From positions 26,846,001 to 26,910,000 of the forward strand of contig OX597824.1 of NCBI GenBank assembly GCA_951406725.2: a stretch of DNA of 64,000 nucleotides, given 5' to 3'. The notes beneath the pieces are model-generated. The model was given only the letters and a program-made list of their open reading frames with translations, did not search any database and had not been told where the DNA came from. Both the position numbers and the translations under genes were made by a program. This document shows, in pieces, positions 1 through 64,000 of the stretch. Numbering within the stretch: the stretch's first letter is position 1; each line of letters opens with the position of its first letter. Source of the stretch: Octopus vulgaris. Taxonomy: Eukaryota.

Positions 1-415
1 CACACAAATATACACATATATATATATATGTAGATATGTATGTATATATGTATGTATGTACATATATATGCATATGAATACATACATATGTTTGTGTGTG
101 TGCTTGTATATATTTTTATGTGAGTATATATATTTATACAGATGAATGTATGTATGTATATATGATGTATTTGTATATATATATGTGTGTGTGTGTGTAT
201 GTATATATATATATACAGATATATACATGTATATACACACACGTAGTCACACATATAAATACATAAAGATATGCGTGTATTTATGTGTATGCTTATCATA
301 TCATATATATATATTATATATATGCTTATATATATGTAAACATTTGAGTATATATACTTACCAGAACACTCTTTTACACAATTACATACTCCGTATGTGA
401 GTGTATGTGTGTATA

Positions 416-476
<61 letters not shown>

Positions 477-591
477 ATGCATATTGTGTGTGTGTGTATA
501 ATATATACATAGACAGATACATATGCATACACACATACACTCACATACTCACACACACGCACGCGCGCACACACACATACATTTATATAAG

Positions 592-624
<33 letters not shown>

Positions 625-860
625 ATGTGTGTGTATGTGTGTACGTGTGTATACACTCAGATGTCACGGTTCATAGTTGCATCTATATTAAAATCAGAAG
701 ACAAAAGTTGGCAAAACTTGTCAATCAAACATGGACTGTATTTTTGGTGTTTCCTATGTGTATATATATATATGTGAATATCCATATCATATAAACATAT
801 ACTTTCATGTGTGAGTGTGTGTATAAGTATATATGTATATATGTATATACACGCACATAT
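1..860. repeat. Compound (TA)n/(TG)n microsatellite field
   Basis: Alternating purine-pyrimidine runs visible directly; YIYI/CVCV ORFs are artefacts. Representative of dozens of such tracts across the window. Confidence 0.97.
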
Positions 861-969
861 ATGGCCTTTGTTGCCAGTTGAATCCTTACGTAAGCAACTG
901 TTGTTATTTGTATTTTATATGTGGATTAGATAAAAATATGAAGATAAAACTAGTGATATACGGAAAGAA

Positions 970-1490
<521 letters not shown>

Positions 1491-1609
1491 CTCAATATGA
1501 AAAAATTTCATTCATGGCTATCGCATGTTAGATAATGTAATCTGAGACTTTAGCTAAAATACGCTTCCTCGTTAAAAAAGAAACAAAATATTGTCTCAGT
1601 TATGTCTGT

Positions 1610-1730
1610 GTGTGACAAGGGGTTTCTTCGCAACCACATGATTTCGGGTTCAGGTGTTTTCTAATATAGCCAAAGCCGATCAAAGCTTTGTGAGGTGATA
1701 TTGTGGGCGGAAACTGGAAGAAGCCCGTAG

Positions 1731-1762
<32 letters not shown>

Positions 1763-1967
1763 CATACATACATACATACATACATACGTACGTACATACA
1801 TACATACATGCATGCATACATACGTACGTACGTACATACATACATACATACATACATACATACATACTTACGTACATGCATAGATCCATAGATCCATACA
1901 TCCATCCATCCATACAAACATACATAAACACACATACGCACACACACATATGTATATGCATATATAT

Positions 1968-2034
<67 letters not shown>

Positions 2035-2370
2035 TACACACACACATATACGTGTATGTGTATTTACATATATATATATATACATGATTTACATACATAT
2101 GCATGTATGTGTGTGCACGTGTATGTACATGTGTACGTATATATATATATATGTGTGTGTATTTGTGTGTGTGTGTTTGTGACTGTCCACCATTTGACAA
2201 TCTTTATTGGTTTAAGTCCATGTAACTTAGTGGTTCGTCATAAGTGACCGATGGAATAATTACCAGCCTTAACAAGTAAGTCCTGAGGGCGACTCATTCA
2301 ACTAAAATCCCTCAAGCTGGTGCCCCAGCACTGCAGCAATCTATTGACCAAAGCGAGTAGAAGAGAGATA
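1610..2370 (+). mobile_element. SINE family B (CORE-like, internal microsatellite), degenerate copy with expanded (TACA)n/(TA)n
   Basis: Head 'caaccacatgatttcgggttcag' and 'ggaaactggaagaagccc', then microsatellite, then a 3' half 'taacttagtggttcg...ggtgccccagca' matching the full copy at 49630-50095. Confidence 0.75.
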
Positions 2371-2534
2371 CAAAAAGAGAAAAGGAAATATTTAGCTGCT
2401 ATTTCTAGTCCATCAAGCAGTATTTCGAGGCTCCCTTCGTTGGGGCGTACAATCTTATTACGTTGTTGTTTAACCATATGTGATACCTTCTACATGATAA
2501 AAATTATTCTAAGCCGTTACAATCATGAAATTTA

Positions 2535-2910
2535 CAAGAAGCTTGCTTCTGAACGACTCGGTTCCGATTTCAGTCCCACTGTGTTGCTTCTTGGGTAAAA
2601 TGCCTTCTACTTTAGCCTCGGGCAGACTAAAGCCGCCTGAGTCGATTTGGTAGAGGAAAACTGAAAGAAGCCTGTCGATAATAAAAAAATTGTGTGCGTG
2701 TGTGTGTCTTTGTGTCTGTATTTGTCCCTTATCACTGCTTGATAACTGGTTTTGGTTTGTTTATGTCCCTGTAACTTAGCGGTTCGGCAAAAGTATCCGA
2801 TAGAGTAAATACTGGCTTTAAAAAAAATTACTGGAGTCGATTCCTCCGACAAAAAAATTCTTCAAGATGGTGCCCCAGCATGGTCGCAGTCTAATGACAA
2901 CCAAGTAAGA
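2535..2910 (+). mobile_element. SINE family B
   Basis: 'cagtcccactg...cttgggtaaaatgccttctactttagcctcggg...ctgaaagaagcctgtcg' plus a 3' half homologous to 49630-50095. Confidence 0.85.
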
Positions 2911-3197
2911 GATACAAGATGAAACAGATCTACAAGTGGGCGATTATTTGGAATGGTTACTGCGCGTCGGACAAAATGCTTTGCGGCATTTCTTCCGGTT
3001 ATTCACGTTCTGAGTTGAAATAACACTGAGGTTGACCTTGCCTTTCATCCTTCGCTGATCTTTAATATCTGTACCTTATCAGTATTTGGGCCAATGTAAT
3101 CAGTTTTTCCCTCCCCTCAGAATTATTGGCCTTATTTCAGGATCACAAAGAATTTTTTACTCTGAATGCTGTAGCCATTCTTAGACTATATATGATG

Positions 3198-3280
<83 letters not shown>

Positions 3281-3299
3281 GTATATATATATATGTATG

Positions 3300-3332
<33 letters not shown>

Positions 3333-4707
3333 GTATATATATATGTATATATATATATGTATATATATGTATATATATGTATATATATATATGTATATAT
3401 ATATGTGTGTGTATATATATATATGTATATACATATATACATACATACATATATGTGTATATATATATGTATATACATATATACATACATATATATATAT
3501 GTATATATGTATATATATACATATATACATACACACGAAGTCACACATATAAATATATATAGATATATGTGTATTTGTGTGTATGCGGGCCTTATGTCAG
3601 AATTACAAAGAATTTTTTTCTCTAAATGCTGTAACCATTATTAGACTACATTATCGAATATGTCCCTTAGTTTTCTATGGTGTCACAGTCTGAATTCAGA
3701 GAAAATTCGCTGGTATTTCTAGCATACAGAGCGACTCATGTACAGACATGCTGGTCCGTTGGTTCGTTGGCTGGTGAGAAGCGAAACGCAACATATTTAG
3801 CTGTGTGATGACGGCAATAAATATAGTAAGTGTTCTCAGATAACAGAGATATGAGTCTGATTATGAAGACATTGGTCTCATTCTTAGAAGCACACACACA
3901 CATCACACACATACATACTCCCACATGCAGACACTCGTATACGCGTACGCACACAGGCAGTGACACACAACACAAACACTGGTGTACGCACACGCAGAAA
4001 TATACATGTGCTATTAGGCACATACTCGCAGACATGTTCGTTTACACATTATCGCTTACGGAAGCTTGTACGCATGTTTAAAATTTACCCACAGCCTCTT
4101 GCGTACAGTGAGATATGCACACTTGAAGGATCTTATGTATACAGACACATATATACACGGGTATATACATATACATAGTATACACTCATAAATATGTACA
4201 TACATACATACATACATACATACATACATACATACATACATACATACATACATACATACGTAACATCACATACATCTGTAGGAAGCAACATTCATATAGA
4301 AAACCTATACAGAAACGGACATGAAAACACATAATCTTGTACACTCACACACAAACACACACACACATACAAAAATCCACACAAACACACTCAAATACAC
4401 ACACAAATACATAAGAGAACATACACATGTACAGACATATACACACACATCAGGTCAGCATAGAGACGTTAACTTTAGTACATTCATTCAGACATCGTAC
4501 GTCTTCCAGTGACTGTAACGCACATAAAAGCATACAGAACATACACCACACTCACAAAGACCATAGTCACAATACATACAACACCCACATAGATCATAAG
4601 CCAAACGCATCGTGTGTGTGAAAGCATTGCTACTGTCCTCATTTCATACTCATACACAGAGAAAAATAGTTATACGCACACCGATATCGTCACATTAATA
4701 TACATAC

Positions 4708-4784
<77 letters not shown>

Positions 4785-4818
4785 TATATATATACGTATA
4801 TATATATATATATATATA

Positions 4819-5250
4819 TATTGGTGAATTGAAGAAATGGAGCTGAACGAAGATTGAACAGAAATCGTTTTATTTCATTCTACACGTGGAGCCTAGTTCG
4901 ATTTGTTTTGCTCCGCCTCTGTTCTGTTTTTGTTTTTTCCAACGGATTTCCTATTTCTTCCTGAAGAGAAAGACACAATATGGTCTCATTATTCAATCGG
5001 ATTTTGGTAAATTGTGCCTTTCGAAACACGTGTAGAATGAAATAAAACGATTTCTGTTCAATCTTCGTTCAGCTCCATTTCTTCAATTCACCAATAATAT
5101 TTTAATTTCAATTATCCGCACCAACGCACGGTTGCAACACCATATGGTTGTACCTCCAACCGTACTGTCTTCTGCTGTGATTTTTGCTACCAAGGTATCG
5201 GTTAAACTTTTGATTAATCTGCTACAAGATTATTCATCTTTCTTTTTCAC

Positions 5251-5252
<2 letters not shown>
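4819..5252 (+). mobile_element. Non-autonomous PLE-derived/retrozyme-like element with a 70-bp perfect inverted repeat, inserted in (TA)n
   Basis: Arms 4819-4888 and 5027-5096 are exact reverse complements; hammerhead inside; (TA)n on both sides. Confidence 0.8.
4952..5044 (+). ncRNA. Minimal type-I hammerhead ribozyme, intact core
   Basis: CTGAAGA 4961-67; stem II GAAAGACACAAT/ATTGTGCCTTTC (11/12 bp); GAAAC-ACGT-GTA 5023-34; stem I TATTTC-TTC/GAA-t-GAAATA. Predicted cut after 5034. Confidence 0.88.
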
Positions 5253-5316
<64 letters not shown>

Positions 5317-5903
5317 GAAGCACTATTAAGTGACCTTTTTAGACGCACCAATATGCAAACACACATTTTCACGCACTTATACTCATTCACATACACACAG
5401 AGACACGTACATCACATACATATGTACATGCGCACATAGTCATTCATACACATATAAGATAAATATTAAAGCATACGCGTTTTGGGAGATATGATTAATA
5501 CATACACACAGACGCAGACACGAACACACACATGCACGCACACACACATACTCACACACACAGATACGCAAGCACGCATGCACGCACGCCAGCACCCCCC
5601 CCACCCACACACACACACAGACATACGCACTTAACTGGTTTTCCATTTGATCCTCAAAAGTGCATGGAATGTGGAGCTGTGTCGCAAGTTCTGTTTTTTC
5701 TACCTGTTGGAAAAGTAGTTTGTTTCATAGAAAGAATGTGACTCGGATCGCTATCAGTTAACGATGGTCACGTGATGACGTAAGAGGATTTTCGGTCAGT
5801 TTTCTGCTACGTTCATGTGTTAAAGTCACGTGACAAACGCACGAGATGTTCATGATAAGCTCTCTTGTCCAGTGACTATGTTATATTAGCATTCATAGCA
5901 TAA

Positions 5904-6135
5904 AGGCGGCGAGCTGGCAGACACATTAGCACACCGGGCGAAATGCGTAGCCGTATTTCGTCTGCCGTTACGTTCTGAGTTCAAATTCCGCCGAGGTCGA
6001 CTTTGCCTTTCATCCTTTCGGGGTCGATAAATAAAAGTACCAGTTTCGCACTGGGGTCGATGTAATCGACTTAATCCCTTTGTCTGTCCTTGTTTGTCCC
6101 CTCTATGTTTAGCCCCTAGTGGGTAGTAAAGAAAT
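5904..6135 (+). mobile_element. SINE family A, full length with TSD
   Basis: 'ggcggcgagctggcaga...gagttcaaattcc' (B-box), 'gtcgactttgcctttcatcctttcggggtcgat' core, tail 'gtaaagaaata'; 17-bp TSD tatattagcattcatag at 5882-5898 and 6137-6153. Confidence 0.93.
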
Positions 6136-6384
6136 ATATATTAGCATTCATAGTAAAAGGCAAGTCTTATATTATTGACGAGTTTATAACATGTTCAGCC
6201 CTGTTTTGTATTTTCTAATAAACGAATTTTCCTTATTTATTCGTACTTGATTTATGGTATTTTCTGCATATTGTTGAAACAGGAAATTTATGAGATTCGG
6301 TTTTGTGCATGTGTTCAACTATTCACTGATTGGGATTTGTCAAGTAATGGAAACTCGTATTTGTTGACAATGTAAGTAAATATA

Positions 6385-6630
6385 TTTGTAAACACACCAA
6401 CACCGGTTGTCAAGTGGTGATGGGGACAAACACAGACATACAGACAGAAAACACTCACACACATATATACATATATATAGGACAAGCTTCTTTCAGTTTC
6501 CGCCTACCAAATCCACTCACAAGGCTTGGTCGGGCCGAGGTTATTATAGAAGACACTTGTCCAACGGACTGAACCCAGAACCACGTGGTTGGGAAACAAA
6601 CTTCTTACCGCATAGCCACTCCTGCGCCCA
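6385..6630 (-). mobile_element. SINE family B, 5' two-thirds
   Basis: Reverse complement of the family B head and core. Confidence 0.85.
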
Positions 6631-6740
6631 TTTATTACACTATTGTATGACTGAGCGCCCTCGCGTCGATTCGATTCGATTCGTTTCGTTTCGTTTCGTT
6701 TCGTTTCTTCTTCTCTAAGCAAGTTTATATATATATATAT

Positions 6741-7700
6741 AAAGCCAAGAAAGAGAGAAGAAATTTCAAAGGTCAGTTCTCCTATTCACTCAATATATTT
6801 CAAAGCATCGGAATGCTCCACACCATACATAGGTCCGCTCATATACATGTTACTGAGAAAGAAGGAACCGATTTTACTATGCAACAGCGACCGACTCAGT
6901 GGATTGTGATATGCTGATACGCGTCTGGGAGGAATTCTCTTATCGCACTGAAGTTGCCCGTGCTGCAGGTGGTGGTCACATTGAACACTTACAAGACAGG
7001 AAATAAACTTGTTTGTGAGTAAATTCTTGTACCTTAGCTGGAGTTTTCTATTGCTTTTACTTATTAAAATATTGCGTAATGAAATCGGTTCATTCTTTTT
7101 GAATAACCATGTATACATGATGTAATATAAAATATATAAATATATAAATAAATTTTAGAAAATTTTAGGAAAATTTTAGGGAAATAAAAATAAGAAATAA
7201 GTGGAAATTTTACCGGTGAGTGTGTTACATTATAAAGCACAAAAAGAAAATGACTCTCTCCAGACACAACAGAGCATGCTTCAACAAACGAACTCATATA
7301 AAGAATCTTGCAAACCAAATCCAAAAACCAAATATATAAATAAATAAATACATAAATGTACCCGCTAGTCTGTATGTCCGTAATAAAATAAATGAGGATA
7401 TTAAAATTCGCAGATGGTGAATTTATAGCGGTAATTTTATACCGACATTCTCATCTTTTTGGATTACAAATATACATTCACCATGTGCATATTTTAATAT
7501 CCTCATTGATTTTAATACGGACACATAACCTCGCGAGTACATTTATGTATTTATATATTTATATATTCATATATTTTTATATTACATCATGTATATATTA
7601 GTGCACCTATGTATACTGTGGAGTTTTCCCAATGCTTTGAAATGTATTGAGTGAATATGAACACTGACCTTTGGAATTTGTTCTCTCTTTCTTGGCTTTA
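6741..7700. mobile_element. Nested fold-back composite of PLE-like terminal repeats
   Basis: Outer IR 6741-6822 / about 7617-7700; inner IR about 7330-7423 / 7476-7570; contains a decayed hammerhead and the shared 3' terminal module at 7150-7327. Confidence 0.65.
6943..7018 (+). ncRNA. Degenerate hammerhead ribozyme
   Basis: tcgca-CTGAAGT-TGCC...GACAG-GAAAT-AAACTT-GTT-tgtga; stem I is 5 bp; A9 is changed to T. Confidence 0.5.
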
Positions 7701-7922
7701 TATTCCTGACGCTGTATTAGAGCGCTAATTAGTTGTGTTGTATAAGGGGATAATTATCCTATTTTTTTCTTCATTATATATGTATATATATATATATATA
7801 TATAAATATAATATATATATATATATATATGTACATATATATATACATATATATATTTATACAGAGATAAATGTATATACACACACACACATATATATAT
7901 ACATATATACATACATAAATAC

Positions 7923-7985
<63 letters not shown>

Positions 7986-8494
7986 ATCAGTAAATGCATA
8001 TATACATCTACACACATATTCAGTGAGTGATGCAACTATACAAGTATTTATACGCACATTTCCATGATGTATATATATGTATATATATACAGCATATACA
8101 ACATGTACGTACGTCAGAAGTCCATGTATCTTAAATATATACAACTGTGCACAAAATCAAACGTACATACACACTCGTGTACACACCACACACTTATGTA
8201 AATATATCCCATAATTTTTACATATAACTGTCTACATAATTAGTAAAACGTTGTAAAAATAAATCTTTTCATCTCTAGATAATAATTAAACTAATGTTAG
8301 TGAAGCAATTGCAGTCGGCCAAGCTTAAAAATAATGGCGACTAAATGTCAGATATTTTCGGAAATAAGATTAAAAAAACTTGGACATTAAAAGATTAAAA
8401 GCGATTCTTTGAAATTTAAATGAATTACAATCATTTGAGAATTGAAGAAAATATATACTATTCTTGTTGTTTTATTATTATTATTATTATTATT

Positions 8495-8800
8495 CAGTAG
8501 TCTTATCTTAATCACGTGCTTTCAGTGCACTACAGAGCGCATCTCTGCATGCCTTGGGTGTGTGCTGTGGTTTGTTGTGATGCTCTTATTTTTATTGTAT
8601 TGAAAGTGTTTAACGTAGGATGTTTGCGGTGCCTAGTAGTGCTATTTTCTGTATGTTATATATACTTGTTAGACCTGGTGTTTTTGTTATGTATTTGACT
8701 GAATATCATACCTAATGGGCACAATATGACAGGAATTGTTTCTGTTTATAGATTCCACATTCGAGTTACCTCTGTTTCCAGGTCTTTGTATTTTGAAATT
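8495..8800 (-). mobile_element. R4/Dong-type (RLE) LINE 3' fragment abutting (TAA)n
   Basis: Minus translation SKYKDLETEVTRMWNL*TETIPVIL..LGM / KYITKTPGLTSIYNIQKIALLGTANILR resembles the R4-clade C-terminus; ends in (TAA)n at 8472-8494, the known Dong target. Confidence 0.82.
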
Positions 8801-9075
8801 GCTCCTAGCACGCTGGACGAAATGCCAGTTACGCACTGGGATCGATGTAATCGACTTAAAGCGTTTATCTGTCCATGTGTGTCTGTCCGCGTTTGTCCTC
8901 TCTATGTTTAGCTCCTTCGTCGGTCTTCGTGTACTTATTTAAAATTCCACCTAGGTAGACTTTGCCTTTCATTCTTCTTTCGGTATCGATGAAATAAGTA
9001 TCAGTCAAGTGCTGGGGTCGATGTCATCGATTAGTCCCCTTCCCCAATTTTTAGGCCTGGCCTATTATAGAAAAG

Positions 9076-9119
<44 letters not shown>

Positions 9120-9162
9120 ATACTTCTGTTTCGATACTCCAATGTACTAGCCACTAGGGACA

Positions 9163-9207
<45 letters not shown>

Positions 9208-9246
9208 CTATTCAATACTTCTGTTTCGATACTCCAATGTACTAGA

Positions 9247-9331
<85 letters not shown>

Positions 9332-9339
9332 GTGTTCTT

Positions 9340-9720
9340 TCACTCTTTTACTTGTTTCAGTCATTTGACTGTCGCTATGCTAGAGCACCGCCTTTAGTCG
9401 ATCAAATCGACCCCAGGACTTATTCTTTGTAAGCCTAGCACTTATTCTGTCGGTCTCTTTTACCGAACCGCTAAGTGACGGGAACGTACACACACCAGCA
9501 TCGGTTGTCAAGCGATGTTGGGGGACAAACACAGACACACAAACATATACACACGCATATATACATATATATACTACAGGCTTCTTTCAGTTCCCGTCTA
9601 CCAAATCCACTCACAAGGGTCTGATCGGCCCGAAGCTATAGTAGAAGACACTTGCCCAAGTTACCACGCAGTGGGACTGAACCCGGAACCATGTGGCTGG
9701 TAAGCAATCTACTTACCAGA
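9340..9720 (-). mobile_element. SINE family B
   Basis: Near-complete reverse complement of 49630-50095. Confidence 0.92.
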
Positions 9721-10352
9721 CCTTGGTATTTGTCTGGTACTTATTTTATTGACCCCGAAGGAATGATAGGTAAAGTTGATCTCAACAGAATTTGACCTCA
9801 GAACGTAAAGAGACGGAAAGAACTCGGCTAAAAATATTGTACGACGATTCTGCGCCTTGTATAATGATAAATAATTCTTTCTATTATCGCTACATGATCT
9901 GAAATTTTGCGAAAGGAATCTAGTCGGCTACAGAGACACGAGTAATTGATTGCTATTTTATTTTATTAACCTCGGAGCGATTGAGAGACCAAGCTAACCT
10001 CGACAGAATTTGAACTCAGAACGGAAAGAGCTGGAAGAAACGCCGCTAAGCATGACGTTCGACGTGCTTATTATTCTGTCAGTACGCTGCCTTCTTAGTA
10101 TCATATATTATCCCTCATTCTTTCAAAAGAATATTCTATCATAAACTAAATATTTAAAAAATTGCTTTGTAGAAACGCTTTGTGCTCTGTAAGGATTTTT
10201 TTTCATTTATACGTCCGAAAACGCGCACGTATGTATGAATACGATTGATTCACCTACTCAAATCGTTTTACGTGACTCTACTGACCCGCAAAATCGGAAA
10301 CGTCATGCTGACGTCATCTTGATAGTCTCTACTAATATTATTTTGATATAGT

Positions 10353-10747
10353 GGAGGTGCAATGGCCCAGTGGTTAGGGCAGCGGACTCGCGGTCATAGG
10401 ATCGCGGTTTCGATTCCCAGACCGGGCGTTGCGAGTGTTTATAGAGCGAAAATACCTAAAAAGCTCCACGAGGCTCCGGCAGGGGATGGTGGTGATCTCT
10501 GCTGTACTCTTTCACCACAACTTTCTCTCATTCTTACTTCCTGTTTCTGTTGTACCTGTATTTCAAGGGGCCGGCCTTGTCACTGTCTGTGTCACGCTGA
10601 ATATCCCCGAGAACTACGTTAAGGGTGCACGTGTCTGTGGAGTGCTCAGCCACTTACACGTTAATTTCACGAGCGGGCTGTTCCGTTGATTTGGATCAAT
10701 CGGAACCCTCGTCGTCGTAACCGACGGAGTGCTTCCATTCCATTCCA
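10353..10747 (+). mobile_element. SINE family C, tRNA-Arg(TCG)-derived head, full length
   Basis: A-box 'tggcccagtgg', anticodon-like 'ggacTCGcggtc', B-box 'ggtttcgattccc', (TTCCA)3 tail, TSD tattttgatat at 10339-49 and 10748-58; near-identical copy at 20426. Confidence 0.92.
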
Positions 10748-10764
10748 TATTTTGATATGCAGTT

Positions 10765-11820
10765 AAAGCGGCTAGCTGGCAGACTTGTCAGCACGCTGGA
10801 TAAAATGCTTAGTGATATGTTGCCAGTCGATAAATTAAGTACCAGTTAAGCACTGGGGGTCAATGTAATCGACTTAATCCGTTCGTCTGTCCTTGTTTGT
10901 CCCCTCTATGTATAGCCCCTTGTGGGCAATAAAGAAATAAGAATCGTTAGCACGCCGGGTGAAATGCTCAGCGATATTTCGTCAGTCACTGCGATCTGAG
11001 TTCAAATTCCGCCGAGGTCGACTTTACCTGTCAGCCCTTCAGGGTTGATAAATTAAGTACCAACTGAGTACTGGGGGTCTATATAATCAACGCACCCCTT
11101 TCCTTCAAATTTCAGGCTTTGTGCCTATAATAGAAAGGATTATTATGGTATGCGGTTAAGGCAGCGAGCCGGCAGAATCGTTAGCACGCCGGGCGAAATG
11201 CTTAGCGGTATTTCGTCTGCCGTTACGTCGTGAGTTCAAATTCCGCTGAGGTCGACTTTGGCTTTTATCCTTTCGGGGTCGATTAAATAAATGAAATAAG
11301 TACCAGTTACGCACTGGGGTCGATATAATCGACTTAATACCTATGTCTGTCATTGTTTGTCCTCTCTGTTTAGCCCCTTGTGGGTAATAATGAAATAGGT
11401 ATTTCGTCTGCTGCCACGTTCTGAGTTCAAACTCCGCCGAGGTCGACATTGCTTTTTATCTTTCGGGTTCGATTAAATAAATTAAATAAGTACCAGTTAC
11501 GCACTGGAGTCGATATAATCGACTTAATCCGTTTGTCTATCCTTGTTTGTCCTCTCTGTGTTTAGCCCCTATTGGGTAGTAAAGAAATAGGTATTTCGTC
11601 TGCCGCTACGTTCTGAGTTCAAACTCCGCCGAAGTCGACTTTGCCTTTCATCCTTTCGGGGTCGATTAAATAAGTACCTGTTACACACTGGGGTCGATAT
11701 AATCGAATTAATACGTTTGTCTGTCCTTGTTTGTTCCCTCTATGTTTAGCCCCTTGTGGGTAGTAAAACAAATAAGAATCGTTAGCATGTCGAGCAAAAA
11801 GCTTCGCGGTAATTCATTCA
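10765..11820 (+). mobile_element. Tandem array of SINE family A units
   Basis: About five head-to-tail units of roughly 190-230 bp with recurrent junctions at about 10940, 11398, 11590 and 11775. Confidence 0.92.
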
Positions 11821-11959
11821 TATCTATTATTCTTATTTTTCTCTCGAATGCTTGTACTTATAGAGCCGTCAACCCGGTTTCCATTGTATATAAATGACCG
11901 TAATCCCAACACTCACGGGATGCTGGTCAAGATTAGAGTTCAAAGCCAGCATTTTTTCA

Positions 11960-12368
11960 GGAGACGTCGATTACAGCAACCCCAGTAATTGACTGGTAAT
12001 TCATTTTATCGATCCTGAAGAAATGAAAGGCAAGGCTGACCTCGGTTGTATTTGAACTCAGAACGTAAATAGCCGAAACAAAATGTCGCTAAGCATTTTG
12101 TCCGACGCGGTAATGACTCGGCCAGCTCCCTGCATCCTTAGTATTATATATTTCTTTATTACCCACATGGGGCTAAACATAGAGGGGACAAACAAGGACA
12201 GACAAAGGGATTAAGTCGACTACATCGACCCCAGTGTGTAACTGGTACTTAATTTATTGACCCCGAAAGGATGAAAGGCAAAGTCGACCTCGGCGGAATT
12301 TGAACTCGGAACGTAACGACAGACGAATTTTGCCCGGCGTGCTAACGTTTCTACCAGCTCGCTGCCTT
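11960..12368 (-). mobile_element. Two SINE family A copies (one old, one young)
   Basis: Reverse complement of family A. Confidence 0.88.
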
Positions 12369-12410
12369 GTTATTATTATATATTAGTATTATATATTGTT
12401 CGTACTCTAC

Positions 12411-12614
12411 CTTTTTTGTTTTGTCATCTTTTCTAATACCCAACAACGAAGCCTTTTACAATATTTAAGCATCTTTCGAACTTCAATTCCGTTTCCTTGA
12501 CATATAAGTATGGAAACATCTGTAAAACATATCTTTGTCGATTTATAAGATTTCAACGTTGACTCCTTGGTGACGGCAAATGTTTTGTTGTGACGTGACA
12601 CAGACACAGAAAAT
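12411..12614 (-). CDS. Candidate internal exon of an unidentified host gene (204 nt, phase 2/2, one open frame)
   Basis: Acceptor ttcctatcctccaacAG|, donor AAG|gtagag; unique non-repeat sequence; the only open frame is FSVSVSRHNK...MLKYCKRLRCWVLEKMTKQK. No recognisable domain; could be partly 5' UTR. Confidence 0.4.
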
Positions 12615-13019
12615 CTGTTGGAGGATAGGAAATAAAATTGATCCTTTGCTTCCTTTTTTTTAAAATTTTTAATGTTTCTGTAAGAAATAGGTGGACTATT
12701 AAGTTGCGAAATAGAGTAAGGAAAGGAACCTAAAATCGAGATCGTTTTAAATAGGGGCTGGAAGAAAACCGTCAGGAAAGGGTTATCAGCTACAGCAGTA
12801 AAGATACAAGTGACAGAGAGAAATCATTAATGTATGATGGGCCAAATGGCTTGCCAATTATCTTTCAATCAACACGTTATCAACGTTTCCAAGGGCATGG
12901 GCTGATCCCTTCTCACAATTGCAGATTCTATTTGTTATCTCCGGTATTTCCCTCCTAAATCTCCACGGGCTCTCACATATATAACACAAAAATCTGTTAG
13001 TTCATAGGAGGAGGCGTTA

Positions 13020-13132
13020 TTATTATTACCACCATCATCGTCGTCGTCGCCGCCATCATCATCATCATCATCGTCATCATCACCACCACCACCACCACCA
13101 CCACCACCACCACCACCATCACCACCACCACC

Positions 13133-13195
<63 letters not shown>

Positions 13196-13210
13196 TCCAT
13201 CGTCATCATT
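13020..13210. repeat. (CAT)n/(CAC)n trinucleotide repeat
   Basis: Direct reading. Confidence 0.95.
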
Positions 13211-13350
13211 CTGTCGTACTGCTTCCATCTTCCTTTATTTATTTTCATGCTTACTTCTTTCGGTATGTATCTCTTAATCTCAAACCTCTCCTTCTCGTTA
13301 CTCATATACAACGCACAATCTCTCTCTGTCATACACTCATATATATATAC

Positions 13351-13393
<43 letters not shown>

Positions 13394-13874
13394 GAGAGAG
13401 ACACACACACACACACACACGCGCGCGCGCGCAGACACGCACACATGTTTTATATATCAGCAGTACTCTTCACTCTTTCTAGATCCATACCTGTTCCTTC
13501 GGACAGCTTTCTCAGGAAAGATAAAAACTCACCAGTTGCTGTCAGCAGAGATACGCCTTCACTTCTAAGTTATATCACTATTGCCATTTATATGTGAATG
13601 TATTTCTATATGTGTGTGTGCGTGTGTATATGTGTGTGTATGTGTGTGTGGCCATTTTCTCCGTTGCTTCATATAGCTTATTTACTTGTATTTACGTGTT
13701 TTTGCTATTGTTATTGACGTCGTTCCTATTTGTATATTGTTTGACCATATACACATGCGTATTTATGCATTTATATATATATGTATATAAACGCAGATCT
13801 ACATATACACATAAACTGATAAGCATATTCGCACGCGTATATATACACACATACATACATATATATATATATAC

Positions 13875-13992
<118 letters not shown>

Positions 13993-14094
13993 GTATATAA
14001 ATTAAAGAACCACCATGAAGCAATTCAACAATGATATACTTAAACCATATGATATAGAAAAAAATTCAAGATACGATAAAAAAAAAATAAATAA

Positions 14095-14280
14095 ATGCGC
14101 TCTTTTAAATCCTAGCCAGACTCATAGGTCCGGTTTCCCGGTTTCTGTGGCGTATGTGTTCCCCAGGTGGACAGGACGCCAGTCCATCGCAGCGTTACTC
14201 ATTTTTGCCAGCTGAGTGGACTAGAGCAACGTGAAATGAAGTGTTTTACTCAAGAACACAACGCGTCGCCCGGTCCAGGA
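14095..14280 (-). mobile_element. CORE-like SINE fragment (family D-related)
   Basis: Minus strand 'gttgtgttcttgagtaaaacacttcatttcacgttgctc' matches the family D core at about 20920-20960. Confidence 0.7.
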
Positions 14281-14416
14281 TACGGTAAAACATTTACCTA
14301 AAACTAAATAAAATACTAAATAATAAATAAATAGTATACAATTAGTAAATAGACTACACGCACGCACACACACACACACACACACACCCACACACACACA
14401 CACTCACATATATATA

Positions 14417-14454
<38 letters not shown>

Positions 14455-14457
<3 letters not shown>

Positions 14458-14665
14458 GATCCAAACAAGAAAGCACAAAAAAAAACACAACAACGCGAGG
14501 ACGTGGAACAAATATAGTATTATTGGACGCTCAGGAAAGAAGGAAAGAAGGTGGGTCTAACGTTTCGAGCGGAGCTCTTCGTCGGAAACATAATAGATAG
14601 AAAGATCCAGAGAAGGAAAGACAGAGGAAAAAAAATCGCCAACGGTACACACGAGGTCACGTGTG
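14455..14665 (-). mobile_element. Short PLE pLTR-like element with variant hammerhead (14555-14589), ending in (TA)n
   Basis: Minus strand reads gttt-CCGACGA-A-GAGC-tcc-GCTC-GAAAC-GTTA-gac; CACGTGAC at the 5' end; homologous layout at 28640-28851. Confidence 0.7.
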
Positions 14666-14817
14666 TGTGTGTGCATAGATATATATACACACATATACAT
14701 GATATATCATGAGCCTTATATCTATCTCACGCACACGTACATACATATATCTACATATATATGTATATGCATATCCATGCATTTATTCAATATAGTACGT
14801 ACATTTATATATATATA

Positions 14818-15322
14818 CTAGCAGTATCGCCCGGCGTTGCTCGGGTTTGTAAGGGAAATAACTATATAAGCATTTTTAGAGAGTTACTTCCCTTATAAAT
14901 TCGGGCTTTCTTAGCCATTTTTGTTTTGGTGTCTTCAAGCCATGAAGTCGTTGTTCTAAAAGAACGCTGGTTTCCTTCACAACGCATTACGACGTTGATT
15001 TCTTTACACTCCCTTCCCCACAGCTTCACGAGGGAGGGAAGGGGGAGAATCAAACAGGTGCAGCTGTGAGCGTGGACGCCAACTCCGCCGCCATCGACAC
15101 ACGATGCATTTTATGCATTAAAATGGAATAAAAAATGATGTTAAATTATTTTTAAAATCGTAGACTCATCGTTGACGCGCGCTAATAGTCAGACGGGCTC
15201 GATATGAATCACGACTACAAGATACCCGAATTTGGTTAAACTGCACCGCAAATGTGGGAGGAGTTAGGAATCTAAATCGAAGGGGACAGACACTCACACA
15301 ACTAGAGTTTTATATATATAGA
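14818..15322 (-). mobile_element. Non-autonomous Helitron
   Basis: Minus strand starts TCTATATATATAAAA, ends with hairpin cccgagcaacgccggg plus CTAG, and sits between A and T; second copy at 47403-47774. Confidence 0.88.
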
Positions 15323-15822
15323 TATGTGTGTGTCTGAGTGTGTGTATGTATGTGTGTATGAGTGTGTGTGTATATTCATACATACGTATTCATATACATA
15401 TATATATACGCACGCACACATGCATTTATGTTTGCGCATGCGTTTGTGTGTGTCTGTGTGTCCTTGCGTGTGTTTCTCCCGACCAGCGCTTGACAACGGG
15501 TGTCGGTAGTTCAACAAAAGAGATCGATAGAACAAAATCACAAGGCTTTAAAATATGATTTGGAGTTGCTTTGTTCGATGAAACCCCCTGAAGGCGGTGC
15601 CCCTGCATTGCAGCAAGCTTAATGACTAAAACAAACAAATGACAACAGAAGAAGTAGACATGGATCAATAAGACCACCAGCTGCTTCAGCTTTTGGTGGG
15701 TATCGCTTAGTTTACTTTTCGGGAATCCTTTTGACTCCGTGCTCTGATTTCAAATCTTGCGAAGGTTAACATTGTCCTTCATCACTTAATGAATGATATA
15801 GTACAAGTTGTGTAATTGATTT

Positions 15823-15895
<73 letters not shown>

Positions 15896-16049
15896 CCTCT
15901 CTCCCTCTCTTTCTCTTTGTCCCCACCATCTCTCTCAATATATTTTTTTCTCACTTCCTGAAATACATCGATTGTGGCTAGGCCAGGAGAGCATGGGTGG
16001 CAACATCTAAAATTCTGCAGACATGCCGTGTGTCCCGACAGCGTTTTTA

Positions 16050-16300
16050 CAACTCAATGAGACCAGCCTATCAGATGTTGCTACACATCGCTGGTCACAA
16101 TGCGCTTCGCATTGTTTTAGCCTTCAAATGACGCCAACCCGATAGCTAAGCGAGCAGGCCAATAGAAGAAAGAGCGAGAGAAAGTTGTGGCGAAAGAGTA
16201 CAGCAGGGATCACCACCATTCCCTGCCGGAGCCTCGTGGAGCCTTTAGGTGTTTTCGCTCAATAAACATTCACGACGCCCGGTCTGGGAATCGAAACCGC
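16050..16300 (-). mobile_element. SINE family C variant (same head, different 3' part)
   Basis: Reverse complement of 'gcggtttcgattcccagaccgggcg...gagcgaaaacacctaaa...ctgctgtactcttt'. Confidence 0.8.
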
Positions 16301-16301
16301 G

Positions 16302-16339
<38 letters not shown>

Positions 16340-16358
16340 ATATATATATATATTTATA

Positions 16359-16397
<39 letters not shown>

Positions 16398-16469
16398 CGG
16401 CTTTTACATATACTTGGTGTAATTGATAATTATTCCAAATTAATTAATTTCACCCTTCATTATTACGGA

Positions 16470-16534
<65 letters not shown>

Positions 16535-16535
16535 C

Positions 16536-16569
<34 letters not shown>

Positions 16570-17047
16570 GATATATACATGTGTGTGTGTGTGCGTGTGT
16601 GTAAATTAATTACCTCATGAGACCTTAACTTGAATATGTTGATTATAACGCCTTAGACTGCTGTATACGTAGAGAAAAATCATTTTGCTTTGATGACACT
16701 TGTTAAAAGGCAACGAAATTCTATCATCAGTTGACAATATTCCGTCCGTACACCGACGGATGGTAGTGCTGCATCATTTATCGAACCCATGCATCCAATC
16801 ATCCATTCATACGTACATACATGATTACATACATGTACACATACATGCACACATACATACATGCACACGCACACACATATATCTACACACACACACACAC
16901 AAACATATATGCACATGAGTTTCATTATATTATATAAATATCGTATAAATATTTTATCGATCTATCTATCTATCCATCTATCAGTCTGTGTGTCTTTCTC
17001 TGTCTGTCCGTCTCTCTGTCTGTCCGTCTGACTGTCTCTCTGTTTGA

Positions 17048-17113
<66 letters not shown>

Positions 17114-17118
17114 GTCTA

Positions 17119-17151
<33 letters not shown>

Positions 17152-17461
17152 GTGTGTGTGAGTGAGTGTGTGTGTGTGTGTACGTAGGTATGTTTGTATA
17201 TAACGTTATGTAGTTAATTCTTGATTGTTATTCCCCAATATAGGCCACAGTTTATTACTCCAAATGTTTGGTTTTTCTCTCCCACGGAATTAGGTTCTTT
17301 GAGAGAATGCTGAAGTTTCTTTCCTGTCACCGCTCCGTGTTTTATTGTCCTGATAATTTTAATACTTTAAGCTGTTTAGTGATATTATAAAGATTAATTC
17401 CTGCAGAGTCATCAAACATATGAACCCTAATTGTATCTTTACACGAATATATTAAATCATG

Positions 17462-18285
17462 TAAGGCGGCGAGCTTGCAGAAACGTTAGCACTCCGGGAG
17501 AAATGCTTAGCGGTATTTCGTCTGTCTTTACGTTCTGAGTTCAAATTCCCTCGAGGTCGACTTTGCCTTTCATCCTTTCAGGGTCGATTAAATAAGTACC
17601 AGTTACGCACTGGGGTCGATATAATCGACTTAATCCATTTCTCAGTCCTTGTTTATCCTCTCTGTGTTTAGCCCCTTGTGGGTAGTAAAGAAACAGGTAT
17701 TTCGTCCGTCTTTACGTTCTGAGTTCAAATTCCGCCGAGGTCGACTTTGCTTTTCATCCTTTCGGCGTCGATTAAATAAGTACCAGTTACACACTGGGAT
17801 CGATATAATCGACTTAGTCCGTTTGTCTGTCCTTGTGTGTCTCCTCTGTGTTTAGCCCCTTGTGGGCAATAAAGAAATAGCTATTTCGTCTGCCGTTACG
17901 TTCTGAGTTCAAATTCCACCGAGGTCGACTTTACCTTTCATCGTTTCGGGGTCGATAAATTAAGTCCCAGCTACGCACTGGAGTCGATGTAATCGACTTA
18001 ATTCCTTTGTCTGTCCTTGTCTGTCCCCTCTATGTTTAGTCCCTTTTGGGCAGTAAAGAAATAAGAAACGTTAGCTCGCCGGGCGAAATGCGTAGCCGTA
18101 TTTCGTCTGCCGTTACGTTCTGAGTTCATGTTCCGCCGAGGTCGACTTTGCCTTTCATCGTTTCGGGGTCGATAAATTAAGTACGAGTTACACACTGGGG
18201 TCGATGTAATCGACTTAATCCGTTTGTCTGTCCTTGTTTGACCCCTCTGTGTTTAGCCCCTTGTGGGTAGTAAATAAATAAATAA
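17462..18285 (+). mobile_element. Tandem array of four SINE family A units
   Basis: Junctions at about 17696, 17880 and 18064. Confidence 0.93.
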
Positions 18286-18289
18286 AAAT

Positions 18290-18374
<85 letters not shown>

Positions 18375-18772
18375 CATTATTATTATTATAATTATTTAGC
18401 CTCGGGTTCATCCTGATCGATCAGATATCTGATCATCTTTTTAGTTTTATTCACACAAGGTACAAGTATGCTTCTGTGGTTACGCAATATGTTTTGAAAT
18501 TACTTGATTTCGGTTTCATTCTTGTCGTGTGGCATCTTGAGCAAGTATCTTCTACTATAGCGTCGGGTCGAACAATGCCTTGTAAGCAAATTTGGGGGAT
18601 AAAAACTGTGTGGAAGCCCGTTGTATATATGTATGTATACGTGTGTTTGTGTGTGTAAGCGTGTGTGCGTGGGTGAATATGTGTGTATGTGTCTTTGCGT
18701 TTGTGTTTGCCCCCCCCCCCCCCCCACCGAGGCTTGATGATCGGTGTTATTTCATTTATGTCCCTGCAACCT

Positions 18773-19188
18773 ATTTCTTTATTACCCACAAGGGGCTAAA
18801 CACAGAGGAGACAAACAAGGACAGACATAGGTATTACGTCGATTACATCGACCCAAGTGCGTAACTGGTGCTTAATTTATCGACCCCGAAAGGACGAAAG
18901 GCAAAGTCGACCTCGGCGGAATTTGAACTCACAACGTAATGGCAGACGAAATACCTATTTCTTTACTACCCACAAGGGGCTAAACACAGAGGGGACAGAC
19001 AAGGACAGACTTAGGTATTAAGTCGATTACCTCGACCCCAGTGCGTAACTGGTACTTAATTTATCGACCCCGAAAGGACGAAAGGCAAAGTCGACCTCGG
19101 CGGAATTTGAACTCACAACGTAACGGCAGACGAAATACCGCTAAGCATTTCGTCAGGCGTGCTAACGTTTCAGCCAGCTCGCCGCCTT
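18773..19188 (-). mobile_element. Family A dimer inserted into a family B SINE (18460-19330, +)
   Basis: Family B 5' part ends at 'tccctgcaaccta' and resumes at 'aacctagcgtttcagc' after the insert. Confidence 0.88.
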
Positions 19189-19370
19189 AACCTAGCGTTT
19201 CAGCACAAAAGAATGAGAGAATAAGTACCGCATTTACAAAGAAGGACCGGGGTCGATCTTTTCGAGTGACCTTTCAAGGCGGTGCCTCATCATGGCTGCC
19301 ATTGAATAACTGAAACAACTACAAGATAAAAGACAGTGTATCTATGGTTACATTATCCAATGTGTCAATA

Positions 19371-19606
19371 AAGTAATCCCTCGACTATCGCGGGTGTTAC
19401 GTTCCAAAACCCTCCGCGATAGGTGAAAATCCGCGAAGTAGAAACAGTACTGTACTGTTTATTTTTTGCCTTATTTTTGTAATTCATAAATATTTATTTT
19501 AGTATAAATGCCAAACAACACGACAGAGGAATCGACGTAAGCTTAAATAATAAACCGCGATATGCGAACCGCGATAAGTGAAGCACGATATCTTGAGGGA
19601 TTACTG
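19371..19606. mobile_element. Tigger/pogo-like MITE
   Basis: TIRs (c/a)agtaatccctcga...tcttgagggattactg flanked by TA; internal 'ccgcgata' repeats. Confidence 0.85.
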
Positions 19607-20425
19607 TACATTTCTTAATGTCATAACGTCTGATATGAGGAAGGGTTATCTACTATTTCTAGCCTATGGAAAGCTTACATAAGGATCACCGTTTTCTTTT
19701 CACTCAAACGTAGTGTAACTAAGGATATATTACTGAATGTGTTTAAGTAAAACGATAATGTTTGATATGACGGAGATTTGACTGCTATTTCTAGCCTGTG
19801 AAAGACGGCGTAAATCTTCCCTGGGTATTTCGACGCTTTATCATTTCAGCTGCTCGATCGACCTCGTGTGGGATAAATAATATATATGCAACCTAACAGC
19901 TGTGCTCTGTTGTCACGTGATAACAGTCTTTTAATTCTCAGATATCTGTCACCTCTTTCAGTTCTCTCGCATGAGATATCAAGATTTAAACACCTTTTTA
20001 TCACACTCATAACCTGAAGCAGTTGATGTATGCGTGAGAGCATCTCTTTGTGTATATGTGACTGTGTGTGTGCGTATCTGTGCATGTGTGGCTTTTTGTG
20101 TGTGCTTGGCTGTCTGTGTGTGCGTGTGCATGTGTGTGCGTGTGTTTGCGTGTGTTTGTGTATGTGTTTGTGTGTATGTGTGTGTTAGGTTGAGTTTAAT
20201 TGTTTGTGAATATATATCATTTGTATTACAAGGCCCAAACAATTGATGTATGACTCAGAGTGTGATTATATGCATGCGTATGCCCAACACCATGTATGTA
20301 AACGTGCGTATGTATGTGTGAACGTGAGTTTATGTGTATGTGTATGAGTGTATGTGTTTATATGAGTGTGGTTATGCTTTATTTTTCATATGCCTGTATC
20401 TCTCTATGCTTTATAGTGTGTATGT

Positions 20426-20819
20426 GGAGGCGCAATGGCCCAGTGGTTAGGGCAGCAGACTCGCGGTCATAGGATCGCGGTTTCGATTCCCAGACCGGGC
20501 GTTGTGAGTGTTTATTGAGCGAAAACACCTAAAAGCTCCACGATACTCCGGCAGGGGATGGTGGTGATCCCTGCTGTACTCTTTCACCACAACTTTCTCT
20601 CACTCTTACTTCCTGTTTCTGTTGTACCTGTATTTCAAGGGGCCGGCCTTGTCACTCTCTGTGTCACGCTGAATATCCCCGAGAACTACGTTAAGGGTGC
20701 ACGTGTCTGTGGAGTGCTCAGCCACTTACACGTTAATTTCACGAGCATGCTGTTCCGTTGATTCGGATCAACCGGAACCCTCATCGTCGTAACCGACGGA
20801 GTGCTAAAGAAAAAAGAAG
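20426..20819 (+). mobile_element. SINE family C, full length
   Basis: Near-identical to the 10353 copy; TSD atagtgtgtatgt at 20413-25 and 20820-32. Confidence 0.93.
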
Positions 20820-20842
20820 ATAGTGTGTATGTATATTTTGTG

Positions 20843-21177
20843 TGAAGGCGCATGGCTCAGTGGTTAGAGTGTAGAGCTTACGATCGTGGGGTTGTGAGTT
20901 CGATTTCCGGACCGGGTTGTGTGTTGTGTTCTTGAGCAATACACGTTATTTCACGTTGCTCCAGTTAACTCAACAGTAGAAATGAGTTGCGACATCACTG
21001 GTGCCAAGCTGTATCGGCCTTTGCCTTTCCCTTGGATAACACTGGTGGCGTGAAGAAGGGAGGCCGGTATGCATGAATGACTACTGGCCTTCCATAAACA
21101 ATCTTGCCCCGACTTGTGCCTCGGAGGGTAACTTTCTAGGTGTAGTCCCATGGTCATTCATGACCGAAGGGGATCTC
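20843..21177 (+). mobile_element. SINE family D (tRNA head + CORE-like domain)
   Basis: A-box tggctcagtgg, B-box gagttcgatt, 'gtgttcttgagcaa'; second copy at 33927-34263 (-). Confidence 0.88.
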
Positions 21178-21597
21178 CTCCCATGTGTATTTTGTGGAAA
21201 AATACGTATGAAAATGTGAATGTTTGTAGGTGTCTTCTCTTCATGTGTATCTGTGTGTTTCTTTGTGTATATGTAAATAATTAAATTCAATTTAGATTCA
21301 TTTATTTACACACACATAGGCCTACACGTACACACGTGCATATTCACATGTTCACACATACACATGCAAATTTTGGACGAAGTTGTGAACATGTTTAAAC
21401 ATGTTCCAAAATTTACACAAAGAAGCACACAGATACACATGAAGAAACACAAAGAAACACACAGTTACACATGAAGAAAAGACACCTAGAAACATTCACA
21501 TTTTCATACGTATTTTTTCCACAAAATACACATGGGAGGAGATCCCCTTCGGTCATGAATGACCATGGGACTACACCTAGAAAGTTACCCGCCGAGG
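21119..21597. repeat. Local inverted duplication (arms about 160-185 bp)
   Basis: 21119-21278 is the reverse complement of 21411-21597 apart from an internal ~27-bp duplication. Confidence 0.9.
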
Positions 21598-21784
21598 GTA
21601 ACATATTTTCATAATCGCCCTAAAAATGAAACCTCGTATGTAACAGCCAAGGAATTAGATCCAGTCGTCAAATTGGTTAGTTTCTACTTTAATTAATTAT
21701 AATCATGTTTAGGAATGGCTTCAGGTATCCTAATGCTAGAAACAATTGGTAATGGATAGACTGATCATTCTTACACCAGCAATG

Positions 21785-21980
21785 TGGAGGCGCAATGGCC
21801 CAGTGGTTAGGGCAGCGAACTCGCGGTCGGAAGAACGCGGTTTCGATTCCCGGTCCGGGCATTGTGAGTATTTATTGAGCAAAAACACCTAAGATCCACG
21901 AGGCTCCGGCTAGGATGGTGGTGAACCCCACTGAACTCTTTCACCACAACTTTGTCTCACACGTTCTTCCTACTTCAGCC
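21785..21980 (+). mobile_element. SINE family C, 5' half
   Basis: 'ggaggcgcaatggcccagtggttagggcagcg'. Confidence 0.85.
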
Positions 21981-22320
21981 ACAAAGCAGAGAAACCATGG
22001 TGTAACAGACTATGGTAAACTTTCAGACCTTAGTCTAGATTGCAAATCTTCTGTACCCCAGGATGGTTCAGCTCTCCACCCGTTAAAAGCCACTGTTTAC
22101 GGAATGAGGATAACAAAGTAGCTTTCGCGCCCGTGCAACCGCCAGTATATCGCGTGTGGTGGATGGATCTTCACGTTGCCACACGCATTCTTAGTAGCTT
22201 AGAGTAGGCTCGAATTAGAGATTATTCTTCGTGGCTAATGGCGTGAGTCCTGATTAGAAGTCACCAGCCAAATATATGTATATAATATATATATATGTGT
22301 GTGTGCGTTCTAAATAAAAA

Positions 22321-22356
22321 TGTCCGACGAACCGGATCGTGAAACTCTGAGTAACA
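22321..22356 (+). ncRNA. Variant hammerhead (same family as 58408-58445)
   Basis: tgt-CCGACGA-ACCGGATCGT-GAAAC-TCTGA-GTA-aca; downstream 'gtttt...tgctgcttt' matches 58446-58470. Confidence 0.7.
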
Positions 22357-22380
22357 GTTTTCATGATTTTTGCTGCTTTT

Positions 22381-23024
22381 CTCGGAATTTAGAAAATCCT
22401 CAGAACTTCCGAGGAAGTTTTCGACCAAATTTCCCGGAAGTAAGAAAATCATCGGAACTTCCCAGGAAGTTGTCGACGAAAGTTTCCGGATGTTAGAAAA
22501 TCCTCGGAACTTCCCAGGAAGTTTTCGAACAAAATTTACGGAAATTAGAAATCATCGGAACTTCCGTGGAAGTTTTCGACCAAATTCCCCTGACGTTAGA
22601 AAATCCTCGGAACTTCCCAGGAAGTTTTCGGCGAAAGTTACCGGACTTTAGAAGATCCTCGGAACTTCCCACTAAGTTTCGACCAAATTTCCGGACGTTA
22701 GAAAATCCTCGCAACTTCCCAGGAAGTTTTCGACCAAATTTCCAGGAAGTTAGAAAATTCACGTAACCGCCCAGGAATTTTTCGACGAAACGTCCCAGGA
22801 AATTTTCGATCAAATTTCCCGGAAGTTATGAAATCCTCGGAACTTCTCAGGAAGTTTGCGACGAAAGTTTCTGGACGTTAAAAAATCCTCGGAAACTCCC
22901 AGGAAGTTTTCGACCAAATTTCCAAAAATCCTCGAAACTTCCCATGAATTTTTCGATCAAAGTTCCCTGAAGTTAGAAAATCCTCGGAACCTCCCAGGAA
23001 GTTTTCGTACAAAGTTCCCGGAAA
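22381..23024. repeat. ~52-bp minisatellite, about 12 units
   Basis: Consensus ccggaagttagaaaatcctcggaacttcccaggaagttttcgaccaaatttc. Confidence 0.93.
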
Positions 23025-23028
23025 CATA

Positions 23029-23080
<52 letters not shown>

Positions 23081-23835
23081 CAATATATGCATATACGATG
23101 CGCCAACGACTCACTGGAATAAAATAGAAGAATTAGTAGAACGGTTCTTACTATACCGTCTTTTAAGTACTTGAATCATAAGTTCAAACAGGCTGGTGTC
23201 AATTTGCTGCGGTTGTATTCTGTGTATGGACAAGTTTCAAGGAAAAATCGCAGCTCCAAACTGAATGAAGAACTAAAATTCTACGTCTTGAAAGATTTTC
23301 TATAGTATGCTAGCAAAATATTCTCTCAACTTGAGTTTATCGTTGCGACAAATGTATACATATTTTTTAATATACGTACACCAAAAATGGTTTTCTGTAG
23401 CAGAACGCCCTCATGCCTTATTTCACATTTCACTATTTTGTAGTTTTATTCGCACTAGGCACAAATCACCAATCTGGTAATTGTATTGGCACTTATGGTC
23501 ATAGATGTTGAATAATGACTGAAAGCGTGTTCACGAAAGGAAGCATCTGAAATGGGATTCCTCCGAAGTATCTCTGGAATAACATTATTCGGGTAGGAAG
23601 CGTAGCTCAGAGACTTGGGAGTCACTCCAAATCGAGCTTCTATTTTGCACTGTGTGGTCACAGATCTGGTACTACGAACAAGCGCTGAAGCGAGAAGACC
23701 AAAAATGGCTTGAAAGTCATAACATACCGGCAGAAAATAACATTACTAAGTGAGACAAGCTGACACTGAATTAGCTTCGCTGACTGACAGGTGACGGTCG
23801 TTTAGAGAAGACGTTGTCTAAGATTACGCGCCTTC

Positions 23836-23940
23836 ATTGGTCAATTAAAGTTGAGACAGTGTCACGTGACAACTTGCTGGGGCTGCCTGCTGGAGCCTAG
23901 CATCAGGTATTTAAAGGGAAAAATTTTGACAAGTCAGTCA
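23836..23940 (+). promoter_or_regulatory. Candidate Pol II core promoter
   Basis: ATTGG 23836-40, GTCACGTGAC 23861-70, TATTTAAA 23908-15, and Inr TCAGTC 23934-39 at canonical spacing. Confidence 0.55.
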
Positions 23941-24455
23941 GTCGCCCGCTGACACTCGTTGACGCTACATCGAAGAGGCCAGGGAACAGAAGAAAGATGA
24001 AGAAGAAAGAAGATATGCACCCAAAACCATATCTGAAGACACTTCCGAAAGGAAAGGGGGCGCCACGTCAAAACAGTAGAGGTGTAGGGGCCGAAATCGG
24101 ACGTGGTTCGTCCTGATGATGTCTTAAGCTAACTGGATCCTATAAAGGAGCAGTTGTAGTAGCAGACCACGAAATACGGTTGAAATTCCTAGAATGTCAC
24201 AGGAAAAGTATGGCAGAACAGATGCTTCAAGCATCACGTTCTTCGGAATGGACCAAGAACGTGATGGTTGGATAATATTCGTAGTCTCTGTCGGTCAGGC
24301 TTAGGAATCCAGCATGAAAGTGTAATGACGGTTGCTCCTAATAGAACCCTATGGGGAAGATGCCTGGAAGACTAGTGCGCGGATGAAATGGCTGAATAAA
24401 AATGAAGCGATAAACAAAGCAAAAATAAAACTAAACTAAAACAAAACAAAATAAC
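23936..24455 (+). ncRNA. Candidate structured non-coding RNA / pLTR with degenerate hammerhead cores
   Basis: CTGAAGA 24033; CTGATGA 24113 with a long stem to GAAAT 24171; perfect 12-bp hairpin 24232-43/24255-66; AATAAA 24395 and A-rich tail. Confidence 0.42.
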
Positions 24456-24766
24456 TTAAATGGATTTTCCTTACTTTCAGCGATGAGTATTCAGTAGTAC
24501 GATGAACTGAACTACTTCAATTAGCTTATAGGTGGTTGAGTATACCATGGTTGACATAATTCTCTACAGAATTTTATCCCGATGTTTTAGGTTGACTTGA
24601 AATTTGGCTAGAAGAGGTATCGATCCTAAACTCCAATTGCGTGCGCACACAAAGGTTATGAGTGTATATGTATGCACCTAAGTATGTATGTATGTATATT
24701 TGTATGAATGTATGTCTGCATGTATGCATGGGTGGATGGATGGATTGAAGGATGGATGAAGGATGG

Positions 24767-24834
<68 letters not shown>

Positions 24835-24859
24835 ATTAATACAGAGTTGCTTATTTGCA

Positions 24860-25180
24860 AAAAAAATATAACATGTGACTTCATTGACCGAGGTTACCGT
24901 GGTCTTTTCCGTAGGCTTTTCTTTCCACGGGTAAACCTCACCTGTCCTCCCCTTTACAATTTATTTTGACATTTATGTGATAACGATCCCTATTGATCGA
25001 TTTTTTTCTTTTTGCTTTTATTTTTATCCCCCTCCCTTTCTTTGCTTTCCTCTTTCTTTCCTTTTACGATCCCTTTTGATCGAAAACCAAAACCCCTTTT
25101 TTTATCCCCAAAAAGAAAAGCTCTACCTTGTAAATTGTCCTGTCTGTGTGCAGCCCTGTGTGGCTAATAAAGAAACATAT
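24860..25180 (+). mobile_element. LINE 3' UTR (probably L1/Tx1-like) ending in (CTAT)n; second copy at 26270-26510
   Basis: T-rich UTR, 'acgatccc..ttgatcga' hairpin and 'aaaagctctaccttgtaa...cagccctgtgtgg..aataaagaaa' present in both copies. Confidence 0.6.
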
Positions 25181-25207
25181 CTATCTATCTATCGTTCGAT
25201 CTATGTG

Positions 25208-25278
<71 letters not shown>

Positions 25279-25718
25279 GGGGACTAGAGTGCTAGAGGGA
25301 GAAATAAGTATACACAATAAGTCACCCACAGAAATATGTGGGTACGCACGCTCGCACACGCACGCACTGAGAAACAAACACACACATTCACACACACAGA
25401 TATGGAAGTTAATATATATACACACACAAAATCCACGAAGACAAGAAAGAGAAGCACTTGGTGCGCCAAATTAATAGGTAACTAAACAAGAATACGATGA
25501 CAGCATTAAACTAGATAGCTTTTCTATTATGGATATGCGTGTGTATGTGTATATGCATGTGTGTATGTATGTGTGTGAGGGTGAGGAGTGGGGGAGAAGA
25601 CGGATGTGTCAGATGATTAGTTAAAGGTCAAAGTTGACTCGTCCATTTGAAAAGGTCAGCGCCACTGTTTAAGAATCGTGTTATCAATGGACGCGTCGTC
25701 TTCTAATTATGTATATAA

Positions 25719-25780
<62 letters not shown>

Positions 25781-26083
25781 ACGTGCGTGTTAGTATCGCA
25801 CTATCGTAGTATCAAGGAGAGATGAGAAGACAAACAACTTGAAAAAGCTGAATCAAGGACGTACCTGGTGCCAGTCCAAGTGGTGCGTTCCACCAAAGTA
25901 ATTTGCAGACTTTAGAATTGGTGGGGGTGAAGAATAAGAACAAAGAGCTACGTTGGCGTATGTATGAATGCTTGTATGTATGTGTATATGTATGTATGTA
26001 TGTGTATATGTATGTATATACACATAGATAGCTGTGTATGAATGTATGTATTTATGCATGTATATACACTCACGACTATCTAT

Positions 26084-26152
<69 letters not shown>

Positions 26153-26232
26153 AACCAATCTCACTCCCTCTCTCTGTCTCTCTATCTATCTATCAACCAA
26201 TCTCTCTCTATATCTATCTATCTATCAACCAA

Positions 26233-26264
<32 letters not shown>

Positions 26265-26506
26265 CATCCATTTTCATTTCTCTTTCGTTTTGTTCCTTTT
26301 CCTTTTTTTCTTTTTCTTTTTATTTTATTTTATTTTTTTTTTTTTGGTTCTTTTCTTCCCTTTTACGATCCCTCTTGATCGAAAACCTACGCCACCCCCT
26401 TTTTTTTTGTTTCTTTTGTTTTTTGGTTTTTTCATCCACCAAAAGAAAAGCTCTACCTTGTAACTTGTCCCATCTGTGTGCAGCCCTGTGTGGCCAATAA
26501 AGAAAC

Positions 26507-26585
<79 letters not shown>

Positions 26586-27392
26586 ACTAACTAACTAACT
26601 ATCTATCAACCAATCTCTCTCTATATATTTTATGTTAATTCAAATAATAATGGAAAGGAACGAACAAATTTAGCTGGCAACCCGATATATTTACATTTAA
26701 AATATTAGAAGAATAGATCTACAAACCCCGCCAAACCCATAAATCTATATTATAAAAATACTTGTCCTACGAATATAAAAACAAAACAAAAAACACTGCA
26801 AAACATTGAAACAAATAAATAGAAGAAACGAACGAAATTATCTGACAACCAATTTAAAACACCTATTGGATAATTCAAATTGTGTGACAGATAAATGACT
26901 AGATTCCATCTGTACGCCATGGTGGGCGTGGAGCAAACACAGCTTTTCAGTTAGAATGTGTTTAGACAGAATATTAATTAAGTTTGTTAATAACAATAGG
27001 CTTGAATGTCTGCAATTTCGAGTTATTGCCGGTGCAGATCCTAATTTCGTGATCTGCATCGTGAATAGACTCGGGATATTGAAACAGGTCCCAGTTTCTT
27101 ATTTCCCGGGAATCCTTCAGGGATCAAGTTATATAATTAGTTAAGCGGGGTATTAAAGGAGACAAAGAGAGATAAGTGACAATAAATTAAAAACGATATT
27201 GATTAACGTCGTCAGAGATTTCTCAGAAATAGAAGAATCAAGACTATAAAAAAGAAACTAGCATTCCGTCGGTGACGACGACGAGTGTTCCGGTTGATTC
27301 GATCAACGGAACAGCCTGCTCCTGAAATTAACGTGTAAGTGGCTATGTGCTCCTAAGACACGCGTAGGCTAGACGTATATATATATATATAT

Positions 27393-27433
<41 letters not shown>

Positions 27434-27569
27434 TGTTAAAATGTTAGACCTCGGAGTTAAACCTCTAGTCTGTCTTTACAGAGGAAAGTAAAAATGAACT
27501 TAGCAAGTTTAATCGCCTGCTCATCATGAGTGTTTAGTCCATCCATTCTATAGAGAAAGAGATAGGGAA

Positions 27570-27607
<38 letters not shown>

Positions 27608-27612
27608 AGTGT

Positions 27613-27645
<33 letters not shown>

Positions 27646-28093
27646 GAAAGAAGATAAAAAGAAAGAGCGAATGAGAGAAGATAGAGAGACAGACAGAGCG
27701 AGGGCGAGAGAAAGACACAGTGTTGCGTACAGAAACGATCAAAATGCGGCTTAATTATTCGCCTATCGGAGGCGACACATTTTAATTAACTCTTAATGAA
27801 CTAAAGAATGGAGACATCGTATATGTCGATAATTATTTTTTATCCATGCAGTAAATATATATACATTTAGCGAGACTAAATTATTTGTTTATTGAATACA
27901 TTCATGTAAATATATCTGAAACTTATTCACAAAAACGCTTTTTTCAGGATGTAACTTAATTAATAGTAGATGCTAATGAATGTAGAGATATGCAAATTAG
28001 AATAAATAATGACAGTTATTCATTGCATTTTTTCTCAGTATTTGTAAGATGTCTTAGATTATAAATATGAGATGAAATTAGAGGAGTTGTTTT

Positions 28094-28135
<42 letters not shown>

Positions 28136-28639
28136 CGGAGAAAGAATGAGGGAAAGGGAGTGAGGAGAGAAAGAGAAAGTGAAATTAAAATGGAGAGAAA
28201 GAGAGGGAGAAAGAGGGGAGAGATGGAGTTGAAGGAAAGAGAAAAAAAACGGGAGAGAGACAGATGGGCAGATAGACATACAGACAGATGCACAGAGCTA
28301 TAGAGAAAGAGAGCGAAAAGAGAGGAGAGACAACATCTAAGAATTGCTAATAGCATATTTCTTACATGTTTATGTAACATGTAAAGTTTAGTAATTCCGA
28401 TTAACAAACGAAACATATGTAATGGTGAACAAATAGTATCAAGCAAATTCCCAACTTCCTGTTTAGTTATATAATAACTCTGCAAACAATATTTCTAGAA
28501 CTTTTTTTTATCTAACCTGTATCATACATCAATACAACAATGACAATAGTTACATACTGGATTATAATACTGGAATAAGCAGAGGTACTTCAAGAGAACA
28601 GAGCTCAGATTTTCTCCCTACTTACACAATATATAAATT

Positions 28640-28847
28640 ACGTTGAACCATTAATCCTACACATTTTTTCTCTCACAGTTTTTTTTTAATTTTTCGTTCT
28701 CTCCCCTTTTACCCACCTCTCAGTCATTCCTGTCTAAGAGCGTAGGCTCGAAATGTCAAAGTCTTTTCCATTTTTCCAGAGCATTAAATTAATACGCCTG
28801 CTTGGTTTTTCCTCACCTGTCTTCGTCTATTGTTTTCTGCAAATTCG

Positions 28848-28851
<4 letters not shown>
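28640..28851 (+). mobile_element. Decayed copy of the 14455-type element with eroded hammerhead (28730-28758)
   Basis: CTGTCTA-A-GAGC-gtag-GCTC-GAAAT-GTCA; 3' end 'aactatata' as at 14455. Confidence 0.58.
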
Positions 28852-28931
<80 letters not shown>

Positions 28932-29269
28932 ATATATATATATATACATACACACACACACACATATATATATATATACACATTCATGTATACGGATGTG
29001 TGTGCGAGTGTTTAGTTGACTGTGTGGGTGCGCTTGTGCGTAAGTGCTTAATGAAGTTAGCTTTAAATGTATTTTAATGTGTTTTAAATATTTTCTATCG
29101 TGAATAAACAAATATGAATGAAAAGATGAAACAAAAAATTAGTTTCATTTTTTTATAACATAAGTCCGTTTTGTTCGTTCTGGTCAAATGGTGAAATTTG
29201 AGCAGAACCGGTGCCAACAACATCAACAACTGTACAAATAATCATTATTGTAGCTAATAAATAATTTTT

Positions 29270-29361
29270 TTGCTATCGTCATCGCTATCATCCACATCAA
29301 TATTTTTCATCGCCTCCACGGTCACCATGAATATCGTTACCGTCATCATCATCATCATGCT

Positions 29362-29413
<52 letters not shown>

Positions 29414-29554
29414 GTCATCATCATCATCGTCATCATCATCGTCATCGTCATCGTCATCATCAAAATCGTCGTCGTAGACGTCGTTGCCGGTCGTCGTTGT
29501 CATCATGATCCACAATGCAATCTTCGTTTCAAGCGACGTCAACAACATCGCTAC

Positions 29555-29587
<33 letters not shown>

Positions 29588-29666
29588 TATCATAACATTC
29601 CTCATCATCGTCATCATCATCGTCATCATCATCATCGTTATCATCATCGTCATCATCATCGTCATT

Positions 29667-29697
<31 letters not shown>

Positions 29698-29945
29698 CCG
29701 TCATCGTCACTATCGTCATCATCACCACCATCATGAACATCATCATGATTATCATCGACAACAGCGGCACCACTTACTTTTCCATTGTTGTTCTTGACCT
29801 TATTGTTGCCATCGATTTTTTTACTGTTGTACTCACCCTGTGTGTTACTGTTGTTGTTGCTGCTGCTGTTGTTGCCGTTGTTGTTGTTGTTGTCGCTGAT
29901 GTATTCGTTATTGTTGTTGTTGTTGTTGTTGTTATTAGTATTATT
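29270..29945. repeat. (CAT)n/(CGT)n/(GTT)n trinucleotide field
   Basis: Direct reading. Confidence 0.95.
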
Positions 29946-30607
29946 ATCTCCTTAATGCATGTTGTCACACTACTTCTGAAGCAAAGCTGAAATCCGTTAA
30001 GTTTAGTGGCTACCCTTGGATTTATTCTAATCACGTACAACTCCAAACACCCATCCACCCCACCCCCGAAACCCACCCCACACACAACACACGTACACGC
30101 ATGCGCATATACACACATCCGCATATATCAGTCACACTGATAGTTTGCATTTCTGTCCGACACCCATCATACTTAAACTGCATGTATAGTTGACGTCATC
30201 TTAAAGTGATGAAAATGTCACCCGCCATTTTGCCTCCTCTTGCCCCGACATGTGTCCAGTGTGAGTGACAGAAGGGACGTGCCACTATGTATATATATAT
30301 ATATATTCTTTTATTTTTTTACTTGTTTCAGTCAGTTGACTCAAATATATATTTGAGCATGTGTGTATAATACGCATGCGCATACATATTTGTGTGTGTG
30401 TATATAATATGCATGTTTATATATATAGAGTTGAAAAATATTTTCATGTTCTTTTTATATTTTTATTACTTGCTTTAGCTGGAGTTTTCTTATGAATATG
30501 CTGAATCTTTTTATTAGAAATCATTCTCTCTTTTTGGATCTCTCAAAACATTTGAATTGATCTCTTTTGAACTTATTTTTCCCCATATACATATACACAC
30601 ATATACA

Positions 30608-30672
<65 letters not shown>

Positions 30673-31619
30673 AAACCCTATAAATCTTGCCTAAGCGACA
30701 TACAGCAATGCTATGAAACTTTCTGTGAGCTCACTGCAAGATTCGATTTTAGTATCCACCTCGATTCATTATCTATTTATTAAATTTTGATCTTGAAAAT
30801 GAAACAAACGTTTCTTAATTTTTGACCTCTTATCCCGGCTTTAAATTTATAGTCCGTATACTTTTCGGAAAATAAACAAACTTGTTATCTCCAAATTTAT
30901 GATATTCTTCCTCTTTTGGATTTGGTTTGCAAAATTCTAAATATAAACTCGTATGTTGAACTAGATTTTGCTACATTTCGGGAGGGTCATTATGCCAATA
31001 GTAAACACACGCTCTGGTTCTATTTCACTTTGAACGTACTTGGAGTAGAGAGGGCATACCATTGATGAGGTCGTGCGTGGCAATAAAAGGAATTTGGAAA
31101 ACCTAGCTGAATGATTGTCCGAATGTTTAATCAAATTCTCGATTAGTTAATTGGTTACTTGGTTAACCCATTGATAAGTAAATAATAAAGAAGTGAAGTA
31201 GAATCAGAGCGTGTGACGCGTTAATAATTGGCATAATGATCCTACAAAAAACTATGAACTCCATTTCAGTAGAAACTTTAATTCTATTTATACTTCACTG
31301 TAAATACTAATGAAGTTTAAACCCTTATGTTTTGATCCATATGTGCCGTACTTTACTTAAATTTTTTCTACCGTACAAGCTTTATGAGCGAAAATAGCTA
31401 GCTGTTTGATGGATCCTTCTAGTTCCTGGTTGGAAGAGTTAATCCCTCTCCACATTAACACTTGAGCTGGCCTTGTATGGGTGCTTTAATTGACACCATC
31501 TTGTAAAAGCATTCAAGCGTTCAAACATCTAAGCTTGGTGTCTCGTTTAAGTAGAACACCGTTGCGTAAACAATGCATTATAAATTCTTTCTTCAAAGAA
31601 GAAAAATAATTCATAACAG

Positions 31620-31860
31620 TATTTTAGGGGTCCGTGAAAAATTTTACTTTCGATGAATCTTTTGCAAGAAACAGCTAAGTTTCTCTCTCTAACATCATAC
31701 ACAGTTCAACCTACACAACTTAATATGTAAAAAACACGAAATACGAATTTTAACAGACATTTATAAACTAGTTTTTAAACATTGAACGGCTATGGGGATC
31801 CACCAGAATAGAATAGTGATCAAAGTAGACCATGGATAAAAAAAGGGTTGAAAACCACTG
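31620..31860. mobile_element. hAT-like MITE, right portion
   Basis: Terminal 'aaaaagggttgaaaaccactg' and subterminal 'ggggtcc' repeats. Confidence 0.6.
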
Positions 31861-32326
31861 GCTTAGATGGATGGTTATGGCCGTAACTTATTTGACCGGA
31901 GTTATTCCTGATTCCGAAAATGGAAAGCTGGTAGATTCGTTAACACATCGGACAAAATGCTGAACGGCATTTCTTCCGGCTATATACTTTTTGAATTCAT
32001 ATCCTGTCGAAGCCAGCTTTGCCTCCCTTTTTTCTAAGGATAGATATTATAAAGTACTAATCAATTACCCGGGCTCAATGTAATTGATTAAATCCCTATC
32101 TCTCAAATTGCTGGCCTTTTGTCTGAATTTAAAATTTTCTTTATTCCAATCTCCCCAGTATTAGAGGGCTTGTAAAAAAGGCATGAACGCCACAACATCT
32201 GAGTATGAGATAAAACAAAAGTACTTTGGAATAAACTTATGTTTGGATGTAAAAGAAAATATTTCGAAAGAGTTATGCGAATTATTTAAAAAGGTGTGTG
32301 TGTGTGAGTGTTTGTGCATGCATGTG

Positions 32327-32370
<44 letters not shown>

Positions 32371-32573
32371 TCTGTGTGTGTGTGCATGCGTGTGTGCGCG
32401 AATGTGCGTGTGTGAATATGTGCTTACATGTGCGTGCATGTGTGTGTTAATATGTGTATATCTGTGTGTGAGTGACTGCGTGTGTTTGCGTATGAGTGAT
32501 TGTATGTGTGAATGATTGTGAGTGTCTATGTGCATCAGTGAGTGCGTATGTGTATGTCTGTGTATGCGAGTGC

Positions 32574-32617
<44 letters not shown>

Positions 32618-33070
32618 GTGCTCGAGTGGTTCATTATACATGCAAGTGTGTGTGTGTGTGCGTGTGTGCTCGAGTGGCTCATTATACATGCAAGTGTGTG
32701 TGCGTGTGTGTGTGTTTGTGTGTGTGCGCTCGAGTGGCTGTGTATGAATACAAATGTGTGTGTGTGTGTGTGTGTGTGTATAACCAAGTATATAAGATAA
32801 GTCGATAATGTTTAATAGAGAAGCGGGAGCATTGTTAAGTCGTTAGGTTCAGCCGATGATTAAAAACATGAGCAGCGACTGATTTTAAAAGCGGGATGGA
32901 TGAAGAAATCCTGGAGAATTGGTCGTCCATAGATTTACAGTAATTTGGTTGTGCAGTTCGTTTGGCTATTTGTCAAGTCAAATTGATAAGTTTGCACTTA
33001 ATCAGAGGCACTGATTTCTGTGTGTGCGTGTAAAACCGTGTATTTATGTATGTGCGTATGTGTATGTGCA

Positions 33071-33122
<52 letters not shown>

Positions 33123-33345
33123 TGTATGTGTGTGTGTATGTGTGTGAGTGTGAGTGTGTAGGTTGTGGAGTACTTCCTTTATCTCGTTCGAGATTTTGTA
33201 AACAGGAAAGGCACATGGAGATATAACAGCACTGTGCCGTGGATCTTGATAAAACCACTTTATCTTTGAACGGCTTTCAAATTCGAATTTATTTTTGTGT
33301 TTTACACAAACACACATGCCCATACACACACGCACGTGCACATGC

Positions 33346-33395
<50 letters not shown>

Positions 33396-33404
33396 ATGTG
33401 TGTG

Positions 33405-33454
<50 letters not shown>

Positions 33455-33575
33455 GTATATGTGTGTGTATGTTTATATATATATATATGTATATGTGTGT
33501 GTATGTTATATATATATATATGTATAAACATACACACACATATACATATACATACATATATATATATATAAACAT

Positions 33576-33648
<73 letters not shown>

Positions 33649-33926
33649 ATGTGTACGTGTGTTATGTGTGAACTTACGTTGAATCATTAGGAATACGTAA
33701 ACAAAATCCCGTACGGGAAGTAAATTGTTGCATTGTTAGACAGATAAAGATAGTTTTACCTATAAATGTCCCTACGTAGCATATAGGAAATGGAACATGT
33801 ACAAGATTAAGTATACATAAAGAGGTACACGTACAAACACACGCAAAGGATTATTCATGCTTCCATACCTATACGTACATTATGGGTGTATTTACGTACG
33901 AACCTATGTATGTGTATTTGCATAAA

Positions 33927-34263
33927 AGGTAAAGAATCCCTTCTGTCATGAATGAATATGAGATTGCACTTAGAAAGTTCCCCTCCGAGGCATAAGTCCG
34001 TGCAAAGTTGTTTGTGGAAGGCCGGCAGTCGCCCATACACACCAGCCTCCACACTCCACGCCACCGATGTTATCCAAGGTAAGAGCAAAGGCCGATACAG
34101 CTTGATACCAGTGACGTTACAACTCATTTCTACAGCTGATCGAACTGGAGCAACGTGAAATAAAGTGTCTTGCTCAAGAACACAGCACATAGCCCAGTCC
34201 GGGAATCGAACTCACTACCTCATGATTGGTGGACCTGATGGTCTAACCGCTGAGCCATGCGCA
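33927..34263 (-). mobile_element. SINE family D
   Basis: Reverse complement of 20843-21177. Confidence 0.88.
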
Positions 34264-34267
34264 TATA

Positions 34268-34823
34268 TTGGGTTGTCCGGAAAGTTCATAGCGATTTTTA
34301 AAGGAAAGAAAAAGGTCAATAAATACTTGCCACAATCAACCAAATATGAATCATGTTGCTGCACAATGCGTCTCCATCTTTCCTTTAACTTGAAAATACC
34401 CTCTTCAAAGAATTGATGTGGTTTCATGGCAAGGAATTCATCAGGGTATCTTTTTACGTCATCCAAGGAATTGAATTTTTTCCCATTAAGACTATTCTGC
34501 AGAGACCTGAATAAGGGAAAATCCGAAGAGCAATATCTGGTAAATATGGAGGGTGGTGTAACACATCCCAGCCGAGCTGCAGCAGTTTTTGTCTGGTTCC
34601 CAAAGCATCAAGTGCCGCAAACGAACTTTCCTATCTTCCATTTTAAAGGGTTACAGAATTAACACAGGTTATAGGAACATAAACCTTCTTCCACGAAAAG
34701 ATAGCTTAAACTGTGCTCTAAATGGAGGTGTAGTCAAATCCTATTTTATGGACTCAACCATGTTCTAAAATAAGTCGAAATGTAAGCTACTATAAATCGG
34801 CACGAACTTTCCGGACAACCCAA
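34268..34823 (-). mobile_element. Internally deleted mariner element
   Basis: TIRs ttgggttgtccggaaagttc / gaactttccggacaacccaa, TA TSD, transposase C-terminus DDVKRY.DEFLA.KP.QFFEEGIFKLKERWRRIV. Confidence 0.92.
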
Positions 34824-34829
34824 TATTTA

Positions 34830-35337
34830 CTAGCACTATGACCCGGCGTTTCCGGGTCTAGTGCTAGTGCTTGTTGTTCGTTGCCGGGTCGCAGTAAAAA
34901 GATCTCACTAAATCAAGAGCTAAGTTTCTTATCACATTTCAGCCTGGGCCAGTTTTGTTGTTTATGAGCTAGTTGGAGCTTTTTATGAGAATGATTAATA
35001 TTCATTGGACTTCGGTTTTCACACCTGGAACGGCATAATCATGGAAAATTAGCGGGACTGTGCATATGCCATTAGTCTGACAAAAAAGGGGGCAGAAGAA
35101 AGCGAAAAACTCGAATTTGGCCGCAAAATAAATTATGAGTATAAGGGGTCGGTTTATCGATTTTTTAATGGCTTTCTGGGGTGACTGGGGAAATGAAAAG
35201 ATCTTCACGGCCACCCTCAGACAGTTTTCAAAGCCCATAGAAAATGCGAGCCTTTCATGTGAAAAACTGTGGATTTGTATAAAGGACACACAGACACACA
35301 GATACACATACATTTTGCCGTTTCTAGATACAGAGAT
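34830..35337 (-). mobile_element. Non-autonomous Helitron, second family
   Basis: 3' CTAG at 34830-33 with hairpin cccggcgtttccggg; 5' region carries a tgtgtc microsatellite as in the 14818 element. Confidence 0.6.
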
Positions 35338-35882
35338 TTTATTGACCCAGAAAGGATGAAAAGCAAAGTCCGATGGCAGTTGAGCTCAGAACGTAAAGAG
35401 CTGCAAGAACTGCTGTTCAGCATTTTGTTCGGCACGGTAATGATTCTGCCATCTTACCACCATAATTAGCAATTTAAACATTAATTAGATTTTAACATTC
35501 GTATCAACCCCTTCCATCACTAACTAACCCCTCTCTCTTTCTCTCACGCTCTCAGCTATTTCATCCCTCTCTCTCTCTCCCTTTCCTTCCCTCTCGTTCT
35601 TTCTCACGCTCACGACTTGATTAATGTCCCCTGTTTCTCTCTTATAAATATCATCTTTTTTCTAAACTCTCTCTCCCTCCATCTTTGTTTTTTTTTCTTC
35701 TTTTCTTTCTCTTTCTCCTTCTCGACTACCTCTCTTCTCTTTCTCTTTTTCCTGCTGCCGCATTCTGTCTCTCTCTTTCTTTCTCCTTCTCTCTCTCTCT
35801 CTCTTTTATAGTTATCTCTTTATCTCATAGTTCTTAGCTCTTTCTCTCATATTGTTCTAACCTCTTTCTTTTTATAGTTTTT

Positions 35883-35922
<40 letters not shown>

Positions 35923-37199
35923 TGCACACAATCGTTCTTAACACTCTCTCTCCTCTCTCGCATACATAGTTCGTAGCTCTCCCTTTATCATAATTTTAAA
36001 CTCTCTCTCTCTCTCTCTCATACTTCTTAGCTGTTTTTCTCAAAGGTTTTAGCTCCTTGTTACTCTCCCTCTCCCCTTTCTCTCTTATAGTTCCTTGTTT
36101 TTCTCTCTCTCTCTCTCTCTCTCTCTTTCTCCCATCTTAACACTCACACTTTCACGTCCTCCCAAATCTCACACTTGCTTCCGTTTTCTCTCATCCTCCC
36201 TCATTTCTCCATCCCCCCTCATTTCTCCATCCCCCCTCATTTCTCCATCCCCATCTTTTCTTCTCCCGACGAACGCTAATAACATTATTTATTACAAAAC
36301 GATCGTAAACAACTAATATTGAAAGAATCCCGACTCATTTACCGAAACCTTCTTTCTATGGTGTCTTAATTGGCATCAATCTCTCTCAAATTCTTCCCCC
36401 ACCTTATCTTTAACAATCTACACTCCTCACTTTCTCACACTTCAATTCTCCCCCTCTCTCTCCCCCATCTCTCTCTCTCTCTCTCTTACTTTCTGCTTTT
36501 GCCTCGTCTTTTGTATTTAGTAGGGCAAAAATAATTAAAAAATGCTTTGGTGGCGGGGAGCAAACAGCAGTAAATGTATTGTTTTCTCTTACCCATCTTT
36601 CATTAGTCTTAACCATTCCAGTCTAAACCTTCCCATTATAGTTCCATCTAGTCTTAGCCATTTCAGGAACAACAAAACGTGTCCGTCTTGGCTTTTATTT
36701 TCCATAAAAAATTTCATTATTTTAATTTTTTTTTTTTTTTGTTTCAAAGATTTTATTTGGGAAATAAATCATGTTAACACCATCCCATCTTTCCAAGGTT
36801 GAAAGAAAAACAATTTTCATTATTTTACATTTTTTTTTTGGAAAAAAATTTCTTTGATCTCGATCCAAACTCTAACAAGGGGTTGTTTTATGTAAGTGAC
36901 TGGACCCATTAAAATTAGCAGCTAAATGACTCTGGAATCATACCCATTGTACACTACAGTATCAAAATGAGAAGAACACTCTAAATCGATCGAATTAAGG
37001 TGACTGTGTTTTCAATGGTTTTCAGTTGCTGATCCTGTTTGTGCAGCACAACATACACACACACAACCACAGCGTGTCTCTCTCTCTTTTTCTCTCTCTC
37101 ACTCTCACTCCTTTCCAAAATTTCAGGCCTTGTGCCTACAGGAGAAAGAAAACACACGCACACACACACATACATACATGCATACAGACAGACAGACAA

Positions 37200-37780
37200 A
37201 GGTTATGTGTCGTCTGTCTTTACGTTCTGAGTTCAAATTCGCCGAGGTCGACTTTGTCATTCATCCTTTCGGGGTCGATAAACAAAGTAACAGTTGCCTA
37301 CCAGGGTCGATCGAATCGACTGGCCCACCTCCCCAAAATTTCGGCCCTTGTGCCTAGAGTAGAAAAGAATAATAATAATAAAGCAAGCTGGCAGAAACTT
37401 TAGCACTCCGGGCTGAATGCTTAGCGTTATTTCGTCCGCCGCTACGTTCTGAGTTCAAATTCCGCCGAGGTCGACTTTGCCTTTCATCCTTTCGGGGTCG
37501 ATTAAATAAGCACCAGTTACGCACTGGGGTCGATATAATCGACTTAATCCGTTTGTCTGTCCTTCTTTGTCCTCTCTGTGTTTAGCCCCTTGTGGGTAGT
37601 AAAGAAATAGGTATTTCGTCTGTCATTACGTTCTGAGTTCAAATTCTGCCGAGGTCGACTTTACCTTTCATCCTTCGGGGTCGATAAACTAAGTACCAGT
37701 TACGTACTGGGGTCGATCTAATCGACTGATCTTCTCCCCACAAAATTTCGGGCCTGGTGCCTAGAGTAGAAAAGAATATT
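37200..37780 (+). mobile_element. Cluster/array of SINE family A
   Basis: Three units; recurrent junction at about 37610. Confidence 0.9.
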
Positions 37781-38198
37781 ATTATCATAGTAGTCGTCGT
37801 CATCGACGTCATCATCATCATCAGTATAAATACCACCACCACCACCACCAACAACAACAACAGAAACACCATCAGCAGTAGCAGCAGCATCGTCATCATC
37901 ATCATCATCATCATCATCATAATCATCATCATCATCGTCGTCATCGTCATCGTTGTCGTCGTCGTCGTCATCGTCATCATCACCGTCATCATCAACAACA
38001 TCATCATCAACATCATTACTTCCACCTGTAATATAAAAAACCCTCAGCAGCAGTTCACAATTGAAACAATGACAAACAAATATCTGACATCTGTCATAGT
38101 TAAGTAGTGTGAACTTTGGCATTCGAAGGCTTGAACGGTTTAGTTGAAGTGGGTTAACGGATAGTGTCATAGAAGATAAATATGGTTGCTCGTATAAT

Positions 38199-38323
<125 letters not shown>

Positions 38324-38514
38324 CATGCATGTGTGTGTGCGTGCATGTGTTTGTGTGTGTATTTATATATAATATATGTATGCCTTTTTCTTGTAGTTGT
38401 GTTCGAGTGAAACAGATTTAATAATCGATGGCTGAAACATTTTTTTTTCAAAATGAATGATTTTTTCCAGGATTTTCTTTTCAATAAAATCTAAATTTTA
38501 GTCATCTGTAGGGG

Positions 38515-39480
38515 CACGAACTTACTCTAGACAAGTTTAGAAAAGACCGAATCCCTAGGGCGTAGGGATACTATAGAGAACAGAGTCACAGTTTCTCTAG
38601 ACATGACGCTTGGTTTAAGCACAGGTTCAAACAGGACATCCTACAAACCAAATGAAACGCTGTTTGAGATAAACATGTATTTCTACCACTTGTCTATGGT
38701 ACTTAAAATCCTAACGTTTGTCAGTAAGGTGATTTCGAACCTATCCTCAAATAATGTTTTTTTAAGCAGCTTCCTCTCTCATGACAATGACGCTCTGGCG
38801 GCCAATTAGGTTACAAACCCAAAATCCACAAGAGAAACTTCCACTGAGATGTTCTCTGGTTCTTTCCCAGTTTGTCACTCAACGTGAAAATTTGCATCGG
38901 AAGGGCTTTTCTTAGAACAGAAAGTAAGCATTGCACGCAGAATCATACACGAAAATATGCAACAGGAACAAGCCTTTCATTCGTAATGTATGCCTATTAT
39001 AGATAAAATGTTAGTGAATACCCGTAGGCTTCGGACGGGTGCAGGTTGCTTATGTATGATTTTCAGTGAGTGTTCAGTGAATGATCAATATATCACAGAA
39101 GCAGCGGTCTACGAAGCAGCCCTGGTAATAACCAACACCAGTGGAGCGACACACATGTAGAAATATGTTGGGACAAAAGAGGATTCCTTTCAGGCCAGGA
39201 TATAATTATCGCAACTCCACATTTATTATTCAATAGAGGAGCAGTGATACAACTTTAGCCAGCTACATATGGTTATTAAAAGAAGAAACAATACAATATA
39301 AAACCCGCTGAAGATTTGCTGCCTAATATAAACTGGAGCACATCTGAAAGGAAGTAGCCATTGCAAGCTTTGCTTGGTGGAAAGAAGATCATTCTAAAAA
39401 TTTCATCTAATGTGTTCTGAACACAAAAATGAAATATTCGGTGGCTGCACACATGAGAAGAAAGTTATTTGGAAACTTGG
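38515..39480 (+). pseudogene. Decayed Penelope-like element ORF, Naiad-type (RT thumb, Cys-rich linker, GIY-YIG endonuclease)
   Basis: Collinear, frameshifted motifs: LDMTLGLSTGS..YKPNET; ISNLSSN; VLWF.P..SLNVK.CIGRAFL; CLC....C..N...TEAAVYEA; KYVGTKEDSFQAR; TTLASYIWLLK; CKLCLVE; LNT/KNEIFGGCTH. Confidence 0.85.
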
Positions 39481-39640
39481 TCGTGCCCACTTTTGGTTTT
39501 ATAAATGACATGCATGCACACAGCTGACATTTTCATCCTCTATTTACTTACTATATGTCGTTCTGGTTATTTTCGACATCACAGAGCCAAAGATCTACAT
39601 ATACTTTCACCATAAAAAAGACCACGTGGTCCCAGTCAGC

Positions 39641-39672
39641 ATGTCTGAAGAGTTCTTAACGTTACTAAGAGT
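39641..39672 (+). ncRNA. 5' half of hammerhead in the PLE 3' repeat, truncated by a SINE
   Basis: CTGAAGA-GTTCTTA-acgttac-TAAGAGT, then a family A SINE head begins. Confidence 0.5.
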
Positions 39673-40312
39673 AATAAGCCGACGAGCTGGCAGAATCATT
39701 AGCCCGCCAGACAAAATGTTTAGCGACATTTCGTCCGTCTTTACTCTCTGAATGGAATACATACGTTCACACACTCTTCACACATATTTATATGTATGTA
39801 TATATGTATAATATTTTGCAAGTTGATTTTGTCTCTTTGTCTTCTCTCCTAGTGCTGTATGAATATTTGATATGGTTTTAGAGTCAAGTTTTGACTGCTA
39901 TATCTAGCATGATGGTATCTTTTAGATACCCTATTTATTTTACTTTACTAATAATTGTTACTAATTATAATTTTACTAATAATTATTACTTATGAGGTTT
40001 TTATTCCCATGCTAGCCACTTGATACGATCGGTATTTTAAATAACGATCTTATTCTTATTTATATAAATTTATGTATATATGTATGTAAACATGTACGTA
40101 TGGCCCGACTAACTGCTTGTTACTAGCTATAATATATAACATAACTGGTCAGAATGGTGGCGTCAGTTTGGCAGCGACTTTACACTTAATATTAATGATT
40201 TCCAATTTTTGCACAAAGCCAGCAGCTTCGGGGAGAATGCAAGTCAATTACATTGACTCCAGTGTTCAAATGGTACTTATTTTACAGACCCCGGTGGATT
40301 ACACACACACAC

Positions 40313-40345
<33 letters not shown>

Positions 40346-40413
40346 TGTATGTATGTATGTATGTATGTATGTATGTATGTATTTATGTATGTATCTATAT
40401 ATATATATGTATG

Positions 40414-40451
<38 letters not shown>

Positions 40452-40491
40452 CACGTGCATATATATGCATATATATATTCATACGTATCAA

Positions 40492-40534
<43 letters not shown>

Positions 40535-40633
40535 ATACATACATACATGCATACACACACGCGCGAGCGTATACATGGATGTAGGTGGGTATATATAAAT
40601 AAATATATGCATACATGTATATACATATATTCA

Positions 40634-40675
<42 letters not shown>

Positions 40676-40711
40676 CATACACAGATACACACACAAACAC
40701 ACACACACACG

Positions 40712-40759
<48 letters not shown>

Positions 40760-40761
<2 letters not shown>

Positions 40762-41225
40762 GTAGAAAAATACAAACTGGGACAAGAACGTAAAACATTT
40801 AGAAGACGATACAAAAAACAGTCAAGAACCGGATCATCCTCGCAATTTCGGATGATTAATCTTGAGATCACTCCGATCCGGCCAGCCCCAAGGAAAAACT
40901 AAGCTACGAGCATTAGATTTCTTGGAAAAAGGATCGAATGTATACGAAACAAGGACAGAAAAACGAACGATGCCACACGAATATAAATACAAAAAACAAT
41001 AATAGTAATAACAGGACAAAAACAGCGGGTGTCTTACGACTATAGACAGTACAACTTAGTTTAGCTGGCGTATTTGGAAAAAATGCCTTTTTCGGCAGAC
41101 GAAGACAACGATGTTCTCGTGGCGCTGGTTAGAAGCCGAAAGGCTGGTTGACCAGCGGTCACGTGAGAGGAGAAGAGAGAGAAAAAAAGGGGGCAAAGGA
41201 ATCAAAGAGAGAGAGAGAAAAAGAG
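40760..41225 (-). mobile_element. Probable PLE terminal-repeat fragment; related piece at 47005-47400
   Basis: Both have pyrimidine-rich tract + CACGTGAC + similar downstream sequence on the minus strand; this copy ends in (TA)n. Confidence 0.4.
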
Positions 41226-41669
41226 GGACGAAGGCACCACATACATACACACATAAATATATGTACATGTGCATAAAAGCGCGTATGTGTTTCTGTGCAT
41301 CTAATATTCAATATATATCACGATAGAAGCACGAAATTATCTGTAGAACCAACCACACATAAGAAAGCATAAGCATACAAACATATAAACATATAGATAC
41401 TACCAAAACATACATATCCAACATATCCTTATACACGACGCTCAGTAAACATCTCCATAAAGATCCTGCTAAGTTATTGCCCAGCCCTACCGGCACTATT
41501 AACGCCATGATAAACTTCCGGTCGGAAATAGCTCTCACTATTTTGAACGCTTTTCTCTTCTCTCTGGTTACTTTTCCCTCTGTCTCATTCTCCTTACTTT
41601 CGAGCATCTAATCGTGACAACTGTACTATCTCTATGCATTGCACATAGCCTATATCTATCTATGTATTA

Positions 41670-41899
41670 AAGGCGGCGAGCTGGCAGAAACGTTAGCGCG
41701 CCGGGCGAAATGCTTAGCGGTATTTCCTCTGTCGTTACGTTGTGAGTTCAAATTCCGCCGAGGTCGACTTTGCCTTTCATCCTTTCGGGGTCGATAAATT
41801 AAGTACCAGTTACCCACTGGGGTCGATGTGATCGACTTAATCCCTTTGTCTGTCCTTGTTTGTCCCCTCTATGTTTAGCCCCTTGTGGGTAGTAAAGAA

Positions 41900-41900
<1 letters not shown>
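41670..41900 (+). mobile_element. SINE family A, full length
   Basis: Matches 5904-6135. Confidence 0.93.
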
Positions 41901-41934
<34 letters not shown>

Positions 41935-42040
41935 TGTATGTATGTATGTATGTATGTATGTATGTATGTATGTATGCATGTATGTATGTATCTATCTATC
42001 TATCAATCAAGCCATCCCTCTATCTATCTGTGTGTATCTC

Positions 42041-42151
<111 letters not shown>

Positions 42152-42169
42152 GTACGTTTATGTGTTTCG

Positions 42170-42435
42170 TTTTAAGGATTCTTGATGTGAAACCGTGTGT
42201 TGAAATAAATATTGTTATATTCCGGGATGGTATTTTACTTTTTTTTTTTCGCCAAATAAACACATACATTACATTTTCGTTCAGAGTTATTAATTACATT
42301 ATTTACAATATTTACATTTGACGGATATTTGTCATCGTCTTGTTTGTTGTTATTTACAACGTTTCGGCTGATATACCCTCCAGTCTTCATCAGGTGTCTT
42401 GAGGAAATTTCGAACATGGGTTCTCATTCTTAAGG
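42170..42435 (-). mobile_element. PLE-like 3' end: hammerhead (42350-42398) followed by the shared terminal module
   Basis: Minus strand CTGATGA-A-GACTG-gagggtatat-CAGCC-GAAAC-GTT-GTA, then 'ttcaacacacggtttcacatcaagaatcc'. Confidence 0.68.
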
Positions 42436-42438
42436 TTA

Positions 42439-42514
<76 letters not shown>

Positions 42515-42802
42515 CATCATCATCAAGTGGCCAGCATGGAAATAAAAACCTTCAAAGGTAATAATTATTATTAAAACTATAACTTAGGGTATCTACGAGA
42601 TACCGCCATGCTGAAAATAGCAGTCAGGATCTGACTCTAAGTCTACATTAAGTGTTCATATAGCATAAGGAGAGAAGATAAAAAAGACAAAATGAAACTA
42701 GTAAAAAAATTACTGGATATATATATATTAGTTATATTATTATATGATTGAACGCCAAGCATCCATTTCCAAGTGAGTTTATCTATATATATAAAGACGA
42801 GA

Positions 42803-42861
<59 letters not shown>

Positions 42862-43000
42862 TATCTGTGTGCCTGTGTGAAACCCTAAAACTCGAGAACT
42901 ACCAACCGAATTCATTCAAAGTTTACATATGCACCTTGGGCAAGTGTCTTCTACTATAGCCTCGAGCCGACCAAAGCCTGGTGAGTGGATTTGGTAGATG

Positions 43001-43722
43001 GAAAATTCAAATATATGTGTATATTGGCAGGGCTGGCCGGCTACCTAGCAGGCCAGCCCTGCCAATATACACATATATTTGAATTTTATCTGACTCCTCA
43101 GATTTTTTGAATGCTGGACTACTGGTTTTAAATTGATATTAAAATTAATATTAATTTATCTCCCTCAATTTTTAAATATTTAAATAAATACGTTCCCTAG
43201 TAGTAAGCTTTACCCGCAGTGAATTATTCACTGCAGCCCTTCGCTTCAGGAGTCTCTTAGCGCGCCGGAACCAAGACATTTGAAATTTTATTCCCGATGT
43301 AATCAGTAAGACTAAGCACGTGTCTGTCTTGACACAGAGAGCTGGGGTTAGTCTTGCGGCTTGCATCTCGAGGACCGAATGTACTGAAGAAGTCACGGAC
43401 ACTTGAATTATGCAAGTAATTCTTTTGTTAAGACCGAAACCGAGGTATGCATTTAAGTCTGTTTTTTATTTAATTTTTCATATGTCCTGCCCGCCAAATT
43501 TGGTTCTGGTGTTCGCTGAATTCTTCCTCTAGAGAATTTCCCTTGTAGTTTGATCGTTGATGATCTATTTCTAGCATTCTGGCCGGCTACCTAGCAGGCC
43601 AGCCCTGCCAATATACACATATATTTGAATTTTCTCTGACTCCTCAGATTTTTTGAATGCTGGACTACTGGTTTTAAATTGATATTAAAATTAATATTAA
43701 TTTATCTCCCTCAATTTTTAAA

Positions 43723-43727
<5 letters not shown>
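43001..43727 (+). mobile_element. Retrozyme-like element: 546-bp unit, 1.27-mer partial tandem with inverted 5' cap
   Basis: 43033-43171 is repeated at 43579-43727; 43001-43038 is an inverted copy of 43051-43087; no ORF; one hammerhead. Confidence 0.85.
43378..43453 (+). ncRNA. Type-I hammerhead ribozyme
   Basis: aatgta-CTGAAGA-aGTC...GACc-GAAAC-CGAG-GTA-tgcatt; stem I is 6 bp; predicted cut after 43447. Confidence 0.8.
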
Positions 43728-43757
<30 letters not shown>

Positions 43758-43761
43758 TGTT

Positions 43762-43809
<48 letters not shown>

Positions 43810-43844
43810 CACAAACACGCATATGCATATATATATAAATATAT

Positions 43845-44021
43845 ATTTCTTTACTACCCACAAGTGGCTACATACAGAGGGGATAAACAAGGACAGACAA
43901 ACGGATTAAGTCGATTACATCGACCCCAGTGCGTAACTGGTACTTAATTTATCGACCCCGAAAGGATGAAAGGCAAAGTCGACCTCGGCGGAATTTGAAC
44001 TCAGAACGTAACGGCAGACGA
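43845..44021 (-). mobile_element. SINE family A, 5'-truncated
   Basis: Reverse complement of family A. Confidence 0.9.
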
Positions 44022-44998
44022 ATATATATATATTTATATATATATATAAATATATTTATATTAATATATATATACATGTATTTATCTATATATGTGTGTG
44101 TGTGTTTGTGTGTATGCGTGTGCATGTGTGTGAATGCACGTGTGTGTGTGTGAGCGTTTTGATAGAGTGTGTACGTGTGTGTATGTGAGAAAGAGAGAGA
44201 GAGAGAGTGAGAGAGAGAGTGATCGTCCGTGTATGCGCTTCTGTATTGTGAGGAAATTTTTTTCTTGCTGTTTATACATTCTAACAGAATCACGTGTTCA
44301 GCGCAAAACGTGTTGTAATGGCGACAATGGAGATGGGAAAACCTCAAAAAGAATGGTTTCTGAAACAGGTAAATGGTGAGAAAATTTCGGGTATGGTTTA
44401 GTCGATATCATCGATTCCATTAAGGTTGCTTTATTTTATAGACCCACGGAGAGATGACAAGCAAAGTTGACCTGAGCAATATTTGAACTCAGAACGCGAA
44501 GAGCCGCCATAAATACTGTTATATATTTTTACCCGAAGTTTTAACGATTCTCATTGCTTACAACCTTGGAAAAATAGTAATACACACATATAGAGAGACA
44601 TTGATAATTTATAAACACACACGCGCACACACATATAATATATATACATATATACTTCTCCCTGTGTGTAATATATTTATGGATTTATTTATGTGTGTAT
44701 ATGTATATATATATAAATTACATATATATACATATATATACAAATTACATATATATATATATGCATATATATATAAATTATATATATATATAATTTATAT
44801 ATATTTATAATTTATATATATATAAGTATACATATATATTTACATATGCATATATATACAAGCACATATATATCTATCTATATATATATATATATATATT
44901 ACACACAGAGAGAAATATATATGTATATATATTATATGTGTGTGCGTGTGTGTGTATGTATGTATGTTTCCATGCATATGTACATACTTATATATACG

Positions 44999-45039
<41 letters not shown>

Positions 45040-45540
45040 TTATACAAATTTATACCTATTTATGCGTATGTACGTATTTATACGTTTATATGCGTACACA
45101 CACATACAATATATATATATGTATGTATATATATATACATGTGTATATATCATATATTGTCTCAATACAAAACTTAAAAGTGGTGGAAGATAAAGGGGAA
45201 GATGAAACAATAGAAAAAAGTCAATTATCTTTAAAGAAAAGTTGAACCGTCGTTAATCTTACCATTGTTAATCGATCTATCGAACCGTCATCTTCTTAAG
45301 ACTTCAGCCTTTATTTTTACTACAATATCTTTCTCAACGTAAACCCATTTCGCGTATATAACGTAATCTCGGCTCAGTGTCTCCTCTTGTACACGCCACA
45401 CACATCTGCCTTTTGTTCTTACAAAACGCGGTATTTTATAACCTAAACTAAAATGACGGACTTATTGGACAAAACACATACACACACAATTAAGGAATGA
45501 TAAAAGAACTGGAGTTACGTAATAACGGTTATTAGCTGTT

Positions 45541-45855
45541 TCTCCTTTAAGAATCATTGCACTCAAAGTTTCCGAGAAACCAGTCTCCGAGAAAGCTATA
45601 GGATGTGGCACAAGTAGATAACTCTGAGAATATATTCGCATTTTAGGCAGAATGCCGGTCCGCCACAAGACTGCTCAATTTTAATAGCTGCGGGGACTCT
45701 CCTTTGAGAATCATTGCACACATAGTTTCCGAGAAACCAGTCTCCGAGAAAGCTATAGGATGTGGCACAAGTAGATAGCTCTGAAAATATATTCGCATTT
45801 TAGGCAGAATGCCGGTCCATCACAAGATTGCCCATTTTTAACAACTGCGGGGACT
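45541..45855. repeat. 157-bp tandem duplication
   Basis: Units start at 45541 and 45698. Confidence 0.92.
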
Positions 45856-46079
45856 GGAGCAACAGGAAATTTTAGGGTTGGTCAGGTAGACAAAGTACGG
45901 CCCGGTCGAGGAATCGGAAACACAATCTTACGATCATGAGTGCTACACCCTAACAACTAAACCACACATACATACATACATACATGCATGCATACATACA
46001 TACATACATACATACATACATGCATTCTTGCATACATACATACATACATACATACATACATACATGCATACATACATAA

Positions 46080-46110
<31 letters not shown>

Positions 46111-46295
46111 CATGCATAGATACATAATTACATACATACATGCATACATACATACATACATAAATACATACATACATACATACATACTTGCATTCATGCT
46201 TGCATTCATACATACATACATACATACATACATACATACATACATACACACGTACATACGTATATACATACATACATATATAAATACATATATAA

Positions 46296-46326
<31 letters not shown>

Positions 46327-46466
46327 CATACATACATACATACATACATACGTATATACATACATACATATATACATACATATATAATACATACATACAT
46401 ACATACATACATACATACATACATACATACATACATACATACATACATACATACATGTATATATGC

Positions 46467-47000
46467 AGGGTGCAGAGAATATATTGTAGTCTAAATTACA
46501 CACAAAGTGAAAATAACGCTGAGATCTCATTTTAAGAGATATATTTACCAACATTAAATAAAAATGTCTTGAAATACTAAAGAGTAAATTTATTCAATAA
46601 ATTCGCCATTGGACGACTTCGGAATCTCATGCATCTCTTCTGGATATTCTCCTTGTTTAAGTTGGTGAATGCTGCCATAATGCTGGCCTTCGGTTCATCT
46701 TTGGTATTACAAGGGCTTGCGCCCCACACATATTAATCAAGGGGGTTGCAGTCTGGGGAATTAGGTAGCCAGATGTTAGGGGTGATATGGTCGCAGAAAT
46801 TGTCTGACAGCCATGACTGGGTTCTCCCGCTTGTGAGGCATGGTGCAGAGTCCTGTTGCCAGCTATAGGGTGTTCCAGCAGCCACCCTCTTGAGCCAGGG
46901 CAGTCCCACCTCCTCAAGGCACTTGATGTAGGCCTCCGTATTGAATCTGCGGCTGTATGAGTAGATGAGGTATAACGTCGCCATCACTAGTAGGACAAAC
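46467..47000 (-). mobile_element. maT (DD37D) Tc1/mariner relic
   Basis: QQDSAPCLTS...WLPNSPDCNPLD with 37 residues between D2 and D3; TA-CAGGGTG terminus. Confidence 0.88.
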
Positions 47001-47402
47001 ATTAAGAGCCGTTAGGCCAAGACGAATTGTAATGGGTAAAGCCCGGAAGAAATTCCTTAAGGAAATGGAGTAAATAGAAAGGTAAAGAGTAGAAGAGATA
47101 AAATGTCGGCTGGCGAAAGAAACGACGTTTAGCCCGGTGGCCATCCCCACCAGAAAAGACAGGGGTGAAAGAAATGGCCTGTAGTCACGTGTGAGCAAGA
47201 TACAGAGGGGGAAGAGGACAAGAGAGGATGAGGGAAGGAAACAAAGTGTGTGATGAGGAGAAGGGAGAAGGAACGAAAGATAGTAGGGAGTAGGAGAAAG
47301 ACAGACAGAAGACAGCAAAGAAGGAGGAGAAGAATCGGAAAATATATAGGATTGTAGAGGCATTGAGAGATAGAAAGGAAACATAGTGTAGAGTTGCAGA
47401 AA

Positions 47403-47774
47403 TCTTTATATATAAAAGAGAGGTTGTGTGCTGTCTGTCTCCTACGATTTAGATTCCTAACTACTCCCACATTTTGCGGTGCAGTTTAACCAAAACCGGG
47501 TATCTTATAGTCGTGATTCATATCGAGCCCTTCTGGGTATTAGCGCGCGTCTACGATGAGTCTACGATTAAAAAAAAAATTTACCATAATTTTTTTCCAT
47601 TTTAATACATTTTTTTCGCTATTATATAAAGGAAGTAACTCTCTAAAAATGTCTACGATGAGTCAACGATTTTTAAAAAAAATTACCATAATTTTTTTTC
47701 CATTTTTAATGCAGTTTTTTGCTTATATAGTTATTTCCCTTACAAACCCGAGCAACGCCGGGCGATACTGCTAG
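47403..47774 (+). mobile_element. Non-autonomous Helitron (same family as 14818)
   Basis: 5' TC, 3' hairpin plus CTAG, A|T target. Confidence 0.88.
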
Positions 47775-48451
47775 TTATATATAAATGTAAGAACTTACTG
47801 TGGACAAGGCTGCATGGCGTTCGATTATAAATAAATAAAAAATACATATTAAATAAAGGACATCACCAACAAGTGAAAAATACATAAACACACGAAATAC
47901 AAGAACAGGACAAAATATCAAAAGAAGATAACTCGCTCATCAGTTGTCGACTGTTTTACTGAGCCATTTCGTGCTTTTAACGACAATATAGGAAAATTTC
48001 GTAAGACAGAAGCATCCAGAAATTTTATACATACATACATACATATATGTGCATATATCCATGTGTACATGCATATATATGCAAACACATATGTGTATGC
48101 ATATGTATGTTTGTTATACACACACTTATACACACATAAATGCATGCATACATGCATACATACGTACATACACACATACGAATATATTTACGTATATAAA
48201 GAAATAGGCACGGTTGGGACGTCTTTGATTTTAAGTTTGCTCAGTAAAAGTTGCTTTAGTGTTAAATAATTAAAGCAATAATTAATCTAATAAAATGTTT
48301 CCCATTTTTTTTTCTTCACACACATCAATGACTTCTCGTGTCGTACTTATACCTTTCAGTTGAATCACACCACCTCTCCATTTGTTCTGTACAAGTACCA
48401 GCTTATCCTCGTTGCACAGTTTTTACCTTCTAATTAAGTCTGTCTACTTAC

Positions 48452-48625
48452 CCTAACTGCTAGAAAGAGCAGCATTTCATCATAAAAAGTGTACAACCAA
48501 CTGTCACCTGCAAGCGAATATGACTTCGTAGCGCGATCTGTGATTTCGGTTTTTGTTTTAGTTAGACACTAGCAGACGACAGACACTCTCACACACCGCT
48601 CATTCTTCACGCGGCAGAATTCCTT
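48452..48625 (-). other. Candidate first or early exon of a host gene
   Basis: CpG-containing unique sequence downstream of a long CT tract; donor AGG|gtaagt at 48452; ends in ATG-LLFLAVR; possible acceptor ttgcAG| at 48507. Confidence 0.3.
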
Positions 48626-48638
48626 AGATATAGAAACA

Positions 48639-48708
<70 letters not shown>

Positions 48709-49629
48709 AAAAAGAGAGATGGAGGCAGAGGGAGAGGCAGGGAGACAGAGTCAGTGCGAGAGATCGAGAGAAGGAGGGGTAGGAAGTGAGGGAGGGAGAG
48801 TGGAGGGAGAAGGAGAAAGAGACAGAGAGGGAAAGAGTGACGGTGAGAGAGAGAAAGAAGGAGAGAAACAGAGAGAAAGAGTGCGAGAGAGGGAGGGATT
48901 GGGAGTGAAGGGAAGAGGGGGAGGAGAAAGAGTAAGAGAAAGGGAGGGAGAGAGAAATAAGGAGAGGAGGAGAGAGTGAGGGAAGAAGAGAGAGAGAGAA
49001 ACAGAGAGAGAGGGAGAGAGAGGGGGAGAGAGAGGGGGAGAGAGAGCAGGGTTACACCATCACTCAATTGATACGCATTACAGTTAAGTAGATTGGGGCA
49101 TCGTAAAATAAAGTACTTTGCTCAAAGAAACAATGCAATGCTCTGTTCAAGACTTGAAATCCCGTCCTCATGATTAAAATCCATATTTGATAGCCACTTG
49201 ACCACGACTCTCCTCCGTCTTAGATAAAGACGGAGGCAATATTAAATAATAGCCCTACACACGCTTAAAGGAGGGGTTGTTCACGGTAGGGTTTCAGGTT
49301 CTCATTTTCAGATGAGTAGACTTGAACAAAGTAAAATGGAATACCTTGCTCAAGGAGAAAACGCCCCCCCACCTCCAGCATCAAACGTACTTCCAGGTAA
49401 CACGAGATCGCGTTCAGATTACCAGGGAGTGGAAAGAAATCAACTTCAAATTACTTCCGGTGGTAATTCCAAATCGATTTCCTTGCCCACCCTCAGATTA
49501 CCCTATTCAAGTCTTTCCCCAAATATTCATTGCTCTGGTTGCAAATGAAAGAATCATTATACCCTCATTAGAATCATTAATTTTCTTCTGCAAAATATAT
49601 TTTTTTAAAGGCTTCATAAAAATGTTTGG

Positions 49630-49797
49630 GGAGGCGCAGGAGTGGCTGTGTGGTAAGTAGCTTGCTAATCAACCACATGGTTCCGGGTTCAGTCCCACTG
49701 CGTGGCATCTTGGGCAAGTGTCTTCTGCTATAGCCCCGGGCCGACCGATGCCTTGTGAGTGGATTTGGTAGACGGAAACTGAAAGAAGCCTGTCGTA

Positions 49798-49868
<71 letters not shown>

Positions 49869-50095
49869 ATGTGTGTGTGTGTATGTGTGTGTGTGTATGT
49901 CTGTGTTTGTCCCCCTAGCATTGCTTGACAACCGATGCTGGTGTGTTTACGTCCCCGTCACTTAGCGGTTCGGCAAAAGAGACCGATAGAATAAGTACTG
50001 GGCTTACAGGGAATAAGTCCTGGGGTCGATTTGCTCGACTAAAGGCGGTGTTCCAGCATGGCCGCAGTCAAATGACTGAAACAAGTAAAAAGAAA
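49630..50095 (+). mobile_element. SINE family B, full-length reference copy
   Basis: A-box tggctgtgtgg, B-box gggttcagtccc, CORE-like cttgggcaagtgtctt, internal (TA)n(TG)n, tail gaaacaagtaaaa. Confidence 0.93.
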
Positions 50096-50192
50096 GAAAG
50101 AATGTTTAAAAAATACAATATTCCTTTTTATCATTTTCACATTTTAAGACTGACTTCAATCTTGAATGTTACTCGCGTTTAATGCTATGAAT

Positions 50193-50448
50193 CAGTTGTT
50201 CCGAAAGTGGGCTGTACAGTCCCACTAGGATAAGTGGCACTGAAGAAAATTTGGGCAATGATGGGGTGGCCAAATCGAGGGCGACGGATGTAAAAACAAC
50301 AAAGTAATGGGTTAATTAGGTTAAGTTTTAATTGTGAAATAAATAGTTGTTTTGAATTTAATAAAGAAATAGGTATATGTTTATGTTATGAAGGTGAGTG
50401 TGACTTGGGTGCCGGGGGCTGCAGCTCGAAAAAGTTTGGAAATCACTG
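50193..50448. mobile_element. hAT-like MITE
   Basis: Ends cagttgttccgaaa / tttggaaatcactg; degenerate 8-bp TSD ctatgaat/ctataaac. Confidence 0.7.
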
Positions 50449-50750
50449 CTATAAACGTATTATGAGCAAGCATTAGAATCTACCAATTTAACGACATCAG
50501 AGAGAAGATGAGAACAGTGCAGAGGTCATATGAAATGGCATGCAGTCTATCAACGAGGGTAATATAAAATCAATTTTAGATTAAAGGGATTAAAGAGAGG
50601 TAACTCGAAATAGTGGATGAGGGGCGGGGGCAGATTTACGTTGAAGAATTTACATCGGTTCTTGTATGCGAAGCTGGGCTAGCCATAAGTTTTAATGCAC
50701 TAAAAGCCTTTTTTTTTACTGAATAAGCCCTTGTTTTTCTTTTTTTCATT

Positions 50751-50990
50751 ATATGCGGCATCCCTTCCAGTCGGTTGGACCCATTGATTGTTAATCGAAA
50801 GGTATGGAAATCAGATTGTGATGCTGGAGTAGAGTGCTTTGAAACTGAACACAAGAGACTGCATGAAGAGAGGAGGAGACGTCGTCATCAAACCCATGTA
50901 GCTGTCGTTCGGGGTCACTTTTAGCGCTCTTAGTGCCACAAGATCTGCGTATCTTGTATCAGTCTCATTAGCCACATCCACTCCCATGGG
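50751..50990 (+). mobile_element. RTE (BovB-like) LINE ORF C-terminal relic
   Basis: CGIP...NRKVWK...AGVECFE..ERRRRRH...CHKICVSCISLISHIHSH matches the RTE terminal C2H2 pattern; in-frame stops. Confidence 0.78.
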
Positions 50991-51486
50991 GGAAAAGTGT
51001 TGGAGACAGAGGAGGATAAATGTCTTAGATTGACGCTCTCATCACCTCTGATACGATATCATAAGCACACGCATCAGAAATTGGGCGATGTCCTATAAAC
51101 CCGTGCGTCTCTTATGCTATCAAAAACGTAAATTGGAAACGGATTGGTCAAGATTTTATACCACAGGAGTCTCCTCGAAATAACGTAGCGGGTGCTAAAA
51201 TGGCGGAAATTAACCAAAAGATGGCTCGAGATTGCAGCACTGAGAGATAGTCGATTATTTGCAATTAGTTAGTGCAATACTGTGTCAATGAACTGTAGTA
51301 TCTACACCAACTTATCTCTGCCGAGCAATCAAGTGAGAAACAAAAGAATCGGAATGAAGAAATCTAAACGAAGTAACAGGCTTTCTTTTGAAGTTGTCAT
51401 GAAACGACGGTACACAATGTTTGTATATGGGTTTGTGAATGTGAGTTTGTACATATGTATTTTTCTGTGTTTGTGTGTATGTGTAC

Positions 51487-51594
<108 letters not shown>

Positions 51595-51783
51595 TACATA
51601 TATATATGCATTTTGTGTGTTTGTGTGTATGTATATATATATACACATATATGTATATATATATATATGTATATGTATATATATATATGTATACACATAT
51701 ATACATACATATATATATTACATATATAAAAGTTATGTGTGTGTATATATATATATAAGTAATGTATATATATATATAAGTAA

Positions 51784-51852
<69 letters not shown>

Positions 51853-52202
51853 TTATATTTATATACACACGTGTGTACAGACACGCACACACACACATAT
51901 GCACTTATACGAACTAGTATTCTTGTTCTGTGATTATGATTGCCTTGTTACTGTTGATGATGATGATGATGATGACGACGACGACGGCGATGATGATGAT
52001 GACGGCAACGACGTAGACGACCGTGGCATTGATGATTCTTGTTGATAACTGATGAATGAGAGGGAAGGGGAAGTGATGACAGAGTAGAAGAGATTGAAAG
52101 GGAGAGAGAGAGAGAGGGGGAAAGAAGGGGAGAGGGAGAAAGAGAGAGAGAAAGAATACCAGAAACAGACAGAGACAGAAGGAGAGACTGAGTGTGAGTG
52201 AG

Positions 52203-52241
<39 letters not shown>

Positions 52242-53209
52242 AAGAAAGTAGATAAGAAAGCGAGAGTGGGAGCAAGGAAGAGGCGAATCAGTGTGAAAGA
52301 CGAGCCAGTAAGAAAATTACTACATCGTCAAGAGGAGAGAGGAACGAAGAGAAATGGATGCAGGGGAAATATGCGAAAAGCACGAGGTTAATAAGTGCAT
52401 AGTAAATTCGTCCTCCCCACCTCCAACCCCTACCCCCACCCTACCACCATCCCCACCCCACCCCTCCACTCCGCCAACGTCGGACGACCTCCATTAAAAT
52501 CGAGTCTTAGTTACTACGTAGTTACGATCCGTTTGTTAGGAGAAAAAGACCGCTAATGTCACACACAAGCTCGTATTCATGACAGCTACTTCAGACTATC
52601 TTTCTCACATCATCATCATCATCATCATCATCCTCATCATCATGTGACCCAATCTTCATATTTGACCTGACCTAGATTTTAACCCCGTCTTGATCTCTTG
52701 CGATTTCATGTGAACTCGGAGCTTTTGCAACAGAGAAACATGGCTGTGTTTTTATGTAATGGTATTATATAAACTACTGCAGCATGATGGAGGTAGCGGC
52801 AGTGGAGATAGTGGCAGCTAGTGGTGGTGGTGGTGGTGGTGATGGAGGTGGTGGAAGAGAATTATGATAACGATGGTGGTGGTGATGCTGGTGCTGGGTA
52901 GTTGTGGTGGTGGTAAAGGCATAAGGGGGAGGTACTGATTAGTGGTTGTGGTGGTGGTTGTCGTGGTGCTGGTTGAATTGGTGGTATTGTTGTTGTTGCT
53001 GGTGATGATAGTGGCTAGTGCTAGTGGGGGCTTTCTTTATTGGCTGCAGAAGAGGCCAGTAGGATGTTTGTCGAATTGATGTTTGCTTATGATGATGGGT
53101 AAGTCCTTTACTTACATATCACCATATGTACGTGTGTGTATATATGTATGTATGTTTGTATGTATGTATGAAAGTATGTATGTATGTATGTATGTATGTA
53201 TATTCTTGT

Positions 53210-53548
53210 ATTCCTTTACTTATTTCAGTCATCCGGTTGCGGCCATGCTGGAGCACCGCCTTAAAGGGTTTTCGTCGAAGAAATCGATCCCAGGACTTAT
53301 TCTTTGTAAGCCTAATACTCATTCTATCGGTCTCTTTTGCCGAACCGCTAGGTTACGGAGACATAAACACACCAGCATCAGTTGTCAAGTGATGGTGGGG
53401 CGACACACACACACACACACACACACACACATTTGTGTGTGTCTGTGTTTGTTACCCCACTATCGCTTGACAACCGATGCTGGTGTGTTTATGTCCCCGG
53501 AACCATGTGGTTGGGAAGCAAGCTTCTTACCAGGCAGCCACGCCTGCG
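53210..53548 (-). mobile_element. Rearranged SINE family B
   Basis: Minus-strand 3' half and head, with an inverted internal piece at about 53432-53498. Confidence 0.8.
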
Positions 53549-53557
53549 TTTATATAT

Positions 53558-54720
53558 ATTGCGTCATCCCGTAAATAATGCATTTATTTTTATAAAACTT
53601 TTATTTTTCAGAATTAAGATAAAGAAATGTCTTTTTTCATCTAAAATATACTCTCCTTTATTTTTTACAGTGCTCTTCCATCTATCTGCTAGACTTGCAA
53701 GGTCCCTCTTCCAAAATCCACTTGTCAGTGACGAAAAATATTCATCCACTGCTGTTCTGATCTCGTTTACAGAAATCATATTTTTTCCGTCAAAATGATT
53801 TTGAAGATTGCAGAATAATGGATGGTCAGATGAGGAAGTGTCCGGCGAATATAGTGGGTGGGACATTGTTTTCCATTCAAACTGCTCCAGCCTTTGGAAT
53901 GTCATCCTCACTGTATGTGGTCGAGCATTATCCTGATGAAAGAACACCTTTGGTTGTTTTTTTTTTTTTCTAGCGGTGACTTAATCCGCTCAAGCTGCTT
54001 GCTGTAGATTTCATTTGTTATCGTGTTATTTGGATTTAAAAATTCAATGTGAACTAAACCTTTCATATCCCATCAAACAGATAACAACACCTTATGCAGG
54101 CGAAGACCTTCTTTCGCCTGGGGTACCGGTGTTTCTCCTTTCCGTACCCAATGTCTTCGGCGCTTGACATTTTTATAGAGAGCCCATTTCTCGTCACCAG
54201 TAACTATTCGGCCCCAAAAGGGTCCATTCGTGTGGCGTGACAGCAAAGAAGAGCACACATTCACTCTTCAATTGGACTCAGAAAGTTTGTGAGGAACACG
54301 TTGACTGAATTTGTTGACTTTTCTGATGGCTGAAGGACCAAATCCAAGCTTCTCTGCTTGTTCCTCAACAGTTACAATGGGGTTTAGTTCCACCAGAGTT
54401 TGCAGGACGTATTCGTCGAACCATACAGACCTTCCAGGACGAGGTTCGTCTTCTAGGATGCAGTTTTCGGCTCAGAATATCTGGAACCACCGTCGACACC
54501 GTCTTATGCTCATTGTCCGATCCCCATATACAGCATTAATATTCCTCACACTTTCTGTTGTGTTGTTGCCTTCATTGAACTCATAAAGCACTTCCATTAT
54601 AGCTTTGAAAACATAACTGTTAAAATCAAACTGCACTCTTCAAAATTTGCACTAAGAATAAGTTTAAGGTAGATTTACTACCTGCTTTTATAGCAAGTTG
54701 ATGCAGGTTGATTACCACGT
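53558..54720 (-). pseudogene. Mariner (DD34D-type) transposase pseudogene
   Basis: RIVTGDEKW, HQDNARPH and HPLYSPD motifs in separate frames; multiple frameshifts. Confidence 0.92.
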
Positions 54721-54759
54721 CCACCTCATAAATACACATAAATATGTTTATTTATCAAT

Positions 54760-55140
54760 AGGCAGAAGAGTGGCTGTGTGGTAAGAAGTTAGCTTCCCAA
54801 CCAAATATTTCCGGGTTCTGCGTGGCACCTTCGTCAAGTATCTTCTACTATTGCTTCGAGCGAACAAAAGCCTTGTGCGACGATTTGGCAGACGGAAATT
54901 AAAAGAAGCCTGTCGCGTATATCTATACATGTATTTCTATGTGTGTGTCTTTGTATCAGTAACTGTACGCCACTACCGCTTGACAACCGGTGCTGGTGTG
55001 TTTACGTCACCGTAATGTAGCGGTGCGGTAAATAGAGAATGAAAAAATATGTACTAAACATTACAAAAATAAGAACTGGAGTCGATTTGTTCGATTAAAA
55101 CCCTTCAAGGTGGTCAAGTGAATGAAACAAGTAAAAGGAA
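54760..55140 (+). mobile_element. SINE family B
   Basis: Homology to the 49630 copy. Confidence 0.85.
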
Positions 55141-55186
55141 TAATATATATATACATACATTTGTGTGTGTATATATATATATATAA

Positions 55187-55221
<35 letters not shown>

Positions 55222-55419
55222 CCCACATATATATATATGTGTGCATATATATCTATGTACATATATATGCATGCAGACACACGCATACAGTAATGTTTTT
55301 ACAAGTACAACGTTTGTATACTTAGAAATGTTTGTATAATTATATTATACAAACATTTTCATGCATTTACGTGACTGTGTCTATGAATAGATAGAAATAT
55401 ACATATATACTAATATAGA

Positions 55420-55497
<78 letters not shown>

Positions 55498-55625
55498 TGC
55501 ATGTGTGTCTGATATATATATATATATATATATATGTATACTTTATTTAAAACCAGCAGAAATATAACAAAAGCTGTTACTCAGAGTTTATATATATATA
55601 TATACATAGACATATATACATACAT

Positions 55626-55701
<76 letters not shown>

Positions 55702-55848
55702 AATATTAATATTTAGCAGAAGTAACAGAATGACTCATCGTCCGAGAGCTTCAAACTACCTACAGGTCGAAGAGCTGTGTTGAGTTTATATAGCTGTTGA
55801 CAAATTTCCCTCGCATACGCACACACGCTCACACACACACACACACAT

Positions 55849-55909
<61 letters not shown>

Positions 55910-55996
55910 TGTATGTATGTATGTATGTATGTATGTATGTATGTTTGTATGTATGTGTGTGTGTGTGTGTATGTACAGGCTGTGATGAATAAAGGA

Positions 55997-56283
55997 ACAC
56001 TCCGTCGGTTACGTCGACGAGGGTCCCAGCTGATACGATTCACGAGACAGCTTACTCGTGAAATTAACGTGCAAGTGGCTGAGCACTCCACAGACACGTG
56101 TACCCCTAACATATTTTTCAGGGAGATTCAGCGTGACACAGAGTGTGACATGGCCGGCCCTTTGAAATACAGGTACAACTCATTTTTGCCAGCTGAGTGG
56201 TCTGGAGCAAGGACCCAACGCGTCGCCGGGAATTGAACTCACAACCTTACAATCGTGAGCCGAATGCCCTAACCACTAAGCCA
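55997..56283 (-). mobile_element. SINE with D-like head and family C 3' part
   Basis: Head tggcttagtggttaggg..gagttcaattccc; tail matches 10555-10733. Confidence 0.8.
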
Positions 56284-56284
56284 C

Positions 56285-57075
56285 GTCTAAATTACGTACA
56301 AAATGAAAATAACGCTGACATCTCATTTTAAACGATATATTTACCAACATTAAATAAAAAATATCTTGAAATACTAAAGAGTAAATTTATTCAATAAAAT
56401 CGCCATTGGCTTAAACCACGGCCTCTAGACGACTTCGGAATCTTTTGCAACTCTTCTGGATAGTCTCCTTGTTGAAGTTGGTGAATGCTGCCATAGTCCT
56501 TGTCTTCGGGTCATCTTTGGTGTTACAAGGAGTTTGGTTGGTCTCTCGCTCGACTGCGCCCCACACATAATAATTAAGTGAGTTGCTGTTTGGGGACAGA
56601 TGTTAGGGGTGATATGGTTGCATAAATTGTCTGACATCCATATTTGGATCCTCCTGCTTGTGTGGCATTGTGCAGATTCCTGTTGTCCGAGATAAGGTCT
56701 TTCATTAGTCACCCTCTTCATCCAGAGCAGCACTACCTCCTCCAGGGACTTGATGTAGGCCTCTGTGTTGAGTGCGAGGCCATGTGGGAAGATGAATGGA
56801 TGCATAACGTCTCCGTCACTAGTGATCGCTCCAAACACGTAGGAAGTTGACTGGATGTTTGATTTTTTATCACTCCCGGTACATGCGCTGTCCTCAGATT
56901 GACATCTAAACACTCTGAAACGTTCATAGTGGACCTTCCGGCGCGAATGCCAAGCAGTACAGCATGTCGTTTCCAAATATCTGGCAGAGTGAATTACATC
57001 ATGTTACTGACCCTACTATACTGTGTAGTCGACAAATACAATGGGCATGCACGAAATTAAAAATATAAAAATGTG
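56285..57075 (-). mobile_element. Second maT (DD37D) relic
   Basis: Collinear with 46490-47000; VFGAITSDGDVMHPFIFPHGL.LNTEAYIK.LEEVV. Confidence 0.88.
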
Positions 57076-57301
57076 TCAGGTAGTGCTGCTCTGGATGAAG
57101 AGGGTGACTAATGAAAGACCCTATCTGGAGCACCGCCTTGAAGGGTTTTAGTCAAACAAATCGACCCACAGGACTTATTTTTTTCAGCCTAATATTTATC
57201 CCATCGCTGTCTTTCGTGCAACCGCTAAGATACGGTGAAGTAAACACACCAAAATTTGTATCACATCGAAACTAACTATGACTTAATTTTCCTCTCACAC
57301 C

Positions 57302-57344
57302 GTCTCCGATGAAGGGATATTATTAATCAATATCCTTGTAAGAC
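57302..57344 (+). ncRNA. Hammerhead relic with GAAAC deleted
   Basis: GTCT-CCGATGA-AGGGATATT-attaatc-AATATCCT-[gap]-TGTA-AGAC; stems I and II intact. Confidence 0.55.
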
Positions 57345-57412
57345 CTTCTATCTATAAATGCTCTAATATCTATACAGCCTTGGTTTTTTATATTATTACG
57401 CAAAAACTTCAT

Positions 57413-57540
<128 letters not shown>

Positions 57541-57554
57541 TCAGATATGTATGC

Positions 57555-57605
<51 letters not shown>

Positions 57606-58256
57606 GAGAGAAAAAGGGAGAGAGAGAGAAAGAGAGAGAGAGAGATATTCAGATACATGTGTGTGCTTGTGTGTTATATTTGTATGTGTGTGTGTGTCGT
57701 GCGTGTAAGCGTGTGTGTGTGTAGTCCGTGTGAATATATGTTTATATGCACATGTGTGTTTGTGAGTGTGTGTATATATGTGTGTGTGTGTGCGTATTTG
57801 TACGTAGGAGATACAAACTTAGATTTGGCTACAGTTCCAACAGAGTGATTTTAAAGATAAAAGTAGGAGATATATATGTTGACCTGTCGAATCAAGAGGC
57901 AAAAAAATACACTCCAGCACTGTTCTTCAACCGACCTCGTTTCTATCTTATTATATTTATATACATCGTGGTTATGAATGCATTTAAAATTTGAGTTGCA
58001 CTTTGCGATTGAATTGTAGGCCGCTTCATGAAGGGTATCTTTTAAAATCAACTTTTTTCACTGAATTAGGCTACGGTAATCGTGGGGCACCTCTTTGGAA
58101 GAATTTTAGTGGAATGAATCGACTTTTCCTTTTAATATATATATATATTTATGCATACATTTGTTCTTTTTTGTGTTTTATTTTTCAAAATGTAACCACA
58201 TGTGAATCGGCGATTTTTTTTTCTCCGTCTTGCGCTTATTCTTTCTTTTCTGGATT

Positions 58257-58292
<36 letters not shown>

Positions 58293-58295
<3 letters not shown>

Positions 58296-58475
58296 TTAAA
58301 GCATACAGAAAATTCAACAAAGTCTGTTACTCTGGGTTTCTCGTTGCCGTTCATCAGACAGTTTTTGCTAGAATGGAATCGATATATCGGTTCCATTCTA
58401 GTAAAAACTGTCTGATGAACGGCAACGAGAAACTCAGAGTAACAGATTTTGTTGAATTTTCTGCTGCTTTAAATA
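58293..58475. ncRNA. ~180-bp palindrome carrying back-to-back hammerheads (58324-58361 minus, 58408-58445 plus)
   Basis: Centre gatatatc 58381-88; plus copy ctgt-CTGATGA-ACG-GCAA-CGA-GAAAC-TCAGA-GTA-acag. Confidence 0.8.
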
Positions 58476-58549
58476 AAGCATATTACTCTACCACTGGTAT
58501 TTGAGTACTCTTTTTTTTCCACCTTGTTTCACATTTATGTGTTTACTCC

Positions 58550-58592
<43 letters not shown>

Positions 58593-58594
<2 letters not shown>

Positions 58595-58752
58595 TGTTGT
58601 GTCTGGGGAGAGTCATTTTCTTTGGGTGCCATATAATTTAACACACTCACCAGTAAAATTTCTACTAATTTCTATTTTATTTTTCTAAAAGTTTCGTTGC
58701 ATCTTGCAAACTTTTCAAACAATTGAAAAGGTTGCAAGACGCAACGAAAATT
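58593..58752 (-). mobile_element. PLE-like 3' end with fold-back, hammerhead-like core and shared terminal module
   Basis: Hairpin 58692-58749: TTGAAAAG-GTTGC-aagac-GCAAC-GAAA-ATTT; body matches 7150-7272. Confidence 0.6.
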
Positions 58753-59115
58753 TGACTGCGGCCATACTGGAGCACCGCCTTGAAGGGTTTTAGTCGAACA
58801 AATCGACCCACAGGACTTATTTTTTCAGCCCAATATTTATCCCATCGGTGTCTTTCGTGCAACCGCAAAGATACGGTGAAGTAAACACACCAAAATCGTG
58901 TTTGGGGAGGGGGCAAGCACAGGCGCAAAGATCTATATATACACACACATACATACGACAGGCTTCTTTCAGTTTCCGTCTATCAGATCCATTCGCAAGT
59001 CTTCGGTCGGCCCGACACAAAAATAGAAGACACTAGCCCAAGATGCCACGCAGTGGTACTCAACTCTGGATCATGTGTAGTTAGGAAGCAAGCTTCTTAC
59101 TGCACAGCCACACCT
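58750..59115 (-). mobile_element. SINE family B
   Basis: Reverse complement of family B. Confidence 0.85.
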
Positions 59116-59133
59116 ATATATATATATATACAT

Positions 59134-59184
<51 letters not shown>

Positions 59185-59275
59185 CATATACACGCACATA
59201 TATATATATATATATGTATGTATATATGTGTATATATATATATATATACATATACATACATACCCACACACACAT

Positions 59276-59337
<62 letters not shown>

Positions 59338-59638
59338 GTGTATAGCCAGTTCTTATATCCATTTGAGGATTTCTCCCAGGCTTTAATCCATCATTTTCCT
59401 GTTTGGCCCCCAAAGCTATATTTATTTATTGTCTTCGTCTATCGTTTCAAATTAGCGTTGTTTACTTTTGTACGTCCACCATTTTGTACGTTTGCTCGAA
59501 CACAAATACTCCGCAAATCTTGCGGGTGCCGCTGATATAAGAAGTCCCTAGTCTTATCGTTAAAGGCTTGAAAGTAGGTATTTGATGAAGTATTAGGGTT
59601 CTGGTGCACCTTTTGTAGTATTTAATGCCATTTTCATT

Positions 59639-59683
<45 letters not shown>

Positions 59684-60432
59684 AATCACACACACACACA
59701 CACACAGACACACACACACACATACACATACACACATACACACACACATATATATATAAAGGATAAAAAAAACCTCGGCATGACAAGCTTATGATATCAT
59801 TTTAAATATTTCAATTAAAGTAAAGGTATGCATGCATGTTTTATGTATGTATGTATGTATGTATGTATGTATGTATGTATGTATGTATATTTGCATATGT
59901 CAGCTAGAATCTTAAGTATTTTTGGACAAAATCTTACTGTAAAATGGTCCACCGTTGACACTTTCAGCGGTTGAATCATTGTCGACAGCATTGTTCGGTA
60001 TGCGTTTGAACTCAGTAAATAATCTCTATTTAAAAGGACGTATTACTATATTAAAGCAATTCTATTCTTATTTGTGAAAATAGCACTTAATGTTAAGTGT
60101 TGTATTAATAGAAAAACATGTCCATTAAATTGAAATTACTAAGCGACTCTCACCCATCGTATATCACGCGAAGTAACAATGAACCAAGTCTTTTCGAGCT
60201 GAGTTATTAACCAATGTACATCGAGCTTTAATAGCCCAGCCAAGATAACGAATAAGAATTAATCTAAATATGCGCAGGCGTGGCTGTGTTGTTAGAAGTT
60301 TGCTTCCCAAATTCATTGTTTCAGGTTCAGTTCCTTTGCGGGGAAGCTGGTGAAAATTTCTTCTAGTATAGTTCCGGACCAAGAAAAAAGACTTGTAAAT
60401 AGATTTGGTAGACGAAAACAGAAAGAAGCCCG

Positions 60433-60477
<45 letters not shown>

Positions 60478-60699
60478 AGTTGTAAGCTGTCAAATTCATG
60501 TGACATTCCCATGAAGGGAATAATACTACTGCTATTTAGCCCTAGGAAGCAGCACCGCTTCATGCCAGCCTTGACACATTTCCTATGTCCTTATGTTTAC
60601 AAGGGGGAGATAAGCACCTCTACCCAGCTAAGCCAGCACCAGAGACTAGTTTCTGAGTCATTGCTGGACCTTAGTCTGGAGTATCATGGCTTGTGTGTG

Positions 60700-61072
60700 T
60701 ATACAAGAGTTAAAGAATGGAAAAGGTAACACCCGGGTTACATATGTTTCAAAGCGAGTGGAAACTCGGAAGTAGTAAACATCCTGGCGAGGTGTATACC
60801 CCAGGGTACTCGTCAGGCCTAGGGTATCTTGATTAAATGAAGTTTACATTGTTGTAAGACGGTACATGTTAACACACGGGCGATTAGATCACACATTCTG
60901 ATCGAATCGTCCGTGTGTTGACAATGGAAACTTCATCTAATCAAGATACCCTCGGCCTGACGAGTAGCCTGCAATATACATTTCGCTTGGATATTTACCG
61001 CTTCTGAGGCTGCACTCGCTATGAGACATATGCAGCCCGGATCTTATCTACTCCATTCCTTAACTCTTGTAT
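60700..61072. mobile_element. Old fold-back element, each arm with a decayed hammerhead
   Basis: Arms atacaagagttaa...gatc / gatc...ttaactcttgtat; cores at 60736-60819 (-) and 60954-61037 (+). Confidence 0.75.
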
Positions 61073-61242
61073 ATTATCTGTAAATATAATATAAATTAGA
61101 GATAAAACCACTATTATGCAACTCAAACAGTGATACACATAAACCAAAACATAAATAACAAATAAAAAATATTTCTATAAAACATATAACTAGATCTCAA
61201 AAAGTATAAAAATAAATAGTCAATATATAATAAGTAAAAAGA

Positions 61243-61342
61243 AACTACGTACGTTTCATGGCTACAATTAAATTCGAATTACAATTAAATTTAAATTTAA
61301 TTGAAATAAATTCAATTTAAAATTATAGCCAATGTTCAGGTT
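61243..61342 (-). ncRNA. Hammerhead with one core mutation (G8C) and long AT-rich stem II
   Basis: aac-CTGAACA-tTGGCTATAATT...AATTGTAGCCAt-GAAAC-GTAC-GTA-gtt. Confidence 0.68.
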
Positions 61343-61489
61343 AACAATAATAGTTAATTAAATAAGCAAATAGAGTTAATATTTATTTAAAAAATAAGTA
61401 AAATAATATTTTTTCTTATACAAGAAACTCTATTAACTAAAGTTGAAACTTAAAACATTAGGAATATTTCCTACAACACATTTATTATG

Positions 61490-62247
61490 TTGAATATTGA
61501 TGTGAATTCGTGTGTTGAAGTAGATATTGTTGTATTTGGGGACGGTCATGTTGCCAGTTTAGCCAATAAAACACACGCACTATATATTTTAACTTCTATG
61601 TTGTTGAGTGAGGCCCCGAGTTCCTGCTCGGCGTAAAATCTTGTCCACACATAGAACAGACGCAATGCTTAAACAAATTACGGAAGTTACACATCTAACA
61701 GAAGATAAACCTAGCCTGATTAGAAAACTAGAATGGAACACTAGCGCACACACCCCAGCACACCACAACCTACGCCAGAATATGATCCTCATAAACTGAT
61801 AAGAATATGAATATAATACAATTCACAGATAAATAAATGGAATTAACTATATACATAAACAAATTAAATTAAATTAAATTAATACAAAAAAAATATAGAA
61901 AGAAAAGTAAAAGTAAATAGATATAAACAATTGAATAAAATAAATTAAATTAAATGAACGTGTATAAACAGAAGATACTGATAATGCAGGCACCCCCCCA
62001 CACACACACACTTACTAAACATAGATACATACAACAGGAATACAAAATGCCAGATCATTAGTAAGGAGGGACACACATAAAAGAAAGAAATCAAAGGACC
62101 ACTGATGAAGTCACAGAAGTGTGACGAAAGAACTCTCGCCGAAATACAATTAATATAAAATAAAGCTGAAGCAATTGAACGCCAAATATACAGTGCGTGT
62201 GATTTTATTGGCTAAACTGGCAACATAACCATCCCCAAATACAATAT
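61490..62247 (+). mobile_element. 5'-truncated PLE: inverted terminal copy + GIY-YIG C-terminus + 3' repeat with hammerhead (62102-62137)
   Basis: KILSTHRTDAMLKQITEV.HL...KPSLIRKLEW resembles the PLE endonuclease end; CTGATGA-A-GTCAC-agaagt-GTGAC-GAAA-GAACT-CTC; IR 61527-61589 / 62186-62247. Confidence 0.78.
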
Positions 62248-62249
62248 AT

Positions 62250-62655
62250 AGTAGAAGATACTTGCCCAAGGTGCCACGCAATGGGACTCAACCACACGTT
62301 TCCGGGTTCAGTCCCACTGCGTGGCACCTTGGGAAAGTGTCTTCTTCTATAGCCTCGGGCCGACCAAAGTCTTGTGAGTGGATTTGATAGGCGGAAACTG
62401 AAAGAAGCCCGCCGTATATATGTATATGTATATGTATATATATGTGTGTGTGTATGTTTGTGTGTCAGTGTTTGTCCCCGCAACATCGCTTGTCAACCGA
62501 TGCTGGTGTGTTTACGTCCCTGTAAATTAGCGGTTCGGCAAAAGAGACGGATAGAATAAGTACTAGGCTTACAAAGAATAAGTCCTGGGGTCGATTTGCT
62601 CGACTAAAGGCGGTGCTCAAGCATGACCACAGTCAAATGACTGAAACAAGTAAAT
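62250..62655 (+). mobile_element. SINE family B with short inverted 5' piece
   Basis: Homology to 49630; 62250-62290 is an inverted copy of 62308-62350. Confidence 0.9.
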
Positions 62656-62672
62656 GAGTAAAAGAGAGAATA

Positions 62673-62741
<69 letters not shown>

Positions 62742-62748
<7 letters not shown>

Positions 62749-62923
62749 TTGTATACTGTCAACTTAACCTGACAGTCCTGTAAGGGAATTACCACACCGC
62801 TGTTTAGCCCTAGGAAGGATCGACATCGACGCTTCTTGTCGGCCTTGCTTCCTAGGGCTAAACAGCGGTGGTGTAATTCCCTTACGGGACTGTCACGTCA
62901 AGTTGACAGTATACAACCACTCT
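62742..62923. mobile_element. Fold-back MITE-like element (76-bp arms); single decayed arm at 60475-60550
   Basis: agagtggttgtatactgtcaactt...ccctaggaag / cttcctaggg...aagttgacagtatacaaccactct. Confidence 0.8.
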
Positions 62924-62974
62924 ATCGCTCCACCACCGTACATATCTCTATGAGATATTTAGAAATTTAATATT

Positions 62975-63037
<63 letters not shown>

Positions 63038-63166
63038 GACAAACATACGTAAACTGGTACAAACACACACAGGCATGTATGCTTCTACAAGTGTGTTTGG
63101 CTGCCCGCGCATACGCGTGTTAGCGCGTGTCCTTGCGCTTATGTTTGCTTCCAATATGAATGAGTA

Positions 63167-63206
<40 letters not shown>

Positions 63207-63263
63207 CACTATATATGATGTGGGAGAATATTTACTGTCTGTGCCTATATGTGCGTGTGTGTA

Positions 63264-63294
<31 letters not shown>

Positions 63295-63692
63295 ATGTGA
63301 CTGTTTTGTCGCTTTTGAACACAAACAAAATGATTGTTAAGACAAGTCACTTGCTTAGCAAAGAAGTATAACTGACCTCCATTTCCGGGTCACTGCTTTA
63401 ATAAGCAAAACACACACACATACACAGACACTGCCTTCACACAAACATATATACAATGCACGAAAACGGACACAGACGCACGCACGCACGCACGGACACA
63501 CAAGAGGGACGTGATGACCGTGTAGATAACATTATTACTACAGGGTGCGCCACTCTATTCCACTTTAATGCTTTGTCTTCTATTTCTTTTCATGTTGCAC
63601 CGATATCTAATTGGATAGATCGATTAAGCTGAACCAACGTTACACACACACGCACACACACACACAAACACACATACACACACACACACACT

Positions 63693-63735
<43 letters not shown>

Positions 63736-63766
63736 AAACACACACACGTGTATATATGTAGGTATG

Positions 63767-63903
<137 letters not shown>

Positions 63904-64000
63904 CACACACACACACACACAGACATATATATATGTTGTGTCAGTACAACCACGGCTAACTAAATGAGGCTGCTAAGTGACTAAATCAGTGTGAATAAGT

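Follow-up and report, generated by a model that had tools for sequence, protein, structure and literature searches.

The window (the whole 64-kb stretch of DNA analysed here) is eukaryotic, with octopus-like repeats, abundant microsatellites and a GC content of 29 to 44%. At 4819-5257 it contains an insert of about 435 bp, flanked on both sides by (TA)n tracts (Table 1). The insert is composed of two arms arranged head to head, the short left arm being the exact reverse complement of a segment inside the sense arm, from which it is separated by a spacer of 138 nt. An earlier, sequence-only reading of this DNA had described 70-bp arms without mismatches, and this was borne out; the length is best given as 68 to 70 bp, as the outermost two nucleotides (TA) are equally assignable to the target. 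Both arms carry the same base at all five of the family-polymorphic sites checked (5040, 5048, 5051, 5065 and 5092). The 3' end of the element lies at approximately 5252-5257, where it is blurred by (TA)n, and no target-site duplication was discernible at the (TA)n flanks of the insert. A second copy of this element family was not found in the 64-kb window.

Table 1 Features of the insert and of its target, in window coordinates
Feature	Position	Strand	Remarks
Left (TA)n target tract	4721-4820		Interrupted (4721-4780, 4797-4820)
Inverted short arm	4819-4888	-	Reverse complement of 5027-5096, 70/70; element 3' end toward left (TA)n
Head-to-head junction	4888/4889		G4888 probably common to both arms, ~1 nt microhomology
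Sense arm	4889-5257	+	5'-truncated, pLTR-like 3' end; family of very high copy number; no protein domain detected
Stem I, 5' strand	4952-4960	+	Pairs with 5035-5044, U5038 bulged
Catalytic core C3-U4-G5-A6-A7-G8-A9	4961-4967	+	Invariant at ≥1% in four runs
Stem II and loop II	4968-5022 (4968-4979/5011-5022)	+	11 pairs, one mismatch, G10.1-C11.1; variable loop of 31 nt
GAAA core	5023-5026	+	
Palindromic helix III, ACACGTGT	5026-5033	+	One pair, C5027-G5032, around ACGT
GUA triplet	U16.1-A17 at 5033-5034	+	Predicted cut between 5034 and 5035
Short terminus	5087-5100	+	Outer end of the inverted arm; recurs in other copies into (TA)n; putative RT start site 1
Extension on one arm only	5097-5257	+	Tail-like, ~155-160 nt
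Long terminus	5245-5257	+	Motif resembles short terminus (TTCAC..ATAATAT); putative RT start site 2
Right (TA)n target tract	5255-5310		

The sense arm begins with an open frame (4889-5035) that enters the ribozyme and ends at a TAG (5033-5035) spanning the predicted cut. This frame had no Pfam match, and the family indels at 4905 (+1) and 4933 (-1) could cancel out.

The insert is likely a fragment of a Penelope-like element (PLE). An inverted, 5'-truncated copy adjoins the 5' end, a hammerhead is located in the terminal repeat, and the target is (TA)n, to which other copies of the family are joined as well. No RT, endonuclease or PLE domain was found with Pfam in the 5'-truncated copy or in 69 of the 223 candidate frames, which gave one weak and unrelated match, so that membership is assigned from the structure of the insert. 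An inverted 5' copy and a tail on one end belong to the standard layout of PLEs (PMC8557442, in part). The (TA)n-targeting endonuclease PLEs of the Neptune, Hydra and Penelope/Poseidon types share with the insert the 5' truncation, the (TA)n target without discernible duplication, the inverted truncated 5' copy with an extension on one arm only, and a sense-strand hammerhead near the 3' end (PMC8557442 and PMC3846280, both in part). In contrast to these, the window copy contains no ORF and its one-sided extension measures about 155 nt, compared with the 30-40 bp of the usual PLE tail. Judged by its layout, which looks ordinary for such elements, the insert appears to behave like an endonuclease-bearing, (TA)n-targeting PLE; it is an ordinary, further member of an already known kind. 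Of five short motifs, four from the element and one from the hammerhead core at 62102 (see below), none was matched exactly in the Craig 2021 supplement, whose Hydra-1_Obim hammerhead differs from the one in the window.

Two other classes were considered and ruled out. A MITE or TIR DNA transposon does not fit, since the right arm is internal and ends about 155-160 nt short of the end of the element. Non-LTR retrozymes (PMC7229834 and bioRxiv 10.64898/2026.07.22.740005, both in part) are similar in being non-coding, AT-rich, high-copy units of about 360 nt with a type I hammerhead. The window, however, contains a single unit and not a head-to-tail tandem, its second part is inverted, and the 3' loose ends of family contigs (among the 24 listed of 128 loose ends) continue into (TA)n, which speaks against a retrozyme tandem.

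The predicted hammerhead ribozyme at 4952-5044

The plus strand at 4952-5044 encodes a hammerhead of type I whose core is complete and which is predicted to fold as a dimer only. As claimed in the sequence-only reading, all catalytic core residues are present (C3 U4 G5 A6 N7 G8 A9 / G12 A13 A14 A15.1 / U16.1 H17), at 4961-4967, 5023-5026 and 5033-5034. Helices I, II and III are able to form around the core, with stem I open and with helix III forming in the dimer only. A second palindrome, TTTCGAAA (5019-5026), adjoins the CACGTG palindrome of helix III. The hammerhead was the sole full match in the window to a relaxed hammerhead descriptor; the background in shuffled sequence was 0.1 match per shuffle with the relaxed descriptor and none in 30 shuffles with the strict one. 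Rfam returned three matches for 4830-5250 at E ≤ 10, none of them to a hammerhead family, and for the whole window the best 150 of 360 matches were all microsatellite-driven miRNA, without a hammerhead.

As a monomer, the segment 4945-5050 was predicted to fold no better than its shuffles (z 0.38). Cofolding as a dimer gave a double hammerhead of -44.7 kcal/mol versus 2 x -15.9 kcal/mol, a gain equalled in 4 of 200 mononucleotide shuffles. The pair probability of helix III was 0.04 in the monomer and 0.999 between molecules, and the pair probabilities of stem II were about 0.95. The 27 variable places of the family (at least 1%, four runs) spare the core, stem II and proximal stem I. The hammerhead variants were located in loop II, in loop III (rare) and in distal stem I, where A5040C (16-37% of depth) disrupts a pair; compensatory changes across copies were not seen among variants of at least 1% in the four runs.

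The minimal/variant type I hammerheads of PLEs show the same combination of a full core, G10.1-C11.1, a long helix II, a short helix I and a 1-bp, dimer-dependent helix III with a palindromic loop (PMC4209133, in part). In metazoan PLE hammerheads the role of the palindrome is dimer formation, and these ribozymes cleave weakly in vitro (PMC4209133, in part). Since the palindrome belongs to a known PLE design for dimerisation, it has an explanation independent of the inversion; on the reading preferred here, helix III is palindromic for the sake of dimer formation in self-cleavage, not of inversion.

Abundance, age and termini of the family

At least half of the sampled words of the element were present in 19 of the 24 listed sequencing runs (five organism codes, nine studies). 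Four of the 24 runs were examined (X1, X2, X3 and X13), all with short contigs, of which 5246, 1217, 1139 and 195 per run were mapped; the details given below come from the 24 of 128 loose ends and 32 of 7858 pieces that were listed. Summed contig depth, which does not equal copy number, was about 10^5 to 10^6 in the three large runs and indicates a very abundant repeat family. Viral contigs gave no match to two patterns. In metagenome contigs, 17 loci fitted the degenerate core pattern, and none of them resembled the element in a BLAST comparison.

Over 364 nt, a single substitution is private to the window copy, A5164, where at least 99.9% of the depth carries G in all four runs. With the divergence rate implied in PMC13282606 (0.09 = 25 My; in part) and an octopus host assumed, this corresponds to an age of about 0.8 My (0.02-4.3). 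The absence of mismatches at the 70 arm positions limits arm divergence only to at most 4.2%, or the age to at most 5.8 My at the same rate, and arm identity by itself was rejected as proof of youth because this bound is too loose. The recent insertion that had earlier been deduced from the arms nevertheless stands: the insertion is likely young, and the count of private substitutions is the better evidence.

Both outer ends of the insert recur in other copies among the 24 listed of 128 loose ends. In X3, four contigs stop at 5100 and then continue as TA repeats, one of them covering 5017-5100 and hence reaching past the palindrome, and another contig begins at 5196, preceded by TA repeats. 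In X13, a contig with a loose end after 5251 passes into (TA)n. The two termini have the motif TTCAC..ATAATAT in common and are about 157 nt apart, compared with the 30-40 nt of the usual PLE tail. The depth after 5096 relative to that of 5032-5096 was 1.07 in X1, 0.34 in X2, 0.64 in X3 and 0.55 in X13; the corresponding ratios for 4915-4979 were 0.83, 0.64, 0.92 and 1.03. These ratios weakly suggest that the short terminus is frequent and that synthesis does not generally stop at the palindrome, with X1 disagreeing on the former and X2 on the latter.

Further observations concern single runs. The depth of X2 drops about 20- to 100-fold across 5227-5252, which is not seen in X1 or X3 and could reflect library bias or a different terminus. 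One motif was common to three X2 loose ends at unrelated places; it was set aside as what we take to be a library linker. X3 has one further loose end before 4906.

Further elements in the window

An older head-to-head element is located in 61380-62244, with arms of 61 nt (61530-61589/62184-62244) that are 93% identical. Its hammerhead retains the core and stem II (62102-62129, +), for which 40 shuffles gave no such match; stem I has decayed. Its inversion arm begins 41-55 nt downstream of the hammerhead core, and it belongs to a family different from that of the 4819-5257 element. Of its two arms, the left one reaches further at the 3' end. A related 3' end is present at 42130-42430 (-), with a decayed hammerhead-like core from 42393, (TA)n at the 3' end and (TTA)n opposite, and two further diverged stretches, 30941-31030 (-) and 7189-7307 (+), match the 61.5-62.2 kb element in its 3' region (64-69%).

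An inverted pair (7109-7153/7553-7598, 91%) lies in 7109-7598, within which a nested fold-back was noticed by eye at about 7337-7425/7470-7560. At 9120-9250 there is a short direct duplication of a unique stretch of about 40 nt, its copies split by (TAT)n. The frames at 34218-34607, 53567-53980, 46660-47405 and 56428-57003 resemble, by eye, decayed pieces of Tc1/mariner transposases; they had no Pfam match at E ≤ 0.01.

Origin of the inverted arm

The upstream sequence at the junction is represented by one loose end in X1 (before 4895, four contigs), possibly of one subfamily only, which agrees with the window at 4888-4892 and diverges further left. G4888 probably belongs to both arms, which places the inversion breakpoint at 5027 or 5028.

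The insert is probably a doubly truncated head-to-head insertion, for which reverse transcription started from both cut strands of the target and the resulting pair of short cDNAs was ligated. An element-encoded GIY-YIG/RT protein, absent from the window copy, would nick both (TA)n strands. The top strand would serve as primer at an internal site near 5096-5100, and the bottom strand would do so near 5252-5257, with an AUAAUAU-like motif helping at both sites. On templates in which the hammerhead cut site was read through, both cDNAs would end prematurely, at 5027/5028 and 4888/4889, and their 3' ends would then be joined with about 1 nt of microhomology. The stop of the short arm may be due to chance or to pausing of the polymerase 5-6 nt ahead of the 11-pair stem II. 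The starting points of this scheme were directly observed, namely the arms, the junction, the hammerhead core and the (TA)n flanks, together with the recurrence of both outer ends as (TA)n-joined ends elsewhere. As the outer end of the inverted arm coincides with such a recurring terminus, a priming site fits better than a random stop.

A precedent is provided by PAc, the Poseidon element of Anolis carolinensis, whose protein, a predicted dimer, cuts both strands of the target and extends them from two start sites inside the RNA (PMC11167929, in part). Given this two-site extension and the resemblance of both outer ends of the insert to priming sites, priming on both strands is the simplest path. 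PAc is also similar in its AT-rich target, in having both start sites downstream of the hammerhead and in an RNA that is read through the uncleaved ribozyme; its start sites, however, are spaced by about 30-40 nt and fall within the start of the ORF (PMC11167929, in part), whereas about 155 nt separate the termini of the insert, in which an RT N-terminus was not recognised. It is from the present analysis that we infer priming on both strands as the source of PLE inversions, a statement of which was not found in the literature examined, where few subscription papers were included. In L1 twin priming, the second target strand reportedly primes a second cDNA, which gives an inverted 5' part and a join with microhomology. 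The two parts of such L1 insertions are said not to overlap on one RNA, whereas in the insert part of the sense arm is repeated in the inverted arm, which implies two templates or a multimer.

The sequence-only reading had attributed the inversion to the ribozyme: the cleaved RNA end, or annealing of the CACGTG palindrome, would drive the strand switch that creates the inverted 5' ends of PLEs. It is correct that the inverted copy terminates at CACGTG; it does not terminate at the cut, as the arm ends 7-8 nt beyond it. The sequence would also be compatible with synthesis that jumped over the nick to the upstream product. The arm, however, includes 5027-5034, which is part of the upstream cleavage product, and because synthesis continued 7-8 nt past the scissile bond, the cleaved 5' end, where a stop would be expected at 5035, was not the stop. 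Annealing through CACGTG would give a hairpin without spacer, whereas the junction at 4888/4889 lies 138 nt away with about 1 nt shared and the whole ribozyme is kept there, so that this variant is unsupported as well. Nor does a ribozyme-driven switch hold as a general rule for PLEs. It fails on the 61530-62244 element and on Penelope-13_HM, whose 966-nt inverted 5' copy has an intact hammerhead inside at position 102 (PMC8557442 supplement, in part). In Schistosoma, hammerhead pairs lie on opposite strands 100-700 bp apart (PMC4209133, in part), and Naiads have inverted 5' copies despite the lack of canonical hammerheads (PMC8557442, in part). The PLE inversions described in PMC8557442 (in part) are located at a large distance from the ribozyme or in clades that lack it. 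PAc inserts equally well in vitro with inactive hammerheads, uncut RNA being its main template, and the accessible part of the same study reports no RNA-seq reads terminating at the hammerhead cut (PMC11167929). The ribozyme thus probably did not cause the inversion, and a switch by cleavage or annealing is very unlikely. Palindromes of at least 6 nt span 15 of the 208 possible arm-end positions, which corresponds to a chance coincidence of about 7-8% under uniform stopping; the position of the arm end on the palindrome edge is suggestive, but the feature was chosen after the fact.

This low chance of landing on a palindrome is also what commends a variant of priming on both strands, in which the RT reproducibly stalls at the hammerhead, either at helix III of the dimer or at the base of stem II, and short arms end preferentially at about 5023-5035. 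RTs pause before hairpins, and the stop lies 5-6 nt ahead of a stem with a pair probability of about 0.95, at the end of an 8-bp intermolecular helix. In X2, moreover, the depth of 5032-5096 is 1.6-fold that of 4915-4979. Such a hotspot is nonetheless unlikely, as the case is a single event with a feature picked afterwards, the X3 contig with the short terminus continues to 5017, the depth in X3 and X13 shows little step at the palindrome, and the 61530-62244 element breaks well downstream of its core. We also give little credence to fold-back self-priming, by which one cDNA (5255 to 4889) would prime on itself at 5027, copy 70 nt in sense and then join the target. A single template would give identical arms, and both self-priming, for rotifer PLEs, and palindromes at inverted junctions have already been proposed in print (PMC3846280, in part). 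The palindromes in that work, however, are at the junction itself, whereas the arms in the window are 138 nt apart; only about 1 nt of complementarity exists at the fold-back point, and the copy would by chance have to stop where other copies also end. An inversion after insertion, by repair or replication fold-back, or an assembly chimera would be in line with perfect arms adjoining long (TA)n tracts and with the exact window junction occurring in none of the four runs (no joints listed). Against either, the outer end of the arm is a natural terminus of the family, the two flanks are distinct and the layout is standard for PLEs, which makes this origin extremely improbable.

The origin of the head-to-head inverted ends of PLEs and the role of their hammerheads have been stated as open questions (PMC8557442, in part). 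The single copy in the window speaks against a switch by cleavage as well as against one by annealing of the palindrome. It is doubtful, though conceivable, that the folded uncleaved hammerhead, through a dimeric helix III joining two RNAs or through stem II, acts as a roadblock that fixes one of two simultaneously primed cDNA ends. If so, the ribozyme would shape head-to-head insertions via its structure and not via cleavage, and the hammerhead could pair two templates for priming on both strands, with start sites about 155 nt apart. As the family is young and very abundant and has two recurring 3' termini, a tabulation of its junctions could compare priming on both strands, fold-back self-priming and stalling at the ribozyme.

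What the first reader, a model, noticed from the sequence alone, without database searches (positions are those of the whole stretch)
43001..43727. 546-nt non-coding monomer integrated as a 1.27-mer: signature of a circular or multimeric RNA template
The sequence runs past its own start. A terminal direct repeat of about 140-150 bp (period 546, about one mismatch) brackets a single near-intact hammerhead, and a 38-bp inverted cap joins a truncated SINE through GAAA microhomology. There is no ORF. This fits non-LTR retrozymes, whose ribozyme-cut monomers circularise and are reverse-transcribed for more than one round, though it is longer than typical examples.
Basis: partly seen in the sequence, partly recalled or inferred. 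Interest (0 to 1): 0.82.

Follow-up and report, generated by a model that had tools for sequence, protein, structure and literature searches.

The report
Hammerhead retrozyme with Penelope-type insertion scars
A many-copy, non-coding 546-base repeat that carries a predicted self-cutting hammerhead RNA was likely pasted into this animal genome by the enzymes of a Penelope-like jumping gene; this kind of element (a retrozyme) is already known, and whether this one forms RNA circles is untested.

Summary
In detail: a 150-bp direct repeat (period 546, one mismatch), a 38-bp fold-back cap sharing GAAA with a truncated SINE-like repeat, one type I hammerhead (cut 43447/43448), no credible ORF. Public contigs show a multi-copy family with diverged subfamilies whose unit is 546 nt head to tail; no coding Penelope junction appeared among the rows shown. 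It is a new member of the animal non-LTR retrozymes, i.e. non-autonomous Penelope-like elements. But the 1.27-mer is no special signature of a circle. Partial tandem, palindrome-bounded repeat, inverted head, microhomology junction and microsatellite target are standard Penelope insertion marks, and two unrelated stubs in this window show some of them. Contigs from other copies also stop at about the same 3' end, against permuted starts. The template must have held more than one unit; a ribozyme-cut, religated circle (0.45) narrowly leads an uncut read-through RNA (0.38). The value is modest: a retrozyme copy carrying nearly the full Penelope insertion anatomy, which makes the 2014 circle-template hypothesis testable by counting n+0.27-mers in an assembly.

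The parts
42931..43004 (+). Truncated SINE-like dispersed repeat (left flank, target)
   Evidence: 8 other copies in the window; they continue about 17 nt further, 7 of 8 into a TA/TATG-rich tract. 'SINE' is a recalled label.
43001..43004 (+). GAAA microhomology shared by flank and cap
43001..43038 (-). Inverted 38-bp cap (short head-to-head inverted pLTR)
   Evidence: reverse complement of 43051-43088, outer base matches the second copy's letter
43033..43056 (+). GC-rich palindrome/hairpin whose first base is the first base of the direct repeat; turnaround point of the cap
   Evidence: sequence; predicted fold
43033..43182 (+). Upstream 150-bp repeat (5'-truncated second round, pLTR); private change at 43088
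   Evidence: contigs covering 43634 show no other letter there (tables 3, 8)
43183..43728 (+). One complete 546-nt non-coding unit
   Evidence: period 546; junction 43182/43183 bridged by contigs of near-identical and of diverged copies
43372..43460 (+). Type I hammerhead motif: stem I 7 bp plus 4-bp extension, extra A after the core, long stem II capped by a GNRA loop, short stem III; predicted cut 43447/43448
   Evidence: activity not tested
43579..43728 (+). Downstream 150-bp repeat; its end is the element's 3' end, the inferred start of reverse transcription, 281 nt after the cut site
   Evidence: contigs of other copies stop at the equivalent place (tables 7, 8)
43729..43756 (.). (TA)14 tract, inferred target; no target-site duplication of 5 nt or more

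Best explanation
This is one copy of a many-copy, non-coding 546-base repeat with a predicted type I hammerhead, likely a retrozyme that a Penelope-like element's enzymes copied from an RNA circle into a TA microsatellite. Shown: the repeats, cap, palindrome, microhomology, hammerhead motif, lack of coding and the family in public contigs. Inferred steps: (1) a master locus with two or more units is transcribed on +, cut at the hammerheads and ligated to a 546-nt circle; (2) a Penelope GIY-YIG endonuclease nicks the TA tract and the RT starts at a preferred internal site (43728), 281 nt after the cut site; (3) RT crosses the ligated cut site and starts a second round; (4) at the GC-rich palindrome (43033-43056) the cDNA folds back on the 6-bp stem, or meets a second cDNA primed from the other target strand, giving the 38-bp inverted cap; (5) the cap joins the left flank through GAAA, probably losing about 17 nt or more of target, with no duplication. 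This copy has one hammerhead, so it could not release a unit-length RNA by itself. Identity as a Penelope-mobilised non-coding family (this plus rival 1) is about 0.83; the circle as template is the open part.
For: Repeat, cap, microhomology. [quoted passage not shown] Family: 17 of 24 listed runs hold half or more of the 49 sampled words, in 7 studies and 3 coded organisms, one of which may be the window's source. In one search, 1091 records of run X1 were laid, 312 of them under 95% alike; all four runs read T at 43360 where this copy has C. Diverged copies bridge 43182/43183 (X1 record 1, 7 differences in 82; X5 record 23, 14 in 126), so the head-to-tail junction is a family trait. X5 record 22 and X17 record 12 run through the cut site. 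Listed changes in the hammerhead fit its fold: loop GCAA to GUAA (43413), A-U to G-U (43433), G-U to G-C in stem I (one X1 loose end); no substitution listed in the core. With an internal 3' end 281 nt after the cut, a cut RNA can only give this insert as a circle or by a jump (inference). Circles are shown for coral, mussel and axolotl retrozymes. PLE marks in print.
Against: No circle, cleavage or transcript was shown here. Contig closure proves nothing by itself: this one locus holds 546 of 546 circle 31-mers. Frangieh et al. found hammerhead cutting dispensable and uncut RNA the dominant substrate for a PLE protein in vitro, and no reads ending at the cut site. Li et al. saw cleavage in 1 of 9 retrozyme dimers tested. 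Rfam finds no hammerhead; the active fold is 1.7 kcal/mol above the local minimum and is not formed in the circular minimum-energy fold. The family's variants do not protect the predicted circular fold: 10 of 35 break pairs against 11.3 +/- 2.3 expected. Zero core changes among 35 variant sites is not significant (under 1 expected). No two-hammerhead master locus and no partner PLE could be looked for (no genome). One low-depth X4 contig has an extra A in the core GAAA.
Confidence: 0.45

Rival explanations
1. Same non-autonomous Penelope-dependent family, but copied from an uncut linear RNA: a read-through of a head-to-tail array, or of a 1.27-mer whose RNA starts at the palindrome. RT starts at the internal site and runs off or folds back at the palindrome, so a 1.27-mer regenerates itself without any circle.
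For: Partial tandems with palindrome-bounded pLTRs are standard and can be active in coding PLEs. Uncut RNA was the main substrate in vitro. The repeat starts exactly at the first base of the palindrome, as a fixed RNA 5' end would give. 3' ends of other copies recur at 43186-43190.
Against: It does not explain why the hammerhead core is kept in diverged copies (few shown). The unit folds more stably than 60 of 60 shuffles (z -4.6), as retrozyme circles do, though 3 of 14 control stretches of the window reach z -4.0 or lower.
Confidence: 0.38
2. A 5'-truncated end of a long coding Penelope-like element whose RT jumped back to the RNA 3' end once, so the 546 period is an accident of this locus.
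For: All terminal marks are those of coding PLEs; the window has other PLE-type stubs. Only 13 of 76 loose ends were shown, so a coding junction could be hidden.
Against: The 43182/43183 junction is present in diverged copies (X1 record 1, X5 record 23) and near-identical ones (X5 record 22, X17 record 10). No RT or GIY-YIG remnant in six read-through frames. The loose ends shown are diverged homologues or microsatellites.
Confidence: 0.08
3. A non-autonomous Helentron (HINE/DINE-1-like), moved as DNA by rolling circle, with the cap as a 5' inverted repeat and a duplicated core.
For: 5' hairpin, stem-loops near the 3' end, microsatellite neighbours and internal duplication resemble HINE descriptions.
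Against: No inverted pair of 10-15 nt (up to 1 mismatch) between the first 40 and last 90 nt; no TT target, 5' end cuts into another repeat. A hammerhead is not among the HINE features in the passages read.
Confidence: 0.04
4. A local DNA duplication or assembly artefact produced the repeat and the cap.
For: Assembly reads for this locus were not examined; the cap and flanks were not part of the stretch laid, and no strand-switch joint at the palindrome was listed.
Against: The two repeats differ at one base and the cap carries the family letter; the head-to-tail junction exists in other copies; two unrelated elements in the window have palindrome-centred inverted heads.
Confidence: 0.03

Closest known systems
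Animal non-LTR retrozymes (Cervera & de la Pena 2020, PMC7229834, parts 2-4 of 6 and passages read, supplement not readable; Li, Clavereau & Pollet 2026, bioRxiv 10.64898/2026.07.22.740005, parts 1-3 of 5 read)
   Same: Non-coding, <50% GC (39%) unit with one type I hammerhead, head-to-tail junctions, multi-copy, predicted self-paired fold; size within the 51-972 bp of Li et al.
   Different: Longer than the 150-450 bp of Cervera 2020; this copy has one hammerhead (Li et al. call only two-hammerhead repeats active); extra A and long stem II resemble PLE-type hammerheads; inverted cap, palindrome boundary and fixed internal 3' end are not mentioned in the parts read ('inverted' 0 times in the 2020 main text); no TSD; circles not shown.
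Insertion structure of endonuclease-bearing Penelope-like elements (Arkhipova et al. 2013, PMC3846280, abstract and passages; Craig et al. 2021, PMC8557442, passages; Frangieh et al. 2024, PMC11167929, parts 1-2 of 4; Cervera & de la Pena 2014, PMC4209133, parts 1-2 of 4)
   Same: Partial tandem making pLTRs, palindrome at the pLTR 5' end and at the inverted junction, head-to-head inverted 5' copy, microhomology 5' junction without TSD, microsatellite/AT-rich target, internal RT start downstream of a hammerhead. The circle-template idea for more-than-unit copies was proposed in the 2014 paper.
   Different: No RT/EN ORF; the hammerhead lies 131 nt upstream of the repeated part rather than inside it; the inverted copy is 94 nt short of the 3' end rather than 30-40 nt.
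Non-autonomous Chlamys PLEs such as MRC1 (Craig et al. 2021; PMC9940879, passages)
   Same: Non-coding elements that produce pLTRs and head-to-tail insertions using a partner PLE.
   Different: Green algal; Chlamys generally lack canonical hammerheads.
pDo500 hammerhead satellite of cave crickets (PMC2837043, abstract only)
   Same: Non-coding animal repeat with one hammerhead per unit; about 500 bp by its name (size recalled).
   Different: Satellite arrays rather than a dispersed 1.27-mer with Penelope-type ends.

Membership tests
Animal non-LTR retrozyme | Type I hammerhead motif in the unit | tested here: met
   Structured scan, unique in window, 0 of 30 shuffles; Rfam did not detect it
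Animal non-LTR retrozyme | Non-coding, short, GC <50% | tested here: met
   546 nt, 39% GC, no credible ORF or Pfam hit above cut-off
Animal non-LTR retrozyme | Multi-copy family with head-to-tail unit junction | tested here: met
   Diverged and near-identical contigs bridge the junction
Animal non-LTR retrozyme | Tandem loci with two or more hammerheads | tested here: inconclusive
   This copy has one; contigs cannot tell arrays from 1.27-mers; no genome held
Animal non-LTR retrozyme | Self-cleavage and circular RNA in vivo | not testable with these tools
   Needs bench work or raw RNA reads; only contigs were served
Penelope-like element insertion | Partial tandem (pLTR) with palindrome at its 5' end | tested here: met
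   described
Penelope-like element insertion | Head-to-head inverted 5' copy; microhomology junction or TSD | tested here: met
   38-bp cap, GAAA, no TSD of 5 nt or more
Penelope-like element insertion | Preferred 3' end, microsatellite/AT-rich target | tested here: met
   (TA)14 here; contigs in X17, X5, X4 stop at 43186-43190, the X17 and X5 ones running into TA or microsatellite-like letters; only part of the ends was shown
Penelope-like element insertion | 30-40 bp optional tail | tested here: inconclusive
   Cap is 94 nt short of the 3' end; end distribution not resolved
Autonomous Penelope-like element | RT plus GIY-YIG ORF | tested here: not met
Non-autonomous derivative of a named PLE | Sequence similarity to a partner's pLTR | not testable with these tools
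   No genome or repeat library; no similarity beyond short AT-rich words to four hammerhead-like stubs in the window
HINE / DINE-1 (Helentron) | 12-15 bp subterminal inverted repeats and TT target | tested here: not met
   against the definition

The most novel reading that the evidence does not exclude
A retrozyme family whose dispersed copies form a ladder of n+0.27-mers, all starting at one internal RT site and stopping at one palindrome, each insertion with identical units: a genomic record that a Penelope reverse transcriptase copies ribozyme-made RNA circles round and round, the step proposed in 2014 and not shown in the papers read.
Probability: 0.3. Interest if true: 0.62.

Novelty: new member of a known kind. 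Interest (0 to 1): 0.4.

Why it matters
The link between animal retrozymes and Penelope-like elements rests, in the papers read, on shared hammerheads, co-occurrence and pLTR similarity. This copy carries nearly the whole Penelope insertion anatomy on a purely non-coding unit, which is structural support that Penelope enzymes move retrozymes. Because the unit is short, young and has preferred ends, it offers a cheap test of whether the template is a circle or an uncut multimer, an open point of the Penelope cycle. As an element type it is not new.

Tried and rejected
No whole genome is held, so copies, multimers, empty sites and partner PLEs could not be counted. No RNA holder listed: several runs are only guessed to be RNA; this says nothing on expression. 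Contig depth was compared with expectation: X17 repeat part/core 2.4-2.8 (2.0 if all copies were 1.27-mers, 1 if long arrays), X5 0.96 (1.5 expected for 1.27-mers); the tool says contig depth cannot rank parts and X5's RNA status is a guess, so this is not counted as evidence. No strand-switch joint at the palindrome was listed in 4 of 4 runs; contigs drop such paths, so whether other copies have caps is open. Rfam on the whole window gave only below-threshold microsatellite matches among the 150 of 360 rows shown and no hammerhead for the element. Exact patterns found nothing in metagenome contigs or viral contigs. No tRNA in the window. Variant-versus-fold test negative. Antisense 97-aa frame is chance level. 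Earlier-finding look-ups by sequence, place and one word set were empty. Searches for a cephalopod retrozyme in print: one search gave only Craig 2021; none of the 15 listed of 4262 papers held 'retrozyme'; one search found no 'octopus' or 'cephalopod' in the 2020 main text, whose supplement could not be read and may list such families; bioRxiv supplements (Li 2026) are closed.

Full report
Setting. The window is AT-rich, microsatellite-rich animal-type DNA full of dispersed repeats. The flanking repeats remind me of octopus SINEs; that label is recalled and was not tested. No whole genome is held.

Observation. 43033-43182 and 43579-43728 are a 150-bp direct repeat at period 546 with one mismatch, so the insert is 696 nt or 1.27 units. 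43001-43038 is an inverted copy of 43051-43088; its outermost base matches the letter of the second repeat (C43634), not the first (A43088), and contigs covering 43634 show no other letter, so A43088 is a later private change. The direct repeat begins at the first base of a 24-nt GC-rich palindrome, which is also where the cap turns round. GAAA at 43001-43004 belongs both to the cap and to a SINE-like repeat whose 8 other window copies continue for about 17 nt, 7 of them into a TA-rich tract; the insert ends in (TA)14 and no duplication of 5 nt or more was found. A target deletion of about 17 nt is therefore possible, but the sequence after the TA run does not look like the usual continuation, so it may be larger.

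Hammerhead. A type I motif lies on + at 43372-43460 with the predicted cut at 43447/43448. It was the only hit of a structured scan of the window, and 30 shuffled windows gave none. It has a 7-bp stem I with a 4-bp extension, an extra A after the core (a mark of PLE hammerheads in Cervera & de la Pena 2014), a weak base of stem II, a long extension ending in a GNRA loop, and a 2-3 bp stem III. Rfam missed it, possibly because of the long stem II (inference). The active fold is 1.7 kcal/mol above the local minimum. The unit has no credible ORF. As a circle it folds better than 60 of 60 shuffles (z -4.6), but 3 of 14 control stretches reach z -4.0 or lower, and family variants break predicted pairs as often as chance (10 of 35), so the global fold is weak evidence.

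Family. 20 of 24 listed runs hold the unit or part of it, 17 with half the words or more, in three coded organisms. Four runs were laid on 43100-43645 (contigs only; 13 of 76 loose ends and 29 of 1143 pieces shown). This locus alone contains every 31-mer of the 546 circle, so closure of contigs into a ring (X4, X5, X17) is not itself proof of anything. What counts is variation: X1 laid 1091 records, 312 under 95% alike; all four runs differ from this copy at 43360; and diverged records bridge the unit junction 43182/43183 (X1 record 1, X5 record 23). So the 546-nt head-to-tail unit is a family property, not a one-off jump in a truncated coding element. The main subfamily is nearly identical to this copy (0-1 differences in several contigs of 100-375 nt), so the copy is young. 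Contigs with further differences stop at 43186-43190 in X17, X5 and X4, the first two running into TA or microsatellite-like letters: the 3' end is preferred, not permuted. One other end type (43624, into TA, 3 contigs of X1) was listed. The few listed hammerhead changes fit its fold, but their number is too small to be significant.

Context in print. Arkhipova et al. 2013 describe pLTRs with palindromes at the 5' end, head-to-head inverted copies with palindromes at the junction read as self-priming, and 5' junctions by microhomology without TSD. Craig et al. 2021 add partial tandems, inverted 5' copies, microsatellite bias and non-autonomous families with pLTRs. Frangieh et al. 2024 show internal RT starts downstream of the hammerhead, nicking and extension on both target strands, and no need for cleavage in vitro. 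Cervera & de la Pena proposed circles as templates for more-than-unit PLE copies in 2014 and showed circles for retrozymes in 2020. Li et al. 2026 place retrozymes (51-972 bp) as non-autonomous PLE derivatives. In the window, two unrelated stubs (4814-5252, 58285-58551) have TA flanks, an inverted head turning at a palindrome and a hammerhead-like motif that did not pass my strict scan, so the cap is a general Penelope mark here.

Mechanism. The RT most likely started at the preferred 3' end in the TA tract, copied 281 nt to the cut site, went through it, finished the unit and 150 nt more, and turned at the palindrome, by fold-back or by meeting a second cDNA primed from the left flank through GAAA; the sequence cannot tell these apart. 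Crossing the cut site requires a religated circle, an uncut longer RNA or a jump. I put the circle at 0.45 and the uncut RNA at 0.38. The copy itself has one hammerhead and could not release a monomer.

Verdict. Real, correctly described, and a new member of a known kind: a retrozyme-type non-autonomous Penelope parasite. I found no report of it in the searches made, with supplements unseen. Earlier AI notes of this scan describe similar Penelope-marked non-coding inserts in other animals; they are leads, not support, and they lower the surprise. Interest 0.4; the useful part is the n+0.27-mer test of the circle model.

Noticed in passing
window 4814-5252: Penelope-type stub between TA tracts: 75-bp inverted head (4814-4888 vs 5027-5100) turning at a 6-bp palindrome that is also the stem III of a hammerhead-like motif at 4961-5034 (motif did not pass my strict scan).
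   Followed up: partly
window 58285-58551: Fold-back stub with about 100-bp arms centred on a 20-nt imperfect palindrome (58384/58385), minimal hammerhead-like motif at 58412 mirrored at 58357, about 70-nt 3' extension, TA tracts at both ends.
   Followed up: partly
window 42150-42430 (- strand): Penelope-like 3' end with a hammerhead-like motif at 42393 next to an (AAT)n tract, about 600 bp left of the finding; no similarity to the 546 unit beyond short words.
   Followed up: partly
window 62102-62150: Decayed hammerhead-like motif with an extra A after the core, similar in its first 17 nt to the element's motif.
   Followed up: no
window 62742-62923: Fold-back with 76-bp arms and a 30-nt loop next to a (GA)n tract; no hammerhead core seen.
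   Followed up: no
window 11157-11786, 17462-18359, 18769-19139, 37210-37778; 41724-41977 vs 43769-44022: A second SINE-like repeat forms head-to-tail arrays with a period near 184 bp; two copies flank the finding in inverted orientation.
   Followed up: no
window 45541-45855 and 22378-23023: A 157-bp tandem dimer (92% alike) and a minisatellite-like array.
   Followed up: no
window 34215-34607, 46733-47011, 53564-53980, 56425-57003: Stop-free frames that look by eye like decayed Tc1/mariner transposase pieces (motifs recalled, not searched).
   Followed up: no
43577-43601: A second subfamily has a differently paired version of the GC-rich palindrome (17 X1 contigs, also X4 and X5); whether its copies turn round at the same place is unknown.
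   Followed up: no
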